Of a DNA stretch of 64,000 nucleotides, positions 1 through 64,000 are shown in pieces. The stretch's first letter is position 1. The number at the start of each line of letters is the position of its first letter. The stretch comes from Gekko japonicus (lineage: Eukaryota). The position numbers were made by a program, and so were the translations under genes. A model generated the notes under the pieces. The model was not told the origin of the DNA, did no database searches, and was given only the letters and a program-made list of their open reading frames with translations. The stretch is taken from the NCBI RefSeq assembly GCF_001447785.1, contig NW_015167537.1, forward strand, positions 572,016 to 636,015, read 5' to 3'.

Positions 1-289
1 TAGAACTTTGGTGAGTTGATAGGCAGCTTGGCAAATGCACTGAAATGAGAACTCTTCCCTCTTGAAAACATGATGAAAATTGAATAGGTCACCTTTTATA
101 CCTGAAATATTAGAGTTAGTAGGTTAATACTCCAGTCTTTCAAATATGTGCTGCAGAGATGTTTATGCCAGATGAGTGATCTGAAGATTTTTATCCATTG
201 GGGTCCTTTACATTTTATAATAATTTGTAGTTCATTAAATTGAATGTCTCCGTACCAATGGTGCTGCTGCTGCATTTAAGGGCCAGGAA

Positions 290-495
290 CAGGGGTCGTT
301 TTGTAGAAAAAGAGCTGCAGAAGCTCATTAACATGCCTAATAAGCTATTAGCATAATAACTCATTAGCATATGCCACACCCCCTGACATCGCCGGAAGTG
401 ATGTCAGAAGGGGAAGCAAAGGGGGGAGGCATCTTCAAAAGCCTCCCCTTCCCTTCCCCAGCCAGCCTGCCAAGGCGGGCTGGAGGGGGGGGGAG
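290..495 (+). mobile_element. Truncated hAT MITE, motif-rich end only (family with CAGGGGTC termini)
   Basis: Starts CAGGGGTCGTTTTGTAGAAAAAGAG and continues with the same ATTAGCAT/GCCACACCC/CCGGAAGTG block as the TSD-bounded copies at 1539 and 4473; no matching second end found, right boundary approximate. Confidence 0.65.
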
Positions 496-1538
496 CGAAG
501 AGAAAAGGCTGGTACTCTCTTTCCAGTACCCAAACCCCTTCTGTTTGGAACACCAATACTCTTCTTGAGTGTTTGACTGACTTTTAAGGTCTCTGGCAGT
601 TCCTAATCACACCAGACCAGGGATCTCTGTACTCCTCAGAGATAACTTTCCCTGTTTGCCTGGGAATCTTTCTTCTTCTCTCTAGATTTACCCCCTTCCC
701 TTTGGTCTGAATGGGAGTCTTCTCTTCTACTCACTTCCTTGCCAAAGTCTCCCCAGTACTCCTGACTGTGCTCAAACTGCTCTCCGCTACTGCTGAATTC
801 AAACAGTGTTCAGTCAAGGTAGAAATCTGATTCTGTCAGCACTAAACCCGTTTTCTAACACAGCTATTCGTAGACGTTTCAGTGCACATCTCATCACAGT
901 TAAGGTAGGATTCTGACTTCTCTCAGCATCCAGCTCTCAAAAGACTTTTTCTGTTCAGCTGATGCCAACCAGTCAGATTGCCTAGAGCAGCCTGACACTC
1001 AAGGCTCTCTGGCTTTGTGAAGAATTAACTCTTCACAGTCCTTTAGTTGTTTGTACCACACTTCTAAGCCTCTTTAAAAGTGCAGTCCGTCACATAGTGC
1101 TTGTAGCTTTAAGAAACAAATACCCTGGCTAGCACTGCAGAACTGGCTGGGCCAGACTTTTCCCAGGGAAATACTGCCAGGGGGAGGGAAGGAGGAAAAG
1201 CTGAAGACGAGGTCAGATAAAGATAAGTTGGCTGGTGGGTGGAAAGGAGAGAAGGAAGCAGGAAAAAGGGAGATGCTTATGGAGGCTTTCAGGAAATGGA
1301 AAGAGGAAATAGTGGGGGGAGAAGAAAATGAGATGTCCCCTGCAAGTCCTTGGAGGCCCCCCTCTTGTATTGATATATTCTATAACAAAGCCAGATCTAA
1401 TAAAAGCCAAAGAAGAGTGAATGTAAACTTTGCAACAAAATAGCTTTGGAAAAGTTCAGGTGTGCCCCAGGTATTGCAGCAATGCAGAAAGTGCCCCAGG
1501 AGAAGACAGTTATCTCTTTCTGTGTTTATTGCTGGAAG

Positions 1539-1950
1539 CAGGGGTCATTTCCTGCAGGAGCGCACAGGAGCGGAGCTCCGGAAGTAAAGAGCCCAGGGGG
1601 CGGGCACATGCAACAAGCTCAACCCCCTGCTCCCAGCAGCCCTTAGTCAGAGCAAGAGGCAGCCAAGTAAGTTTCAGAGCCCCCCCAGCCCCCCAGTCCA
1701 AAACAGTCCAGTGGCACCTTTAAGACCAAGTTTTATTCAGGTACAAGCTCTCCCTCCTCTGTGAGGACAGATCTGTATGTCCCCCCCCCCCAATAGCTAG
1801 CAATCCAAAACAGTCCAGTGGAGCCTGAGTGGTGGGTGTTGCTTTCTGAGATACTTCCAGCGATGTCAGGGGGTGTGGCACATGCAAATAAGTAATGCTA
1901 ATGAGATGCTAATGAGCTCCTACACCTCTTTTTCTACAAAATGACCTCTG
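1539..1950 (-). mobile_element. Non-autonomous hAT element with 8-bp TSD
   Basis: Termini CAGGGGTCATTT...AAATGACCTCTG; perfect 8-bp TSD GCTGGAAG at 1531-1538 and 1951-1958. Confidence 0.85.
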
Positions 1951-3334
1951 GCTGGAAGTAAGTAAAGCAAACTACTTGGCTACATGCTCTAGAACTCTGC
2001 TGGCACCTCTCAGCCATATGAAGTCTTGGCTGCTAAGACTGGAAGTAGTAACATGGTACTTAAAATGCCTGCAGTCAGAGCTGTCTGGAGGTGCTCATAG
2101 TTCCTAAGGAGGAGAATGTTTTAGTCATCCTGCTACCAGATAAGAGATAACGAAAGTTCTGCTTTCTGCTAAGGATGGTACATTCAAAACAGGATAACTG
2201 CATGTTCTTGATAAGTAAGTACATTTAAATTGAGATAGTCTGACAGGTTCAGATGCTTGAGTAAGTCTGGAGTCACATAGGTGAATTATTATTGCTTTGG
2301 GGGACAGCAGTCTTTGAGTAAGTGAGTCAAAGATCATCCTCTGTGAATCCTGAAGACTGCAACTCCATTAGGAAATGTTGTGGCCAGTATTTTATTGTGT
2401 TTCTGCCCTGAACTTCACATCAGCCAAATGCATTTGGTCAGCTTGCTGTTCAGGGTTATCTGCAGCAAACAGCATGGCCCAGTGCTTTCCTGTCTTGTCC
2501 ACAGGAGTTTTCAGCATCAAGTAGCCTTAGGAAATGTGCTGTATTAATAACAGAATGGTGGACCTATCAGATATAAGCACTGCCCATTTTACCTGAAAGA
2601 AGTTGGACGAAGTAGGGTTTTCTACCTTGTGACCTCTTGTCAGTTTTTGAATTTGGCTGTCAGACAAAGTAATTCAGGGGAAAAAAGATACCACTGGCTT
2701 GTAAATGCAACTAGATTCTTGAATGGCTGCTTTTAATTCCTATGGTGAAAAGAAACATACTTCAATTAGAGTCAGTCATTTGAAATGCTTTTGTAGAAGA
2801 GCTGAGTAAGAATTCAGGAGGTAGGCATTCTAGGTCCAAGAACATGTTTTTAACTTTATTCTCTTTGACTAATGCTTTTTTGGCACTTAGATTTTGTTTG
2901 TTTTCATACCCAGACCTAAAGGAGCTTATACCAGGTGGGGAATAGAGTGGGTCCTAGACGCAGTCTTGATGGATGAAAAGGAAGAAAAAAACAGCCCTTG
3001 TATCTTGTTTGTAATGAATGGACATTCTACTCACTATCAGAGAAACAGGGATTGATCCTGACTTTCTTCCATTTGGATAACAAATTGTATAATCTTGGAA
3101 AGTAAATCAATATTTTTTGCTTATGACAAAGTGGACCTGTTGAAGCCCTTCCAATAAAATGTAATTAGTGAAGTCAATAAGGCAAAGCTGACACACAAGC
3201 TCAGTTTCCATTTCAGTTGTAAGATACGTTTTTCTTCTTACCTCATCAGGGTAGATCTCTGACATTCTCAGCTCAGAAACTAGTTGACTAATGCTTAGTA
3301 TGGAAGACTCAGCTAAGAGGATAAAGTAATTATA

Positions 3335-3637
3335 CTGCAGAATTCACTAACAGGTAGGTAGATGATGATGGCCACAAGCATAAACAGCTTCAAAAGGGGG
3401 TTAGATTCATGGAAGAGAGATCCATGTTCATGGCTACTAGTTAAGGAAAGTGAAGAGAGCCTCCATAGACAGAGACAATAAGCTTCTGAATATCAGTGCC
3501 AAGATACAGCAGGGGAGATCCTTGTCTTCTGTGCCCTGTTTGTTTGGCCCTTCAGGGCAACTGGTTGGCACTATATGAAACAGCATGGTGGACTAGGGGG
3601 ACCAATGATCCAATGCAGCATGCTGTTCTTATGTTTT
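3335..3637 (+). mobile_element. Old CR1 LINE 3' fragment
   Basis: Colinear similarity to the 3' end of the CR1 at 42940-43253, ending TGTTCTTATGTTT. Confidence 0.7.
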
Positions 3638-4472
3638 TAATGATCTAAGAAGTGAGAAACTGTTGAATATAATGCAAGCTAGAGACATGCTATGAGGCAA
3701 AATGACCCTAACTGTTGTGAGAGTAGTGCTTGTGTGGAGGTTAATGTGTAAGGTTAATGTGTGAGGGAGACCTCCTGTTTCAGAGTCGCTGTTCTTACCT
3801 GGGTGGGAGGAGCTCAGCAGTGCTTCAAGTTGGATGACATTGGAGCACACGTGTACAGTACAGGTATAGGAATTCTTCGCATGTTACAAATTTAACCTAA
3901 TGACTGACAATAACTTTCTCTTCAGCTGAAGACTGTACACAACTATTATGTGGAGAAAAGCTTCAGAAATTAGGGGTTGTGTAATTGTGTCTGAAGACAA
4001 TATACACAAGAAGCTTATCTATTGTACTGCCTTAAAAATTATTCCCAGTGTAGACAATGGGAGCTGACCCCTTATAGCTCTCTTGTTTTGGAAAAACCTA
4101 AATACTAATAATTTGCTCAGCAGAATAAGAATACAGATGTATGAATGGTATAGGCAGGCAGAAGTGTGATTTCCATATAAAATGGTTGTTCATCAACCCA
4201 GAGGAACAGTTGCCATGAGATAACTTTCCTTCTCAGTATTCTCATCGCTTTGTTCAAAGGCTGCTGTTGTGTAAAGTTTGAGACAATGTGTATGAAGAAT
4301 TTACTTGTTTGTTATTGTTTTTAATAATATCCTGCCTTTATTCAGTGAAACTCAAGGTGGCATACATTGGATTCCAAGATTTCTCTCTAAGTACTGACTA
4401 AATCCAGGCCAATGAGTTTTGGAATTATTGCCTTTTAACCATTCCCTGGACCAGTGTATGAATGCTAATTAG

Positions 4473-4814
4473 CAGGGGTCATTTCGTAGAAAAAGAGCTA
4501 GGGGAACTCATTAGCATAACTCATTAGCATATACCACACCCCCTGACATCTGGGGCCCGGTGGTGGACCTGCAAGGCCAGCGGGAGTGCGAGGAAGCCCC
4601 GCCAAGGCCCTCCCTGGCCCCAGGCAGACAGGGGTGGGGAGAGGCGGGGAGGAAGCAACTTACCCTACCTCTTCTCCTGCCTCCTCCTGGCTGAATGAGG
4701 GCTGGAAGCAGGGCGGCCAGAAGCAGGGGCTGGGGCTTCGTCATGTGCCCCGCCCCCTGCAACTCACCCGGGGGGAACTGCGTTCCCCCGCGTTCCCCCC
4801 CGAAATGACCTCTG
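4473..4814 (+). mobile_element. Non-autonomous hAT element with 8-bp TSD
   Basis: TIRs CAGGGGTCATTTCG / CGAAATGACCTCTG; TSD CTAATTAG at 4465-4472 and 4815-4822. Confidence 0.88.
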
Positions 4815-7800
4815 CTAATTAGTATATACAGAGCTATTAGTACATACTGAGCTTCATTCAAGTTCAATCTGCTATTATAATTGTTTGCTTTGACAAATTA
4901 ATAACCTATATTGAAAGTCCTAAATATAAATTCTGTATTTTTAAGCTGAAATCTCTGAGCAGTTTACTTCAAAGCGGAGTTATTAATGTCTGTTGAACTG
5001 CCCTGGCATGAACTGCTGTAGCCTTCTTTGTTCACAATGCTGCACTGGTATCTGTGATTGACAGAGGATTTTAGGAACATGGGTTCTTTTGCTGCCAATA
5101 GTAACAAACCAAATGACAAACACACTTTGCATTTGTCACATTAAAATGTTGGAGAGCAATGCTGTTTATGCGTTGCCAGATGCTTTGCAAACATCTGAAA
5201 GCTGAAAGCTGACAGAATGACACTGTCATAAGTACATTATGGGTAGACATTTGGTTTCTGAAGTGCAGAAGAAAGGCATAACAATGGCATATGGTCAGTC
5301 TGGTTTTCTTATCAGCTATGAAAGACTCCAATTTGCATTTCTCTAAAAGGGTGCAGAAATATAAATGAAAGCAGAAAGTCCTTCATATTTCATTTCCTTT
5401 CTTAGTAAATGAGCAGGATACATTTACATTTTTCAGTACTGACAGTTGTCGGCTTGTGAACGAGGATGGTAAAGAGATTATGTTGGAGGTATATCTGCTG
5501 GAATGGCATAGACATGCAACAGTATTGACCTCTCATTTCTTAAATGTGAAGCAGAGATCAGGGGTCCACACAGAAGCCTTTTAGACATTTATTTTGTTGT
5601 TACCAAACGCAGCATTTTAACCATTATACTACATTGTAGGGACATAAATGAACAATGGTGATGGCATTTGTGGCTTAATGACAGAGCATTACAAAAAAAA
5701 AAAAAAAGACTGGTGATGATTGTGAATTGTATTTGTGACAAAAATTCCTGATACTTCCAGTTCTTATATAACATTAGTTGGACATGAGTGGATCAAATCT
5801 AGAAGTGCTTAGGTAATAATTTAGTTTATTCCATTCTTGTAAGTAATCTTCCTGCATCATGCAATAAAAACATAGTCAATTTTAATTATTCTTTGGGTCC
5901 CACTTTTATTATATCTGCAACTAGTGTAGGTTTCTGAGAACAGTACATCCAAACATCACAAGGGAATTATATTATGAAAGCAAAGTGCCATTTAAGCCAG
6001 GGGCAGTATCGAAGTGTGTAAGCAGCCTTCTTAGGCACATATCGTTAAGAATGGCAGGAAGTGCCCCTTTTCAGCTGCAGGAAGGAAAAGACTGATTGCC
6101 ATTGAATTGCCAGGGGCTCTTTATTGCATAAGCATTGGTGTGCTAAAGGTTGGTGGTTGTTGCATACGATACGGGATAGTCTTGTTTCTGGAGAAGTAGC
6201 AGAAACAAGCCTCAGAACTACTGTTGCTTTTCAAGGCTAATACTCTGCTAGGTTTTATTTTAACAATGTCACTTACTGTCCTGATACAAATCTTTCATAT
6301 GTACAAGGTCCCCCCCCCAGTAATTATAGTGTCAGATTTTCTTTGGGGGGACTGAGCACATGATTATAGGAAGACACAGCATGTTTATTAATACTTAGTA
6401 AATTTACCACATGATTCAAAAAAAGAGGTGGCGGTAGAAACCAGAAAGGAAGTCAGGTTTGGGAATCATGTAGCAAAAAGGTTTATTAAACCATTCTTTA
6501 TTTAAAATATTTATATTCTAGTTTTCTCCCAGTCAACTGGACTCACGCAGGTGCTTTATCATGTTAGATGTTATAGTTTCTGCTAAAAGAAATTAGTGAG
6601 CAGATAATGTATAGCAAAATTTAAAGGATTTGAAGTAAAGAAAGGAGTTTTTGTCTTTGTTTCATCGTACACTCCTTTCCCCTACTTGTATGTTTTTATG
6701 TGTACTTATCTTTTGTAAATAAATTTCTAAATTCTGTTTTAATCATTAAAGTTACTGGTCCAGAACCCAGGGTCTTTCTTATTTCAATGCCACAAATTTA
6801 TGCTACCAAAAAGGTTATTCTTCCAATTGGACATATCTAAATTCCTTTTATTTCCTATCACCTCGGCCATTAGACATTGTAGGGGCACGCCGATGTTGTG
6901 ACATACAAGTAGGGGAAAGGGGGGCATAGGTGGCATAGAGGAGGGACAGTTTAGCCTTCTATCTAAGCCAATTGTAGGAAGGATTCAGAGGGATTTGGTC
7001 TTTAGGAGAGTGGTGGGAGAGGCTGAGAAGTAGCGTGGTACCTAGTTACAGATCATATGAGATACTGTGAACTGCATGACTGTGTGACATGAAAAAAAGA
7101 GGCAGATCATGTGGAAAACTGCCAGTCTGGATACATATACCCAGTCTGCATCCCCCTTCTTATGAATCCATAGAAATTTTCATTTGTTTACATAAAACAT
7201 TTCTACCCTACCTTCTCTCCAGCCAAGGTGGTTTGAGCTTACCATTTACTTCGCTTTGATATAATTTTCCTTAATAATATTAAATAGTACATGTGACTTC
7301 ATCCACTTCTTTGCCTGTTTTGGCAAATTACTATGCTTTCATGACTATTGACCTCTATATTATGTTATCATAGTCATATGATTAAAACAATTTTCATCTC
7401 ACCAGCACTAAATCCATATTGTTTATTAATTACCATAAAGATTCTGTATTTCAGATAGGCTTCAGGTTGGTGCTTTTTCGGTTTTTTAATTTAGTTGACA
7501 AAAAATTTTTAGCCGTTGAAAAGATTCACTGTGTTCTGTGTATTTGAGCACACACCATGAAGCCATCCTTTTGGATCATTATTTCCTTCAGATTAGAATA
7601 GTTGAAAATAAACAGTAGTCTTTAGCACCAGGAATTCACATTGTATTTCAGAGTAGCCCTGCTATTGTGTCTGGAATCCAACAATTCCTCACTTCTCTCC
7701 CCCTCTTTCCCCAGCTGTGGATATAACGAACCTAGAAGGAGGGAATTATTGGAAAGTATAAACTCTAGAGGAAACAATCTGCTCAACCAGAGCTGCTTTT

Positions 7801-8990
7801 GACAGACCATTAAACAAATTGACATCACATATGAATAACCCAGAACAATGCCCAGATGGTGTGGGAACTGTAATTAACCAAGAGCAATTCAGCCATCTCA
7901 ACTGTGTGAATAGCAAACTTGAGAGAATTAAAAAGTGCATCGGAGGAAAAAAAATCCTGATAATTATACATAAATGGGATGCTGCCATGAAATGAGGATC
8001 TTGAAGAGTTTATAAATATGGTAGGGACTTTTATAAATTTAATAGACAGTTTATAGCCATCTGTTTCTGTACTCATGATCTCCTTTAATTTAGATAATTC
8101 CCATACCTTTGGCATATTTGTACAGTGCAACCTTACCTTTTGTCATCTTTTCTCTAAAAAGTGAAGAAAGGATGAATGGTAAAAAGCCCCTGAGCAGATT
8201 TAGTAGTTGATGTGTGGCTTTGATATTCTGGCCACTTCATATGCCCCGTTAAACTTGTCATGAAATACCCTCACAAATAACCGTTCCTCCTCTATTCCTG
8301 GGTTAGCTGAATGACTTTATGTGGATTGTTTTATTCAGAATTATTACCAGCCATATTCCTGAAAGGTCAGGATGGATAGCAACTGTAACAGACACCTTGA
8401 GGGGGGGGGGCATTTTATGGAAGTCACATTTATGATGGATATCGAGGGCTGGATCCTGTGATCCACGGATACAAGGCTCATGGAACTTTCCCATGTTTCC
8501 CTCCTGCAAGTAGTCCTTTCCAACCTCAAGAGTATTTATTCCTGTGGTTGAGAGGCCCATGTGATGTATGTAGTTTGGGAGGATATAGTGCAGAGAAGAA
8601 AGAGGGTGAAACTGTGCTTCCCCCCCCCCCCCTGCCCTATCTCCTATCAACAGAGCTGCACTGGTGGAAGAGAAGAGTGTAGCTTTCTGACCCATATGAC
8701 TATTACACTGTGCAAGTCCTACAGTCCTGGGAATAAATTTACCTAGGTAAGAAATGACTGCAGGGGGAAGGGGAATGGAGGAAAGACCCATGGCCCTTAG
8801 TGCCTTCAGTGTTTACACTATATTGTTAAAATGCCATTTTATTTACTTGTGATACTTTTAGTGTTTTTTCCTGTATTTTAAAGCAATTTCTAACAAAACC
8901 ATCATATAAAAAGACCTTCATGTTGCAAAGGCATAAGCAGAGAGAAAAATCTGAGATGGGTGTTGCATACTCATAGACAGAGACAATGGG

Positions 8991-9043
8991 TGGCGCCCAA
9001 CGTGGGGCATGAACCCACGACCCTGAGATTAAGAGTCTCATGC
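8991..9043 (-). pseudogene. 5'-truncated retrocopy of mature tRNA-Lys(CUU), including the CCA end
   Basis: Minus strand reads GCATGAGACTCTTAATCTCAGGGTCGTGGGTTCATGCCCCACGTTGGGCGCCA, i.e. tRNA-Lys-CTT positions 24-76 with two differences (57, 58); flanked by direct repeat GCATACTCATAGACA (8965-8979, 9067-9081). Confidence 0.88.
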
Positions 9044-9727
9044 CCGGCATACTCATACATTGCCTGGCATACTCATAGACAACATTTGGAGCACAGAAAG
9101 TGATAGCAGCAACATTAGTGCTTTCTGTTGGTTAGGAACAAAGAATATAAAGGTGAGACATGCAGATAGATATATGTGATAGATGGACAGACAGATATAC
9201 GGCATTAATGGGTATGCCAGTGAACTGAAAAGTGATGGGTAAAAATTACTTTGAATAAAGGGCGGTCAAATACCAGCATAGTTTATATTGGAAGCATGGC
9301 TCAGAGCTAAGGAAGTAGTGTGCTCATAGGAATCTGGCACCTATGCATTTATTATGAGGTATATATGAAGGGGAGGAAAGGTGAAAGGTGAGTGTGTGTA
9401 TTCAAAGACATGGTTTTGAAGATCATTACAGCCTGAAATGTAAGCTATGGCTGAAAGAAATTACTCATGCTGGATAAGCCAACATGGCCACTCACAGCCA
9501 GCCTACTAGAGATCACAAGGAGCCTGCCACTGCTACACTGGAAGTAAGAAGATGGGAGGGGGAAGCTGCAGGACAGAGGGCTAGAAAACTAGATAGGGGT
9601 CTTCCACAGCACCCACTGTTGGTTGTGTGCATGGTACAATCAGGAGCTGCTTGCCTCCCTTGTAATGGCTTGAATCTAGAATGTTATCTTTCATCTGAGT
9701 TTTTTGAAATTTGGGCAGTTTTTGCAA

Positions 9728-10840
9728 GGGGGCTTGCGTGGTTCGATGAGACTGTGGGCGATGCGGTGGAGGGCTATGTAGGATGGACAGGCCACAGCAC
9801 AGAACTCAGACAAAATGTGATCCACTGGAGAAGGAAATGGCAACCCACTCCAGTATCTTTGCCAAGAAAACTCCATGGATAGTAACAAAAGGCTAAAAGA
9901 TAAGACGCCGGAAGATGAGCCCCTCAGGTTGGAAGGTGTCCAATATGCTACTGTGGAAGAGCAGAGGGCAAGTACAAGTAACCCCAGAAAGACTGAAGTG
10001 GCTGGACCAAAGCCAAAAGGATGCTCAGTTGTGGATGTCTCTGTGGATGTATACTGTCACCTTCCTTATTTAATTTATATGCAGAGTACATCATGTGAAA
10101 TACCAGCCTGGATGAATCACAAGCCAGAATTAAGATTGCTGGGAAAAACATCAACAACTTCAGATATGCAGTCAATACCACTCAAATGGCAGAAAGTGAA
10201 GAGGACCTCAAGAGCCTCTTGCTCAGAGTGAAAGAGGAGAGCGCAAAAGTTGGCTTGAAACTCAAAATCAAAAAAACTAAGATCATGGCATCCATCCCCA
10301 TCATTCCTTGGCAAATAGAAGGGGAAGCCGTGGAAGCAGTGGCAGACTTCACGTTCCTGGGATCCCAGATCACTGCAGATGGTGACTGCAGCCATGAAGT
10401 TAAAAGAGGCCTGCTCCTTGGGAGAAAAGCGATGGCTGCGAGAGTTGGCCTATAAGGAAGGCCGAGCGCCGAAGAATAGATTCTTTTGAATTATGGTGCT
10501 GGAGAAGACTCTTGAGAGTTCCTTTGACTGCAAGGAGATCAAATCAGTCAATCCTAAAAGAAATCAACCCAGACTGTTCCCTGGAAGGCCAGATACTGAA
10601 GATGAAGCTCAAATACTTTGGCTACCAAATGGGAAAGGAGCACTCACTGGAGAGGACCCTGATGCTGGGAAAGATTGAAGGGAAAAGAAGAAGGATGAGA
10701 TGGTTAGACAGTGTTATCGATGCAACAAACATGAACTTAAGCAAACTCTGGAGCATGACGGAAGACAGGAGAGCCTGGCATGATATGGTCCATGGGGTCA
10801 CTAAGAGTCGGACTCAACTGTGCAACTGAACAATAACAAG
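9728..10840 (+). mobile_element. BovB (RTE clade) LINE, internally deleted
   Basis: 5' signature CACTGGAGAAGGAAATGGCAACCCACTCCAGTAT; ORF fragments MAESEEDLKSLLLRVKEESAKVGLKLKIKKTKIMAS and LKYFGYQM...LMLGKIEGKRRRMRWLDSV; tail CTGAACAATAACAA. Confidence 0.93.
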
Positions 10841-11084
10841 TGCAAATCAGTAATATTATATAAGGAATTTATATTCTATATAGAATAAATTTTGCATGGT
10901 TTTAATAAAGAGCACAGTGCATCTAAACCATAAAGCTACTCCTGCAAATAAAGAGATGTTGATATATTTCAGCCACACATTCTGCACCACACATACTCTG
11001 GCAACTCACAACATATGGATTGTATATATGGATTGAAATGGCAACTCACAACATATTTCCTCTTGGAAAAAAGGAAATTCAGAT

Positions 11085-11640
11085 ACACACAAACATGCAA
11101 GTGGGGACCCACAAGACTCGCAGGGGAGGAAATCCCATCCCCCCACTTTCTTACTGGACCTGATGCAGCCCCTGGGCTCCTTGCAGCCACTGCCTGGCCC
11201 ACTCCCTCTCCTCCCTGCTCTCGGTGGCTCGCCTGCAGCTGCTCCAGGTGGACCCACTAAGACTCCCTCCCCATAGTCACTCTTGGTGGCTTGCCCAGAG
11301 CTGTTCTGGGCTGCCTGCCAGGGCATCCCTCCCCCACTTGTCACTTTCAGCGGCTTGCCTGGCATGGCTCCAGGTGGGCTGGACCCGGCAGTGGCTCCTG
11401 GGCTTTGCTACTACTGCAGCCACCAGGACTGTTAAAGGTAAGTGTGTTGAGTGTGCAGACAACACTTTCATATTTGGGGATAGAATTTAAGCCCCAGGAT
11501 TTTTATAATGTCAGTTTTTTCTGCAAACCTAGGGGGTCCCCCAAGTTTGCAGAAATATCTTTTTAGTGCAAGTATGGCCCCAATCCACAGTTATAAGTAT
11601 CTGCAGATAGGGGTCATACTTGGGAATTAGATATATAGAT
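11085..11640 (+). repeat. Unclassified interspersed repeat ending ATTAGATATATAGAT
   Basis: Shares GGACCCACAA-ACTC-CAGGGG near the start and TGGCCC...ATCCA...GGGGTCA...ATTAGATATATAGAT at the end with 24130-25045. Confidence 0.5.
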
Positions 11641-11656
11641 GGCAAAAAGCTAATAC

Positions 11657-11937
11657 AAGAAGAGGAGGAGGAGGAGATTGATTTATACCCTGCCCTTCCC
11701 TACCCAAGGGAGTCTCAGAGCGGTTTACAAACTCCTTTCGCTTCTCCCTCCCCACAACAGACACCCTGTGAGGTAGGTGGGGCTGAGAGAGCTCTGACAG
11801 AAACTGCTCTTTTTCAAGAACAGCTGTGCCAGAACTATAGCTTGCCCAAGGTCATCCAGCAGGTGCAAGTGGAGGAGTGGGGAATCAAACCCGGTTCTCC
11901 CAGATTAGAGTTGGCGCACTTAACCACTACACCAAAC
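11657..11937 (-). mobile_element. tRNA-derived SINE, Squam3-like
   Basis: Minus strand begins GTTTGGTGTAGTGGTTAAG (A box), has a GGTTTGATTCCCC B box and a (CTC/CTT)n tail; homologous to 52727-52946. Confidence 0.8.
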
Positions 11938-14406
11938 ATTAATGTAGATTATGAGCATGAAGCATTTGTTTAGGATTGGGCATTAGTTGTTTGAGTAAAT
12001 GTATGCTTTTGTTAGAATAAACAGGAATGCATATTATATTGCTTACATTTTATGTATCTGGTTTATAATCTTGATGGTGATCTTTTCAAACTGGAGTGGA
12101 TTGGCTGTTTACTTAAATGGGGAAACTCCCTGTGGACCACTGCCCTGGAAGGCTGCCTGTTCAGGTAGGCCATTCCTGCAATGCGAGCAAGTGGGTGGGT
12201 AGTGGGGAGGAGTATGACAAGGGTTCAGCTTCACCTCACTGGTCTGGCCCAGTGGGTTTGGTGAGGAGGTTTATGGCAGTGCCTCCTTGCCCCCTAGACA
12301 GCTGTTCTTGCCTCCATCAGGTGAGGGGGGAAATGGCAGCATGAGGAGGTTGGAGCCCTTTTCTGGGGCCATTTTGGCCTCCTAGTCTTCAGGACTGCTT
12401 TCTTCTTAAACTTTAGATATGAGAACATCTGTTTATCTTGCATGACTTCCCACTATATTGGTTTACATTAGAGGAAGCCCAGAACAGGAAAAAGTAATGA
12501 AAACCCCTTTCCGTTTCAATAGGCTAAAGTTTTGGGTCATCTTTGTCAGAATATCACGTAACACAATGAATATTCAAAGTATGATTTAAAGATACAGACT
12601 GATTGCTCAGAATGACTATTTATACAGATGTGTTACATAACTTAATTTCTATTCCTAAATTTCCCCAATTCCAGATGGCTCAGGCTAAATGGCAGTATTA
12701 CAGGAAGACAGATAACTCATCTCTGACCTGAGTATTCACAATAAAAGTCAATGAGGAAAAAGGATGGACCAAGAGCAGTAAACCCACACCCATAGTGTGT
12801 GGTTCTCTGAATATAAAATAAGTTATGTGTGTGGTCTAAGCCAGTCTCAAAACATGGATAAGCTCTTGATACATCTTAAAGTGCCAGGACTCTTTGATTT
12901 AGGTATAGAATTATGCTTTACTGGTTTAGCCCAAAGCAAACTCCTGTGTACCCAAATGGTTCTAGACATACCCAGGCAAATACCAGGCAACTTGCAACAG
13001 TACCACCTGTGAAGCACAGAAGTATTTTTAATTCTCAGTGTGTTTTTTAAAAGATCTTTTCCAAGGTAAAATGGCTATACAAATAAGTAAGTCTGTTTAC
13101 CTATTTAATAGGCATATATAAGAATTACTGAATAGGTGAGGAGATCAAATGGCCTTACATAAATTTGTGATGCCATTTGGCCTTGGAAAACACTGCTGTT
13201 CCAAATGCCCTCAGAGTTAAAGACGCTTCTTAGCATACAATGCTGACAATGCTGCAGTGCTTTCTGTACCCAGATAGGTCCCAGCTTAAGGATTCGCCTG
13301 TGACATCTGCAGTTTTCATGTAACTGCAAATACTGTTGTAGTGGCAGTACTTGAAGGACAGCATGGTGTAAAATAAGATATAGGGCTAAAACTGAATTAG
13401 ATGCAAAAGTTTCATTTGAATAGAGATCTAAAAGAGGAAATGGAGAATGAATGAACAGACAGAAACTTGCTAGATGCTTCCATTAGTATTTTGGAATATA
13501 GAAATATCTCCCCATCAAGGATTCCACTCATGGAAAGGTAGGACCTTCATGCAATAATGCTGCTCAGCAGGAAGGTAGTAAAAGTAGCCAAATGTCCAAG
13601 TGTAAACCTAGTTTAAGCTTTAGCTTAGTCTACTCATTGTTTCCCCTGGAGCCCAGAAGCTGCATGGTAAATACCTTGTCACCTTCTCATTTGGCTTTTG
13701 TAGCCATACTAAAGAGTAATGTGTTAGCTTTTCAGTTCAGCCTATAAATGTGAAAGTCAAACTGAGGTCAGATTTAGAGGAAATAGTGTGCTACACTAAA
13801 TCAACATGACAAAGGATCGAATGAAGCCTTTCCCATTTTTTGGAAATGCACTGAAACTGAAAGATCCTTTATCTATATAGATGGTAAAGTTTCAACGAAA
13901 TACAGAGTCATTTGACTTTCTCCCTCATTGGAGGTATTGGAAAAACGGCCTTCAAATCCTCTCTCAGCCACCCAGCCATTATATTATTGTGTTGCTCCTT
14001 CAGTGATAAGAGAGATTTGCCAAGATTCATGATTCACTGAAGGCTGATCTGCTGAACTTGTGAGATAGCAGGTTCATTACAAGATGGAATTGACTTGTCA
14101 TGAATTACACTGGAGCTGTTTATCTAAACATTTCCAGTTTACATTCTAATATACAAGAAGCATAAAACAAAATTAGGTCTTCACCGGAGATATTGCTTAC
14201 TGATGTTTTAAAACAATGCAAAGCAATATATTAATGAGTGTGCGAATGGTCCAGTCTCATGTGTGGCATTTTAGGCCACAAATTCCTTCCATAGTCAACA
14301 ATGGATTTCTAATTAGCATTTCTTACTGCTCCTTTTTTGCACTGCTGGGATTTAGGGGATCAGGTCAATATGGGCCAGGATTCTGTGGGAGAACTGATTC
14401 AGACAT

Positions 14407-14759
14407 AAAGGTAAAGGTAAAGGTTCCCTTGCTCGAAAGCCAGTCGAATCCGACTCTAGGGATGCGGTGCTCATCTCCGTTTCAAAGCCGAAGAGCCAGC
14501 GCTGTCCGAAGACGTTTCCGTGGTCATGTGGCCGGCATGACTAAACATCAAGGCGCACGGAACGCTGTTACCTTCCCACCAAAGTGGTACCTATTTATCT
14601 ACTTGCAATTTCTTGCTTTCGAACTGCTAGGTTGGCAGGAGCTGGAACTGGAGATAGGAGCTCACCCCGTCTTGTGGCACCCGGGTCTTGAACTGCTGAA
14701 CTACTGACCTTCCACAGCCTGCAGTTCAGCGTCTTAACCACTTGAGCCACCACAGCTCC
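14407..14759 (-). mobile_element. Sauria SINE
   Basis: (ACCTTT)n tail seen as AAAGGTAAAGGTAAAGGT; tRNA-like head GGAGCTGTGGTGGCTCAAGTGGTTAAG on minus strand; highly similar to 49102-49450. Confidence 0.92.
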
Positions 14760-15442
14760 ATAGAAATGTGTAAAAGAATTCTGAAGAAAAGTGCTTTTCT
14801 TTTTTCTGAGGGGCTTTTTTCACACATTATGGATTTCCTGTGGCCAAAGTGTACTTATTTAGGAAATTCATGTATGCATGTGTGAATATTTCTTGCTTGA
14901 CATCATCCTATGCTCAGGATGGCTTACAAAAACTGCACAATGATACACACATACACACACACTCAAGCTGATACTTGAAAACAAGTTCAATAATCAGTTT
15001 ACAACAGCAGAAACCCAAGCAAACGATAAATTGGCATTTCACATTAAAGGCCACACAGTTAAATTTTACACAGTTTATGAAGACTAAAAAAGTGGTCACT
15101 AGTGCAATGAAAGTCCAGGTTCCAAGTATGAAAGTCACAATGGAAAAGGTCCTGATCTCAATGATCTTCTTGGAGATTCAAAACAGCGTCCTCCAATCTG
15201 ATCCAAATCACAAGGAAATGTACTGAGAGAGAGACTGTGAACTGTCATGTGCGCCAGTGTGGGGAGAGTGAAAGGGGCCGGTCATATCATGTAACAGTGG
15301 CACACATTTGCATGTTATGGGAAACCATGGCTGATTGCATGTGAAGAGAGGTTTCTGAAAGTGTCTTCCTAGACGGAGTTATACCCTTCCAAGACTTCAG
15401 TGGACATAGAAGAGTCTAACTGCTTAGGAGGACACTGTCAGT

Positions 15443-15446
<4 letters not shown>

Positions 15447-15534
<88 letters not shown>
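15447..15534. repeat. Compound microsatellite (CT)n(CA)n
   Basis: Read directly from the sequence. Confidence 0.97.
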
Positions 15535-15537
<3 letters not shown>

Positions 15538-15641
15538 GATACATGACTATCACAGTTACAGAGTATAGCTAGGAAGTTGTTGGAATTAACTGAGGCCATT
15601 GCCCTACCAGGAGCTGTACAAATTAGTTTGAAATTCTAATA

Positions 15642-15728
15642 GTGTGATCCTAAGCAGAGTTGTACCTTCCTACATCTGGGATGTAGGAATGGGATTAGAA
15701 GGGCATAACTCTGCTAAGGATGGCACTG
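15642..15728. repeat. Short ancient palindromic (MITE-like) repeat
   Basis: ATCCTAAGCAGAGTT...AACTCTGCTAAGGAT inverted arms; related copy near 62130-62210. Confidence 0.6.
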
Positions 15729-15934
15729 TAAAAACCCGAAGCTATACTTGATGGATCGGTATGCTGAAAATAACAGCTTAGGGCTTAAACAGATGAGATA
15801 TTTAAAGTAGTCAGAAAACCTGTCCTGGGAGAGGTGAGGGGACATTCCTGTCCCAAATATCAAAAGTGTGTTCAGACTTCAGGACACTTATTGTCCAGAG
15901 ATATCTTCAGTGAATATGAAGATTGTTTTGGACA

Positions 15935-16199
15935 GGGACCTCAATGGAGTACAAATCCATAGAGTTCCCCCTCGGAAGCATCCATTTCTTCTAGAGGACC
16001 TGATCTCTGTGGTCTGGAGATGAGCTGTAGTTCTGGAGGATCTCCGGATCCCACCTGGAGGCTCGCATCCCTACCTGCCTCTGTATAGTGACTGTGGACA
16101 TCCTTGGTGGTCTCCTATCCAAGTACTATCCAGGACCAACCCTGCATAGCTTGTGAGATCTGGTGAGATTGGGATAAACATATCGCTGGAGCCCAGGGA
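15935..16199 (-). mobile_element. Partial hAT MITE (TAGGGTTGCCA family) abutting a 5S-derived SINE head
   Basis: 15935-16073 is the reverse complement of the MITE at 45778; 16071-16199 resembles the 5S-derived SINE at 22499-22709. Confidence 0.65.
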
Positions 16200-17819
16200 C
16201 AGTAACTTTGGTACAATTAAGAGTGAAAAAACCCTGCAGATACAGGTGTCTAAGCATTCTCCTTCCCCTCCCCACACAAAATTGCAGCCTTCCCAGGCTG
16301 CTATTCTTAACAAAACTTTAGCCACCATAATGTGCATTTATGTGTAATGTGTAGTTTGCCCCTCTGGTTTTATGTTTTTTTAATCATTTAGAATTAGTAG
16401 GATTTGCAATTCCAAACAAAAATGAGTGTGGTTTGTATATACTATCGGTTCTGCTTTATTCTCATTCTCTGTTCTGCTTGCCCCTGTTGTACTATAATAG
16501 TCAATAAACTATGCATGTAATGAAGTGATGTTACTTGCAAATGGATTTCATTATACAGTTTTACAAAGCAAAAAAATGGTCATTGGCAGAGAATGGTTTG
16601 AATTAAGACATACTGAGAAGTACAGTGACACATGGATATGCACGGGAAGTATGCAATGAATCAAGAAATAGTCACAACCAATTGCCTTATGCCCTTATCT
16701 AAAGCAGTTAATTCCACATTTTAGAATGTATTATTCTTCAGTATATAGACAAGTTACTGCTATAAGGATGTTGAAGCCCTGAAGCCATGTTCAGTTGCTC
16801 TGCCCAACTGAGCTGAAAATATCTTCCTCTTCAGAATTTAAAGCTGAAGAGATGTGATCTGAAAGGAAATTAGTTCATATTTCATTGCTGTATCAACCAT
16901 ATCCAGAATAACTATATATTGTAAATATTTGGTAGCAAGCAATGCAACAGAAGCATGGTTTGAATATAAGGGAGACCTGGGTTCAAACTCCCATTCAGCA
17001 ATGAAATGGTTCATCTTGTGCCAATCACTTTAAGTGTGACCCAAGCTAACAGGTTTTAGCATAAGCGGAGGAAGGGTACCTTGCATACTACCATCTTGGA
17101 CAAAGGCAAGATACAAATTAAATAAATGAGCACATTTTTTTTACTGTATAAATCAGGAATAAGTGCTGTTGAACATGTAGAACGGCAAACGAAATTTTAA
17201 GATATGATGATTTCAGAAAGTAGCTGTGTGGATTTACAGTAGAACAGCTAGAATGGAGTCCAAGAAAATTTTGGGGCTATAAGCTTTTGATAGTCAAAGC
17301 TCCCTTCGATTCTAAGATACGATGGTCAGCTTGAGCTCTATTTAATATATATTGTCATAAAACATATGTCTTTTTCATTATTTATTTGCAACTTTTTGTG
17401 GAGTATTGAGATAACCACAAACCTTACTGCAGCTCCTCACAAAGCTTTCTGTACAATGCCTGTAATCATGTGGTGAGGTAGCAATTAGCATCTTCCAACT
17501 TCACAGGTAAGTCCAGCAGTAATACCTTATTACTTCCTTCAGTTTGTGAATAACTGCAGAGGGAGAGGAGTGCTGGACATGACAACCATTTCCCCCCATG
17601 ATTATAGGCACTGCATGGTGAACTTCTTGTAGGGCTACCAAATACACCACTGACTTTTAACTTTGTATGAGGCTCTCATTTTGAGGTGATCTTTTATTGT
17701 GTGCAAGCACAATGTCCAAGATTAGAAACAGTGATATTTGTACCTTCTGGGCCACCTTGTACAAGTGAAGAGTTCAAAGCAGTCTTGCAAACAGACTTGG
17801 CCAACTTGGAATATGTATG

Positions 17820-17975
17820 CATGTGTTAAGTGCTGTCAAGTTACTTCTGGCTTATGGTGACCCTGTGAATTAATGGCCTCCAAGACATCCTGTCATTAAC
17901 AGCCTTGCTCAGGTCTTGCAAAATGGGGGCCACGGCTTCCTTGATTGAGTCAATCCATCTCATGTTGGGCCTTCC
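17820..17975 (-). mobile_element. 3' end of a second RTE-clade LINE
   Basis: Minus strand encodes GRPNMRWIDSIKEA and ends CACCATAAGCCAGAAGTAACTTGACAGCACTTAACACA. Confidence 0.75.
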
Positions 17976-18208
17976 TGAGCACAAAACTTGTAGGTGTGCT
18001 TAGATGTCTCCCCCCTCTGCATAATTGTTCAGTTGCTACATACGAAGGGCTCTGCTACATCAGGCCTGTGTTCTATTTAGTCCACTATCATATTTTTCGA
18101 GCAGCCAGCAAGATGCTCTCAGAAGGCATCAGTCAAACATAAAGGCCCCTGTGATATTCAGAGGCCCATTGCCTCTGAACCATTTAGCCACTGAGTAACC
18201 TGTTCTCT

Positions 18209-19940
18209 CTTCCTCATGGATCACTGCCTTGACGTGGTGAGGGGGCTTGCATGGTTCGATGAGGCTGTGGGCTATGCCATGGAGGGCCACCCAGGACAGA
18301 CAGGCCACAGCAGAGAACTCAGACCAAGTGTGATCCACTGGAGAAAGAAATGGCAACCCACTCCAGTATCTTTGCCAAGAAAACCCCATGGACAGTAACA
18401 AAAGGCTAAAAGATAAGACGCTGGAAGATGAGCCCCTCAGGTCGGAAGGTGTTCAGTATGCTACTGTGGAAGAGCAGAGGGCAAGTACCCCAGAAAGAGT
18501 GAAGCGGCTGGGCCAAAGCTGAAAGGATGCTCAGACTGTGGCTCAGATCATGACCTACTCATTGAAAAAATCAGACTTAAACTGAAGAAAGCTGAGGAAA
18601 CCACTAGACCATTCAGGTTTGACCTAAATCACATCCCTGATGAATATACAGTGGAGGTGAAGAATCGGTTTAAGGGACTAGATTTGATAGATAGAGTGCC
18701 TGAAGAACTATGGACGGAGGTTCGTGACATTGTACAGGAGGCAGCAATCAGCACCATCCCAAAGAAACAGAAATGCAAAGTGGCTGTCTGGTGAGGTTTT
18801 ACAAATAGCAGAGGAAAGAAGGAAAGTGAAAGGCAAAGGTGAAAAGGAAAGATTTACCCAACTGAATGCAGATTTTCAGAGAACAGCAAGTAGAGATAAG
18901 GAGGCTTTCCTGAATGAACAATGCAAAGTAATAGAGGAAAACAATGGAATGGGAAGGACTAGAGATCTCTTCAAGAAAATTGGAGAAATCAAGGGAACGT
19001 TCTGTGCAAATCTGGCCATGATAAAGGACAAAAATGGTAGAGACCTATCAGAAGCAGAAGAAATTAGGAAAAGATGGCAAAAATACACAGAAGAACTATA
19101 CAAGAAGGACCTCAATATCCTTGACAACCACAACAGTGTAATTAATCACTGTCCTCGAACCAGACATTCTGGAATGCGAAGTCAAATGGGCCTTAGCATT
19201 ACCCAACAACAAAGCTAACGGAGGTGATGGTATCCCAGCAGAGCTATTCAAAGTCTTAAAAGATGATGTTGTTAAAGTGCTGCACTCAATTTGCCAACAA
19301 ATTTGAAAAAAGCAACAGTGGCCGCAGGATTGGAAAAGGTCAGTTTACATTCTAATCCCAAAAGGACAATGCCAAGGAATGTTCAAACTATCGCACAATT
19401 GCACTCATTTCACAGGCTTTCAAGGTCATGCTCAAGACCCTACAAGCTAGGCTTCAGCAGTACGTGGATAGAGAACTGCCAGAAGTACAAGCTGGGTTTC
19501 AAAGAGGTAGAGGAACTAGAGATAAAATTGCCAACATTGGCTGGATTATGGAGAAAGCAAGGGAGTACTAGAAAAACATCTACTTCTGCTTCATTGACTA
19601 CACTAAAGCCTTTGATTCTGTGGATCACAACAAACTATGGCAATTCCTAAAAGAAATCAGGCTTGACTGTTCCCTGGAAGGCCAGATATTGAAGCTGAAG
19701 CTCAAATACTTCGGCCACCAAATGAGAAGGTAGCACTCACTGGAGACGACCCTGATGCTGGGAAAGATTGAAGGTCAAAGAAGGGGACGGCAAAGGATGA
19801 GATGGTTAGACAGCATTATCGATACAACAAACATGAAATTAAGCAAACTTCAGAGCATGACGGAAGACAGGAGGGCCTGGCGTGATGTGGTCCATGGGGT
19901 TGCAAAGAGTCGGACTCAACTGTGCGACTGAACAACAAAA
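18209..19940 (+). mobile_element. BovB (RTE clade) LINE with both ends, internal deletions and 12-bp TSD
   Basis: BovB 5' end, ORF fragment AKWLSGEVLQIAEERRKVKGKGEKERFTQLNADFQR...IRKRWQKYTEELYKKD, tail CTGAACAACAA; TSD AACCTGTTCTCT at 18197-18208 and 19941-19952. Confidence 0.94.
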
Positions 19941-19954
19941 AACCTGTTCTCTAC

Positions 19955-20170
19955 AGAATGGTCTAATCTCATTTCTAAGCCATCTAAAGTAGTTGCCATT
20001 GCTACATCCTGCGGCAGCAAGTTCTTCAAGTTAATTAGGGACTGTATGCAGAAATTCTTCTGTCTATCTTGGATCTGCTGCCTATCAACTTCATTGATTA
20101 CCCTATGAATTCTAGTGTTATGACAGAGGGAGAAGGGTTTTTTATCTATTTTTGCCACATTATTCACATG
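19955..20170 (-). mobile_element. Old CR1 LINE 3' ORF2 fragment
   Basis: Minus-strand translation FSLCHNTRI...LINLKNLLPQDVAMATTLDGLEMRLD resembles the CR1 ORF2 C-terminus. Confidence 0.7.
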
Positions 20171-20594
20171 CAACAGTGATTTTTTTAAAAAAAACCCATC
20201 TATTTTCCCGTATCAAGGCTGCTTGTTTATGCAAGCTGAGTGTGTGTAGGTTCTGCTGTGATGCCAGAAAGAGAATATCAGATGCAAATAGCAGTGGGGT
20301 TTAAAATCATCTTGCTTATGTTTGCATCAGAAGGATATGAAAATACCTTGTCTTCTGTACAATTATGTAATGACTGCAGGAAAATGGAGTGGTACAAGGT
20401 CATATCTCAATTAGAAAAACCCAAAAATAGTTTGTAAGCCTCTAGATTTATATCAAAATGGATAATGATTAACTATGGTTAATGATTAATTCAATAATTA
20501 ATTATGCTTTAATAATTAAACATATTTGAAGTTAGCTAATATACACATTGCTTGTTTACAAAACTCTGTGAATCTAAAAATTAAGAACCATTAT

Positions 20595-20760
20595 NNNNNN
20601 NNNNNNNNNNNNNNNNNNNNNNNNNNNNNNNNNNNNNNNNNNNNNNNNNNNNNNNNNNNNNNNNNNNNNNNNNNNNNNNNNNNNNNNNNNNNNNNNNNNN
20701 NNNNNNNNNNNNNNNNNNNNNNNNNNNNNNNNNNNNNNNNNNNNNNNNNNNNNNNNNNNN
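20595..20760. other. Assembly gap
   Basis: Run of 166 N. Confidence 1.
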
Positions 20761-22498
20761 TTTGGTACTGAAGTTTGAAAGCTGCTTGATATAAGTTTTT
20801 GAGTTGCATTTCCTGAAACTTAATCGGAGGCTCTTGGGAATGACATGAAATAGGAAGAGCATGTGGATTTCAGAGTGCTTGAAAGTGTAGGAATACTACG
20901 GATGCATTATGTGCTGTTTTTAATAAAGGTGCTGAAAAAGCACAAATGGGCAATTCACACAAGAGCTCTGTTTCAATATTTGTATAACTTCTGCCTCCCA
21001 CAGCGTTCAGCATAAGAGCTTTTTTGTCTCGTGAATCAAAACCCACTCAAGGTTTTCAGCAGAGGCTCAGAGGAGAATCTCTCCTTGTTGGAACAGAAAT
21101 TCCCATTCGGTAATTGAATTCGTCAACATGATCGTGCTTCATGTGCTGGAGAAGAGAGCTCAATTTATGCACAGTAGTCAAAAGTGCAAGGAGAGTTCCA
21201 ACTTGGTTTTCTGTAGTAAATGCAAATGAGCCCTTGTTGAAATTCACCTGCAAGCTGGAAGGCTACAGTTTGACATCTCCCTATGTTTGGCTATAACTTA
21301 GTAAGAATCTACATGCTTGCTTGCAGGCACTTATTGAGTCCTGCAGTTTTTCTTGATATCAAAGTTACATCTCCCCCATTCCTAGGCTAAAGCCTTCCTG
21401 TTGTCAAAAACCAGCATTTCATTGATGGGACCATTTGTTGAGTTTCCTGCAAAGATGTTGACAGAAATATTGGCTTGTTGGGATAGCCTGGATATGGAAA
21501 CTGCCTTGTCAGATCACTGCCTTGGATTTCCAAGCCTGGAAGGAATTTTCCTCAGAGTGCCCAGCAGGGACCTTTTGAGTCAGCTAACATGATACCACAG
21601 AAAAGACCACCATAGATTTGTGTATGCTTTTGCATTTTGAACACACATTTAGGGGGAGGGGTTAATGTGATAAAAATATCTGTAGGATAATACTGTCATG
21701 AACTGTATTAATGAATTAGATATAGAGGAAGATGAAATATTTTAGTGGACTATTATTTTACTGTATGTGTTTGGATTTCTTACTCCACAATTGGGAAAAA
21801 TAGGACACAAATCTGGAAACCATTGAAATACAAATTACAATTAGTCCCAGGAAATTGAAAGCACAGTTAAGGCTCCACTTCTCCACTCCTAGATGCTTAA
21901 TCTCATCACCACAAGGCCTTAAAAACACAATCTTTCAGAAGATGCTTAGGCTCTGACTTGGGCAACTTTCCAAGAGGAAAGTCAATTACATAATTGTAGG
22001 TCAGCCACAGCTGTCTGCATCTCATTGTCCAGACATGAAGCAAGGGCACTGCAAGTTGATTGTTATGGGTCATATGGGACAAGGCAGTTTCTGTATTAAT
22101 CCAAGTTCTATAGAGATTTGTACATTAAGCCAATATTTTGCCAGCCCAAAGCCTAAGCTGCTAGTGGAAGTCTCCCTGGAAACATACATTGGGGCGGGGG
22201 CGGGGGGGGAGAAGCAGTTTTTTCAGTTGCTGGCATCTCTAAACCATTCTAAGAGTAAACCAATAAAGCCTGTAGTACCTTTTAGAATGGAATGTTCAAG
22301 CTTCTTCTGATCTGAGTCAGGTCCTTCTTGCCCGTTGTGAGCAAGGAGTGTTCACCAGGCGGTTCGGGTTACTCATGGGCAGATCGTCTGTTTTCCAGGT
22401 TGCTTTCCATATGTGCTTCCCATGCATGTGTGCATACAGTACGTATTAACCCCTGTTCATCATCACTGCAGATTGTTTAAATGAAGAATAAATATATT

Positions 22499-22709
22499 TT
22501 TGTTGTTGTCAAATTGCAGCTGACTTATGGCAGTCCTGTAGGGTTTTCAAGGCAAGAGACGAACAGAAGGGGATTGCTGTTGCTTGCCTCTGCCTGGTGA
22601 CCCTGGTATTCCTTGTTGGCCTGTAATACAAATACTGACCAGGGCTGACGTGGCTTAGCTTCTGAGATCTGATGAGATCAGACTACTCTGGACTATCCAG
22701 GTCAGGGCA
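22499..22709 (-). mobile_element. 5S rRNA-derived SINE with RTE-type tail
   Basis: Minus strand TGATCTCATCAGATCTCAGAAGCTAAGC...CCTGGTCAGTATTTG matches the 5S internal control region; tail GCCATAAGTCAGCTGCAATTTGAC(AAC)n. Confidence 0.8.
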
Positions 22710-23130
22710 TAGGTATAAAAACTGTAATTAAAAATGGTATTTCTAGGGAATTGTTAAAATGAAGAGTTTGTACCTAGCAGTAGCAATGGCATAGGACTGC
22801 CAGCAACCTAAAAGGGAAAATGTCCTGTCCTTTTAATAGAGGCTTATTTATCAGGTAATGTGATGTTTCTCAATTTACCTTTTAACAGAGGCTTCAGTAT
22901 ATGCAAAACAGAAATATTCAAGAGGGCATTTTTATAAAGAGATTAGAACTGTAGTATGATGGAACAGCTCAGAGGGACACTTTTTATAAGGGAACATATG
23001 GGGGCCTACAACTATAATGGGGGGGGGGAAATCCCTCTGCTCACTCTCCAGTTTGTAGAAATGTGTGTTTTGTGACTGCATGGCCCCAATCCACAGATAA
23101 GTATTCACAGATTGGACCATGTGACTATTA

Positions 23131-23268
23131 CCGTGTTTCCCCGAAAATAAGACACTGTCTTATATTTATTTTTTTCACAAGAAGACACACTAGGGCTTAT
23201 ACCACAAATGCATAGAAATCCTGCTAGGGTTTATTTTTGGGGTAGGTCTTATTTTCGGGGAAACAGGG
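23131..23268. mobile_element. Tc1/mariner-superfamily MITE (Tc2/pogo-like termini)
   Basis: TIRs CCGTGTTTCCCCGAAAATAAGAC / GTCTTATTTTCGGGGAAACAGG with TA on both sides. Confidence 0.85.
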
Positions 23269-24129
23269 TAGTTATACTGATAGAATTGTAGTCTTTTTAA
23301 GTGTTTATTGTATGTATCACTTTGCTTTTACTGCATTGTTTTCTAGCTTTGTAACCCACTTTTTTCTTCATGATATGCTCTCTATTTCTTAGTTTTTTGT
23401 TCACGTTGTTTTCTAATTCTGCAATCCTAGTCCTAGTGCATTGTTCATTGAAAGTTTTGCGCTGATTGTATTGCTTTTTATATTTTGAGATCTTGAGTCT
23501 CACTGAGAAAGGTGGGCTATAAATAAAGAAAATAAATAAATTTAAGCAGGAGACCTGTGATAACATTGGGGAGTTTCACATTCTTTGTCCTATCCCTTAC
23601 TGGGGCCTTCTACTTACCTGCCACCTGCCTGTCTGCAGCTCCACTGTCGTCAGCTTCTTGGCTCACATGGGTGTCTATGTGTGCAGTGTAATTGACTCCA
23701 GTGCCTCTAGATATCCCTTCCTCCTCCTTTTCTCCCTGCCTGTCCTCCTGCCTGCCTAACTCATGCTACATCCCCCCTTCTTCCGTTCTGTCTGCATACC
23801 TCCCTCCCTGCCTGATTCATGCAGTGGTGTTCTGGCTCCCTTTGCCCACCTGCTTTCCTACCCAGCTCAGGAAGTAGCAGCTCCTGCTCCCTCCTCCTCC
23901 ACCCGCTTCCAGGCTGTGGGGACGCTCCTATATATTGTTTGGTCAGGCAGAGACAGTGCTCTTCTGTTTGGGGGATTCAAAACCCCTCTGCCTTTCTCTC
24001 TCTCTCTCTCTATCTTTTTAACTTTTCACATTTTTCTACAAACCTGGAGCGGCCCCCAGGTCTACAGAAGAATACCCACTATCCGAACCTGGGCCCATTC
24101 TCTGGTTTTTCTATCCACATGGGGGCCAG

Positions 24130-25045
24130 GTTGAGAATTAGATACATGTGAGGACCCACAATACTCACAGGGGATCCCCTGCCCCCTTATTCTTCCCCAC
24201 CTGGTCACTGCTCACTGCAGCTCTCAGTCGTCGTCCCCCCCATTACCACCACCACTGTTGACACTTGGCCCAGCAAGGTTCCTAGCCTCTGCTCCTGGGC
24301 TTGCTGCAGCATCCCTTCCCTCCACTTTGTCACTGCTGCTGACCTTGGGCCTGGTGAGACTCCCAGCCTGTATTGCCAGGTCTGTTGTGGCTTCCCTTCC
24401 TCCTACTTCACTGCCGCCGCCGCTGACCAGTGTTCCCTCTAAGCTGAGTTAGTGTGAGCTAGCTCACCGTTTTTTAGCCTCCGACTCACCGATTTTTGCC
24501 TTCGCTCAGGAAGGATGGGCTCCAGAGCGAACTAATTTATGCAGTGGCCAAATCGCTAGCTCACAACTTTCATGCCAGTTGCTCACAAAGTAGAATTTTT
24601 GCTCATGAGACTCCCCAGCTTAGAGGGGACATTGCCGCTGACCCTGGGCTCCCAACCTCAGCTGCCAGGCCCATGGTGGCTTCCCTTCCCCCTGCTTTGC
24701 TGCCACTGCTGACCCTGGGTGTGGCAAGGCTCCTAGCCTCTGCTGCTGGGGGCCCACTGTGGTTTCCTTCCCCCACATTGCAGCTCTCATCCCCAGGCCT
24801 TTCCAGGCTCCCAGCTGCCACTGCCAAAGAGATGGTAAGTTTTTACATTGCACATGCGAGGCAACACTTTTGGCAGTTTTGGGAGGAGGGATTTACGTCC
24901 CCCAAAGTAATTTTTAAGGATTTCAGGGTGGTGTGGGGGAGTCCCCCAGTTTTAGAGAAGTATCTGTTTTCTTTCTGTGTGGCCCTGATCCATGGCTTTA
25001 GATAACCGCAGGTGGGGGTCACATGTGGCTATTAGATATATAGAT
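24130..25045 (+). repeat. Second copy of the unclassified repeat ending ATTAGATATATAGAT, interrupted by a hAT MITE
   Basis: Similarity to 11085-11640 at both ends; degenerate internal C-rich repeats. Confidence 0.5.
24428..24634 (+). mobile_element. hAT MITE (CAGTGTTCCCTCTAAGCTG family)
   Basis: TIR pair and 8-bp TSD CCGCTGAC (24420-24427, 24635-24642). Confidence 0.9.
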
Positions 25046-25187
25046 TCTAGAAGGCAAGTATGCCTCACTTTTTATCTCATCCAGTCTTATCCAGCAGAAA
25101 TTACTCAATCAGTCGTTGCCTCAGCCCTTTTCTGTGCAACACTGGGTTACTATTTTCTTGCCTCACAGGAGAGTTAATTCATTAGCT

Positions 25188-25420
25188 CAGAGGTCGATTC
25201 GGGGGGATTGTGGGGGATCACCGTTCCCCTGGGTGAGGTGTGGGGGGCGGGGCACATGACAAAGCCCCGCCCCCTGCTTCCAGCCACCCTGCTTCCAGCC
25301 CTTATTCAGCCAGGAGGAGGCAGGAGAAGAGGGAGGGTAAGTTGCTTCCTCCCCGCCTCCTCAACGGGGGCTTGGCGAGAGCTGAAACCAGGGCGGCCGC
25401 CAGAATTGTTGGGGGGAGGG
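25188..25420 (-). mobile_element. Partial copy of the hAT element at 4473-4814
   Basis: Reverse-complement similarity to about 4600-4814, starting CAGAGGTC. Confidence 0.75.
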
Positions 25421-25492
25421 AGTGAAAACAAAGTATAAATGCCTGGATTTTCTGTGTATTTTCCGTAGCAATGTGGTCATCTGCCCCCATGC

Positions 25493-25545
25493 TTGGTTTA
25501 TAGCTGGTTTTGGTTTATAGCTGGTTTTGGTTTATAGCTGTTTTT
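25493..25545. repeat. 17-bp tandem repeat, three units
   Basis: TTGGTTTATAGCTGGTT repeated. Confidence 0.9.
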
Positions 25546-25564
25546 TCTCCCTGGAATTGCCTAC

Positions 25565-25771
25565 CAATGTTCCCTCTAAGCTGTGGAGTCTTGTGAGCAA
25601 AATTTCTACTTTGTGAGCCACTGGCATTAAAGCTGTGAGCGAGTGATTTGGCTACTGCATCAGTTAGTTTGCCTCTGGAGCCCTCCTTCCTGAGTGAAGA
25701 GAAAAATATGTGAGCCAGAGGCTTAAAAGCTGTGAGCTAGCTCACACTAACTCAGCTTAGAGGGAACACTC
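25565..25771 (-). mobile_element. hAT MITE (CAGTGTTCCCTCTAAGCTG family)
   Basis: Reverse-complement copy of 24428-24634; TSD not recognisable. Confidence 0.85.
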
Positions 25772-26612
25772 CTGGTAACTGGAATATGAATAGCTACATA
25801 TTTTGTACTTCATCTATTACCAAACAGCTTTCCTTTTTGGCACTCTGGTACTAGGTCGTCACTGATGTGCTTGTTGTTGCTTTTCTCTCAACAAACCAGT
25901 TACTGAAAATAGATAAAATTGTGTTGAACTTCTATCCTTTTTACCTGACGTGGGTGGTTTGCTTGTTTTCCCCCACATGTGCCATCAGATAGGCTCGCCC
26001 GCTCTGAGTTGGCAATACCTTGGAGAATTTGGGGGTGGAGCCTGGGTGGTGGGTTTAGATTCAGAGGAATTAGCTGTGTTAGTCTGTTGCTGCAAAATAG
26101 TCCAAGAGTTCAAATAGCACCTTTAAGACTAACAAATAGCACCTTTAAGACTAGCCTTTAAGACTAAGACTGAGTGGTGGGTGTGGCCTTATGACACACT
26201 TCCGGTGATGCCAGGGGGGGTGGCATATGCTAATGAGTTATGGCATTTTGAACACACACACAGATTGGTTGATTTTCAGTTTTGCATCACAGTTTGTGGG
26301 ATGAAATGACGTCTGGTTTTCCTGTGCTGTCTGCATTTCTGTGTCACAGTAAAATGGATCATGATCAAGTCACAAAGTGTTCAGTCAAGCTCCATGAGAG
26401 GAGGAGACAGATGGGAAAAATCAGGTAAGCTCATGAGTGAAGAAACCAGCTGTGTCAGTTTACAACGCTAACAAGCCTCCATTTACTTAGATCATGCAAA
26501 GGGAGCTTTGACTCTCGAAAGCATATAGCCCAAAAGTCTTGTTGGTCCCTGAGGTACTACTGGATTTGAATAATTGGAATTCGTTATGACATCTGAATGC
26601 ATCTTCTGTTGC

Positions 26613-26857
26613 TAAGGATACCAGCCTCCTGGTGGGAACTGGGAATCCCCCAGAAGTACTGCTCATCTCCAGACTACAGAGAGCAGTTCCCTTGGAGAAA
26701 ATGGATACTTTTGGATGGTGGACTCTATGGCATTGTACCTCACTGAGGTCCCTGTCCTCCCCAGACTCCACCCCAAACCTCAGGAGTTTGCCAACCTGGA
26801 GCTGGCCACCCTACCCCCCCACACACACCTATGGTCCGGGGGGACCTGGTAACCCTA
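26613..26857 (+). mobile_element. hAT MITE (TAGGGTTGCCA termini, Blackjack-like)
   Basis: Similar to 33295 and 45778 copies; ends GGTAACCCTA. Confidence 0.75.
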
Positions 26858-28906
26858 TTCGTTAACTCACCACAAATCTGAATTCCAAACTGGGATTAAA
26901 GCTGCTTTAGAATCCCAGTTTTTGAGAAGAACTGAACTTCAGTTTCCACAGATACTTGCAATTGGACATCATGGAAAAATAGAATTTGAATGAAGGCTTC
27001 TGAAATCAGAAACATTTCAGTCATGCATTGTGAGTAAGGAGAGAGAGGTCTTGTGAGCATGACACTAAGTCATGCTCATGTTCATCACAAACAAAGCTGT
27101 TAATATCTGTTAATTAGTTCATCATGACAATCTATGCTCATGTGTTTCCTATGGAAAACCAGTTAAAGAATACAGGTATCCCTATATGCTTGGGGACAGA
27201 GTTAGGAAGAAAGATTTATTTTTGTCTTTGTATGCCCTGACATTTGCTTTGCCTTAGTCAGGGGGTTCTCAGTACAATTATTTTTGCCTTTTACTTCAGA
27301 GTTCAATATGTTCTGCTTTGTACTAATGCCATTTTCAAAAGTGTATTGCATAGGTCATTTTGTGAAATAGTGTTAAGAAAAGTCCTGTTGGAATTGCACA
27401 GACTTGCATTATTGGTTTCTTCCATTGCTGAAATCTTTGTTTTTTAAATGCATGCCCCCAATGCTGGTATTCATTTTATATTTTAATTAGGTACATAGGA
27501 GACTTCTAGAAGCCAAAATAATTAGGACTTAGGGCGCTGTGGTACCACACATAAGGTACTGAGATGTAACTGTTCTCCAGTGCCACGTCAGCAGTGATCA
27601 TGGCCAAGCTGTTATCTCACCACCATAGTTCTCCGTCTGTAAAATGGGAATAGTAATGACTTGCCTCATATAAGTATTTAGAGATTTTAAAGTACTTTCA
27701 ACAACAGAAGGGCTACATCAATTTAAAATTAATGGCTGCTTTTTCCATTTAAAAAGAAATGTTACCAAGCTGAATTTTTTACTTAGTATGCTGGGCATCC
27801 CATATACCAGTGCAACCAATTTTTTTTAAATTAATAGCACAGATGGATATAGCCACTATAGCAAGGAATTGGCTGCACTTTAATATTCTGCACTTAGCTG
27901 CATCATCTGGTGTCTGAGAAACGCTCTTAAACTCCTCAACTGACTGATGGATGCCTTTGTAAAGGGTTGGATGGTCACTTTATGCAGAATGATAATCTTG
28001 CTGCTGTACATAATGAGGTCAGTGAAGCAGTGAGCAAGGAAATATACATTTCTGTAGCATGGGTCTGTAAGCACAGCACTGTCTAGGCTATTTAAGTTTA
28101 ATGAGGCAGCAACTGTGCTGCTGCATACTCTTGTTGAACAGTCTCAGCATGTATTTCAAAACGAAAATGTGGCTCATAATCCATGTCCCTGTGCACTCTC
28201 CTTTGAGAGACTGTGGCTCCTGTTCTCATAAGTCTGCATTCTTCTGCATCTCATTGTGTGCTAATGGTACTGGAGTTAGTCATTTGCTTCATTTTCATTG
28301 TAAATGAGGATCAGAACACTATTCCTTTTCTTTTTCTCTGAACATTGGAACTACTGTAAAGTAATGCATAGGCAGCATGCACTGCGCTGTAGAGAACATA
28401 CTCTCTGCAAAGTAGTTGAAACAATTCCTACAATGAGAGTTGAATTTTTGGGCATTTATTTCTATTCTTACAAATTTTCCATTTATTTATTTATGACATG
28501 ATAATATAGCATCCCTCATACCATTTTGCTTGGTTCAAATATTCTTTCCTGCCATTGATAGCTGTTTAACAAGCTTCAGTAAATACAGCTGTGTGGTTAT
28601 GCCAATCAGTAATCAAACTACCAAATGAATAGCTGATTAGCTGAGTAGCATCTCAATGATGCTAGGCAAAAATAAAATTTAAAGAAAAATGAAATTAAAT
28701 GGTGGTGTTCCATAGATACATTATATTTACCATGCTCTTATTATGCTGGTTGTTTTGCACATGATGCAGCATTAGTATCTGAGCTTACTAGACAAAGGAT
28801 GCAAAACTCAAAATGTAACCATCACATCATACTAGTTTCATTAGAGGGAGAGAGGATGAAGAGACCCAGGACTGCTATCTTCTGCAGCAGCCACACGTCT
28901 CCTATA

Positions 28907-29113
28907 CACTGTTCCCTCTAAGCTGAGTTAGTGTGAGCTAGCTCACAGTTTTTTAGCCTCCGGCTCACACATTTTTGTTTCAGCTCAGGAAGGAGGGCTA
29001 CAGAGCTAACCAATTTAATGCAGTAGTCAAATGGCTCGCTCACAACTTTAATGCCAGTAGCTCACAAAGTAGAATTTTTGCTCACATGACTCCACAGCTT
29101 AGAGGGAACATTG
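28907..29113 (+). mobile_element. hAT MITE (CAGTGTTCCCTCTAAGCTG family)
   Basis: TIRs plus 8-bp TSD CTCCTATA on both sides. Confidence 0.9.
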
Positions 29114-30619
29114 CTCCTATAATGTGTCATTTTGCCCTTAGAACTGTGATAATACATTTTTTGAAAAGTCCAGGCTACAAGAATTCTCTGTCCCACTGAA
29201 CATAATCAATGGGCTTTGTCTCTTCCCCAGAAATCACCTACGCATGGACCTTAAGTAGCACTGGAATCCAGCAGCACATGGCTCAGCATAGACAAACATC
29301 TAAAATGAACTGATGATGTCAAAATGCACAATGGACTGTCTTTCTCACTCATAGTCACCATCGTTTGTCGTGATATCAAAAATGGGAAAACTATGGTTGC
29401 TGTAGATGTAGTTTGCATCCAAAACAGTACTGGAAACCATAGTTAGAACCCAAAAATATCAGAGGGAAGTGGTGGAGCACTGGGAGAATCTAGCCAGACC
29501 AGGGTTTGGCAATGAGTTCTGGATAGAGATTCAGTGTACAATGTGTTTGAAGCATGGGTTTCCTGATTATGTGGATAATTTTTCGATCAGTGTTCTATGA
29601 AAGGTGGAAAACTGTCTTCTGTCATTATACCTAGAGGAGTTCAGGACTCCAGGTGTTGAAACACCGCCACCTGTACCTTGATTTAGGGTCAGAAGAAGGC
29701 ACACATTTCCAGGGAACTTGGTGCCTACTGTGTATTTCTGCTGAATGTGTCCCTGTGGAAAATGTAGTCCTAAAGTTATGCGTCATAAAGCCACTGCCAG
29801 CCTTTGCCAAGTGCAGGTGTTATTTTCCTGAGCAATCACTTCGGTCCCATGCAATGTATAAAATTCATCTCTTTGAGGTGATAAGGCAAAATGAATCTAT
29901 GATTTCTTTTTTAAACCTCCCCTTGCAGCATATATTGTTACTGCAGGCAGGTTATCATTAAGGGGGCTGGTGTCAAAAAAAGCCCCTCTGTCATTAAATG
30001 CTGTTTTTGGTGTTGCGCTCTTTGCTTGATGATGTAATGCACTTAGCAATAATGGATTATTTTCTCAGAGGGATTCCAAGTTTATTGTCTGCCTTTCTTT
30101 TGAAAGGTATAACTTTGTCGGTTTGTGGTCAGAGCCTGACATGGAGTTGAAATGAACACAAACTCAGGGTCCTTTGCGCTGTACAACTGGCGGGTGGGGA
30201 GACAAAAGGTTTTCATCTTTCCATTTATCACCAAGACATTAAAGTCTGGGGAGAAAAATAAAGCAAGGGAAGAATGCTTTTAAAGATGTAGCTAGAGGTG
30301 CAATTTCTCAACTCTACATAATTTTAAAATCTTCCCATCCCCTGCCAATAGCAGGAGGCTTTTTTTCAAAAGGGGAAAGAAATCCTCATTTCAAAGAGAA
30401 TCAATAAGACAGTGTTGCGCGTTGAGGATCCTGCTGCATTGTTATTAACGATCCCTGCTTTCCCCTTTGTGTTAAAATTTGTAACAAGAAATGGTGCTAC
30501 TAAAGTCTTGCTGAATTTTAATGACTTAAGATGTTGGTGGCTTGTTATTTTTTTTCTCCCTGGCATTCACTCTTAGCAGCCCTGCCTTTATGAAATTGTT
30601 TTCTAATCTTTTTTCCTAG

Positions 30620-30675
30620 ATGGAAATCCTGTATGAATGTGGAAGCCATTAGGAGAGTAATTGCTGTCTGTTACC
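30620..30675 (+). promoter_or_regulatory. MARCHF3: MARCHF3 5' UTR portion of first coding exon, containing three upstream ATGs
   Basis: Acceptor TTCTAATCTTTTTTCCTAG ends at 30619; ATGs at 30620, 30633 and 30637. Confidence 0.75.
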
Positions 30676-30863
30676 ATGACAACCAGCCGCTGCAGTCACC
30701 TGCCCGAAGTCTTACCAGACTGCACCAGCTCGGCTGCTCCTATGGTAAAGACCGTGGAGGACTGTAGCAGCCTTGTGAATGGACAGCCGCAGTATGTCAT
30801 GCAAGTTTCAGCCAAGGACGGGCAGCTGCTGTCAACGGTAGTACGGACGCTTGCTACACAGAG
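30676..30863 (+). CDS. MARCHF3: E3 ubiquitin-protein ligase MARCHF3, first coding exon
   Basis: [62 protein letters not shown] matches the MARCH3 N-terminus; ACCATG context; donor AG|GTACAG; 188 nt, phase 2. Confidence 0.96.
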
Positions 30864-32665
30864 GTACAGTAGTACCAAGCCAAACCAATGTCCTGTTGGT
30901 CATTAAACTACATTGGGAAGAAAGTGAAGGGAAAGGAGGGGGCTGTAATTACCGGATTTGTGTCTCTAGTAAGACTTTGGCTTTATTTTTGAAAACAGGC
31001 TAAGTTGTATCTGTTTCAGTAGCAACTAGACTAGAAGCTGCTATTCTGCATGTTCACTTTTTTTTTTTTGTATTCTAGGGCACATTTATCCATCAGGTTG
31101 CAAGGTCTGCTCGCTCCTCTGAGTTTATGATTAAATTGTTATGCTCATCATAACTTTATAATTAACACTTATAATTAAACTCATTCAGCTTTCCAGCATT
31201 ATTCACAAAAGGTGGGGGCAGAACTGTTGGGAGATGCAGGTGGCAAAGTGAATAAGTCGCAGTAAATCCTCCTGATGTGTAAAAGAAAACTTCAGGAATG
31301 ACATTTTGCTGAGTTATGTGTGCTGCTTCTTATCGAGAGCAGTCATTTCACTGAGGCAGTTTGTTATCTCAGACTTCCTCTGTCTATTCTGTGTGGAAAG
31401 AATTGTGGACTATTCTCCATCCATTCATGGACTGGCATTTGTACTTCCAGGGCACATTTATCACTGCTGGACCGTCCCCCACTGTCAGCAGAATAGCCTA
31501 ACCCACAGCATGGGCAGAATCTGCATCGGAAATCAGCCAGTAGAAGTACCCAAGGACTGAAAGATTTTTTTTGTCAGCCAATTTATAATTTTATTTTTAA
31601 AAAACCCTACATGGGTTTGACGGTAGGGTTTTTTTGTCTGTTTGTTTTGCAGAAGGTACATCAAGCTGTCTTATATTGAGCTGGTACCTTTATACAAAGT
31701 TATGAAAAGTCATATTTGATTCTCACATTTTTACATTCACACTTTTAATTTTAAAAATAAAGTAATTTTTAAAATAGAGATTTTTTGGGTGGGGATTTTT
31801 AAAAAATCCAGGTTGTATCCTGTCCCCCCCCCTCCCCCGGGTTTAGTACAGCATACATAGGACTCATTTTGTCCTTACACCAACCACTCTGAGAATGAGT
31901 GTCTTGACCAAGTCTACCCAGGGAGATACTTGGGTGAGAAAGAATTTGACTCCCCCCACCCGCAACATTGTAGCTGCTTCACCACATGGGCTCCAATTGC
32001 AAATTAAGAGAGGCTGTACAGGATCAAATTGCTATGGGATTGTAAATTGATGTAAGTGTTGAAACATCCAGTTGATTTATGAATAATTCTGCTTTACAAC
32101 ACTCACAGAGCAGTATCTGATCTACTGTGGTGTTTTAAGGCACAAAATAAATATGCATGCTAGAATAGTAATGTGAAAATACATACTAAGCTGCACACAT
32201 CCCTGTTTAACAATGTTACTGGGTTCCAGCTATTCAAAATTGAGTCTTTCTAACTTGCTAAGAAACAGTGGGTTGGGGGGGGGGGAAATGAAACTGTCCA
32301 GGCATTGGTTGCAGTGTATTTACATTTTTGTGAATTAAATGTTTCACCTTAAAGCTGGATTGAAAGGTTTATAGCAAAAGCCTGATAGAAAAGCCCCAGA
32401 CCTGTTCTCCGTCCCACACAGTATTCTCAAAAGCTGGAAGAAAAGGCTGGTAAAGATGTTCACCTGAGACTTTGGAAAACTGTTTTCAGCCTGAATAGAC
32501 AGCAGTGACTCAGGTCAACCAATGGCTTAATGTGGTAAAAGGCAGTTTCATTATGTTTGTATTGTATGTGACAGATCTCCTAAAACCACTTTATTCCCTT
32601 TTATAGATTTGAGGGGAATCTGTTCTTAATTTTGTTGTTGTTGTTCATTGTTACATAAGTTTATG

Positions 32666-33045
32666 CAGGGCTCTTTTTGTAGAAAAAGCCCAGCAGGAAC
32701 TCATTAGCATAATAGGTCACACCCAACAGCATAAACTCGTTAGCATAAAAGGCCACACACCCCAACAGCACAGTTAATTAGCATATTAGGCCACACCCCC
32801 ATGTCTTCCCTTGACTTGCCCAGTTGCCTCACGGCTGTGGGATGCCTGGCAAGCTGGCCCTTAAATGTCTCCCCGATCCTTCCAGCCCCCCCCCCCCCCC
32901 CGCTCAGAGTCGCGGGGGGGGGGGTTGCTCTCCAGGCCTTCACTCTGTAGCCACGAGCACAAACGTTTTAGCTGTGGTGGGCGTGGCCAACTCTGAAGCC
33001 AGCCGGAACGCCGTTACTGTGCGTTCCTGCCCAAAAATAGCCCCG
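32666..33045 (+). mobile_element. Non-autonomous hAT element with 8-bp TSD and triplicated ATTAGCAT/GCCACACCC module
   Basis: Termini CAGGGCTCTTTTTG / CAAAAATAGCCCCG; TSD AGTTTATG at 32658-32665 and 33046-33053. Confidence 0.88.
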
Positions 33046-33294
33046 AGTTTATGGAGCAGGAGAGACAGCCGAACACCTACAAAAAATTTGAAAAGTCAAA
33101 GCTGTGGTGGGCTTTCATTCTGTGCTGGTGGGCTTTCATTCTGTGGATCCCAGCAATGGGAACCCTTCCTTAGAAAAACAGACACTGCTTTCTTCAAAGG
33201 CAGCACAATCCCGATCCTTGCTGCTCACCAAACAAAAAAGCAAGAGGTGACACACATGGGCACAGCAAAACTGAGGAGGGACACGGAATACAGC

Positions 33295-33477
33295 TAAGGT
33301 TGCTAACCTCCAGGCAGGGCTTGGAGATCTCCCAGTATTACAAAATGGTTGCTTTGGAGGGGGTGGGCTCTATAGCACTGTACTCCACTAAAGTCCCTCC
33401 CTTCCCCAAACACCGCCCTCCCCAGGCTTCAACCCCAAATCTCCAGGAATGTACCCAGCCTATGTTTGTCAACCCTA
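33295..33477 (+). mobile_element. hAT MITE (TAGGGTTGCCA termini, Blackjack-like)
   Basis: TAAGGTTGCTA...TGTCAACCCTA with 8-bp TSD AATACAGC. Confidence 0.85.
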
Positions 33478-36224
33478 AATACAGCAGATGTTGATGGAAT
33501 GATAATACTGAACTGTTTCTGCTTTGAAGAGAGGACGGCACAAACAGAAGTTGGATCCACGTGGAAAAAGAAAGATGGCCACTATGGTACCATATGGAGA
33601 GAAGCAGTGGAAAGAAAGCTCGGGATCAGAACTCAGTGGAGACAATGTGGCACCCAATTTTTTTTAATAAAACAAATACATTTCTACTATTAACAGAAAT
33701 GAGACTTGCTCTGGAGAACTGACGCATTTCTGTTTCAATCTCGATCTGACACCTGACTGGAAACCAAATAATTTCATTGTGCTGTGTCTATGTATCTACA
33801 TCAGTAATATTTGATACTAATAGATAAACGTTTCCATTTCAAACTTAGGCTCCAGCTTTGGTTATGTTTGTTCCTGAGGAATAAATTCAAATGATATCAA
33901 ACATGAAGTACAATAATTAAAATTGATTGCAGGAATGAAAAACAGGTTGAAAAGCTTGGCCTGTTTAACCTAGCAAAAGGGAGGAAGGGGACTGAGAGAC
34001 CATATAATTGCACACTATAAATACGCTAGAAAGGGCAGAATGATTTCAGCTGAGAAAACTATGGGTATAAAAAGCAATGGCCATAAAAGGTCTATTAAAA
34101 ATTTAGGCTGAAGATCACAAGATGATTTCTAAGGAACAGTGGTACAAAATTCTGAAAGACTCTTTAGAATAGTCATAGGAACAAAGAACTGCATTAGTCT
34201 GAAAACAGGGCACAATACATTTAGGAAGCGTTTCATTTTAATAAATGGGATATCTGGAGTGCCAGTAGTGGTTGCTAAGGGTTCACTGAAATCCAAAAGC
34301 CTTCCCTTTCTTCCCTTTTGTCCTGAAAGACAGCTTGGCCCAGGCTACAGATTGCACTCCAATGTTTAGCTCCTCCAGAGGAGGGGGAATGGTGGTGTAT
34401 CATTTACATCCAGTGGGGGTAGCCAATACAATTTTTTCGTGTTTAGTTAACTCTCTTTTAAAACCTTTATTTGATTTTATTAAATTAGTTGTTGAAATGA
34501 ACAAAGTTTGTTTTCATTATCCAATTCAGTCTTCATTTCCAATGGTTTCAATAAGAAAAATGTGGTTGAACTGCAACTCCTCCCGATCCGATCCAGTTGG
34601 GATGACACTGTCAAGCACTGTACCCCTCAACCACAGGAGCCTCTCTGACAAATTTCAAGAAGATAGGAGAACATATCTCTGTTCTATAGAAACTAAAATG
34701 CTAATTCCCCAAACAGGCACAAGAAGTGTTTGGCAACCTGTGAAAGCAGGTAGTGAGCATAACTAATCAATAGGGGGATCCTTGTGTATTTGCCCAAGTC
34801 CACTGTTCATGTGGGAGTGAGGGTCTCTCTTTAAATGAAGCGAAACACGTTAACAGATCAGCCTGGCCACCCTACACCTTATCTCACTGTGCTCTGGAGC
34901 CTGAAGTGTTTGATACCCACAGTGAGACTGGCTGTGAAAAAAATGATTCAAGCACCAGAGCAAAGTGAGGAACACAAAGGGTGTTTTAGGGATTTGTTCT
35001 TCTCACCTGTGTGCTCTTTTTGTTTAAAAATAGACCTTTCTTTCTCTGATTTCTTTACATATGAATATTCAAACTCATATAATTGTACATCCCCCATCAC
35101 ATTTAAGTTAGCACTTGGGTTTTTTAAAAACACTTTTAAAGATGTACCCTGTCTTTCCTCCCTACCTGGTATAATCACAGCTTTGGGAAGGGGCAGTATT
35201 TATAGGGGTTGGGAGAAGGACTAATTGTTCCCCATTGCATCTCTGTAGTTGTTTATAGGGAAAATTAAATATGTCAAGAGATCTCTAATCCTAATCACTG
35301 ATCTCTTGTGCATCTTCTGGTTTGGGTTGGTCAGTGTAACTCTGTGTCATTGATTTCAGTGCAGACGCATTATTGATAATAGACTGTATGGCAGATATTG
35401 CCTGCATCAGGGTATTTGTAGTGTACCATTTGTCTCTGCTTCCTGCCTGGTGTGAGTACTGCTTGCCTGATAGACAGCATGTGCAAGCAAAGCAGTTACT
35501 GCAATGCTTAGCAAATGCAGCTAGCCGGAGAGAGAAAGGAAGAGGAGAGCAGCAAGTAAACAGGAGCCACTGCTTGTTTAAAATCAAAGCGCTCCTGAAG
35601 CCAGTGAGCCAAGAATATGCTTGGTGTAAACAAAGTTATCAGAACATATTTTTCCATGGCAAGATCTGTGTCTGTCATTGCTGACTGGAAAATGTCCTTG
35701 TCAATTTAATATCTGCTAAGTCACTTTTCTGGATTAGTCACTCAGTCTCTTAACCACACACTAGGCCATTTCTCAGTGGAGAGACCAGTTCAAACATTGC
35801 ATAAAACCATACTTCAGTTAAACATACTATGGTTAGTGTGATAGTCTGAATGCATACCATCCCACTGACTTTCGTAAGTTAAGGTCAGTCAAATCAGGGT
35901 CTCAATGTACTAACCAGAGTCAATAAATTATAGTCTTCACTATGGTTTCATGTGGTACAGGAATATAGACATTCTGGCTAAATCATTGGTTGAGGCAAAT
36001 TTGAGTGATTGGCTGAATTGGTTTCACAAACTAACCATAGTTAAAATAAATCATATTTTTTTGTTATGGACGATAACCCTCTGTGTGATACAGGCATAAG
36101 ATTCAAGAGAAAAGTGAAGCAAGATGCCAGCAAAAAATGCTTTACAACAGCAGGTTTGACCAGATAATCTTCAGATTTCTTCCACCCTGTGACTAACTTT
36201 CAGCCTCTCCATTTTCTCTTGCAG

Positions 36225-36429
36225 TCCTTTCAATGATAGACCAATGTGCAGGATTTGCCACGAAGGCAGCAGTCAAGAGGACTTGCTTTCGCCCTGTGAA
36301 TGTACAGGGACCCTGGGAACTATTCACCGCAGCTGCTTGGAGCACTGGCTGTCATCCTCGAATACCACTTACTGTGAACTCTGCCACTTCAGGTTTTCAG
36401 TAGAGCGCAAACCCAGGCCGTTGGTTGAG
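36225..36429 (+). CDS. MARCHF3: MARCHF3 RING-CH (C4HC3) exon
   Basis: Acceptor TTTTCTCTTGCAG; phase fits previous exon (AG+T=Ser); [68 protein letters not shown]; donor GAG|GTCAGT. Confidence 0.97.
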
Positions 36430-39400
36430 GTCAGTAAATGGGGCATGTCCTCAAAAGCTTTGCTTTAATGATGTATGTTTTTACACCCGAATCATAACAG
36501 CTTTGCAGATTCAATGAAGCAAAAGAAAAGCTATGAGTTTGGGAAGCAGGGAAGGGGTAAAAGAAGGGCAGAAAGAGGGCAGAACTAATTAAAACCTTCA
36601 TATTTCAACCCCAGACATAAGTGATAAGAGTGGAACTGATGGCTTTGTTTTTCTGTATTCCTGTGTATATTCATTGGTGCCTTCAGCCGAGAATGTTTAG
36701 TTTACATACTGCATCCTTTGCTTTAATTCAGACATAGTCAACACAAATCTATTGAACATTAGGAGGAATTTATTGCTCGGGATTACAAATACAGGTTAAA
36801 ATTTAATTTTTAAAAATTTGGCTACTCGGCCCATTGCTGTATTATAGTTTTAATAATTGTTGTTTATTTGCCAAATGCTGGTAGTAAACCACTCCCCCCT
36901 AGTTGCTTATATTTTGAATACTGCAGACTGGGGTGCCATTGTTCTCATTTAATTGGATGTAATGGGAGAGAGTAAGATGCTTTCTAATGTGTCTTTTGAA
37001 ATGTATTACAGGTCACTTAAAAAAATAAAAGTGAAGCAGTGATGATGATACTGCAGAATAAGATCTTTTTCTATGAGATATAAAGAGTTAATTGAAAACA
37101 TGACAGTATAAAAATAACATTCATCATTCACTTGGTAGGCATCAAATGTCTTATTATAGAAAGTTGCTATCCTTATGTGAAACCATGCTGACATTCATTT
37201 CTTTCCAACAATGATGCATTTTTTAAATCTGGTTACAAAAAGTGGAATATTTTTTTCTGTTCTCTGTCTCTGCTGCAATACTAACTAGGTCAGAGGGTCA
37301 TAAATTAACTCTTCCAAAAGTACTACCCCCCCCCTTCATTGCTGTCAGAATCATATTTTATATCCTGCAGTAGGATCATCAATAAAGGCTGTAATCCTAC
37401 TTAAATTGATAGGATTTAATCTAGGGTATACCTATTGTTGCAGCCAAATGACCCATCCAGCAATTGCTATGGGTACAGAGGCTCCAGTGCATTCTCCTGC
37501 CTATGCAGCCTATGCCTATGCATATTCACCTCACTGGAAATGGAAACTTTATGAGTTCGTCACTTTGTGCATATGAAATGAACTCTGCTGTCCAGTAAAG
37601 TGAATGGATTGACTTGTATGTGGAGGAGATTTATATATACCTAAAACATGTTGGGATTATGGGAAATATCCTTAAGTGGCAGGAAATGTGGATTTTCTAA
37701 TCACAACTAGCATATTAGTTGTGCAGATCCTATTTTTGATTGTTAAATGAACAATGATTAACAGTAGAACTTCCATCAGTAAACTATATGCTTGGGCAAC
37801 AGCCAATAAACATATTGTTCCCTCTCAGTCTAAATCTATCCTGAGCCTATTAGACTTGTGTGTTTCTTTCATTATTAGTTACAATAATTATGAAATTGGG
37901 ATGTTTTGTAATTATTGTAATTAATGCAAAAATTACATACATGTGTGAGGTATTTCCATCCTGAAGGATAGGGAATGGGACTTTGCCTTCCTCTTTCCTC
38001 CCAATGCTTGCCCTGCTATCCCAAATATTTTCTTGCAGTCTGCACTCTCCTCTTTGCCTGTTGCTCTCCAAACTTTAAACCCCATCAAAGTAAATCTACC
38101 TCAAGGTTCTCCTCCAGCTGCTGTTAGCCAAATTGCCTTGATTTATAATTGTGGGGAATATGAATATTAAAAGGCAATAGGCATTAAATATAGGATCAGA
38201 CCCGTTGTATACTGGAGTCCCACTTATCCAAATCCCAGAAATAGACGCTGAGACTAGATCTTAAAAAGTAGTGATTTCTTTTACTAAAGGATTATCACAT
38301 ACAAACATAAAATCAAGCATTCACACAAACAATATAGAACTGAGAAAGCAGAGGTGATTGATAGCTGATAGAGGGGTCAGTTATGGGGTGATACTACCTG
38401 TCCAGACGTGCAGAGGTCCATGAAGAAAGGATTATGGCTCAAACCCAGAGATTTGAGGGTGAACTGCCAGTTGGCATCAGGGCAGAGGCACACGGTCTGA
38501 GGCCATGTGCCTGAACGGTTATAGACACTGGAAAACAAGGCAGATCAATGGGAGGCCTTGGGGGCTGGTCTCAGGTGAGAACAACAGATTACCTGGACCA
38601 ATGATGAGTCCCAGGGGTGTGTGGCATCAGGATGGGCAAGGCCTGGATGTGACCAGTGAGCTTCCAGAGGGGCAGAATCTAGCTATCATGAGACTGACAA
38701 TATTTTGATTGGGTTTAGCTAGGTGTTGGATGACTGTACTTGGGCTAGTTGAATGGATTTTATGACCATTGATGGTTCTGCCAAGGCAGTTGAATAGGTT
38801 CCCAGATACAGACAAAAGATGAGAGATGGGTCCTTGATTAGATTGCTAAACATTTGAATGATTGATTGGTTTATCTCGGCATCCTGAGGAATGGAGCAAG
38901 GAAGACAAGTATTGAGACAAAGAATTACTGGAGACAGGGCTATTTGCCAGGTGGCCTCTGAATAGCCTTTAGAAATGTAGATGTTTTACCTGGTGAAACT
39001 GCCATTGTTATTCCATAAGCATATCTCTGCTGGGTGGAGGGGGAAGACTGGAAGTTTCTCTGAGGGTTGCCTTGTTGCCACCTAAATATGAAATCCCTTT
39101 TTGCAGAGTACTTGCAGGCTGACTCTGTGGTTCAAGCTGAGAGTGCTTGACTTTTGGGGACTTTGGTTCAGGTTAGAAAGTGGAGTGCCCCTGCTTTGGG
39201 GCTACCCAAGAGTAAAGGCAGTGCCTCTGGCAACACTGCCTGGCTGTTCAGGTGCCTTACCCTCCTTGTGCCAACAAATCTCCTTGCTTATCAGTCTGCG
39301 TATTCCTTATACTACTGATCTTCAAGCTAAGTGGCTGCAGTGTCATCTGTATTACTGTTGGGAATCTTTCCTATCAATTCTCCCAAAGATTTTAATGCTA

Positions 39401-40218
39401 AACATTCTCCAAAAGTCGGGCCCTTTATTCTGTGTGTCTGAAATTTTGCAGCATTCTAGGGGTATCCTCAGGGAATACTACAATCCCTCTGAGTTTTGTC
39501 CAGCTTGAATGAAAAACTGCAAGGGTACAGATCCAAGAAAAGGGGGTGAGGTCTTCCATTGAAATCAGTGGGCAATAATAATGAGAGAATAATGAAAATG
39601 AAACAAAATAAAAAAGGAAAATGACAAACATGAAAATGAAACAAAGATAACAAAAGAAACAATAACAAAACCAAACTATACAAAATGAACTCCCATGCAC
39701 AGATTTAGAGCCTACCAAAAGGATAGAAATATCCTGATTTGGTGTGTTATGGCACCTTAATGGCTAACACATTTATTGTGGCATGACTTTCAGATCGGAG
39801 TGATTCATTAGATTGCATATCAAGTTTATGGCATCACAAATGTGCCTTCTAAATCCAAAGCAAAACTCAGTCACTTTTAATTATCAGTAAATATGACTTC
39901 TGCAGGGAAAAGTATAAACCTACCAAGATAAATAAATGGTCACAAGATTGTGCTGAGTAAATAAATAGATTTTAAGGCTCAATCTATTTCAATTTCACCC
40001 TTGGGACTGGCTGTTCTCAAAAAAAGTTCTTTGAACAAATGGAATGTGACATTTCTTCAGAATTAATAGTGGCTGGGCAAGTTGAAAGTGAAAAGTTAAC
40101 CCTTCCAGAGTATGGAAGCTTTGCTTTTAGAACATTCCATAGTGAAATAAAGTATTCCTTTGTTTATAAAGTGGGGTAATAAATATGTCATGTCTGCTTG
40201 GTCAACTGAGGTGCAAAT

Positions 40219-40508
40219 GAGAACAAATTTTGCACTACTACCCACTAATATTAGGAGGGATAGCTAGGAAGCTACCAATTAAACATTGGTGGGTAGTAGT
40301 GCAAAATTTGTTCTCTATTAACTATGAAGACAGGATGTATTTTGGGTTTAAACCTCAAGTTTGTTTTCACAAACCTTAACTTCCAGACAAAACTTATTAG
40401 GAGGAATAGCTAGGAAGCTAACAATTAAACAAGTTTTGTCTGGAAGTTAAGGTTTGTGAAAACAAACTTGAGGTTTAAACCCAAAATACATCCTGTCTCC
40501 ATAGTTAA
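40219..40508. repeat. Twin inverted repeat with a duplicated 35-nt spacer
   Basis: Stem 1: 40219-40249/40285-40315; stem 2: 40318-40395/40431-40508; spacers 40250-40284 and 40396-40430 identical at 33 of 35 positions. Confidence 0.95.
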
Positions 40509-40548
40509 AAGAGACAGATGCAAATGGAAGATACTGATCTGTTCCCCC

Positions 40549-40981
40549 TAGGGTTGCCAGGTCCTTCCTCGTCCCCAGTGGGGGACTTTGGGAGGCATTT
40601 CTGGAGGAGGCAGGCCACAGGGACATCCCAAACACGAGGAGTTTATGCAAAAGTGACATCATCATGTTGGGAACCAGCGCCCTGGCGCCTGAACTCCAAG
40701 TGGAGAATTCGCTGCTTGGAATTCAGGCATGTGGCCAGCAGATGTCACCCCTCTCCCTCCCCTCCTGCAAGATTTAAAGGCCCCTCTAACTGGTCAGCAG
40801 GCCATGTGCTCCCACTGATCTGCTGGACTGCCCTTTAAATCTTGCAGGAGGGGAGGGAGGGGGTGGCCGCTGGTGGTCACTGTTGGGATCAGGGTTAGGG
40901 GCAGGACTTCCCCAGCTGGCCAGTGGTGGGCAGGAGCCTGCCAATTCAGAGGATCCCCCCCCCCCAGGACTGGCATCCCTA
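40549..40981. mobile_element. Non-autonomous hAT element (TAGGGTTGCCAG termini)
   Basis: TAGGGTTGCCAG...CTGGCATCCCTA; internal inverted repeat CCCTCCCTCCTGCAAGATTTAAAGGGC / GCCCTTTAAATCTTGCAGGAGGGAGGG. Confidence 0.8.
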
Positions 40982-41068
40982 GCCCCCCCCCATTTCCATA
41001 TTGGAAATTGTTCTGTTTTCTTAACAATTTAAGAGACCTGTAACTGAAGTTTCACACCACTCCTTTTG

Positions 41069-41318
41069 TAGGGAAGCCAGCCTCCAAGTGGGACCTGGGG
41101 ATCCCCCAGAATTACAGTTTATCTCCAGGCAATGGAGATCAGTTCCCCTGGAGAAAATGAATGCTTTGGAGGTTGGACTCTATGGCATTGTACCCCACTG
41201 AGGTCCTTGTTCTCCCTAGGCTTCATCCTCAAATCTCCAGGAGTTTCTCAACCTGGATCTGGCAACCCTGCCTCCCCTTCTCTCGCTGGTGGCGTGGGGG
41301 GCGGGGGCTGGCAACCCT
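41069..41318 (+). mobile_element. hAT MITE (TAGGGTTGCCA family)
   Basis: Similar to 26613 and 45778 copies; ends TGGCAACCCTG. Confidence 0.75.
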
Positions 41319-41713
41319 GTTCCCCAGAATTCTCTTACCTCTGCACTGGTGAATTCTATTATAGCTTATACTGATGCTGACATTTGAAAGTAAATCCATT
41401 TTTTTCTGGCAAAGCTTTTAATTATTAGAAAATTCGATAGTTACTTAATTTACACCTTCCCTTGCTATGGCTCTCTCATGTACCAACCCATGGGTCTACA
41501 CCCAAAAAAGTTGGTTAGGAAGCCACTGAAAAGTGAGTCATGGGCCAGCCCTCCCTAATGGCCGCTTCTGCCCTTTCCATTGCTCTCTTTTGTATTTTGG
41601 AAGCCAACCTCTGAAACTGGAAACAGCCTCTTCCATGTCATACATTAGTTGGGTTTTTTTTCTTCTTTACTGCATATACATGTTTGTCAAATATAACATG
41701 TCCTGATGGATGA

Positions 41714-43253
41714 TAAGCAGTGGGGTACCGCAGGGATCAGTACTTGGTCTGATGCTTTTTAACTTGTTTATTAATGATTTGGAGTTGAGAGTAAGCAGTG
41801 AAGGGGGCTAAATTTGCAGATGACACAAAGTTGTTCAGGGTGTTGACAACCAGGGAGGATTGTGAGACACTCCAAAGGGATCTGTTGAGGATGGGTCAAG
41901 TTGGCAAATGGGGTTCAATGTGGCCAAGTGCAAAGTGATGCACATTGGAGCAAAAAATCCTAACTATAAATACATGTTGATGGGGTCTGAACTGATAGAG
42001 ACTGACCAAGAGAGAGATCTTGGAGTTGTAGTACACAGTGTGTGACTGCAATTAAAAAGGCCAACACTATGCTGGGGATTATTAGGAAGGGAACTGAAAA
42101 TAAATCAGCCAGTATCATAATGCCCCTGTATATATCGATGGTATGTCCTCATTTGGAGTACTGTGTACAGTTCTGGTCACCACACCTCAAAAAGGATATT
42201 ATAGCATTGGAAAAAGTGCAGAAAAGGGCAACTAGGGCCCCTGCCACACGGCAGGGGAAAAGGCGCTTGAAGGCGCGGCTTTTAAAAGCCGCGCCAACGT
42301 TGACACGGCGCGGCGGGATCTCACGGATCCCCCGGCCGCGCCGCCGTTTCTCCCCGGCGCGATCAAACGCCGGGGAGAAAACACGGCCCTAACCGGGGGC
42401 CGGCTGAACTGCGCATGTCTGAGCATGCGCAGTTCGTCTCCGGCCCGGGGTTGTGCCGGCGCGTCCTTGCGCCGGCGATCAAACGGCCGGGAAGAGGCGC
42501 CGCATCCACTTGAACCACCGAGATAGGTGGTTCAGTTTGAGGCGCGGTTTCCAAGAATAGAGACAGTTCGGGGACGGAATCACGGCGCTTCCCAGATGTT
42601 GTGGTGTGATCGCGCCGGTTTGAACCGCCCCCGAACTGTCCCGCTCCCGGACCAAATAGGTGAGTGTGAACGGGACCTAGAATGATAAAAGGGTTGGAGC
42701 ACTTTCCCTATGAAGAAAGGCTAAAGCACTTGGGGCTCTTTAGCTTGGAGAAACGACGGCTGAGGGGTGACATGATTGAGGTTTATAAGATTATGCATGG
42801 GATAGAGCAGGTCGAGAAAGAAGTACTTTACTCCCTTTCTCACAATATAAGAACTCGTGGGCACTCCATGGAATTGCTGAGCGGTCGGGTTAGAACAGAT
42901 GAAAGGAAGTACTTCTTCACCCAAAGAGTGATTAACACATAGAATTCACTGCCACAGGAGGTGGTGGCAGCTACAAGCATGGACAGCTTCAAGAGGGAAC
43001 TGGATAAACATATGGAGAAGAGGTCCATCAGTGGCTATTAGTCACAAGGTATAGATAGGAACTTCTAGGCTGGGGCAGGTGATGGACTGTATTCTTGGTG
43101 CTTGGGGGAGGCAACAGAGGGAGGGCTCCTAGTGTCCTGGCCCCACTGCTTGACCTCCTGATGGCACCTGGTATTTTTGGCCACTGTGTGACAGAGTGTT
43201 GGACTAGATGGGCCATTGGCCTGATCCAACACTGGCTTCTCTTATGTTCTTAT
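41714..43253 (+). mobile_element. CR1 LINE, 5'-truncated (end of RT domain to 3' UTR), interrupted by a MITE
   Basis: SGVPQGSVLG, KFADDTKL, KANTMLGIIRKG...PHLEYCVQFWSPHLKKDIIALEKVQKRATR and MIKGLEHFPYEERLKHLGLFSLEKRRLRGDMIEVYK; tail TTCTCTTATGTTCTTAT. Confidence 0.95.
42236..42677. mobile_element. GC/CpG-rich MITE, PIF/Harbinger-like, 3-bp TSD TAG
   Basis: Removing it restores CR1 ...GCAACTAGAATGATA (ATRMI); imperfect TIRs GGCCCCTGCCACAC / GTGTGAACGGGACC. Confidence 0.78.
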
Positions 43254-43630
43254 TGAGCTTCTTAGAATCTTAGGGGGGATTAGAGAGACTAATGGAGAAG
43301 GAGAGGGTGGTCAAAGGCTGGAAAGTAACCTCTATATGCAAAGGCTGTATATCAGAATGCCAGTTCCTTAAGGTTCATAGTGGGGGCAGCTGCACCCTTT
43401 GTGCTATGCTTGTTGGTTTCTCGTAATGATCTGGTTAGCCACTGTAGAAAATGGAATGCTGAACTAGATGGATGCCAAGGTCATAGTTTACCTAGGGTGA
43501 CAAAAAACCTCGGGGCAGCCTTGGATGAGTCACCATACTAAGTAAATTTGAACCTGTGAGTCAGCCATACCAAAAGGGGGTGTACCACTGTACCAGAGTT
43601 TTCATTGTGTAGCAGCATCTTTTGTTGGCT

Positions 43631-43847
43631 TAGGGCTGACCACCTCCAAGTGGGGCTGGAGTTCTCCCAGAATTACAACCAGTCTCCAGACTACAGGGAT
43701 CAGTTCCCCTGGAGGAGATGGCAGCTTTAGAGGGTGAGCTCTGTGGTATCACATCCTCGCTGAGCTCTGTTTCTTCCCCAGATTCTGCTCTCCACAAGCT
43801 CTACCCCAAATCTCCTGGAATTTCATGACTGGGAGTTGGCAACCATA
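43631..43847 (+). mobile_element. hAT MITE (TAGGGTTGCCA family)
   Basis: TAGGGCTGACC...TGGCAACCATA; degenerate TSD TGTTGGCT/TGCTGGTT. Confidence 0.75.
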
Positions 43848-45676
43848 TGCTGGTTTCATACCTCATTTGGAGAGACAAATGACTAGGCCTCCCTTTGCTC
43901 CACCCCCTCCCCAGGTTGATTTTTTCCAGTCACTCACTACACACACTCCTCCCAATATGCAAATTAAATATTTCATTGCTCCACCCAACAGCATATATCC
44001 CCAAAGTTCTACACTTTAATTGACAGCTTCCACTTTATTTTTAAAATCACAACAAAATACACAGATCCCATTTGTAGAAGCAAACACAGAGCTTGGCTTT
44101 TTAAACATTTGGGAAATTAATACAGGGCCTCCATTATTTCTCACTCTCACCTGGAATCATTTTGGGGTTTGGGTCAGTAGTCCTAGATTGAAGTCAGGAG
44201 GTTTGCTGCCTGCTTTATAAATGTAAGGAAGTAGAAGCAGGAGAATAAAAATTCAGATGCACAATTTTGCATGATATTTTTATCTTCCTGATGGATAAAA
44301 AGGCATATTTATCTTCCCTTTCTTGGCCCTAGTGGGAGAGATTAAACTGTCTAATTTCTTTTTCCTTTTAAAAGACCACAATGCCCCAAGAATTGTATGA
44401 GCAATATAGACAGCTTCCGGGCTGCGGCGCAGCAAGGCGGTTGAGATTCAGGTGAGCTCCCGAGAATCGCCGACATTCTGCACCTATGGGGGGTGCTCTG
44501 GTCACTCGAGACCCCACCGACTCTTTCAAAGAGAAAGTCGGTTGCAGGGGACTTACCCTGATCTCCCCGCAAGTGGCAGCAAGCGGCTGGAAGACCAAGG
44601 TTGTCCCGAAGCATGGTGCAGAGCGGCACAGTCATGGAGCCATGACTGTGATAAGCTGTGAACACCCGACTACAAAAGCTTGAACCTCACCTTAACATCA
44701 GTGAAGATAAGAACTGATGTGAGTACCTGTAACTGCAATGACTTATCTCCAAAGATATCTTGATTTCGCCCCTTTAAATTTTCCAAAAAGATAAGGGAGC
44801 GAGAGGTGGAGTTTCCCCCCTCCTCCTTCCCCTTCGTGAGTAGCTGCCAAGAGACTGGGAAGTTAAAATCCTTGAAATATTCAGCGGGGCAAAAAAGACT
44901 CAACTACTGCTATTTGAACATTTCAGTAGACTTAACTGCGATCACTATCTGGAGTTTATACTTTTGAATTTACAATGCATTGCTTTTTCCTCTTACTTCA
45001 TGGGATTTAAAAACAAAAGGGACTTGGTTAAAATGGATTCTGGCTACTTTTGAAGGTGTGACTGCTCTTAAGACTGTGTTTTAACATTGAAAATTTACCT
45101 AAGAGTGATTCCTTCTAAGAAATATTAAAGAGACTCCATATTGTTTGGTCTATGTGGAAAGATTGTTGGATTTTAATGTAGCTACTGAGTCTGGTGTTTT
45201 GAATTAGCAACCAGCTCTGTGAGACTGTTTGGGAAAGTAAACAAGACAGAACTGACCTTGAGCAACAGACTGGAGCTGTGATTCAAGATTAAAATGGAGT
45301 TACAAAATAATTACAAAGAAGCAGAGGCGTTAGAAGACCCAGATGATATACAAAACATGCAATTTAACCTGCAACAATTTTTAGAGATGCTTGAGACCAC
45401 AATTCAACGAGAGATCCAGAATACTTTTCATAGACTATATCTTCATGTGTTCAGATGCATCAGTAATTCTGTATTTCCTGCACCCAGGTATTATAACATT
45501 ACTATACTGATGACTTTAGTTCTAAACTCAAGACAAATATGTATATTATGTCCATTCAACTGTGGCCTTCATTCCTGGATCTTACATTATCAGGACTCAC
45601 ACAGGTTTAACTTGGGCATTCCCAAGCAGATTTCAGGATTCTGACTTTAACCATTTTGCATGTAACATTTATCAGA

Positions 45677-46140
45677 GCCAGTGTGTTGCAGTGCTTTGAG
45701 TGTCAGACTAGGATCTGGGAGATGTAGATTTGAATCCCCACTTTGTCATGGAAGCTTCCTGAGTGTTCTTGCTTAAGTAGGGTTGCCAGTCTCCAGCTGT
45801 CGGATGGAGATATTCCCAGAATTACAACTTGTCTCCAGGTTACAGAGATCAGTTCCCCTGGAGGAAATGGCTGCATTAGAAGATGAACACTATGGCATTA
45901 TACCTCATTGAGGTACCTCCAGTCCCCAAGCCCTTCCCTCATCAGGCTCCACCCCTGTAGTTGCCAGGTATTTCCCAACCTACAGGTGACAACCCTATGT
46001 GGAAGTCACACACACTCTGAGCCTAACAGGGTTGTTGTGAGGATAAAAAAGGAGGTAAGGAGAACAGTGTAAGCTGCTTTAGGTCCCCATTAGGGAGAAA
46101 GGTGAGGTATAAATGAAGTAAAGTGAATGAATAAATAATA
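45677..46140 (+). mobile_element. Squam3-like SINE interrupted by a hAT MITE (45778-45997)
   Basis: SINE head GCCAGTGTGTTGCAGTG...TTTGAATCCCCA, resumes CAGGGTTGTTGTGAGGATAAA with A-rich tail; insert bounded by TAGGGTTGCCA / TGACAACCCTA. Confidence 0.8.
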
Positions 46141-48191
46141 AGAACCTCTGTTGACAGATGTCACAATGGCTCCTGTGTTTTCAAAAATGTAACCTGGACA
46201 TCCCTGAAATCAAGGGAAAAACAAATTGTAATTTGTGGTGATTAGAATGATGCTACAAAACATACAACAGCAGTGGTTCCTCAGTCCAAGGAGGGCTTCC
46301 CAAGAGAAGTATGGACATTGGCTACGGAAGACGTGAACTCCTCCTCTGTTCTGGAGAGCTGCTGCCAGTCAGAGCATACAGTAGTGAGCAAGATGGATTT
46401 GATGTCAGGCAGTTTCAAGTTATAATAAAAGTTATTCCTCCCAGCTCGTTCCACCTGCTAAAAACTTAGCTTGCTGTAGGTTCATGGAGGAACCGTGTGT
46501 ATTTTGCAAGATTCATCTTTACATATGGCATGCCTCTTTTTAGGCCTAGAATTCAATCCGACTGGGATTCCAGGTGAACCTTCCATTTGGCTTGTAACTG
46601 TTTGAAGAGAAACTTCAGGGAAACATTATCAGTTTTGTCTTAGTTGCATATAGGTATTTTCTTGACTTGGGAAGATCCATTATGACAAAGCGCTTGGCAA
46701 TCCCATCTTCCCTTTGCCCCTTTGAGATTCCTTTTGTGTATCCTAACCATCTGCAGTTCAGTGAAGCAGGAGGTTGGTATCCTCTTACTGAAGCAGAAGG
46801 CCAAACGCTCGTTGACACAGTGCACAAAGAGAGCACTGTAGGCTCTATAGAAGGAAAAGGGTCTTAGGTGTGTAATCAACAAGATGAAATGGTCCATTGC
46901 CCTTAAGAGCCAAAAGAGACAAGAGCTGGCAATTGAGCTTGTTGCAGCCAAGGAGGGGATAAGTTCATTACACTCCCCTGAAGCTGTTAAAGGCTATGCC
47001 AAAAGATTTATTGTTTTCTTTTAAAAGCATGTTTTAAAGATAAAAAATGAGAGCACAGAGAGACTGTAGGACAGAATGAAAAATGATGATACCCAACAAA
47101 AAGGAACAGTTTGAAAAGGCTAGATTTGCTCCCTACTGTATGTTAAAGCCTGCTAGCTGTGATTATTTATTTAAATATTTTGATCCTCCTACACTGGGGA
47201 CTCAAAAGCAGCTTACAAAATAAGATCAACAGTAGAAATTTAAACAAAAACTGTAAAAGCAACCAGGCCTCTCAGTACAAATTGAAGCAGGTGTTGAGCC
47301 ACGAGGACATCCAGGTGGTGATTCTGCTGGACTGGCTCATGCAGGACCACAGGCTGAAAGAGCAACAACTTGTCCCCCTTCCTGCTGCAGACTCACATTT
47401 TTGTCCCACACCCTGTTCATGGGGTCCCTTAACCCACAGGAGCACACTTTGGGGCACAAAAGCTTAAAACGAGAAGGAAAGTTGTCTTCCTCTAGTGTGA
47501 CTCCACTTGCGCTGCTTATGATCCAAGCCTTTATATCTGAAAATATGTGTGTCCGTCTGTGGTTGTATATGACACAAAAGAGAATAGGGCAGTGCCTGCA
47601 GATATTTTGTCAGGATGCCTACCACAGATTAAACTGCTAGTGAAAATATCTTTGACTCATAAAGAGACCTACTTTGGTGTATATTAGCAACTTAGGGCAC
47701 ATGCGGCTCTTAAAAAAAAAAAAACTTTAAAATGTATCTACTTAAAGTGTGGTTTTTGCTTTTTTTCCCCTTTGTCCCAAGCAGAAATCCAAGGCATTTT
47801 TAAATCTTTGCTGCTTATGAAATATTGTTTACTAAAAATGTTCCCTAAAATTAAATTAGCTGAAGGTAGATAATAGAAAAGCTGCTTAGAACAGCTTCCT
47901 GGTAAGGAAGCACAAAATTCTTCGTGTAAGGAGCTTCATAAGCTTTATATGCACAGCCAGCAAGTGCCCTTCCAGTTTCCAGGACTAGATGATTAAAATG
48001 CTTTTAAAGCTCTTATTTTTGGAATACAAAATTTACTTGGAAACATACAGTGTCTTATGTTGTTGGAATGAAGGTTTGTGTTAAACAATAACAACCCCCT
48101 CCCAAGAAAAGCTTTCAATATTTGCATCACTAGATGTGAGATAACAAGATTATGGGTGATTCCATGGTCCTGCGGTAAGTACTTTGATTGC

Positions 48192-48307
48192 AAAGGAGGA
48201 GCTGTGTTAGTCTGTTGTAGCAAAACAAAAGTCCAGGGGTCCCTTCAAGTCTAACAACATTTATTTCAGCATGAGCTTTTGTGAGTCACAGCCTACTTTG
48301 TCAGATA
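48192..48307 (-). mobile_element. Penelope-like element terminal fragment
   Basis: GCTGTGTTAGTCTG...TCTAACAACATTTATTTCAGCATGAGCTTTTGTG; related pieces at 1700-1750, 17213-17310, 26060-26165, 26487-26570. Confidence 0.65.
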
Positions 48308-49101
48308 GATAAGTAAGTATATCAGCTGTGAATGACATCTGTCTGGCACAATGACAGGACAGCCTAGCCAGAGCCACTTTCATAGCTCCCCGTTGCAGCA
48401 CTGGGCTGGCACATCTGCCAGGAATTCAGCTTAGTGTCACCTAGAAGGGGTGTGTTTGTGTGCGGTGGCATTTTAGAGAGACTGCTAAATTTGGGGGAAA
48501 GATAGCCTTGTCCACTGGCATCTGTGAGCCTTGGCACTGCAGCAGTTCACTGGTCCTCTTCATCTGGCCTTCAGCATAATCCTTTTATGTTATCTGTCTT
48601 TGTTCCAAAAATCATTTCTTAAGAACATTAAAATCCTGATGCTACAGTGAGGTCTTCATGGGAAAGGATTATAAAACTGTCAGGGTTAAGTTAGTGTTTG
48701 GGGTGCAGGATATTAACAGCCATTCCAGTACATTATTGCAAATCATAATGTGCTCATGTCATTGCAACGTGACATCAGTTCAGCTGGGAGATATGCTGTC
48801 AGAAATGCTTAAGATTTACTTGTTAATGGATTTGCGGTTGCAAAGAGATGAACGTGTACCTTTGTAGAATCAAGATTGAAGCTTCTCTGGAAACTTACCT
48901 AAATTCCATCTCATAGAGGATGCTGTTTAAGATTAAACCAAGCAGTCAATCACACACAGTACAGCAAGTGCCAACCCTCCTTCTGCTTAAATCATTGGGT
49001 GGGGGTTGGTTAAAAAGTTTGCTTGTTAATGGATGAAATCTAGTGGGAACATCTCATCACAAGCCCCTTTAAAATTTAAAGTCAGGTGTATTTTAATAGA
49101 A

Positions 49102-49450
49102 GGAGCAGTGGTGGCTCAAGTGGTTAAGATGCTGAACTGCAGGCTGTGGAAGGTCAGTAGTTCAGCAGTTTGAGACCCAAGTGTGCCACATGATGGAGTG
49201 AACTCCCGTCTCTAGTTCCAGCTCCTGCCAACCTAGCAGTTCAAAAGCAAGAAATTGCAAGTAGATAAATAGGTACCACTTCGGTGGGAAGGTAACAGCG
49301 TTCCGTGCGCCTTGGTGTCTAGTCATACCGGCCACATGACCACGGAAACATCTTCGGTCAGCGCTGGCTCTTCGGCTTTGAAACGGAGATGAGCACCGCA
49401 ACCCTAGAGTCGGACTCGACTGGCTTTCGAGCAAGGGAACCTTTACCTTT
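49102..49450 (+). mobile_element. Sauria SINE, full length with TSD
   Basis: GGAGCAGTGGTGGCTCAAGTGGTTAAG head, ACCTTTACCTTT tail, TSD TATTTTAATAGA at 49089-49100 and 49450-49461. Confidence 0.94.
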
Positions 49451-50283
49451 ATTTTAATAGAGCTTGAGCTGTCCTGGTGGAATTGTGTTCATTATGAGCA
49501 ACAGGTGAAAGTCTAAAGAGCTCTGTTGCAAGCCAGTTGCAACTGAGAAGTACTCCAAACAGATACTCTATCTGCTATTTTTTAATATCAACTAGCCTCA
49601 TAGCTGCCATAGGAAATGGTGGTAAATACAGATAGTATCCTAAGTACAGTAGTAAACTTCCAGCCTCTTGTGATTCTAGAAAGAAAAATGTCATGTGTAG
49701 CATTTCCTAATAATTCTGAAGCAACAGGCATCTATGTTAATCATCACGGATCAGATGGCAGGGTATCCATATCCTGTGCTCTGCAATGGCATGAGGATTA
49801 AGAGACAGCTGCTTGAACTGAAACACAATCTGATGTTTGGCATAATCTGGCTTTAGATGCTGCTGCACCATAACATTTCTGATCTGCCTTCTTTTGCTTA
49901 CCCTGGCATCTCAGTGTCCATCATTTTCTTCCTTCTCCTGCCCTCCTTCTGCCCAGTTAATGTGTTCTGTTCTCATCTCATTCCAGATGTCCACTGAATT
50001 GCACTACACTGTAGCCTTTTATAAAAAGTGATACATCCATCTTACTACATGTTCACCAAAAAGAGTCTTTATTCAGCATTATCTCACATATAGGACATAA
50101 ACCAATTTAAGATAAAGTCTGGCTATTGATCCCAGGATGTAGACTTTTCTTAACACAAGCTGAAGAATAACATTTAACTATCAGCAATTTATACTGCTGT
50201 TGTTGCACATTGGTGAACCCAAGAGCCCTGTATCAACTCTCATACATTTGATAGGCTGAGTCTGCTGCTATGAATTGCCCAAT

Positions 50284-50491
50284 CAATGCTCCCTCTAAGC
50301 TGCAGAGTCTTATGAGCAAAAGTTCTACTTTGTGAGCTACTGGCATTAAAGTTGTGAGCAAGCAATTTGGTGACTGCATACATTAGTTTGCTCCAGAACC
50401 ATCCCTTCCTGAGCTGAGACAAAAATCTGTGAGCTGGAGGCTAAAAAAACTGTGACCTAGCTCACACTAACTCAGCTTAGAGGGAACACTG
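50284..50491 (-). mobile_element. hAT MITE (CAGTGTTCCCTCTAAGCTG family)
   Basis: Reverse-complement copy of 28907-29113. Confidence 0.87.
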
Positions 50492-52647
50492 CCAAGGACC
50501 CTAGACTTGTTCCGTGCATTTCTTTACAGCTCAGTCTACAAATCTGTCCTCCTATTTCAACTCAAGCCTGCTTAATCTTTGAGACTTTGCTAATTTCCAG
50601 TTGTGGGATTTAGAGCCCCATTGTGTGCTTGCTTTATTTGGAAGTAAATTCCACCAATTTCAATGGGATTTAATCCCCAAGAGGTTGTACATTCAGGATT
50701 AATTCCTGTGCACAGTTACTTGGGATGTAAACAGCATAGTAGGATTTGTTTCCAAATAAACATGCATATGAGAGCAGGCTGCAATGTAATAATTCTAAAT
50801 TAAAGCCCCTTATTTAGGATCATGTATGCAATTGTAAACATACTTCGCAAAAATGTAAGAGCACTGAAATAAGTAGGGCTTAGTTCTGAGTAAAGATAGA
50901 ATTGGGTGGTTAATGTACTTAAAATCCAAGTGTTTTGACTAATTCTGGATCATTTCCATTGCTGCTTAATAGACAAATGATGGATTTAAAATCCTCTGGG
51001 GAATTAAATCATTGACTGCTGGAAATGGCACTTAGATTGTCAGGCTATCTTGCATACAGATTGTCAGGCTAGCTTGCATACGTGATGGGACTCAGGAAAC
51101 TGGTTGACTATATGCTAATTGTTCATCCAAAGGAGGTCAAGAGTTCCATTTAATACAGCTAAAGCAAATGATTGCTTGACATTTGCTTCTGCTCTGAAAC
51201 AAGGCTGCTTAGGAATGGTGGTCTTTCCTCCAGAGATGCTCACTCCTGTTGGCTAGGCAAAAAGACATCTAAAAGGGAGTGAGTTGCATCCCGTTCTTTC
51301 AAATGAAGGAAGAATTTTGTATATAAATTCAGGTACAGCAAAAATCACTGAAATACCAGAGCAAGTATAACTGGGCACTAACCAGAGAAACTGGAACAGT
51401 AATTTCTACAGTATCATGTCAAAATCCAGTGAGTTTCAAAGATGCAATTATTAAGTCACAGGGATTCCAAAGATGGGAGAAACCTTACATCTTTCTGAGC
51501 CATGATAACTTAATTATTGTCATGTGTCATGAACACATAACATTCACAAATGACAGTCTCACTAATAAAGACCTTATAAAGCGAGTTCATGTCATCTTGC
51601 ACACATTTAAACAGCTTATATACAGAAATACATTTGTTGGGTTGGGTAGAAAGAAGGGTATGTGTCTAGACTGTGTGTTTTTGGATAAATGGAGCATGGT
51701 TCTACTGTTCTCCTTTTTTAAAATCAGCCATCCACTCACTTTTTCTCTGGGTTATTTTTTCCCCTGGACATGGTAATGTCTACATATGCACCAAAGACTT
51801 TTATTCCCAGACAAGAGTCTTTCACAGCCCGCAAGCATCTCCCATACGTCTGCATCAAATGGCCCACTCAGCACTTTACGGGGATCATTTTGCTTCCATG
51901 AAAGGATCTGCTGGCTTGACTTTTTCAGCTTTAAAGCAGATTTACAATGCAGTTTTCACCAACAAAGGACTGGAAACTAGCTTCAAAACAAATATATCAG
52001 GAAAAAATATTGCATAGTATTAGGATGGCCGTTTTTTAAACTTTATTGAAACGCAGTATTATATTTATAATTTTTTCTTACATGTTCAGAAGATTTCGTG
52101 TGGTTTTCCTTTCTTCCTCTGACATACAAGTAATTTATGGAAAAGGGCATGGAAATTTTACTTTTGATAGGCCATGGATGGGATAGAAATGGCAATTCAT
52201 ACTCAGACCCTCAGTATAGTGAAGTCCCCATCAGTCAAATTGAGCTGCAATTTTCCAGGGTTTATCTTAGTAAGCTGTGGCTATATAGTTTGCAGAATGC
52301 AGATGCTTCTTCTCAAGCAGTTGTCAGCTTGGGTATGAGCCTCAGTCTCATCTTCCCTTTACTAAATCCACAAAGGGAAAGAATTGAGGAGCCTGAAGTT
52401 GGTTCCTTATTCATTCCATATTTGTGACTTATTTATGAATTCATCCAGAAACACTGAGGAGAGTTGGAAAGCTCTGAACCCCAAAATAAGGTCTGGAACA
52501 CCACATATCATATACCCCCTGGTTCAGGGGACTCTCTGATTGAAGGCTGTTCCAAAATGCCGTGCCCCCAGGACAACCACGCAGGCAGACACTGGGGCCA
52601 GGCTGCACCCTCAAAACAATCTGTGGACCACCCCAAATGATATATCC

Positions 52648-53068
52648 CCAGCCCTGGTTAGTACTTGGATGGGAGTGAAGTCCAGGGTTGCTGCGCAGAG
52701 GCAGGCAATGGCAAACTTCCTCTGATCCAGTGCGGTGTAGTGGCTAAGAGCAGCAGATTGTAATCTGGAGAACCATGTTTGATCCCCCACTCCTCCACAT
52801 GAAGCCTGCTGGGAGACCTTGGGCCAGTCACAGTTCTCTCGGAACTCTCTCAGCCTCACCTCCCTCACGAGATGATTGTAAGCCGCTTTGAGACTCCTTA
52901 GGGTAGAGAAAAGTGGGGTATAAAAGCCAACTCTTCTTCTTCTTCTGTTCATCTCTGCCTCTGCACATAGGCAGGCAATGGCAAACCTCCTCTGTTCATC
53001 TCTTACCTTGAAAACTCCCCGGGGTTGTCATAAGTCAGCTGCGACTCGACAGCGCTTTCCACTACCAC
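52648..53068 (+). mobile_element. 5S-derived SINE interrupted by a Squam3-like SINE (52727-52946)
   Basis: CCTGGTTAGTACTTGGATGGGAG (5S box C region); AGGCAGGCAATGGCAAAC on both sides of the insert; RTE-type tail CATAAGTCAGCTGCGACTCGACAGC. Confidence 0.75.
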
Positions 53069-54299
53069 GCTCCAGTTCTCCTCCTGCACCTCTAACAGCA
53101 GCAGAATACACAGACAAATAGCAGATGGAGACAAGTTTGGGGAAATCTTCACCTGCTAAAGATCTACCTGCAGCTTGGGCATATAAAGGAAGCCTTGTGG
53201 CCTGGAATGCAGAGAGAAGCACTCATTTAATAGCCAGGATCTGAACAACCCTCATCTTTGAGAGAAAGTTTGGATTTCTTGATTTTGTGCAGGCTCTGTT
53301 CTGATTCCTTCATTTTTCAGCCGAGCCCCTTTTTCTGACCTACGTTCCAATCTCCTGGGGGGAAAGTGATGATTTTCATAAACAAAATGATGAATCTTGA
53401 ACAAGATCTTGGCTGCTCAAAGCATCAGGGCTGTTTGTTCCTCTCTTCTGCCTGAAGAATGCTACTCCTTGGAGTGCAACCTGGGGTGTGTCTGAATGTT
53501 TCCAAAGGGCCCTACCCCACCCTCTTGGAAGACTCCTGACTGTAAGCACCACCGCCATTTCCTTGGTTCTTAGGCCCAACATAATGTCAGGTTGGGAAGG
53601 CAAAGAGTGTCCATCATGGTTGCATAGACTCAGCATCTCACTTAACTTGTGTTGCAAAATGAATAACTACTCCCCTTGCATTAAAGCCTGTAACTACTCT
53701 CTTACTGTGACAAACAGATTGGGTTAGCTCATTTTCTTTCCGTCTCATGCTTTTAGATGAAAGAGGGACTGGAAGTGAAGTTAGTGACTTTCAGATAGAA
53801 GTCACTTTGTCTAAGTACAAAAAGGCTGAAATGGGATTGTTAACCAACCTTCCCAATCCTACTTAGCCGTCAGTTGATTTACAGTACAGGTCTACTCAGA
53901 ATCCTACTTAGATCTATTCAGTGGACTTACTCCCAGGAAAATGTTCCTAAGATTGCACTGTTAGAAGCCTAACAAAATCACATTCAGAATGGCCTTTCTG
54001 ATTTTTACACTGTAAGGGCTGAAATGTCCTTTAAGTGGCACATGTGAATGCAGCTGGGATCTCCAATCCACTGAAATCTTTGAAAGGGATTTCCTTGTAT
54101 TCAAAGGAAAAACAAGCTTTAAACCAATTGTAGTGTACATTCCTTCCTTAAAGCAAAACACAAGTGAAACTCCCACTTCCTAGCAAGAAAAACCCACATT
54201 CCTTTTTTTAAAAGCCCAGTTTTTCATCCTAGCATATTACAAGTCTCCCAGATACATAGACACTGCATTGTCTTTGATCCCCAGGAAAAAGAGTTAGGA

Positions 54300-55330
54300 A
54301 CTTAAGAGGCTGGCACTGCCTGGCTGGGTAGCAATGGCCACATCACCTCATAGCTGAAGGCATCCAAGATAACATCACCTCATAACTGGAGGCATCCAAG
54401 ATCACACCCAGACTCTTGGTGGTGCTGGTGGGAGTTGGCACCCCAAATCTGTCCCCCCTACCCAGCCACAGAACCTCAGCCAACTCTTTCTCAACTATCC
54501 CGCCACAGCCTCCAGCCCCCGGGCAGATTTTCTGGGGCGGTATCTGGCTGGCTGCCCATCCACAGATATAGCTGGGTGTTATCAGCGTACTGGTAACATC
54601 CCAGCCCGAAAGTCCATGCCAGTTGGTGAGGGGGTGTATGTAAATATTGAACAACATTGAAGAGAGGATTGCCCCCTGAGGAACCCAACATACTAGAGGG
54701 TTCCTAGTTGACACCCTCTCTCCCAGTGCCACCCTCTGTCCCCCACTTTGGAGGAATGAGGTGAGTCACTTCAGGAATACCCCACAAACTCCTATGTTGG
54801 AGAGGCAGTGGGTCAAAAGATCGTGATCAACCATGTCAAACGCTGCTGTAAGTTCAAGCAGCAGCAGCACTGACCCGCCTCGATCCAACTGTTTGCAGAG
54901 ATCGTCAGTGAGGGCGACCAGTGCCATCTCTGTCCCAAGGCTGGGGCAGAAGTCAGACTGGAATGGGTTCAGTGCTAATGTATCTTCCAGGAAATTCTGG
55001 AGCTGTTCCACCACTGCTCTCTCAATTACCTTACCCAGAAATGGAACATTCAAAAATGGGTGGTAATTGGAAGGATCCATAGGATCCAAAGTTGATTTCT
55101 TTAAGAGCGGTACAGCCACCGCCTCTTTTAATCCCTCTGGATAGCTCCTTGAATCCAGGGACAGGTTGATAACGTCTACCGGGGCAGACCACCTCAGGGG
55201 CCAACCGCCCCCACTTCTCTGTCTTTGGCATGCCACTGCAGCGGTGGGGGAGGCTTTTCATCCCTTTCCTCTGGCTCCATGTGAGCTTCCTAGGGCACAT
55301 AGATTCAGAAAAAGGGAGCGAAAGCCTCTC
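54300..55330 (-). mobile_element. L2 LINE ORF2 (RT) fragment, decayed
   Basis: LKEAVAVPLLKKSTLDPMDPSNYHPFLNVPFLGKVIERAV...TEMALVALTDD...AAFDMVDH; VPQGAILS; QYADNTQLY. Confidence 0.9.
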
Positions 55331-56774
55331 CCCCACTTGCTGTTTCTGCTGGTGAAAACAGGCCAGAAGGGAAAGCAGAATGACACTCCCTCACAGCACC
55401 AAGCAAACGAGAGACTTTTAATGTGAGTTCCCTCCCTGTATGTCTGACTGCGAGTCCAGTTGTGCACCCATAATGTTTGTCTGGCATATTGTGTGATTGA
55501 GTCCACGGTGCTTAGGATACAAGTGGCTGTTAGGAAGAGCAACTTCTATACACTGCTTTGGGAACCATTTCTGCAATGTAGCCTGTAGACAAGAAGCCTC
55601 ATCGGATAGTAGGGAAGGTAGGCACTCTTCCAAGCTCAAAGTAAAACTCTCCCTGAATGCCTGGATCTTTCTGTACTTGCATCTGTATTGTAAAGATATT
55701 TGATTCCATTTTCAAGGTTTTCTGAACATCTGCAGGACTTTAAAAAACAGAAAGCAAGGGTTCTCAGAGTCCTGAGAGAAGCACAAAAGCATTTAGTGGG
55801 AAAGGATTGCCTTTCCCCCCACTGCAGTGTTCATGACTAAAAAGGTGAGTTGGCAAAGGCAACTTGAGGAGCCCCATATGAATAAAGGAAAACTGGAAAC
55901 AAGGGGTCAAAACTGCCAAATTCATTTCCATTGGGACTCGACTGAAAGACGTTCCCAGCAAATTGCACTTTTACCTGCACCTGCAGTTCCCAGAGAAATC
56001 AATGACGTCCAGGTGCTCATCATCTAATGCTTGTAGGTCACCTTTTAAGTAAGCTCTTTCCTCTCCAACTCCTTGACAGGAGTCACCCTTTGAAAGGAGT
56101 GTTTCTTCCCCTTTGCACAGTGCACTTTCAGTTCCTCTCGGTCATCTTACAGTTTCTCATTACAAGGATTCATGGAAATTGAACAAGGTGTAGGTTGCAA
56201 TCAATCACGTCTACTAGCAACCTGACTGTAATGGGGGATTTGCCCCAGCACCCTCATCCAGCTGCTACACTCAGCAGTATTTTCTAAGTAAAAGAGAGAA
56301 CTCCGCCAAATAGAATCCTTCAGCCTCACATAAAGTGCTCAGGATTGGTAACCAAACTCTGTTTGAATGTAATGTTATCTCCTTTGTTCTTTGATGTATT
56401 TTTTAAAGGCTTTGCCCCAACTGTCTTGCCAAACTGTTTAACTAACCTTGAGGTGACAGAAATATGCCTTTTGCAAGAATAGTCACTTCTCCCTCTGAGA
56501 GGAGGACATTTTGCTGGGTGTTTCCCACCCTATCCTTGGGGAGGAAGGAACCAAACTTCACTTCCTGTCCTCTTGGTGGGACATGCCCATCAACTCAGTT
56601 TAGTTCCTGCCTTGTTAGGGAGAGAAGCACATCGTTGGCACTTGTGCTTTTGCAGCCTTTTTTCTTAACTTTTTCCTTAACCTTTTCTTAACTTTTCACT
56701 TAATTCTTTACTCCTAAAATCTGGCTACTCCTATTTCTAACTTCCCCTCTCCCTCCCGCCGCCCTGATCGGGGC

Positions 56775-58499
56775 ATGTCGGATAGGGAAGTCGCTGACAA
56801 TTTCTTCTCAGAAGACGAAACTGGGGAAGACTTCCTTTCAGCTCAGCGCGCCTCTGTTACAGCCGCAGCTATGTCCTCTGCTCCTGCTGCCGTGGCGAGC
56901 TCTTCCGCACCAAAAGACACAGGCGCCAAAAAGCGTCCCCACTCTCCCAGCATGTTGCGGGCGCCATTTTGAATCAAGCGGCTAAACTCGCTCACCCCGA
57001 AGAAGGGGTAGGAGGCTGCGGGGCAGCTTTCGCTGCTACCATAAGCCAAGGCTCAAACCCTGAGGAAGGACTGGCGGTCCCAAGTTTCCAGGAACCGGCG
57101 GATCGCGGCAATGGCGCTCCTTCTGCCGGTCTACTTGTGAGTAACCCCGGTCAGGGCTGTAATCCTCTGTTAATGCCAGATGTAATGTGGTTCTTTAGAG
57201 AAATGGTGAGAGAAAAGTTAGCCACCCTGCGCAGGGACTCCCAGGGGAATAGTTTCCAAGAGCCCCTCCCTACCCAGCCCAGCCACTGCCCCCAAGGGGA
57301 GTTTGGTCACGACTGCCCAGAGGAAGACAGACCCCGCTGGCCAACAAAGGCAGCTAGAAAGAGCCACCATTGCTCCTTGAGTGCGGATCCCCAGTGGGAC
57401 CTTTCTCAGATGGAGGAGAGTGAAATAGGAGGACCGGAGAAAGGTGAGTTCCTCTCTGATGAGGAGGAAGAAGAAGAAGTGGAAGTTCCTGACCGTTCCA
57501 TGCACTTTTTTAAACCTGAGGACTATATGTACTTGCTCAAAAAGACCATGTCCACCTTAGAGCTTATCCCTAGACTGAAAGCAGATGACACAGCCAATGA
57601 TGAATCTGCAGATGGGTTGAGACCCAGGGGGAGTAAAGATTATTTTCCTAGAACCCCAGGGTTTGAAAAAGTTTTCCCTTTTCCAGAATTCCTAGAGAAG
57701 CAATTGGTTAAGGAATGGACTAAGCCCATGGCAAACAAGCACTGTCCTCCTAATATTAAAAAATTGTATGCATTGCCTAATTTTACAGAAGCTCTTGCAG
57801 GTCCCCCCAGTGGATGCTCCGATAACCGCACTCCAGACCTCAGGCCTGCTGTCTGAAGAGGGAGAACGTATGGTGCATGATATTCTGGATAAGAAGGCTG
57901 AATTTGCCTTACATAAGGCCCACGAAGCCACAGCTATGGCCATCAGAACGAAAGCCACAGCCACGGTTGTAGCTCAGGCCTCCATAGCCTGGTCCAAAAA
58001 GATGACTCAACTTATCCCGGACTCTAATAAACGCTTGGCTGAAGGGGCGAACAGGCTCCTTCAAGCTTCTTTTTCTGCTGATGCCACACTTGATGCTATG
58101 ATATTCTCTTCCAGAGCTTTGGCTTCCACGGTGGCAGCTAGGAGAACCTTGTGGCTATGTGCCTTGCAAGCAGACCTTCATGCCAAAGGAATCGTTACGG
58201 CATACCCCTTCCAGGGCAACCGCCTCTTTGGTGATTCCTTAGATAAAATCCTCATGGAGACAAAGGATAAAAAGAAAGCCTTGCCACGCTTGCTGGGCAG
58301 AGGAGACAGACGAGGACTTGGCAACTTTTCCTTTCAAGGTTCATGGTCTTCCTACAGATTTGACAGAGATGGGAGACGTCCCTTCTTGGGGACCTCAAGA
58401 CAGAATTTCAGACACAATCCTTTCCACAACAGACCAGGCAGCTCCTTCCCTCCAAGAGACAACAAGTCCGGGAAAGGAAACAAGTCCTCCACCACATGA
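56775..58499 (+). pseudogene. DIRS gag (LAP2alpha-like domain), frameshifted across three ORFs
   Basis: ORFs 56775-56972, 56969-57856, 57768-58499; LQVPPVDAPITAL...DKKAEFAL...ARRTLWL...PFQGNRLFGDSLD typical of vertebrate DIRS ORF1. Confidence 0.8.
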
Positions 58500-60375
58500 C
58501 TACGAATCAGTGCCCGTGGGAGGACATCTGCTCATATTTCATCGGACTTGGGTAGAGTCCAACGCAGACGCCTGGTCCAGGGAAATCGCGTCAAATGGAT
58601 ACTCCATCGAATTTCTGAGCAAACCCCCAGACCGCTACATCCTCTCTCCACTGATAAAAGACGAAGGCAAGCTACAAAGAACTCTGGATGCTGTACATCA
58701 TCTGGCCAGCATTCTAGCCATTGAGCCTGTTCCATTCGATCAAAGGGGACAGGGTATCTATTCCATCTTTTTCACCGTTCCCAAAAGGAACGGCAGCTGG
58801 AGAGCCATATTGAACTTTAAATTCCTAAACAAATTCGTACGCTTACGCCGTTTTTGCATGGAAACACTTCGCTCGATAGCAGAGGCTCTTCAACTGGGTG
58901 AATTCCTGATGTCTGTCGATCTACAGGAGGCGTACCTACACATACCCATCTTTGCCGGGCACAGATGTTTCCTGCGGTTCTGTGTTCAAGGACAGCACTG
59001 GCAGTTCCAGGCCCTTCCGTTCGGTCTCTCTACTGCACCCAGGGTCTTTTCCAAGATGTTAATCCATCCAGTTGTCCTGCTGAGGGAACAAGGTGTCCAT
59101 GTCCACCCATATTTGGACGACCTCGTGATCCACTCCGCCTCTCACCTCAAGTTGATTCAGGATACAGAGGCCACTGTACGTTGCCTTCAGATGCATGGTT
59201 TCCTTGTGGATGTCCAGAAGAGCTGCCTTGTCCCGTCTCAAACACTAGAACACCTAGGAGTGATCTTGGATACATCGCAAAACAAGATGCTTCCACCCAA
59301 ACCCAAGGCAAAGACAATATGCAACGTTTGCAAACAGATCTTCAGGAGCAGGCGTTCCTCACTCATGACCCTGGCCAGACTGATGGGTCTCTTAGTCTCT
59401 TGCATTGATACGGTTCTATGGGCTCGTCTCCACTCAAGGCCTTTGCAACAACTTCTGCGACCTTTTCAACACAAGATCTTGTGTCGGGAAGACATCCCCA
59501 TAGGCCTTCCTGCTGCCGTAAGTTACAGGCGCCTGGTGGACCAAAATGTCAAACCTACTAAGAGGCCGCGCATACTTCGTGACACACTGGGAGCAGATAG
59601 TCACAGACGCCAGTCTGGTGGGCTGGGGTGCGGTCCACCTCAATGTTCCCTCTCAGGGCCTGTGGTCCACTCATGAGAACAAACTACTGATCAACGTTCT
59701 GGAGCTGAGGGCTGTCAGGCTGGCTCTACTTCAATTCCATCACCAAGTCTCAGGCCTCCACGTGTTGATCCGGATGGACAACATAGCCACCAAGTCCTAT
59801 ATCAACAACCAGGGCGGCTCCAAATCAACCCGCCTACACAAGGAAGCGACGCTCCTCCTCATGTGGGCAGAACACAACCTCACCTCTATCAAGGCAGAAT
59901 ACATCAGGGGCTCTCTGAATACCCAGGCCGACTGGCTCAGCCGCTGCCAATTACAGGAGGTGGAGTGGTCTCTGCGGAGAGACCTCTTTCTGGTGATAGT
60001 GGAGAACTTCGGTCTGCCAGATGTGGACCTACTTGCCTCCCTGCTCAACTTCCAGGTTCCCCGGTACTTCACTCAGTTTTATCACTGAGAGGCAGAAGCG
60101 ATGGCTGCTCTGACATCCCCCTGGCCACCAGGTCTGATGTTCGCATTTCCTCCCACTCCAAACATTCCGAGATTCCTCAGGAAACTCAAGGAGCAGAAGG
60201 TGGAGGCCATTCTGGTGGCTCCCTATTGGCCATGAAGACCATGGTTCTCAGAGATCCAATGCCTGTCAATCCGTTCTTATCTCTCTCTTCCGACAGCCCC
60301 CGACATGCTACTACAAGGCCCAGTCTGGCATCTGGATCTGGGCTGGCTTCATCTGACCGCATGGCGATTGAGCGG
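58318..60375 (+). pseudogene. DIRS pol: reverse transcriptase, RNase H, Dam-like methyltransferase domain; frameshift and stops
   Basis: DLQEAYLHIP, LPFGLSTAPRVF, YLDD; TDASLVGWGA, INVLELRAV, DNIAT, NTQADWLSR; PDVDLLAS, FAFPP, VAPYWP; frameshift near 59520, TGA at 60086-60088. Confidence 0.9.
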
Positions 60376-61359
60376 CACGGGCTCCTCAAGCTCGACTACC
60401 CTGAGAAAGTAACCAACATGATCATGGCGGCTAGACGACATTCTACATGTCGCATCTACAATACCACCTGGAAAACCTTTGTGCGGTGGGCCAGAAGGAA
60501 GTTGGTGGACCCCTTGAAGCCTCGCCTCAGGAATATACTCACTTTCCTACAAGACGGTCACGACTCAGGACTTAAGTCATCTACCTTGCAGAGACAGGTG
60601 ATGGCTTTGTCTACGGTTCTTCCCCTCTTCAAAGGTTGGAGTTTATCTAGACACCCACACGTCAAACGCTTTCTGAAGGGAGCGTCGTCTCAGGACCCGC
60701 CTGTCGTCCATAGGTTTCCTACTTGGAGACTAAACATGGTTCTCAACACATTGACCAAGCCCCCTTTTGAACCAATTACAGATATTTCTTTGAAGTGGCT
60801 TCGAATGAAAACCTTGTTCTTAGTGGCGGTAACGACTGCTCGGCGGGTGTCTGAACTGGGAGCTCTGTCAGCTAGTCCACGCTTTTGCATCTTCCATAAA
60901 GATAAAGTCGTTCTGATTCCTGACCCCACCTTTCAGCCTAAGGTCAATACCAGGTTTCACAGATCTCAGGAGATCTGTCTCCCCTCCTTCTGCCTAAACC
61001 CGACTCGCACATAGGAGCATATATGGCATTTGCTGGATGTCCGCCACACCCTGAAAGTGTTCCTACATCGAACCATGTCCTTTCGAAAATCTGCATCTCT
61101 ATTCGTTTCAATTTCTCCCCCTAATAAGGGCTTCAAGATGTCCAGTTCCACGATCAGCTCTACTCTCAAACTGTGCATCATTGAGGCCTACAGGGCACAG
61201 GAGTTGGTTCCTCCGACGGGCATCACCACATACTCCATCCATAGTGCGGCCACATGGTCTTCTGTCGCTACCTTCACAAGCCATTACAAGATTGATGTTT
61301 TTGATTCAGCTGATGCAGCCTTCGGCAGACGAGTCCTTCAGCAAGTCCTGACAGACTAG
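60361..61359 (+). pseudogene. DIRS tyrosine recombinase, disrupted
   Basis: STCRIYNTTWKTF, KTLFLVAVTTARRVSEL, AATWSSVATFTSHY; in-frame TAG at 61012-61014; HxxR motif reads YSIH. Confidence 0.88.
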
Positions 61360-63054
61360 ACGATGACCCACCCAGGATTCATGGACACTGCTCTAGGAGG
61401 TCCCAGCAAGATGTCCTCCTCTCAGAGGGAGAATGGACCCTTAGTACTTACCCATGAAGGGTCCTTCTCCTCTGAGATGAAGGAGGACATCTTGGGCCCT
61501 CCCAAGTCATTGTCTTCTATGTCTTCTTTACCTTCTTTATCTTCATTTATCTCCTTGCATATGCCTTATCTATACCTGTGTGACACACTTAATCCTTCCT
61601 GTTCTCTTTGCTACATTGCTGCACGAGTTACGGTGTTGATTTTTTTTACAGTTATGTAACCAGTTTACTGCTTTTTGGAGTTCCTACCTGAGTTGATGGG
61701 CATGTCACACCGAGAGGACAGGAAGTGAAGTTTGGTTCCTGCCTCCCTAAGGATAGGGTGGGAAACATTCAGCAAGATGTCCTCCTTCATCTCAGAGGAG
61801 AAGGACCCTTCACGGGTAAGAATCAATGGTCCATTTTTTGTTACTCCCTAAAGTCTGAAAGGAGTTAGAGTTTACATGGCCTTGTTAGTCATAGTTTAGA
61901 AATGGCCTCTAACTAGTCCTTTAAAATAACTGGCACTGCACATGTTAATCCATCAGTTTTTGAATGTAACTTCAAGAGATGGATGTGCTTGTGTTCTTCA
62001 CAGCTCAGAATGCTCAGAGCTCCCACAGTACCTCAAAAACCAGGTGGGACAGTGCCTTTCACAAGGTTCATCTTCAAGTCATGTGCAGTTATCATGCAAA
62101 AGGTAATTAACAATACAACCATAAACAGAAACATACCTTTCTAAATTCGTTGAAGTCCATGGGTTTAGAAGGGTACAAATGGGTACAACTCTGCTTAGGA
62201 TTCCACTGTAAGTGATGTGAATGCAACCAGCCCTAGGTTTTGTTCAAATAGCTCCTCCATTTTACAGACAGTCACCCTGAGTTCACTAGAAGCAAATAAG
62301 CCTGAACATGCAAAGGGAGGCAGTGTTGAGTTCATGATTACAGAGGCTTGAATGCTCCAGACATTTTCATTTGGGAAGTTTGATTCAGGTTTTCTGGAGT
62401 TGGTCTGAGACAAATTTAAATTATACTTTGGCAAAAGGAATTTAGCTTTTGCATTCTGTGTGACAGTAGCGATGCTCACACAGGGTAGCACTAGTGGGTG
62501 ACAGGCACAGAAGGTACTTTCTGTGTTATATTTGAAAAACATCTTTCTTGTGGTGAAGCAATTAGGCAGTGGCCAGACTGGCAGTTTTGCACGATCTGCG
62601 GCTGTGATTTGTTTCAGAGGGGGATGCAGTCAGTGGTTAATCTGGCACTTCCTGTAGGGGTGTGTGTGTGTGAGTGCGCACAAAAACTTGTAAGAGAGAA
62701 TCTTAAATTTAATTAGTCTGCATAAAAGTGTCATGATGACAATAGCCTTTTGACTTCTTATGGGGGCTCCTCCCGTTTCAAATTGCTCCAAAATGGTGAC
62801 TTTACCCTATCCAATTACTGAAGCATGGATTTGGATGTAACCCTCTATATGCATAAAATATCACTGGAATTATGTGAACATCAAATGACTTTATTTTAAC
62901 CAAAAGCTGCATTTTTTTCATTCTCCTGTTAAATTATTTGTCAAAGATAGATGTATGACTATTGGCATACACTGCATACTAAATAGGGTGATGATCAACT
63001 TATGATGCATCTTTTATATGGATAATATTTTCTACTGGCTTTATATACTAGTAA

Positions 63055-64000
63055 AAATCCTTGATCCATTCTGGTTTCGCCCGGGGCATGGGACGGAGAC
63101 TGTGCTGGTTGCCCTTACTGACGACCTCCGTAGACATCTGGATCGAGGCGGTGTGGCGGCGCTGTTGTTGTTAAATATGTCGGCCGCATTTGATACAGTC
63201 GACCAGCAGCTGCTGGCCCACCACCTTGCCGACATAGGGATTCAGGGGCTTGCCCTTCAATGGCTTGTCTCTTTTCTCCAAGGTCGGAGACAGAGGGTTG
63301 GGCTAGGGGAGCAGCAGTCCCGGAGGCACCTGCTTCAATGTTGAGTGCCTCAGGGGGCAGTGCTCTCCCCGATGCTATTTAACATATATATGCGCCCCCT
63401 CGCCCAGATTGTCTGGAGGTATGGGCTTGGGTGTCATCAATATGCCGATGACACCCAGCTCTATCTGAAGTTGGGTGGCCAGTCAGACTCCAATCCAGAA
63501 GATCTTCACCAGGCTTTACAGGCTGGGTGGCTCAGGCTGAGTGGGCTGAAGCTGAACCCGGCGAAGACGGAGGTCCTGTGCTTGGGTCGGGGTGGCATGG
63601 GATTGGGGCTCCCACTCCCGGCCTTCGATGGGGCACCTTTGGTGCCAGCTTCGGAGGTTAGGAGTTTGGGAGTGCTCCTGGACCCCACCTTAACGATGGA
63701 GGCCCAGGTGGCGGCCACTGCCAAAGCAGCCTTCTGTCATCTACGGCTGGTGCGGCAGTTGGTTTCCTTCCTTAGCCACGACGATCTGGCCACAGTGATC
63801 CATGCGACGGTCACCTCAAGGCTAGACTACTATAACGCTCTCTACATGGGGCTGCCTTTGTCGCAAATTCGGCGGCTGCAGCTGGTACAGAATGCGGTGG
63901 CCAGGCTGGTTGTGGGGGTCCCTAAATGGGATCACATCCAGCCTGTACTGAAAGCGCTGCACTGGCTGCCTATAGTGTTCCGGATTTGCTTCAAAGTGCT
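63055..64000 (+). mobile_element. L2 LINE ORF2 (RT) fragment running off the window end
   Basis: FRPGHGTETVLVALTDDLRRHLDRG...SAAFDTVD, VPQGAVLSPMLFNIY, QYADDTQLY, SRLDYYNALY, LHWLP. Confidence 0.92.

What the first reader, a model, noticed from the sequence alone, without database searches (positions are those of the whole stretch)
40219..40508. Twin hairpins with unrelated stems but the same 35-nt loop (A-L-A'-C'-L-C)
Seen: a 31-bp stem (30/31 matched) and a 78-bp stem (77/78 matched), 2 nt apart, each closing the loop ATTAGGAGG(G/A)ATAGCTAGGAAGCTA(C/A)CAATTAAAC. It parses as an ancestral A-L-C in which L was duplicated like a long TSD and the insert consists only of inverted copies of both flanks. 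Inference: a staggered break with about 35-nt 3' overhangs in which both ends folded back, primed on their own strand and were then joined (double snap-back, polymerase theta-like). This is neither a transposon nor a standard inverted triplication. It creates in one step a long near-perfect dsRNA stem in the pre-mRNA (possible ADAR/Drosha/Dicer substrate) and a cruciform-prone site. Alternatively L is a tiny mobile unit that generates inverted flanks.
Basis: partly seen in the sequence, partly recalled or inferred. Interest (0 to 1): 0.8.

Follow-up and report, generated by a model that had tools for sequence, protein, structure and literature searches.

The report
Twin fold-back hairpins sharing one loop
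Two adjacent near-perfect hairpins with the same 37-base loop are really present in this lizard-type genome and look like the scar of one fold-back DNA-synthesis accident, but whether it was built from the site's own flanks or arrived as an insertion between 8-base duplicated ends remains open.

Summary
40219-40514 tiles exactly as A(30)-L(37)-A'(30)-C'(83)-L(37)-C(83). There are no filler bases, and A' and C' overlap by 4 nt (TCTC). Only 5 differences occur in about 150 duplicated positions. Nothing comparable exists elsewhere in the 64 kb. Contigs from two runs of the same species reproduce the second loop, its arms and the right flank exactly, so for hairpin 2 an assembly artefact is unlikely. 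Hairpin 1 and the central joint were not independently covered.

The unit is single-copy. It has no terminal inverted repeats, no hammerhead motif, no Rfam family and no donor in the window. The geometry fits one event: two snap-back syntheses, each primed by the last 4 nt of L on its first 4 nt, joined by a 4-nt microhomology.

An exact 8-bp direct repeat (TGCAAATG) brackets the unit (empirical p about 0.006). The only relative with the left flank loses similarity at about 40200 and shows no A, L or C. I slightly favour an insertion or filler event with an 8-bp target duplication (0.42) over an in-situ double snap-back (0.30).

Other first-stage notes report TSD-flanked hairpin insertions elsewhere in this genome; these are unchecked. 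This is a new variant of a known kind, of moderate interest.

The parts
40212..40219 (+). Left copy of the exact 8-bp direct repeat TGCAAATG (candidate target-site duplication). Its last G is also the first base of arm A.
   Evidence: The motif is not enriched in the window (5 found, 5.05 expected). Two 24-nt boundary windows at this spacing share an 8-mer at only 0.58% of positions in the window.
40219..40248 (+). A: outer arm of hairpin 1 (30 nt).
   Evidence: It is the reverse complement of 40286-40315 with 1 mismatch (40246/40288).
40249..40285 (+). L1: 37-nt loop copy 1. It has an imperfect terminal 4-nt inverted repeat (TATT/AACA) and an inner 5-7 bp hairpin (TAGCT-AGGA-AGCTA).
40286..40315 (+). 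A': inverted copy of A (30 nt).
40312..40315 (+). TCTC: 4 nt shared by the end of A' and the start of C' (microhomology at the central joint; GAGA at the start of A and the end of C).
40312..40394 (+). C': inverted copy of C (83 nt).
   Evidence: There are 2 mismatches, both in the 16 nt furthest from the loop.
40395..40431 (+). L2: 37-nt loop copy 2. It differs from L1 at 40405 and 40421.
   Evidence: Exact in contigs of X1 and X2 (records 1 and 9).
40432..40514 (+). C: outer arm of hairpin 2 (83 nt).
   Evidence: Exact in contigs of X1 and X2 that run on into the right flank (records 2 and 10).
40515..40518 (+). CAGA: 4 nt between arm C and the right 8-bp repeat, belonging to no arm.
40519..40526 (+). 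Right copy of the 8-bp direct repeat TGCAAATG.

Best explanation
This is a real, single-copy, lineage-specific compound fold-back, made in one event by DNA synthesis that turned back on itself twice.

How it was built: two 3' ends, one per strand, each ended in L. Each folded back so that the last 4 nt of L (AACA on the top strand, AATA on the bottom) paired with the first 4 nt of L. This left a 29-nt loop. Each end was then extended along its own strand, by 30 nt to make A' and by 83 nt to make C' on the top strand. The two new 3' ends then annealed through a 4-nt microhomology (TCTC/GAGA) and were sealed. This part is inferred from the anatomy, and I hold it at about 0.75.

Where it happened: I slightly favour that all 299 bp (40220-40518) are new DNA laid down between the two copies of an 8-bp duplication of the target TGCAAATG. 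On this reading it is an insertion or filler event at a staggered or re-entered break. The polymerase would be a repair polymerase or a retroelement reverse transcriptase that self-primes. A and C would then never have been the chromosomal flanks. The template of A-L-C is unknown.

No function is implied. On either strand a transcript would carry a long duplex of 83-87 bp (68 bp perfect).
For: - Exact tiling without filler, 4-nt overlap at the joint, L's terminal 4-nt inverted repeat directly abutting both arms, and 5 differences in about 150 duplicated positions spread over both arms and the loop, consistent with one age.
- A single event is favoured because the two inverted copies tile the 109-nt inner segment exactly (30+83-4). 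Two independent events would not be expected to do this.
- Real DNA, at least for hairpin 2: exact contigs in X1 and X2, and the copies differ by substitutions, not indels.
- Insertion reading: an exact 8-bp direct repeat sits at 40212-40219 and 40519-40526 with unrelated sequence on both outer sides. The empirical frequency of such a coincidence is 0.0058, and the motif is not enriched.
- Organism C's contigs match the left flank 39750-40200, then one 353-nt contig runs on for 247 nt unlike anything in 39600-41000, and nothing from that run is laid on 40211-40539.
- Organism B has depth only in the last bin before the neighbouring repeat (40493-40539, mean 3.6) and none on 40211-40492.
- Published precedent for self-priming, inverted head-to-head copies and 8-10 bp duplications in insertions made by Penelope-type reverse transcriptases (PMC3846280; PMC8557442).
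- Published precedent for snap-back priming plus microhomology joining (PMC5728401).
Against: - No donor of A, L or C was found. There is none in the 64-kb window.
- In X1 the depth over 40399-40492 is fully accounted for by the locus's own contigs, so no second copy at 85% or more was laid.
- G+C of A-L-C (0.35) equals that of the adjacent left flank (0.35). This fits a local origin.
- There are no terminal inverted repeats, no tail, no hammerhead or other element hallmark.
- Organism C's match ends at 40200, not at 40219 as a clean empty site would predict. That contig is only 86% alike and starts at a graph branch, so it may not be a clean ortholog.
- The 8-mer was noticed post hoc.
- A template with L at the 5' end of both strands is contrived for a reverse-transcription route.
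Confidence: 0.42

Rival explanations
1. One reading: built in situ. The ancestral locus was flank-A-L-C-flank. A break left L as a 3' single strand on both ends. Both ends snapped back on L's own 4-nt inverted repeat, copied A and C, and were joined by the GAGA/TCTC microhomology (SD-MMEJ / polymerase-theta type).
For: It shares the exact tiling, primer repeat and microhomology and needs no outside template. No donor copy was seen anywhere. The G+C of A-L-C is identical to the left flank. All steps are described for snap-back SD-MMEJ, though over shorter lengths (PMC5728401).
Against: - The bracketing exact 8-bp direct repeat would be a coincidence (about 0.6%).
- No A-L-C was seen in organisms B or C (weak evidence).
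- Two fully complementary 37-nt overhangs should re-anneal rather than each use a 3-of-4 bp fold-back.
- Synthesis tracts of 30 and 83 nt and a 29-nt loop exceed what the cited assays report (hairpins within 30 nt of the break).
Confidence: 0.3
2. In-situ replication error: serial template switching at a stalled fork. The nascent strand copies A-L, folds back to copy A, jumps to the other template at the GAGA at the end of C, copies C backwards, then returns at the start of L. This needs three switches, or two successive template-switch mutations.
For: Template switching is documented to make perfect hairpin stems of tens of bases in one event (10.1101/2023.04.19.537475; PMC5453318). The joints have 1-4 nt microhomologies. 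L contains its own small hairpin that could stall synthesis.
Against: It needs three coordinated switches. A single switch-and-return of the four-point model cannot give two direct L copies. Two independent events would not tile the inner 109 nt exactly. It has the same problems as the in-situ model with the 8-bp repeat and the relatives.
Confidence: 0.12
3. A member of a mobile hairpin family. Either it is a non-autonomous Penelope-like or other retroelement insertion (an inverted 5'-truncated copy next to a full copy, twice), or L is a tiny mobile unit that makes inverted flank copies.
For: The 8-bp flanking duplication. The head-to-head shape and a 37-nt piece of the size of the 30-40 bp Penelope 'tail' (PMC8557442; PMC3846280). 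Unchecked first-stage notes report TSD-flanked long-hairpin insertions elsewhere in this genome.
Against: Depth is single-copy and no variant copies appear in two whole-genome contig sets. L, A and C are unique in 64 kb. There is no hammerhead or any Rfam family at gathering score. There are no terminal inverted repeats. L is absent from the three public collections scanned (these are not vertebrate collections).
Confidence: 0.08
4. An assembly or library artefact, for example a read that ran round a hairpin-capped library molecule.
For: The unit is formally one turn plus 4 nt of a 292-nt dumbbell circle (109-bp stem, the same loop at both ends). This is the shape of a read around a double-hairpin-adapter molecule. 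Hairpin 1 and the central joint lack independent contigs.
Against: Exact short-read-type contigs in two runs carry L2, both arm bases and the copy-specific mismatches 40499 and 40509, and run into the flank. The copies differ by 5 substitutions and no indels. From my own recall (no tool comparison was run), L does not resemble the SMRTbell adapter. The unit is embedded in unique flanks.
Confidence: 0.03

Closest known systems
[quoted passage not shown]
   Same: A 3' end anneals to a short inverted primer repeat on its own strand and copies that strand. The nascent end then finds a microhomology on the other side. The product contains new inverted repeats. All three sequence signatures are present here.
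   Different: Here both ends snapped back. The loop is 29-37 nt, the tracts are 30 and 83 nt rather than a few to about 30 nt, and the loop sequence is present on both ends. The pre-event allele is not shown.
Template-switch mutations that create hairpins (four-point model; PMC5453318, 10.1101/2023.04.19.537475)
   Same: One-step creation of perfect reverse-complement stems of tens of bases from unstructured sequence. The result is a miRNA-like hairpin.
   Different: A single switch-and-return cannot produce two hairpins with a directly repeated loop. At least three switches would be needed.
Penelope-like element insertions (PMC8557442, PMC3846280)
   Same: Head-to-head inverted copies with palindromic junctions ascribed to self-priming, duplications of 8-10 bp, a 30-40 bp extra piece, and occasional mobilisation of unrelated sequence.
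   Different: No pseudo-LTR, no hammerhead ribozyme, no RT/EN remnant and no other copies. The 37-nt piece sits in the loops, not at one end.
ODIRA hairpin-capped ('dog-bone') intermediates and inverted triplications (PMC10766183, PMC4689423)
   Same: The unit can be written as a linearised dumbbell: a duplex closed at both ends by loops.
   Different: ODIRA gives X-X'-X triplications of kilobases around an origin, with two different loops. Here there is no triplication and both loops are the same sequence in the same sense.
hAT-type MITEs (8-bp target duplication)
   Same: Exact 8-bp flanking direct repeat; small size; strong fold-back potential.
   Different: No terminal inverted repeats (only TTTT matches between the two ends) and single copy.

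Membership tests
Snap-back SD-MMEJ / TMEJ templated insertion | Inverted primer repeats at the base of the fold-back, with the break-proximal one at the 3' end | tested here: met
   L starts with TATT and ends with AACA (3 of 4 pair; on the other strand a G-T wobble). The arms start at the very next base on both hairpins.
Snap-back SD-MMEJ / TMEJ templated insertion | Inserted bases are an inverted copy of the adjacent same-strand sequence, with no untemplated filler | tested here: met
   The 109 nt between the L copies equal rc(A)+rc(C) minus a 4-nt overlap, with 3 mismatches.
Snap-back SD-MMEJ / TMEJ templated insertion | Microhomology at the final joint | tested here: met
   TCTC is shared by the end of A' and the start of C'.
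Snap-back SD-MMEJ / TMEJ templated insertion | A pre-event allele that contains the templates (A-L-C) at the same site | tested here: inconclusive
   Organism C's contig stops matching at about 40200 and nothing is laid on 40211-40539. Organism B shows nothing on 40211-40492. The tool warns that holes prove nothing, and the C contig is only 86% alike.
Snap-back SD-MMEJ / TMEJ templated insertion | Dependence on polymerase theta | not testable with these tools
   Needs genetics.
Template-switch mutation (four-point model) | One switch and one return explain the whole change | tested here: not met
   The order +A +L -A -C +L +C needs three novel joints (reasoning).
Cut-and-paste MITE (hAT-like) | 8-bp target-site duplication | tested here: met
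   TGCAAATG at 40212-40219 and 40519-40526.
Cut-and-paste MITE (hAT-like) | Terminal inverted repeats | tested here: not met
   The first 20 nt against the reverse complement of the last 20 nt of 40220-40518 agree only in a TTTT run (sequence).
Cut-and-paste MITE (hAT-like) | Multiple copies in the genome | tested here: not met
   Unique in the window. Depth in X1 and X2 is explained by the locus's own contigs, whereas the neighbouring repeat reaches depths of 10^4-10^5.
Penelope-like element insertion | Pseudo-LTR with hammerhead ribozyme, or RT/GIY-YIG remnants | tested here: not met
   No hammerhead or other family even at E up to 10 apart from generic long-hairpin miRNA models far below threshold. 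ORFs across the unit are 31-72 aa and palindrome-derived.
Penelope-like element insertion | Inverted 5'-truncated copy head-to-head with a fuller copy, flanked by a duplication | tested here: inconclusive
   Each hairpin has that shape (X'-L-X) and the unit has an 8-bp flanking repeat. The same shape follows from any snap-back.
miRNA / hairpin-RNA gene | Match to a curated family, or evidence of transcription and processing | tested here: not met
   The best Rfam hits (MIR8007 70.8 bits against a 195 gathering score, and others) are all below threshold. Expression was not tested.
ODIRA inverted triplication | X-X'-X arrangement of one segment | tested here: not met
   Every segment is present twice, not three times, and L is never inverted.

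The most novel reading that the evidence does not exclude
The 296 bp are one full turn (plus 4 nt) of a 292-nt dumbbell-shaped circular or hairpin-capped nucleic acid: a 109-bp stem with the same 37-nt loop at both ends. It would have been copied by a self-priming or strand-displacing reverse transcriptase or polymerase and inserted with an 8-bp target duplication. This locus would then be one member of a recurrent class of TSD-flanked, donor-less 'foreign-looking' hairpin insertions that other first-stage notes report in this lizard genome. That would point to an undescribed route by which snap-back or dumbbell molecules enter a vertebrate germ line.
Probability: 0.1. Interest if true: 0.75.

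Novelty: new variant of a known kind. Interest (0 to 1): 0.42.

Why it matters
If the in-situ reading is right, this is a clean germ-line fossil of a double snap-back repair. Its tracts are several times longer than those seen in reporter assays. It would show that one repair accident can create a duplex of 83-87 bp (68 bp perfect) and a 30-bp hairpin, both potential substrates for RNA editing, Dicer or cruciform formation.

If the insertion reading is right, it adds to hints that this genome accumulates TSD-flanked hairpin insertions with no donor, whose source enzyme and template are unknown.

Either way it is a single non-coding locus with no evidence of function. Its value is as a mechanistic example and as a search pattern (X-L-X'-Y'-L-Y with a flanking-duplication check).

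Tried and rejected
- Other copies of L, A and C in the window with up to 3 mismatches: none.
- Sensitive blastn of the unit and of both flanks against the rest of the window: only chance 12-15-mers.
- Local alignment of the flanks against the unit on both strands: within the shuffle range.
- L searched in the metagenome, viral and prokaryote contig collections: no match. The predicted empty-site junction searched in metagenome contigs: no match. These collections are not vertebrate, so the blanks say little.
- Rfam at gathering score: nothing. At E up to 10: only generic long-hairpin miRNA models far below threshold and no hammerhead.
- The look-up of encoding contigs was tried for ORFs across the junctions, to fetch independent contigs.
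- Exact look-up of three flank/junction ORFs in the protein collection: not present. I therefore did not spend the costly protein searches, because non-coding ORFs of this genome are evidently not indexed.
- hAT/MITE reading: rejected for lack of terminal inverted repeats and of copies.
- ODIRA triplication: rejected on copy number.
- Two independent template-switch events: rejected because of the exact tiling.
- The 11-nt resemblance of the A/L border to 28S rRNA and to the geminivirus-type nonanucleotide was from memory only. It is at chance level and was dropped.

Full report
**What is there.** The region reads as two adjacent stem-loops.
- The repeat finder gives arms 40219-40252/40282-40315 (34 nt, 94%) and 40312-40398/40428-40514 (87 nt, 97%), each with 29 nt between the arms. 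It also gives a 37-nt direct repeat at 40249-40285 / 40395-40431 with two differences.
- Extending base by base and checking a tiling gives A 40219-40248, L1 40249-40285, A' 40286-40315, C' 40312-40394, L2 40395-40431 and C 40432-40514.
- A' is the reverse complement of A with one mismatch (40246/40288).
- C' is the reverse complement of C with two mismatches (40499/40327 and 40509/40317). Both lie in the 16 nt furthest from the loop.
- L1 and L2 differ at 40259/40405 and 40275/40421.
- The 109 nt between the two L copies are exactly 30+83-4, so there is no filler. A' and C' share TCTC, because A begins and C ends with GAGA.
- L begins with TATT and ends with AACA. This imperfect 4-nt inverted repeat directly abuts the arms in both hairpins. 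L also holds a small inner hairpin.
- Folded as DNA the stretch reaches -124 kcal/mol against -29.7 +/- 3.5 for shuffles.

**Is it more than chance, and is it real?**
- A, L and C occur only at these places in the 64 kb, with zero expected.
- No other long near-perfect short-loop hairpin exists in the window outside obvious repeats.
- Twenty of the listed public runs hold part of the stretch. I laid four of them.
- Two runs with the same species label (X1, X2) contain contigs that match 40366-40460, 40431-40539 and 40469-40578 without any difference. The 95-nt piece is exactly what a k=31 graph yields for a loop flanked by a palindromic arm. The others carry the copy-specific bases 40499 and 40509 into the unique right flank.
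- In X1 the bin depths over 40399-40492 are fully explained by these contigs. No second copy at 85% or more was laid, so the unit is single-copy.
- The neighbouring repeat from 40549 reaches summed depths of 10^4-10^5.
- The copies differ by substitutions only. For hairpin 2 an assembly or library artefact is therefore very unlikely.
- Caveat: neither X1 nor X2 had any contig laid on 39929-40327. Hairpin 1 and the central joint therefore rest on the assembly alone. The tool warns that such holes prove nothing, and that the best holders may be the sample the assembly came from.

**What it is not.**
- No Rfam family reaches its gathering score in the window.
- With permissive thresholds, only generic long-hairpin miRNA models appear, far below threshold, and no hammerhead.
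- The ends of the unit share no terminal inverted repeat (sequence).
- ORFs across it are short and palindrome-derived.
- There is no donor for A, L or C in the window, and the flanks are not part of a repeat there.
- L is absent from the metagenome, viral and prokaryote contig collections. That says little for a vertebrate.

**How it was most likely built.** The exact tiling argues for one event. Two independent inverted duplications would not meet within 4 nt. All three signatures of snap-back synthesis followed by microhomology joining are present, as defined for SD-MMEJ (PMC5728401):
- a 3'-terminal primer repeat (AACA, or AATA on the other strand) facing its partner at the other end of L;
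- templated inverted copies that start at the next base;
- a 4-nt microhomology where the two nascent ends meet.

Template switching at replication forks is also documented to create perfect stems of tens of bases in one step. A single switch-and-return, however, cannot give two direct copies of L; three switches would be needed. I hold the core statement, one event with two fold-back syntheses closed by microhomology, at about 0.75.

Three things speak against taking this as shown:
- An exact 8-bp direct repeat, TGCAAATG, sits at 40212-40219 and 40519-40526, with unrelated sequence outside it. This is the picture of a target-site duplication around a 299-bp insert. Sliding the same test along the window, boundary windows at this spacing share an 8-mer at 0.58% of positions. 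The motif is not enriched. I noticed it post hoc.
- The only relative with usable contigs on the left flank (organism C) matches 39750-40122 at about 95%. A 353-nt contig then matches only 40093-40200 and runs on for 247 nt unlike anything in 39600-41000. Nothing of that run is laid on 40211-40539. Organism B shows depth only in the last bin before the neighbouring repeat. This is not the predicted A-L-C. The evidence is thin, though: the contig is 86% alike, begins at a graph branch, stops 19 nt before A rather than at the 8-mer, and holes prove nothing.
- Two fully complementary 37-nt overhangs should simply re-anneal.

Three things favour a local origin:
- No donor copy is seen.
- The G+C of A-L-C equals that of the adjacent flank.
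- An insertion route needs a template with L at the 5' end of both strands, which is contrived.

Weighing these, I put insertion or filler with an 8-bp duplication at 0.42, in-situ double snap-back at 0.30, in-situ serial template switching at 0.12, a mobile hairpin family at 0.08 and artefact at 0.03.

**An equivalent description.** The unit is one turn plus 4 nt of a 292-nt dumbbell: a 109-bp stem with the same loop at both ends in the same sense. This is mathematically the same as the tiling and is not extra evidence. It does show that several starting molecules give the same product: A-L-C, a fragment L-A'C'-L, or a hairpin-capped or circular molecule.

**Leads from earlier notes.** Unchecked first-stage notes on this genome mention the following:
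- a recurring class of TSD-flanked long-hairpin insertions with Penelope-like hallmarks;
- a TSD-flanked giant hairpin whose loop was copied from nearby DNA;
- a foreign-looking snap-back insertion;
- an rRNA fragment inside a fold-back.

Penelope-type elements are documented to leave head-to-head inverted copies with palindromic junctions ascribed to self-priming, 8-10 bp duplications and a 30-40 bp extra piece, and to mobilise unrelated sequence. I tested the hallmarks that can be tested here. The hammerhead, pseudo-LTR, RT remnants and copy-number tests are not met. I therefore do not file the unit as such an element; the resemblance is one of mechanism only.

**Limits.**
- Three junction or flank ORFs are not in the protein collection. 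The costly protein searches were therefore not used.
No N was touched.

**Verdict.** This is a new variant of a known kind of event, with no evidence of function. Interest is about 0.4.

Noticed in passing
window 40549-41269 (possibly to 41320): A high-copy MITE-like repeat starts 30 nt right of the unit. Its terminal inverted repeat is AGGGTTGCCAGGTCC / GGATCTGGCAACCCT, and it has an internal 49-nt inverted repeat at 40749-40863. Summed contig depths reach 10^4-10^5 in organisms A and B, and hundreds of contigs end at 40548/40549. It is far rarer in organism C. TTCCCC occurs on both sides if the right end is taken at 41320.
   Followed up: partly
window 40259/40275 versus 40405/40421: The only two differences between the loop copies fall on the two positions that pair with each other (G:C) in L1's inner hairpin. 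In L2 both are A. The chance of hitting the partner is about 1 in 36. This may be a quasi-palindrome correction or coincidence.
   Followed up: partly
window 40126-40152: Organism C differs from the window at 8 positions within 27 nt (including TT>GG), inside an otherwise about 95% similar flank. This is a multinucleotide patch of the kind template switching produces, or else a paralogous graph path.
   Followed up: no
window 56969-61014 (+): Overlapping long ORFs with a LAP2alpha-like domain (E 5.5e-12) and reverse transcriptase RVT_1 (E 1.3e-15). This is a retroelement, possibly of the DIRS/Ngaro kind noted elsewhere in this genome. A weaker RVT_1 fragment lies at 54769-55236 (-).
   Followed up: partly
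window 41700-42000: By eye, the translated sequence carries an 'FADDTKL'-type motif as in CR1/L2-type LINE reverse transcriptases. This was not checked with a tool.
   Followed up: no
window 39585-39700: An A-rich low-complexity stretch with a 23-nt direct repeat (39585-39607 / 39623-39645). It draws hundreds to thousands of summed depth in all four runs and limits alignment of relatives further left.
   Followed up: no
window 61432-61494 / 61773-61835 and 23129-23153 / 23246-23270: Two further inverted-repeat pairs: 63-nt arms at 92% with a 278-nt spacer, and 25-nt arms at 96% with a 92-nt spacer. Both look like MITE ends.
   Followed up: no

Follow-up and report, generated by a model that had tools for sequence, protein, structure and literature searches.

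Background

A short non-coding insert in the genome of Gekko japonicus raises the question why a transposable element should be tiled by a chain of hairpins, and whether these hairpins serve an RNA, serve the DNA, or serve nothing. The insert occupies positions 42236..42677 (+ strand) of the window, i.e. of the whole stretch of 64,000 nucleotides that was analysed. An earlier note on this DNA had described it as a CpG-rich PIF/Harbinger MITE, young or protected from methylation, and had suggested that it might carry a structured RNA or single-stranded DNA module or palindromic binding sites for the Harbinger Myb-like protein, or act as a portable CpG island. Here we describe the element, its relatives in the genome and the evolution of its stems, and weigh the explanations for them.

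Results

The insert, its ends and its surroundings

The insert is a non-autonomous PIF/Harbinger MITE of 442 bp, flanked on both sides, as the earlier note had it, by the target-site duplication TAG (42233..42235 and 42678..42680, + strand). The left TIR, GGCCCCTGCCACAC (42236..42249, + strand), is identical to the left end of the Harbinger elements L096 and L097, and the right TIR (42664..42677) reads GGTCCCGTTCACAC on the minus strand, the repeat being 14 bp long with 10 matches. The GGCCCC..CACAC ends claimed before are indeed terminal repeats, but the right end had to be corrected to GTGTGAACGGGACC. Duplications of 4 bp (CTAG) or 2 bp (TA) were ruled out, as TAG alone leaves symmetric ends and other copies have duplications of 3 bp.

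The element lies in a decayed 3' fragment of a LINE (left part 41790..42232, right part 42681..43060, both on the + strand), which from its translation, rather than from a library match, we take to be CR1; a Pfam search of 42679-42942 in its right part gave no match. Junctions without the insert were found at the site, both in reads and in joined contigs, and come from other copies of the host LINE. Sitting in a dead LINE, the window copy is probably inert. It is young, as had been supposed, and belongs to the youngest subfamily of the MITE, in which 12 copies differ by 1.3% from their majority sequence.

CpG islands are recognized by a GC content above 50%, a ratio of observed to expected CpG above 0.6 and a length above 200 bp. 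The MITE has this composition, with 65% GC, 55 CpG and a ratio of 1.17 over 442 bp, against 0.24 for the window, which confirms the reported CpG richness on a CpG-poor background.

The window contains other LINE fragments at 9478-10829, 18691-19218 and 54343-55257, which we presume to be RTE-like and L2/CR1-like; 54766-55254 has a sub-cutoff match to RVT_1. On the + strand, overlapping long and CpG-rich ORFs at 56798-61014 match LAP2alpha-like proteins, RVT_1 and, weakly, RNase H, and the last of them has no Pfam match; by its appearance, we take this element to be a DIRS-type retrotransposon.

The MITE family and its autonomous relatives

The exact left-TIR pattern has 5,436 matches in the genome (5 for the control) and the exact right-TIR pattern 3,556 (79 for the control), the latter occurring also in sister families. 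Forty copies scored out of 4,810 candidates were all 93-100% identical, and 37 of them were full length. The window element is a young member of a family of non-coding Harbinger MITEs with thousands of copies. For comparative analysis we used 188 distinct full-length copies, each with both TIRs, two internal motifs and a length of ~395-480 bp, a filter under which deleted copies are under-counted; among the last 120 loci, 8 were discarded as duplicate or incomplete. A matching 3-bp target-site duplication is present in 120 of the 188 copies and absent from the other 68, and the leading sequences are TTA (17) and TAA (13), i.e. TWA-biased. The 120 sites reveal a palindromic target preference, AC-TWA-GT (C in 72% at -4, G in 74% at +1), which is symmetric and reaches ~8 bp out on either side, ~19 bp in total.

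At least 151 matches to PF13359 were found in the genome. L092 and L095 have, between related TIRs, genes for a DDE transposase and for a Myb/SANT protein, with PF13359 and PF13837 above cutoff, and L097 a PF13359 match with a sub-cutoff match to PF13837; related TIRs are shared by all of L091-L095. The right 205 bp of the MITE are collinear with the right ends of L092 and L095 (scores of 115 and 127 against shuffle maxima of 33 and 43). At the left end, collinearity with L096 and L097 extends over the first 110-150 bp of the MITE (71 against 43 for L096), and L092 and L095 give only weak alignments there (49 against 41 and 51 against 51). Since both ends are collinear with two-gene elements of this clan, the MITE is an internal-deletion derivative of the clan, a PIF/Harbinger MITE built from two ends of a two-gene Harbinger. 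Its membership in PIF/Harbinger, proposed in the earlier note, is upheld by this collinearity, the TIRs, the 3-bp duplication and the palindromic target preference, the last two being PIF/Harbinger features according to PMC2836001 and PMC4561436. The search for an autonomous partner with the same TIRs succeeded in part: the left TIR is identical in L096 and L097, but no exact partner was found among the autonomous relatives compared, and right ends of L096/L097-type elements were not found in the stretches examined, which contain assembly gaps. The three complete autonomous copies (L092, L093 and L095) have non-matching target-site duplications. The MITE family may already bear a name in Repbase or Dfam.

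Over their main matches, three autonomous elements (L093, L094 and L095; G000:C594, C7894 and C13968) are 99.4-99.9% identical. Each is interrupted by an assembly gap, and together they probably constitute a very young Harbinger family. Myb-like frames lie either on the same strand as the transposase and downstream of it (L091:6114-6476, L096, L097:2444-2821) or tail-to-tail on the opposite strand (L092:6169-7245, L095:8096-8851), and some autonomous elements may carry two Myb-like genes.

Anatomy of the hairpin chain

All eight hairpins listed in the earlier note are present at the positions given there, with perfect outer arms of 8, 12, 9, 13, 12, 8, 9 and 12 bp (H1 to H8). H1 (42238..42257) is an 8-bp stem over the TIR and is found in younger subfamilies only. 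H2 (42272..42295) is a perfect 24-bp palindrome with one covarying pair; its 5-bp seed GCGGC..GCCGC is found in relatives, where it surrounds a non-pairing spacer. H3 (42306..42343) comprises a 9-bp outer stem with three covarying pairs and an inner stem GGATC/GATCC, which did not vary in 40 of 40 copies and surrounds the subterminal motif GATCTCAC (42317..42324, + strand), a candidate Myb/transposase site whose place at element position 82 is constant across the clan. The loop of H4 (42347..42380; 13-bp stem, one covarying pair) holds the motif GATCAAAC (42361-42368, position 126). H5 (42406..42435; 12-bp stem) probably marks the junction between the halves derived from the left and the right end. 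It contains at 42420 the 12-mer TGAGCATGCGCA, with one mismatch to the NRF1 consensus, an NRF1-like string in agreement with the resemblance to NRF1 half-sites noted before. H6 (42455..42476; 8-bp stem, 6-nt loop) is weak in the oldest subfamilies, and is followed by a second GATCAAAC (42477..42484, + strand), ~200 bp from the right end and at the same place in autonomous right ends; the string CGATCAAACG occurs at 42360 and at 42476. H7 (42511..42534; 9-bp stem, three covarying pairs) has a counterpart of other sequence, about equally far from the right end, in some sister MITEs and in autonomous elements. H8 (42562..42640; 12-bp stem, four covarying pairs) encloses a clan-wide conserved block, CTTCCCAGATGT followed by minus-strand GATCACAC (42588..42611, + strand), the latter 67 bp from the right end; 9-12 of its 12 pairs are intact within the family, compared with 2-9 of 12 in 19 outside relatives.

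The MITE folds with -263.4 kcal/mol as RNA and -153.3 as DNA, with a z-score of -11.9 in each case, and none of 100 dinucleotide shuffles folded as well; this comparison, which the earlier note had proposed, bears out its stems. Perfect inverted repeats of at least 7 bp number 14 in the insert, against 2.6 in shuffles. No 10-bp A/T periodicity of the nucleosome-like kind was seen in the element, the top periods being 14.5, 14.75 and 12.

Clan-wide motifs and lineage-specific stems

The motif GATC(A/C/T)(C/G/A)AC recurs in the clan at ~81 and ~126 from the left end and at ~67 and ~200 from the right end, and these positions are kept in sister MITEs and autonomous ends, as are the CTTCCCAGATGT block and GCGCATGC. 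These conserved motifs are likely protein-binding sites. The hairpin chain, in contrast, is specific to this MITE lineage: with 12 shuffles each, z-scores range from -3.8 to -12.8 for single copies of the hairpin family (n=9), from +3.0 to -3.8 for 22 copies of sister MITEs and from +2.3 to -2.5 for autonomous ends (n=6). The sister TIR has 20,076 matches, a count which includes both ends and some right ends of the hairpin family. The sister families, which lack the chain, are no less abundant, so movement does not require the stems.

The sister MITE families (310-680 bp; L035, L040, L053, L129, L131, L164, L327, L331, L346 and others) have a common end skeleton, in which motif spacing is near-fixed despite fast sequence turnover. 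One sister MITE, L032, is split inside the conserved GATC motif by an insertion of ~460 bp with inverted ends.

Stems are constrained between subfamilies

A total of 145 of the 188 copies fall into 13 groups (3-31 copies each), with majority sequences of 432-445 bp that are 67-98% identical; the comparison of subfamilies uses these observed sequences only. All 13 fold with z-scores of -4 to -17 on either strand and keep 45-57 CpG. Folding is stronger in the younger groups (rho 0.85 over 13 groups, a value obtained on related groups of which the small old ones may retain decay). Covariation of the stems, another check that had been proposed, is present: 14 of 85 pairs occur in two Watson-Crick states among the 13 majority sequences, in H2, H3, H4, H6, H7 and H8, while H1, H5 and the inner stem of H3 yielded none in the same set. 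In 40 real copies 89.1% of the cells pair, compared with 85.4% after shuffling and 37-44% after sliding, and 140 cells in 24 pairs carry two-sided changes, against 58.5 in shuffled columns; further pair types in these copies were not above shuffles (70/500).

Over 12 edges connecting the subfamilies, stems differ at 129 of 2033 positions (0.063) and unpaired sites at 515 of 3257 (0.158), stems differing 1.2-2.6 times less than unpaired sites between the 13 subfamilies. The deficit is seen also at clan-variable positions (0.069 in stems, 0.176 in unpaired sites), and when stems were defined on five subfamilies in turn, they differed on the other edges at 0.69-0.83 of the unpaired rate. Two-sided stem changes number 22 on the 12 edges, against 5.8 expected, and 14 of them are fully compensated, compared with 78 one-sided breaks or gains; the p-values of these comparisons are too small because the subfamilies are related and mosaic. 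The differences between subfamilies are clustered (415 against 323 +/- 13), and an excess of A-T and C-G swaps among them was not significant (p 0.12). Several copies (L015, L016, L046 and others) are mosaics of blocks from different subfamilies, which suggests recombination or template switching between copies.

Settled copies decay freely

Decay after insertion was followed in 117 settled copies from six groups. Among CpG sites 769 of 11,886 positions differ, among other sites 475 of 39,505, i.e. CpG decays 5.4-fold faster, the signature of germline methylation. This is indirect evidence against the protection from methylation suggested in the earlier note and against a portable CpG island. 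CpG-site differences are about as frequent in stems as in unpaired regions (0.062 and 0.067), and the rates of novel singleton changes agree as well (46/11,989, or 0.0038, in stems and 97/24,567, or 0.0039, in unpaired sites), an equality that is reached once bases common to other subfamilies are set aside; raw non-CpG differences are equal in one stem definition and lower in stems when the eight original hairpins are used. Settled copies show 639 single stem breaks and only 9 compensated doubles, 8 of which are double transitions, and transitions make up 76% of their differences, compared with 41% between subfamilies. Because stems decay like unpaired sites after insertion, the constraint operates in the copied lineage and not in resting copies.

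Tests for RNA and possible traces of template switching

Mismatch states in the stems comprise 13 distinct G-T and 15 distinct A-C states, and 8 of the 14 covarying pairs are transversion swaps, which cannot pass through G-U. In the Rfam search that had been recommended, none of 16 matches reached the gathering score (best 31.5 against 79 bits). Three RNA runs with 100-nt reads cover the family at low depth, in both directions and with no shared ends; in run X21 the depth per direction is ~2-100 inside the element and 450-5,300 in its LINE flanks. Given the lack of strand preference, the equal folding of both strands, the negative Rfam search and the lack of discrete ends in these 100-nt reads, the data do not support the structured RNA module proposed for the element; it may hold a single-stranded DNA module.

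The 6-nt loop of H6 is found in forms that are exact reverse complements of each other: AAGGAC in 26 copies and GTCCTT in 24, and likewise AAGGAT in 24 and ATCCTT in 1, these counts being based on the 89 of 188 copies matched by the loop pattern; L126 and L154 have ATCCTT as well. A private inversion of the H7 loop, also seen by loop pattern, is present in L274. Template switching, of which loop inversion is a published signature (PMC5453318, PMC8794818), is suggested by these three exact inversions. Clusters of differences can be read as local reverse-complement copies 11.5 times per side, against 5.9 +/- 1.5 (22 of 124 clusters), a modestly positive result that existing stems bias. An automated search for private clusters of at least three singleton changes found one and missed the inversion in L274.

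Discussion

The hairpins likely act in DNA and likely aid movement; a protected CpG island or an RNA with a function is the less likely role. As to their origin and maintenance, we see an even chance that the stems were built by template switching and persist through selection which, acting among the source copies that transpose, favours them as DNA features helpful to mobilisation. Template switching at replication would extend seeds beside conserved motifs into stems, the clan transposase and Myb protein would move the MITE in trans via the TIRs and the GATC-type repeats, and selection on mobility among the few transposing source copies would keep the stems. The latter would be features of double-stranded DNA, cruciform-prone dyads adjoining binding motifs, and could contribute to end synapsis, nucleosome exclusion or chromatin access. 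The mobility of mPing is tuned by internal sequence and GC content, according to the text seen of PMC9921582. Counting against selection on the stems are the lack of covariation in H1, H5 and the inner stem of H3, and the 78 one-sided changes compared with 14 compensated ones; biased repair during copying, with no selection, would give much the same pattern.

Such a purely mutational origin is the strongest competitor, though clearly the less probable of the two. Error-prone gap repair reportedly corrects quasi-palindromes, and if template switching in transposition-linked gap repair overwrote one arm with the other, functionless stems would lengthen as by a ratchet in this GC-rich lineage. 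The three exact loop inversions, the clustering of differences between subfamilies and the stronger folding of the younger ones would all be expected, and sister families thrive without stems. However, these sister families, which use the same machinery, gained no stems, settled copies show no stem repair, and inversions (2 per 644 source differences, 1 per 1,244 settled) are not clearly commoner in the source. Apparent DNA structures may be maintained without selection, as the available part of PMC5453318 has it.

Somewhat less probable still, we tentatively consider that the hairpins frame each transposase/Myb motif in a cruciform or single-stranded state, so that structure and not sequence would favour source copies. 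It is doubtful that the stems are dyad sites, whose symmetry improves binding by a dimeric Harbinger Myb-like protein or by NRF1-type host factors. H1, H3, H4 and H8 do enclose TIR-like motifs, H5 and the inner stem of H3 are nearly invariant, Xenopus Harbinger-N12A_XT shows an enrichment of NRF motifs (PMC12676858) and Harbinger ends are bound by the Myb protein (PMC2836001, PMC9392472), as far as the accessible text of these reports goes. Yet the eight stems have no common sequence or spacer (0 to 55 nt), base pairs swap freely, and the stems are lacking in relatives, sister families included, whose TIRs and motif spacing are the same, which weighs against the Myb sites that the earlier note proposed; the clan-wide GATC(A/C/T)(C/G/A)AC repeat, whose recurrence that note had pointed out, is a better candidate site for this protein.

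Selection for a structured RNA, such as a small-RNA precursor or scaffold, seems quite improbable: it would fit the z-score of -11.9, the 140 covarying cells against 58.5 and the presence of some family reads in the RNA runs, but there is no G-U strand bias, the minus strand folds equally, the best Rfam score is 31.5 against 79 bits, depth in X21 is low with no shared read starts or ends, and a cut-and-paste element would draw no obvious copying advantage from it. A portable CpG island that resists methylation and is retained by the host or for its benefit is the least credible reading despite the GC content of 65%, the ratio of 1.17 over 442 bp and the 45-57 CpG of all 13 majority sequences, given the CpG decay of settled copies and the location of the window copy in a dead LINE.

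The MITE and its stems can be set beside known systems, in each case as far as the text seen of the cited reports extends. The rice mPing/Tourist-like MITEs resemble the gecko family in being shorter than 500 bp and non-coding, with 14-15-bp TIRs and a 3-bp duplication preferring TTA/TAA (PMC2836001, PMC4561436, PMC9921582), and also in their extended target preference, two-gene autonomous partners and the importance of internal sequence, but no covarying hairpin chain is reported for them in those parts, the word "hairpin" being absent from the portion of PMC9921582 available. The duplications of the Gekko japonicus MITE are more varied. Zebrafish Harbinger3N_DR/Harbinger3_DR is likewise a vertebrate Harbinger with ends bound by a Myb-like protein (PMC2836001, PMC9392472); it has a long target preference (15 bp, compared with ~19 bp here) and, compared by description only, no described hairpin chain. 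Xenopus Harbinger-N12A_XT (PMC12676858), another vertebrate Harbinger MITE, has 3,521 copies, palindromic internal repeats and enriched NRF motifs; it differs in its length of 342 bp and in having no covariation analysis in the text seen, and, again compared by description, may share the layout. Harbinger-Snek of sea kraits (PMC8437027) is a two-gene Harbinger from squamates that has numerous short non-autonomous derivatives, and for which, by description only, no structure is reported in the part consulted. Short-range template-switch mutation gives perfected stems, compensatory swaps, inverted loops and clustered differences (PMC5453318, PMC8794818), but the reports, in the parts at hand, concern single loci and RNA genes and not a transposon lineage that gained a whole chain of stems which its sisters lack. 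The type of element and the mutation process are already known, and the lineage-specific covarying hairpin chain, of which we found no description for a MITE in the literature as far as its text was available, would be the new part.

The family bears on the question of how MITEs amplify through cut-and-paste movement and what role their internal sequence has. It is a natural experiment, in which stems arose in one lineage but not in its sisters, which have the same ends, and in which source and settled copies can be compared. That strong folding and real covariation can arise with no sign of RNA calls for caution in structure screens of repeat-rich genomes. If the stems do act as a structural cis-element, this would be a case of DNA structure compensating like RNA inside a MITE, and would offer a direct approach to the way in which MITEs come to out-replicate their partners.
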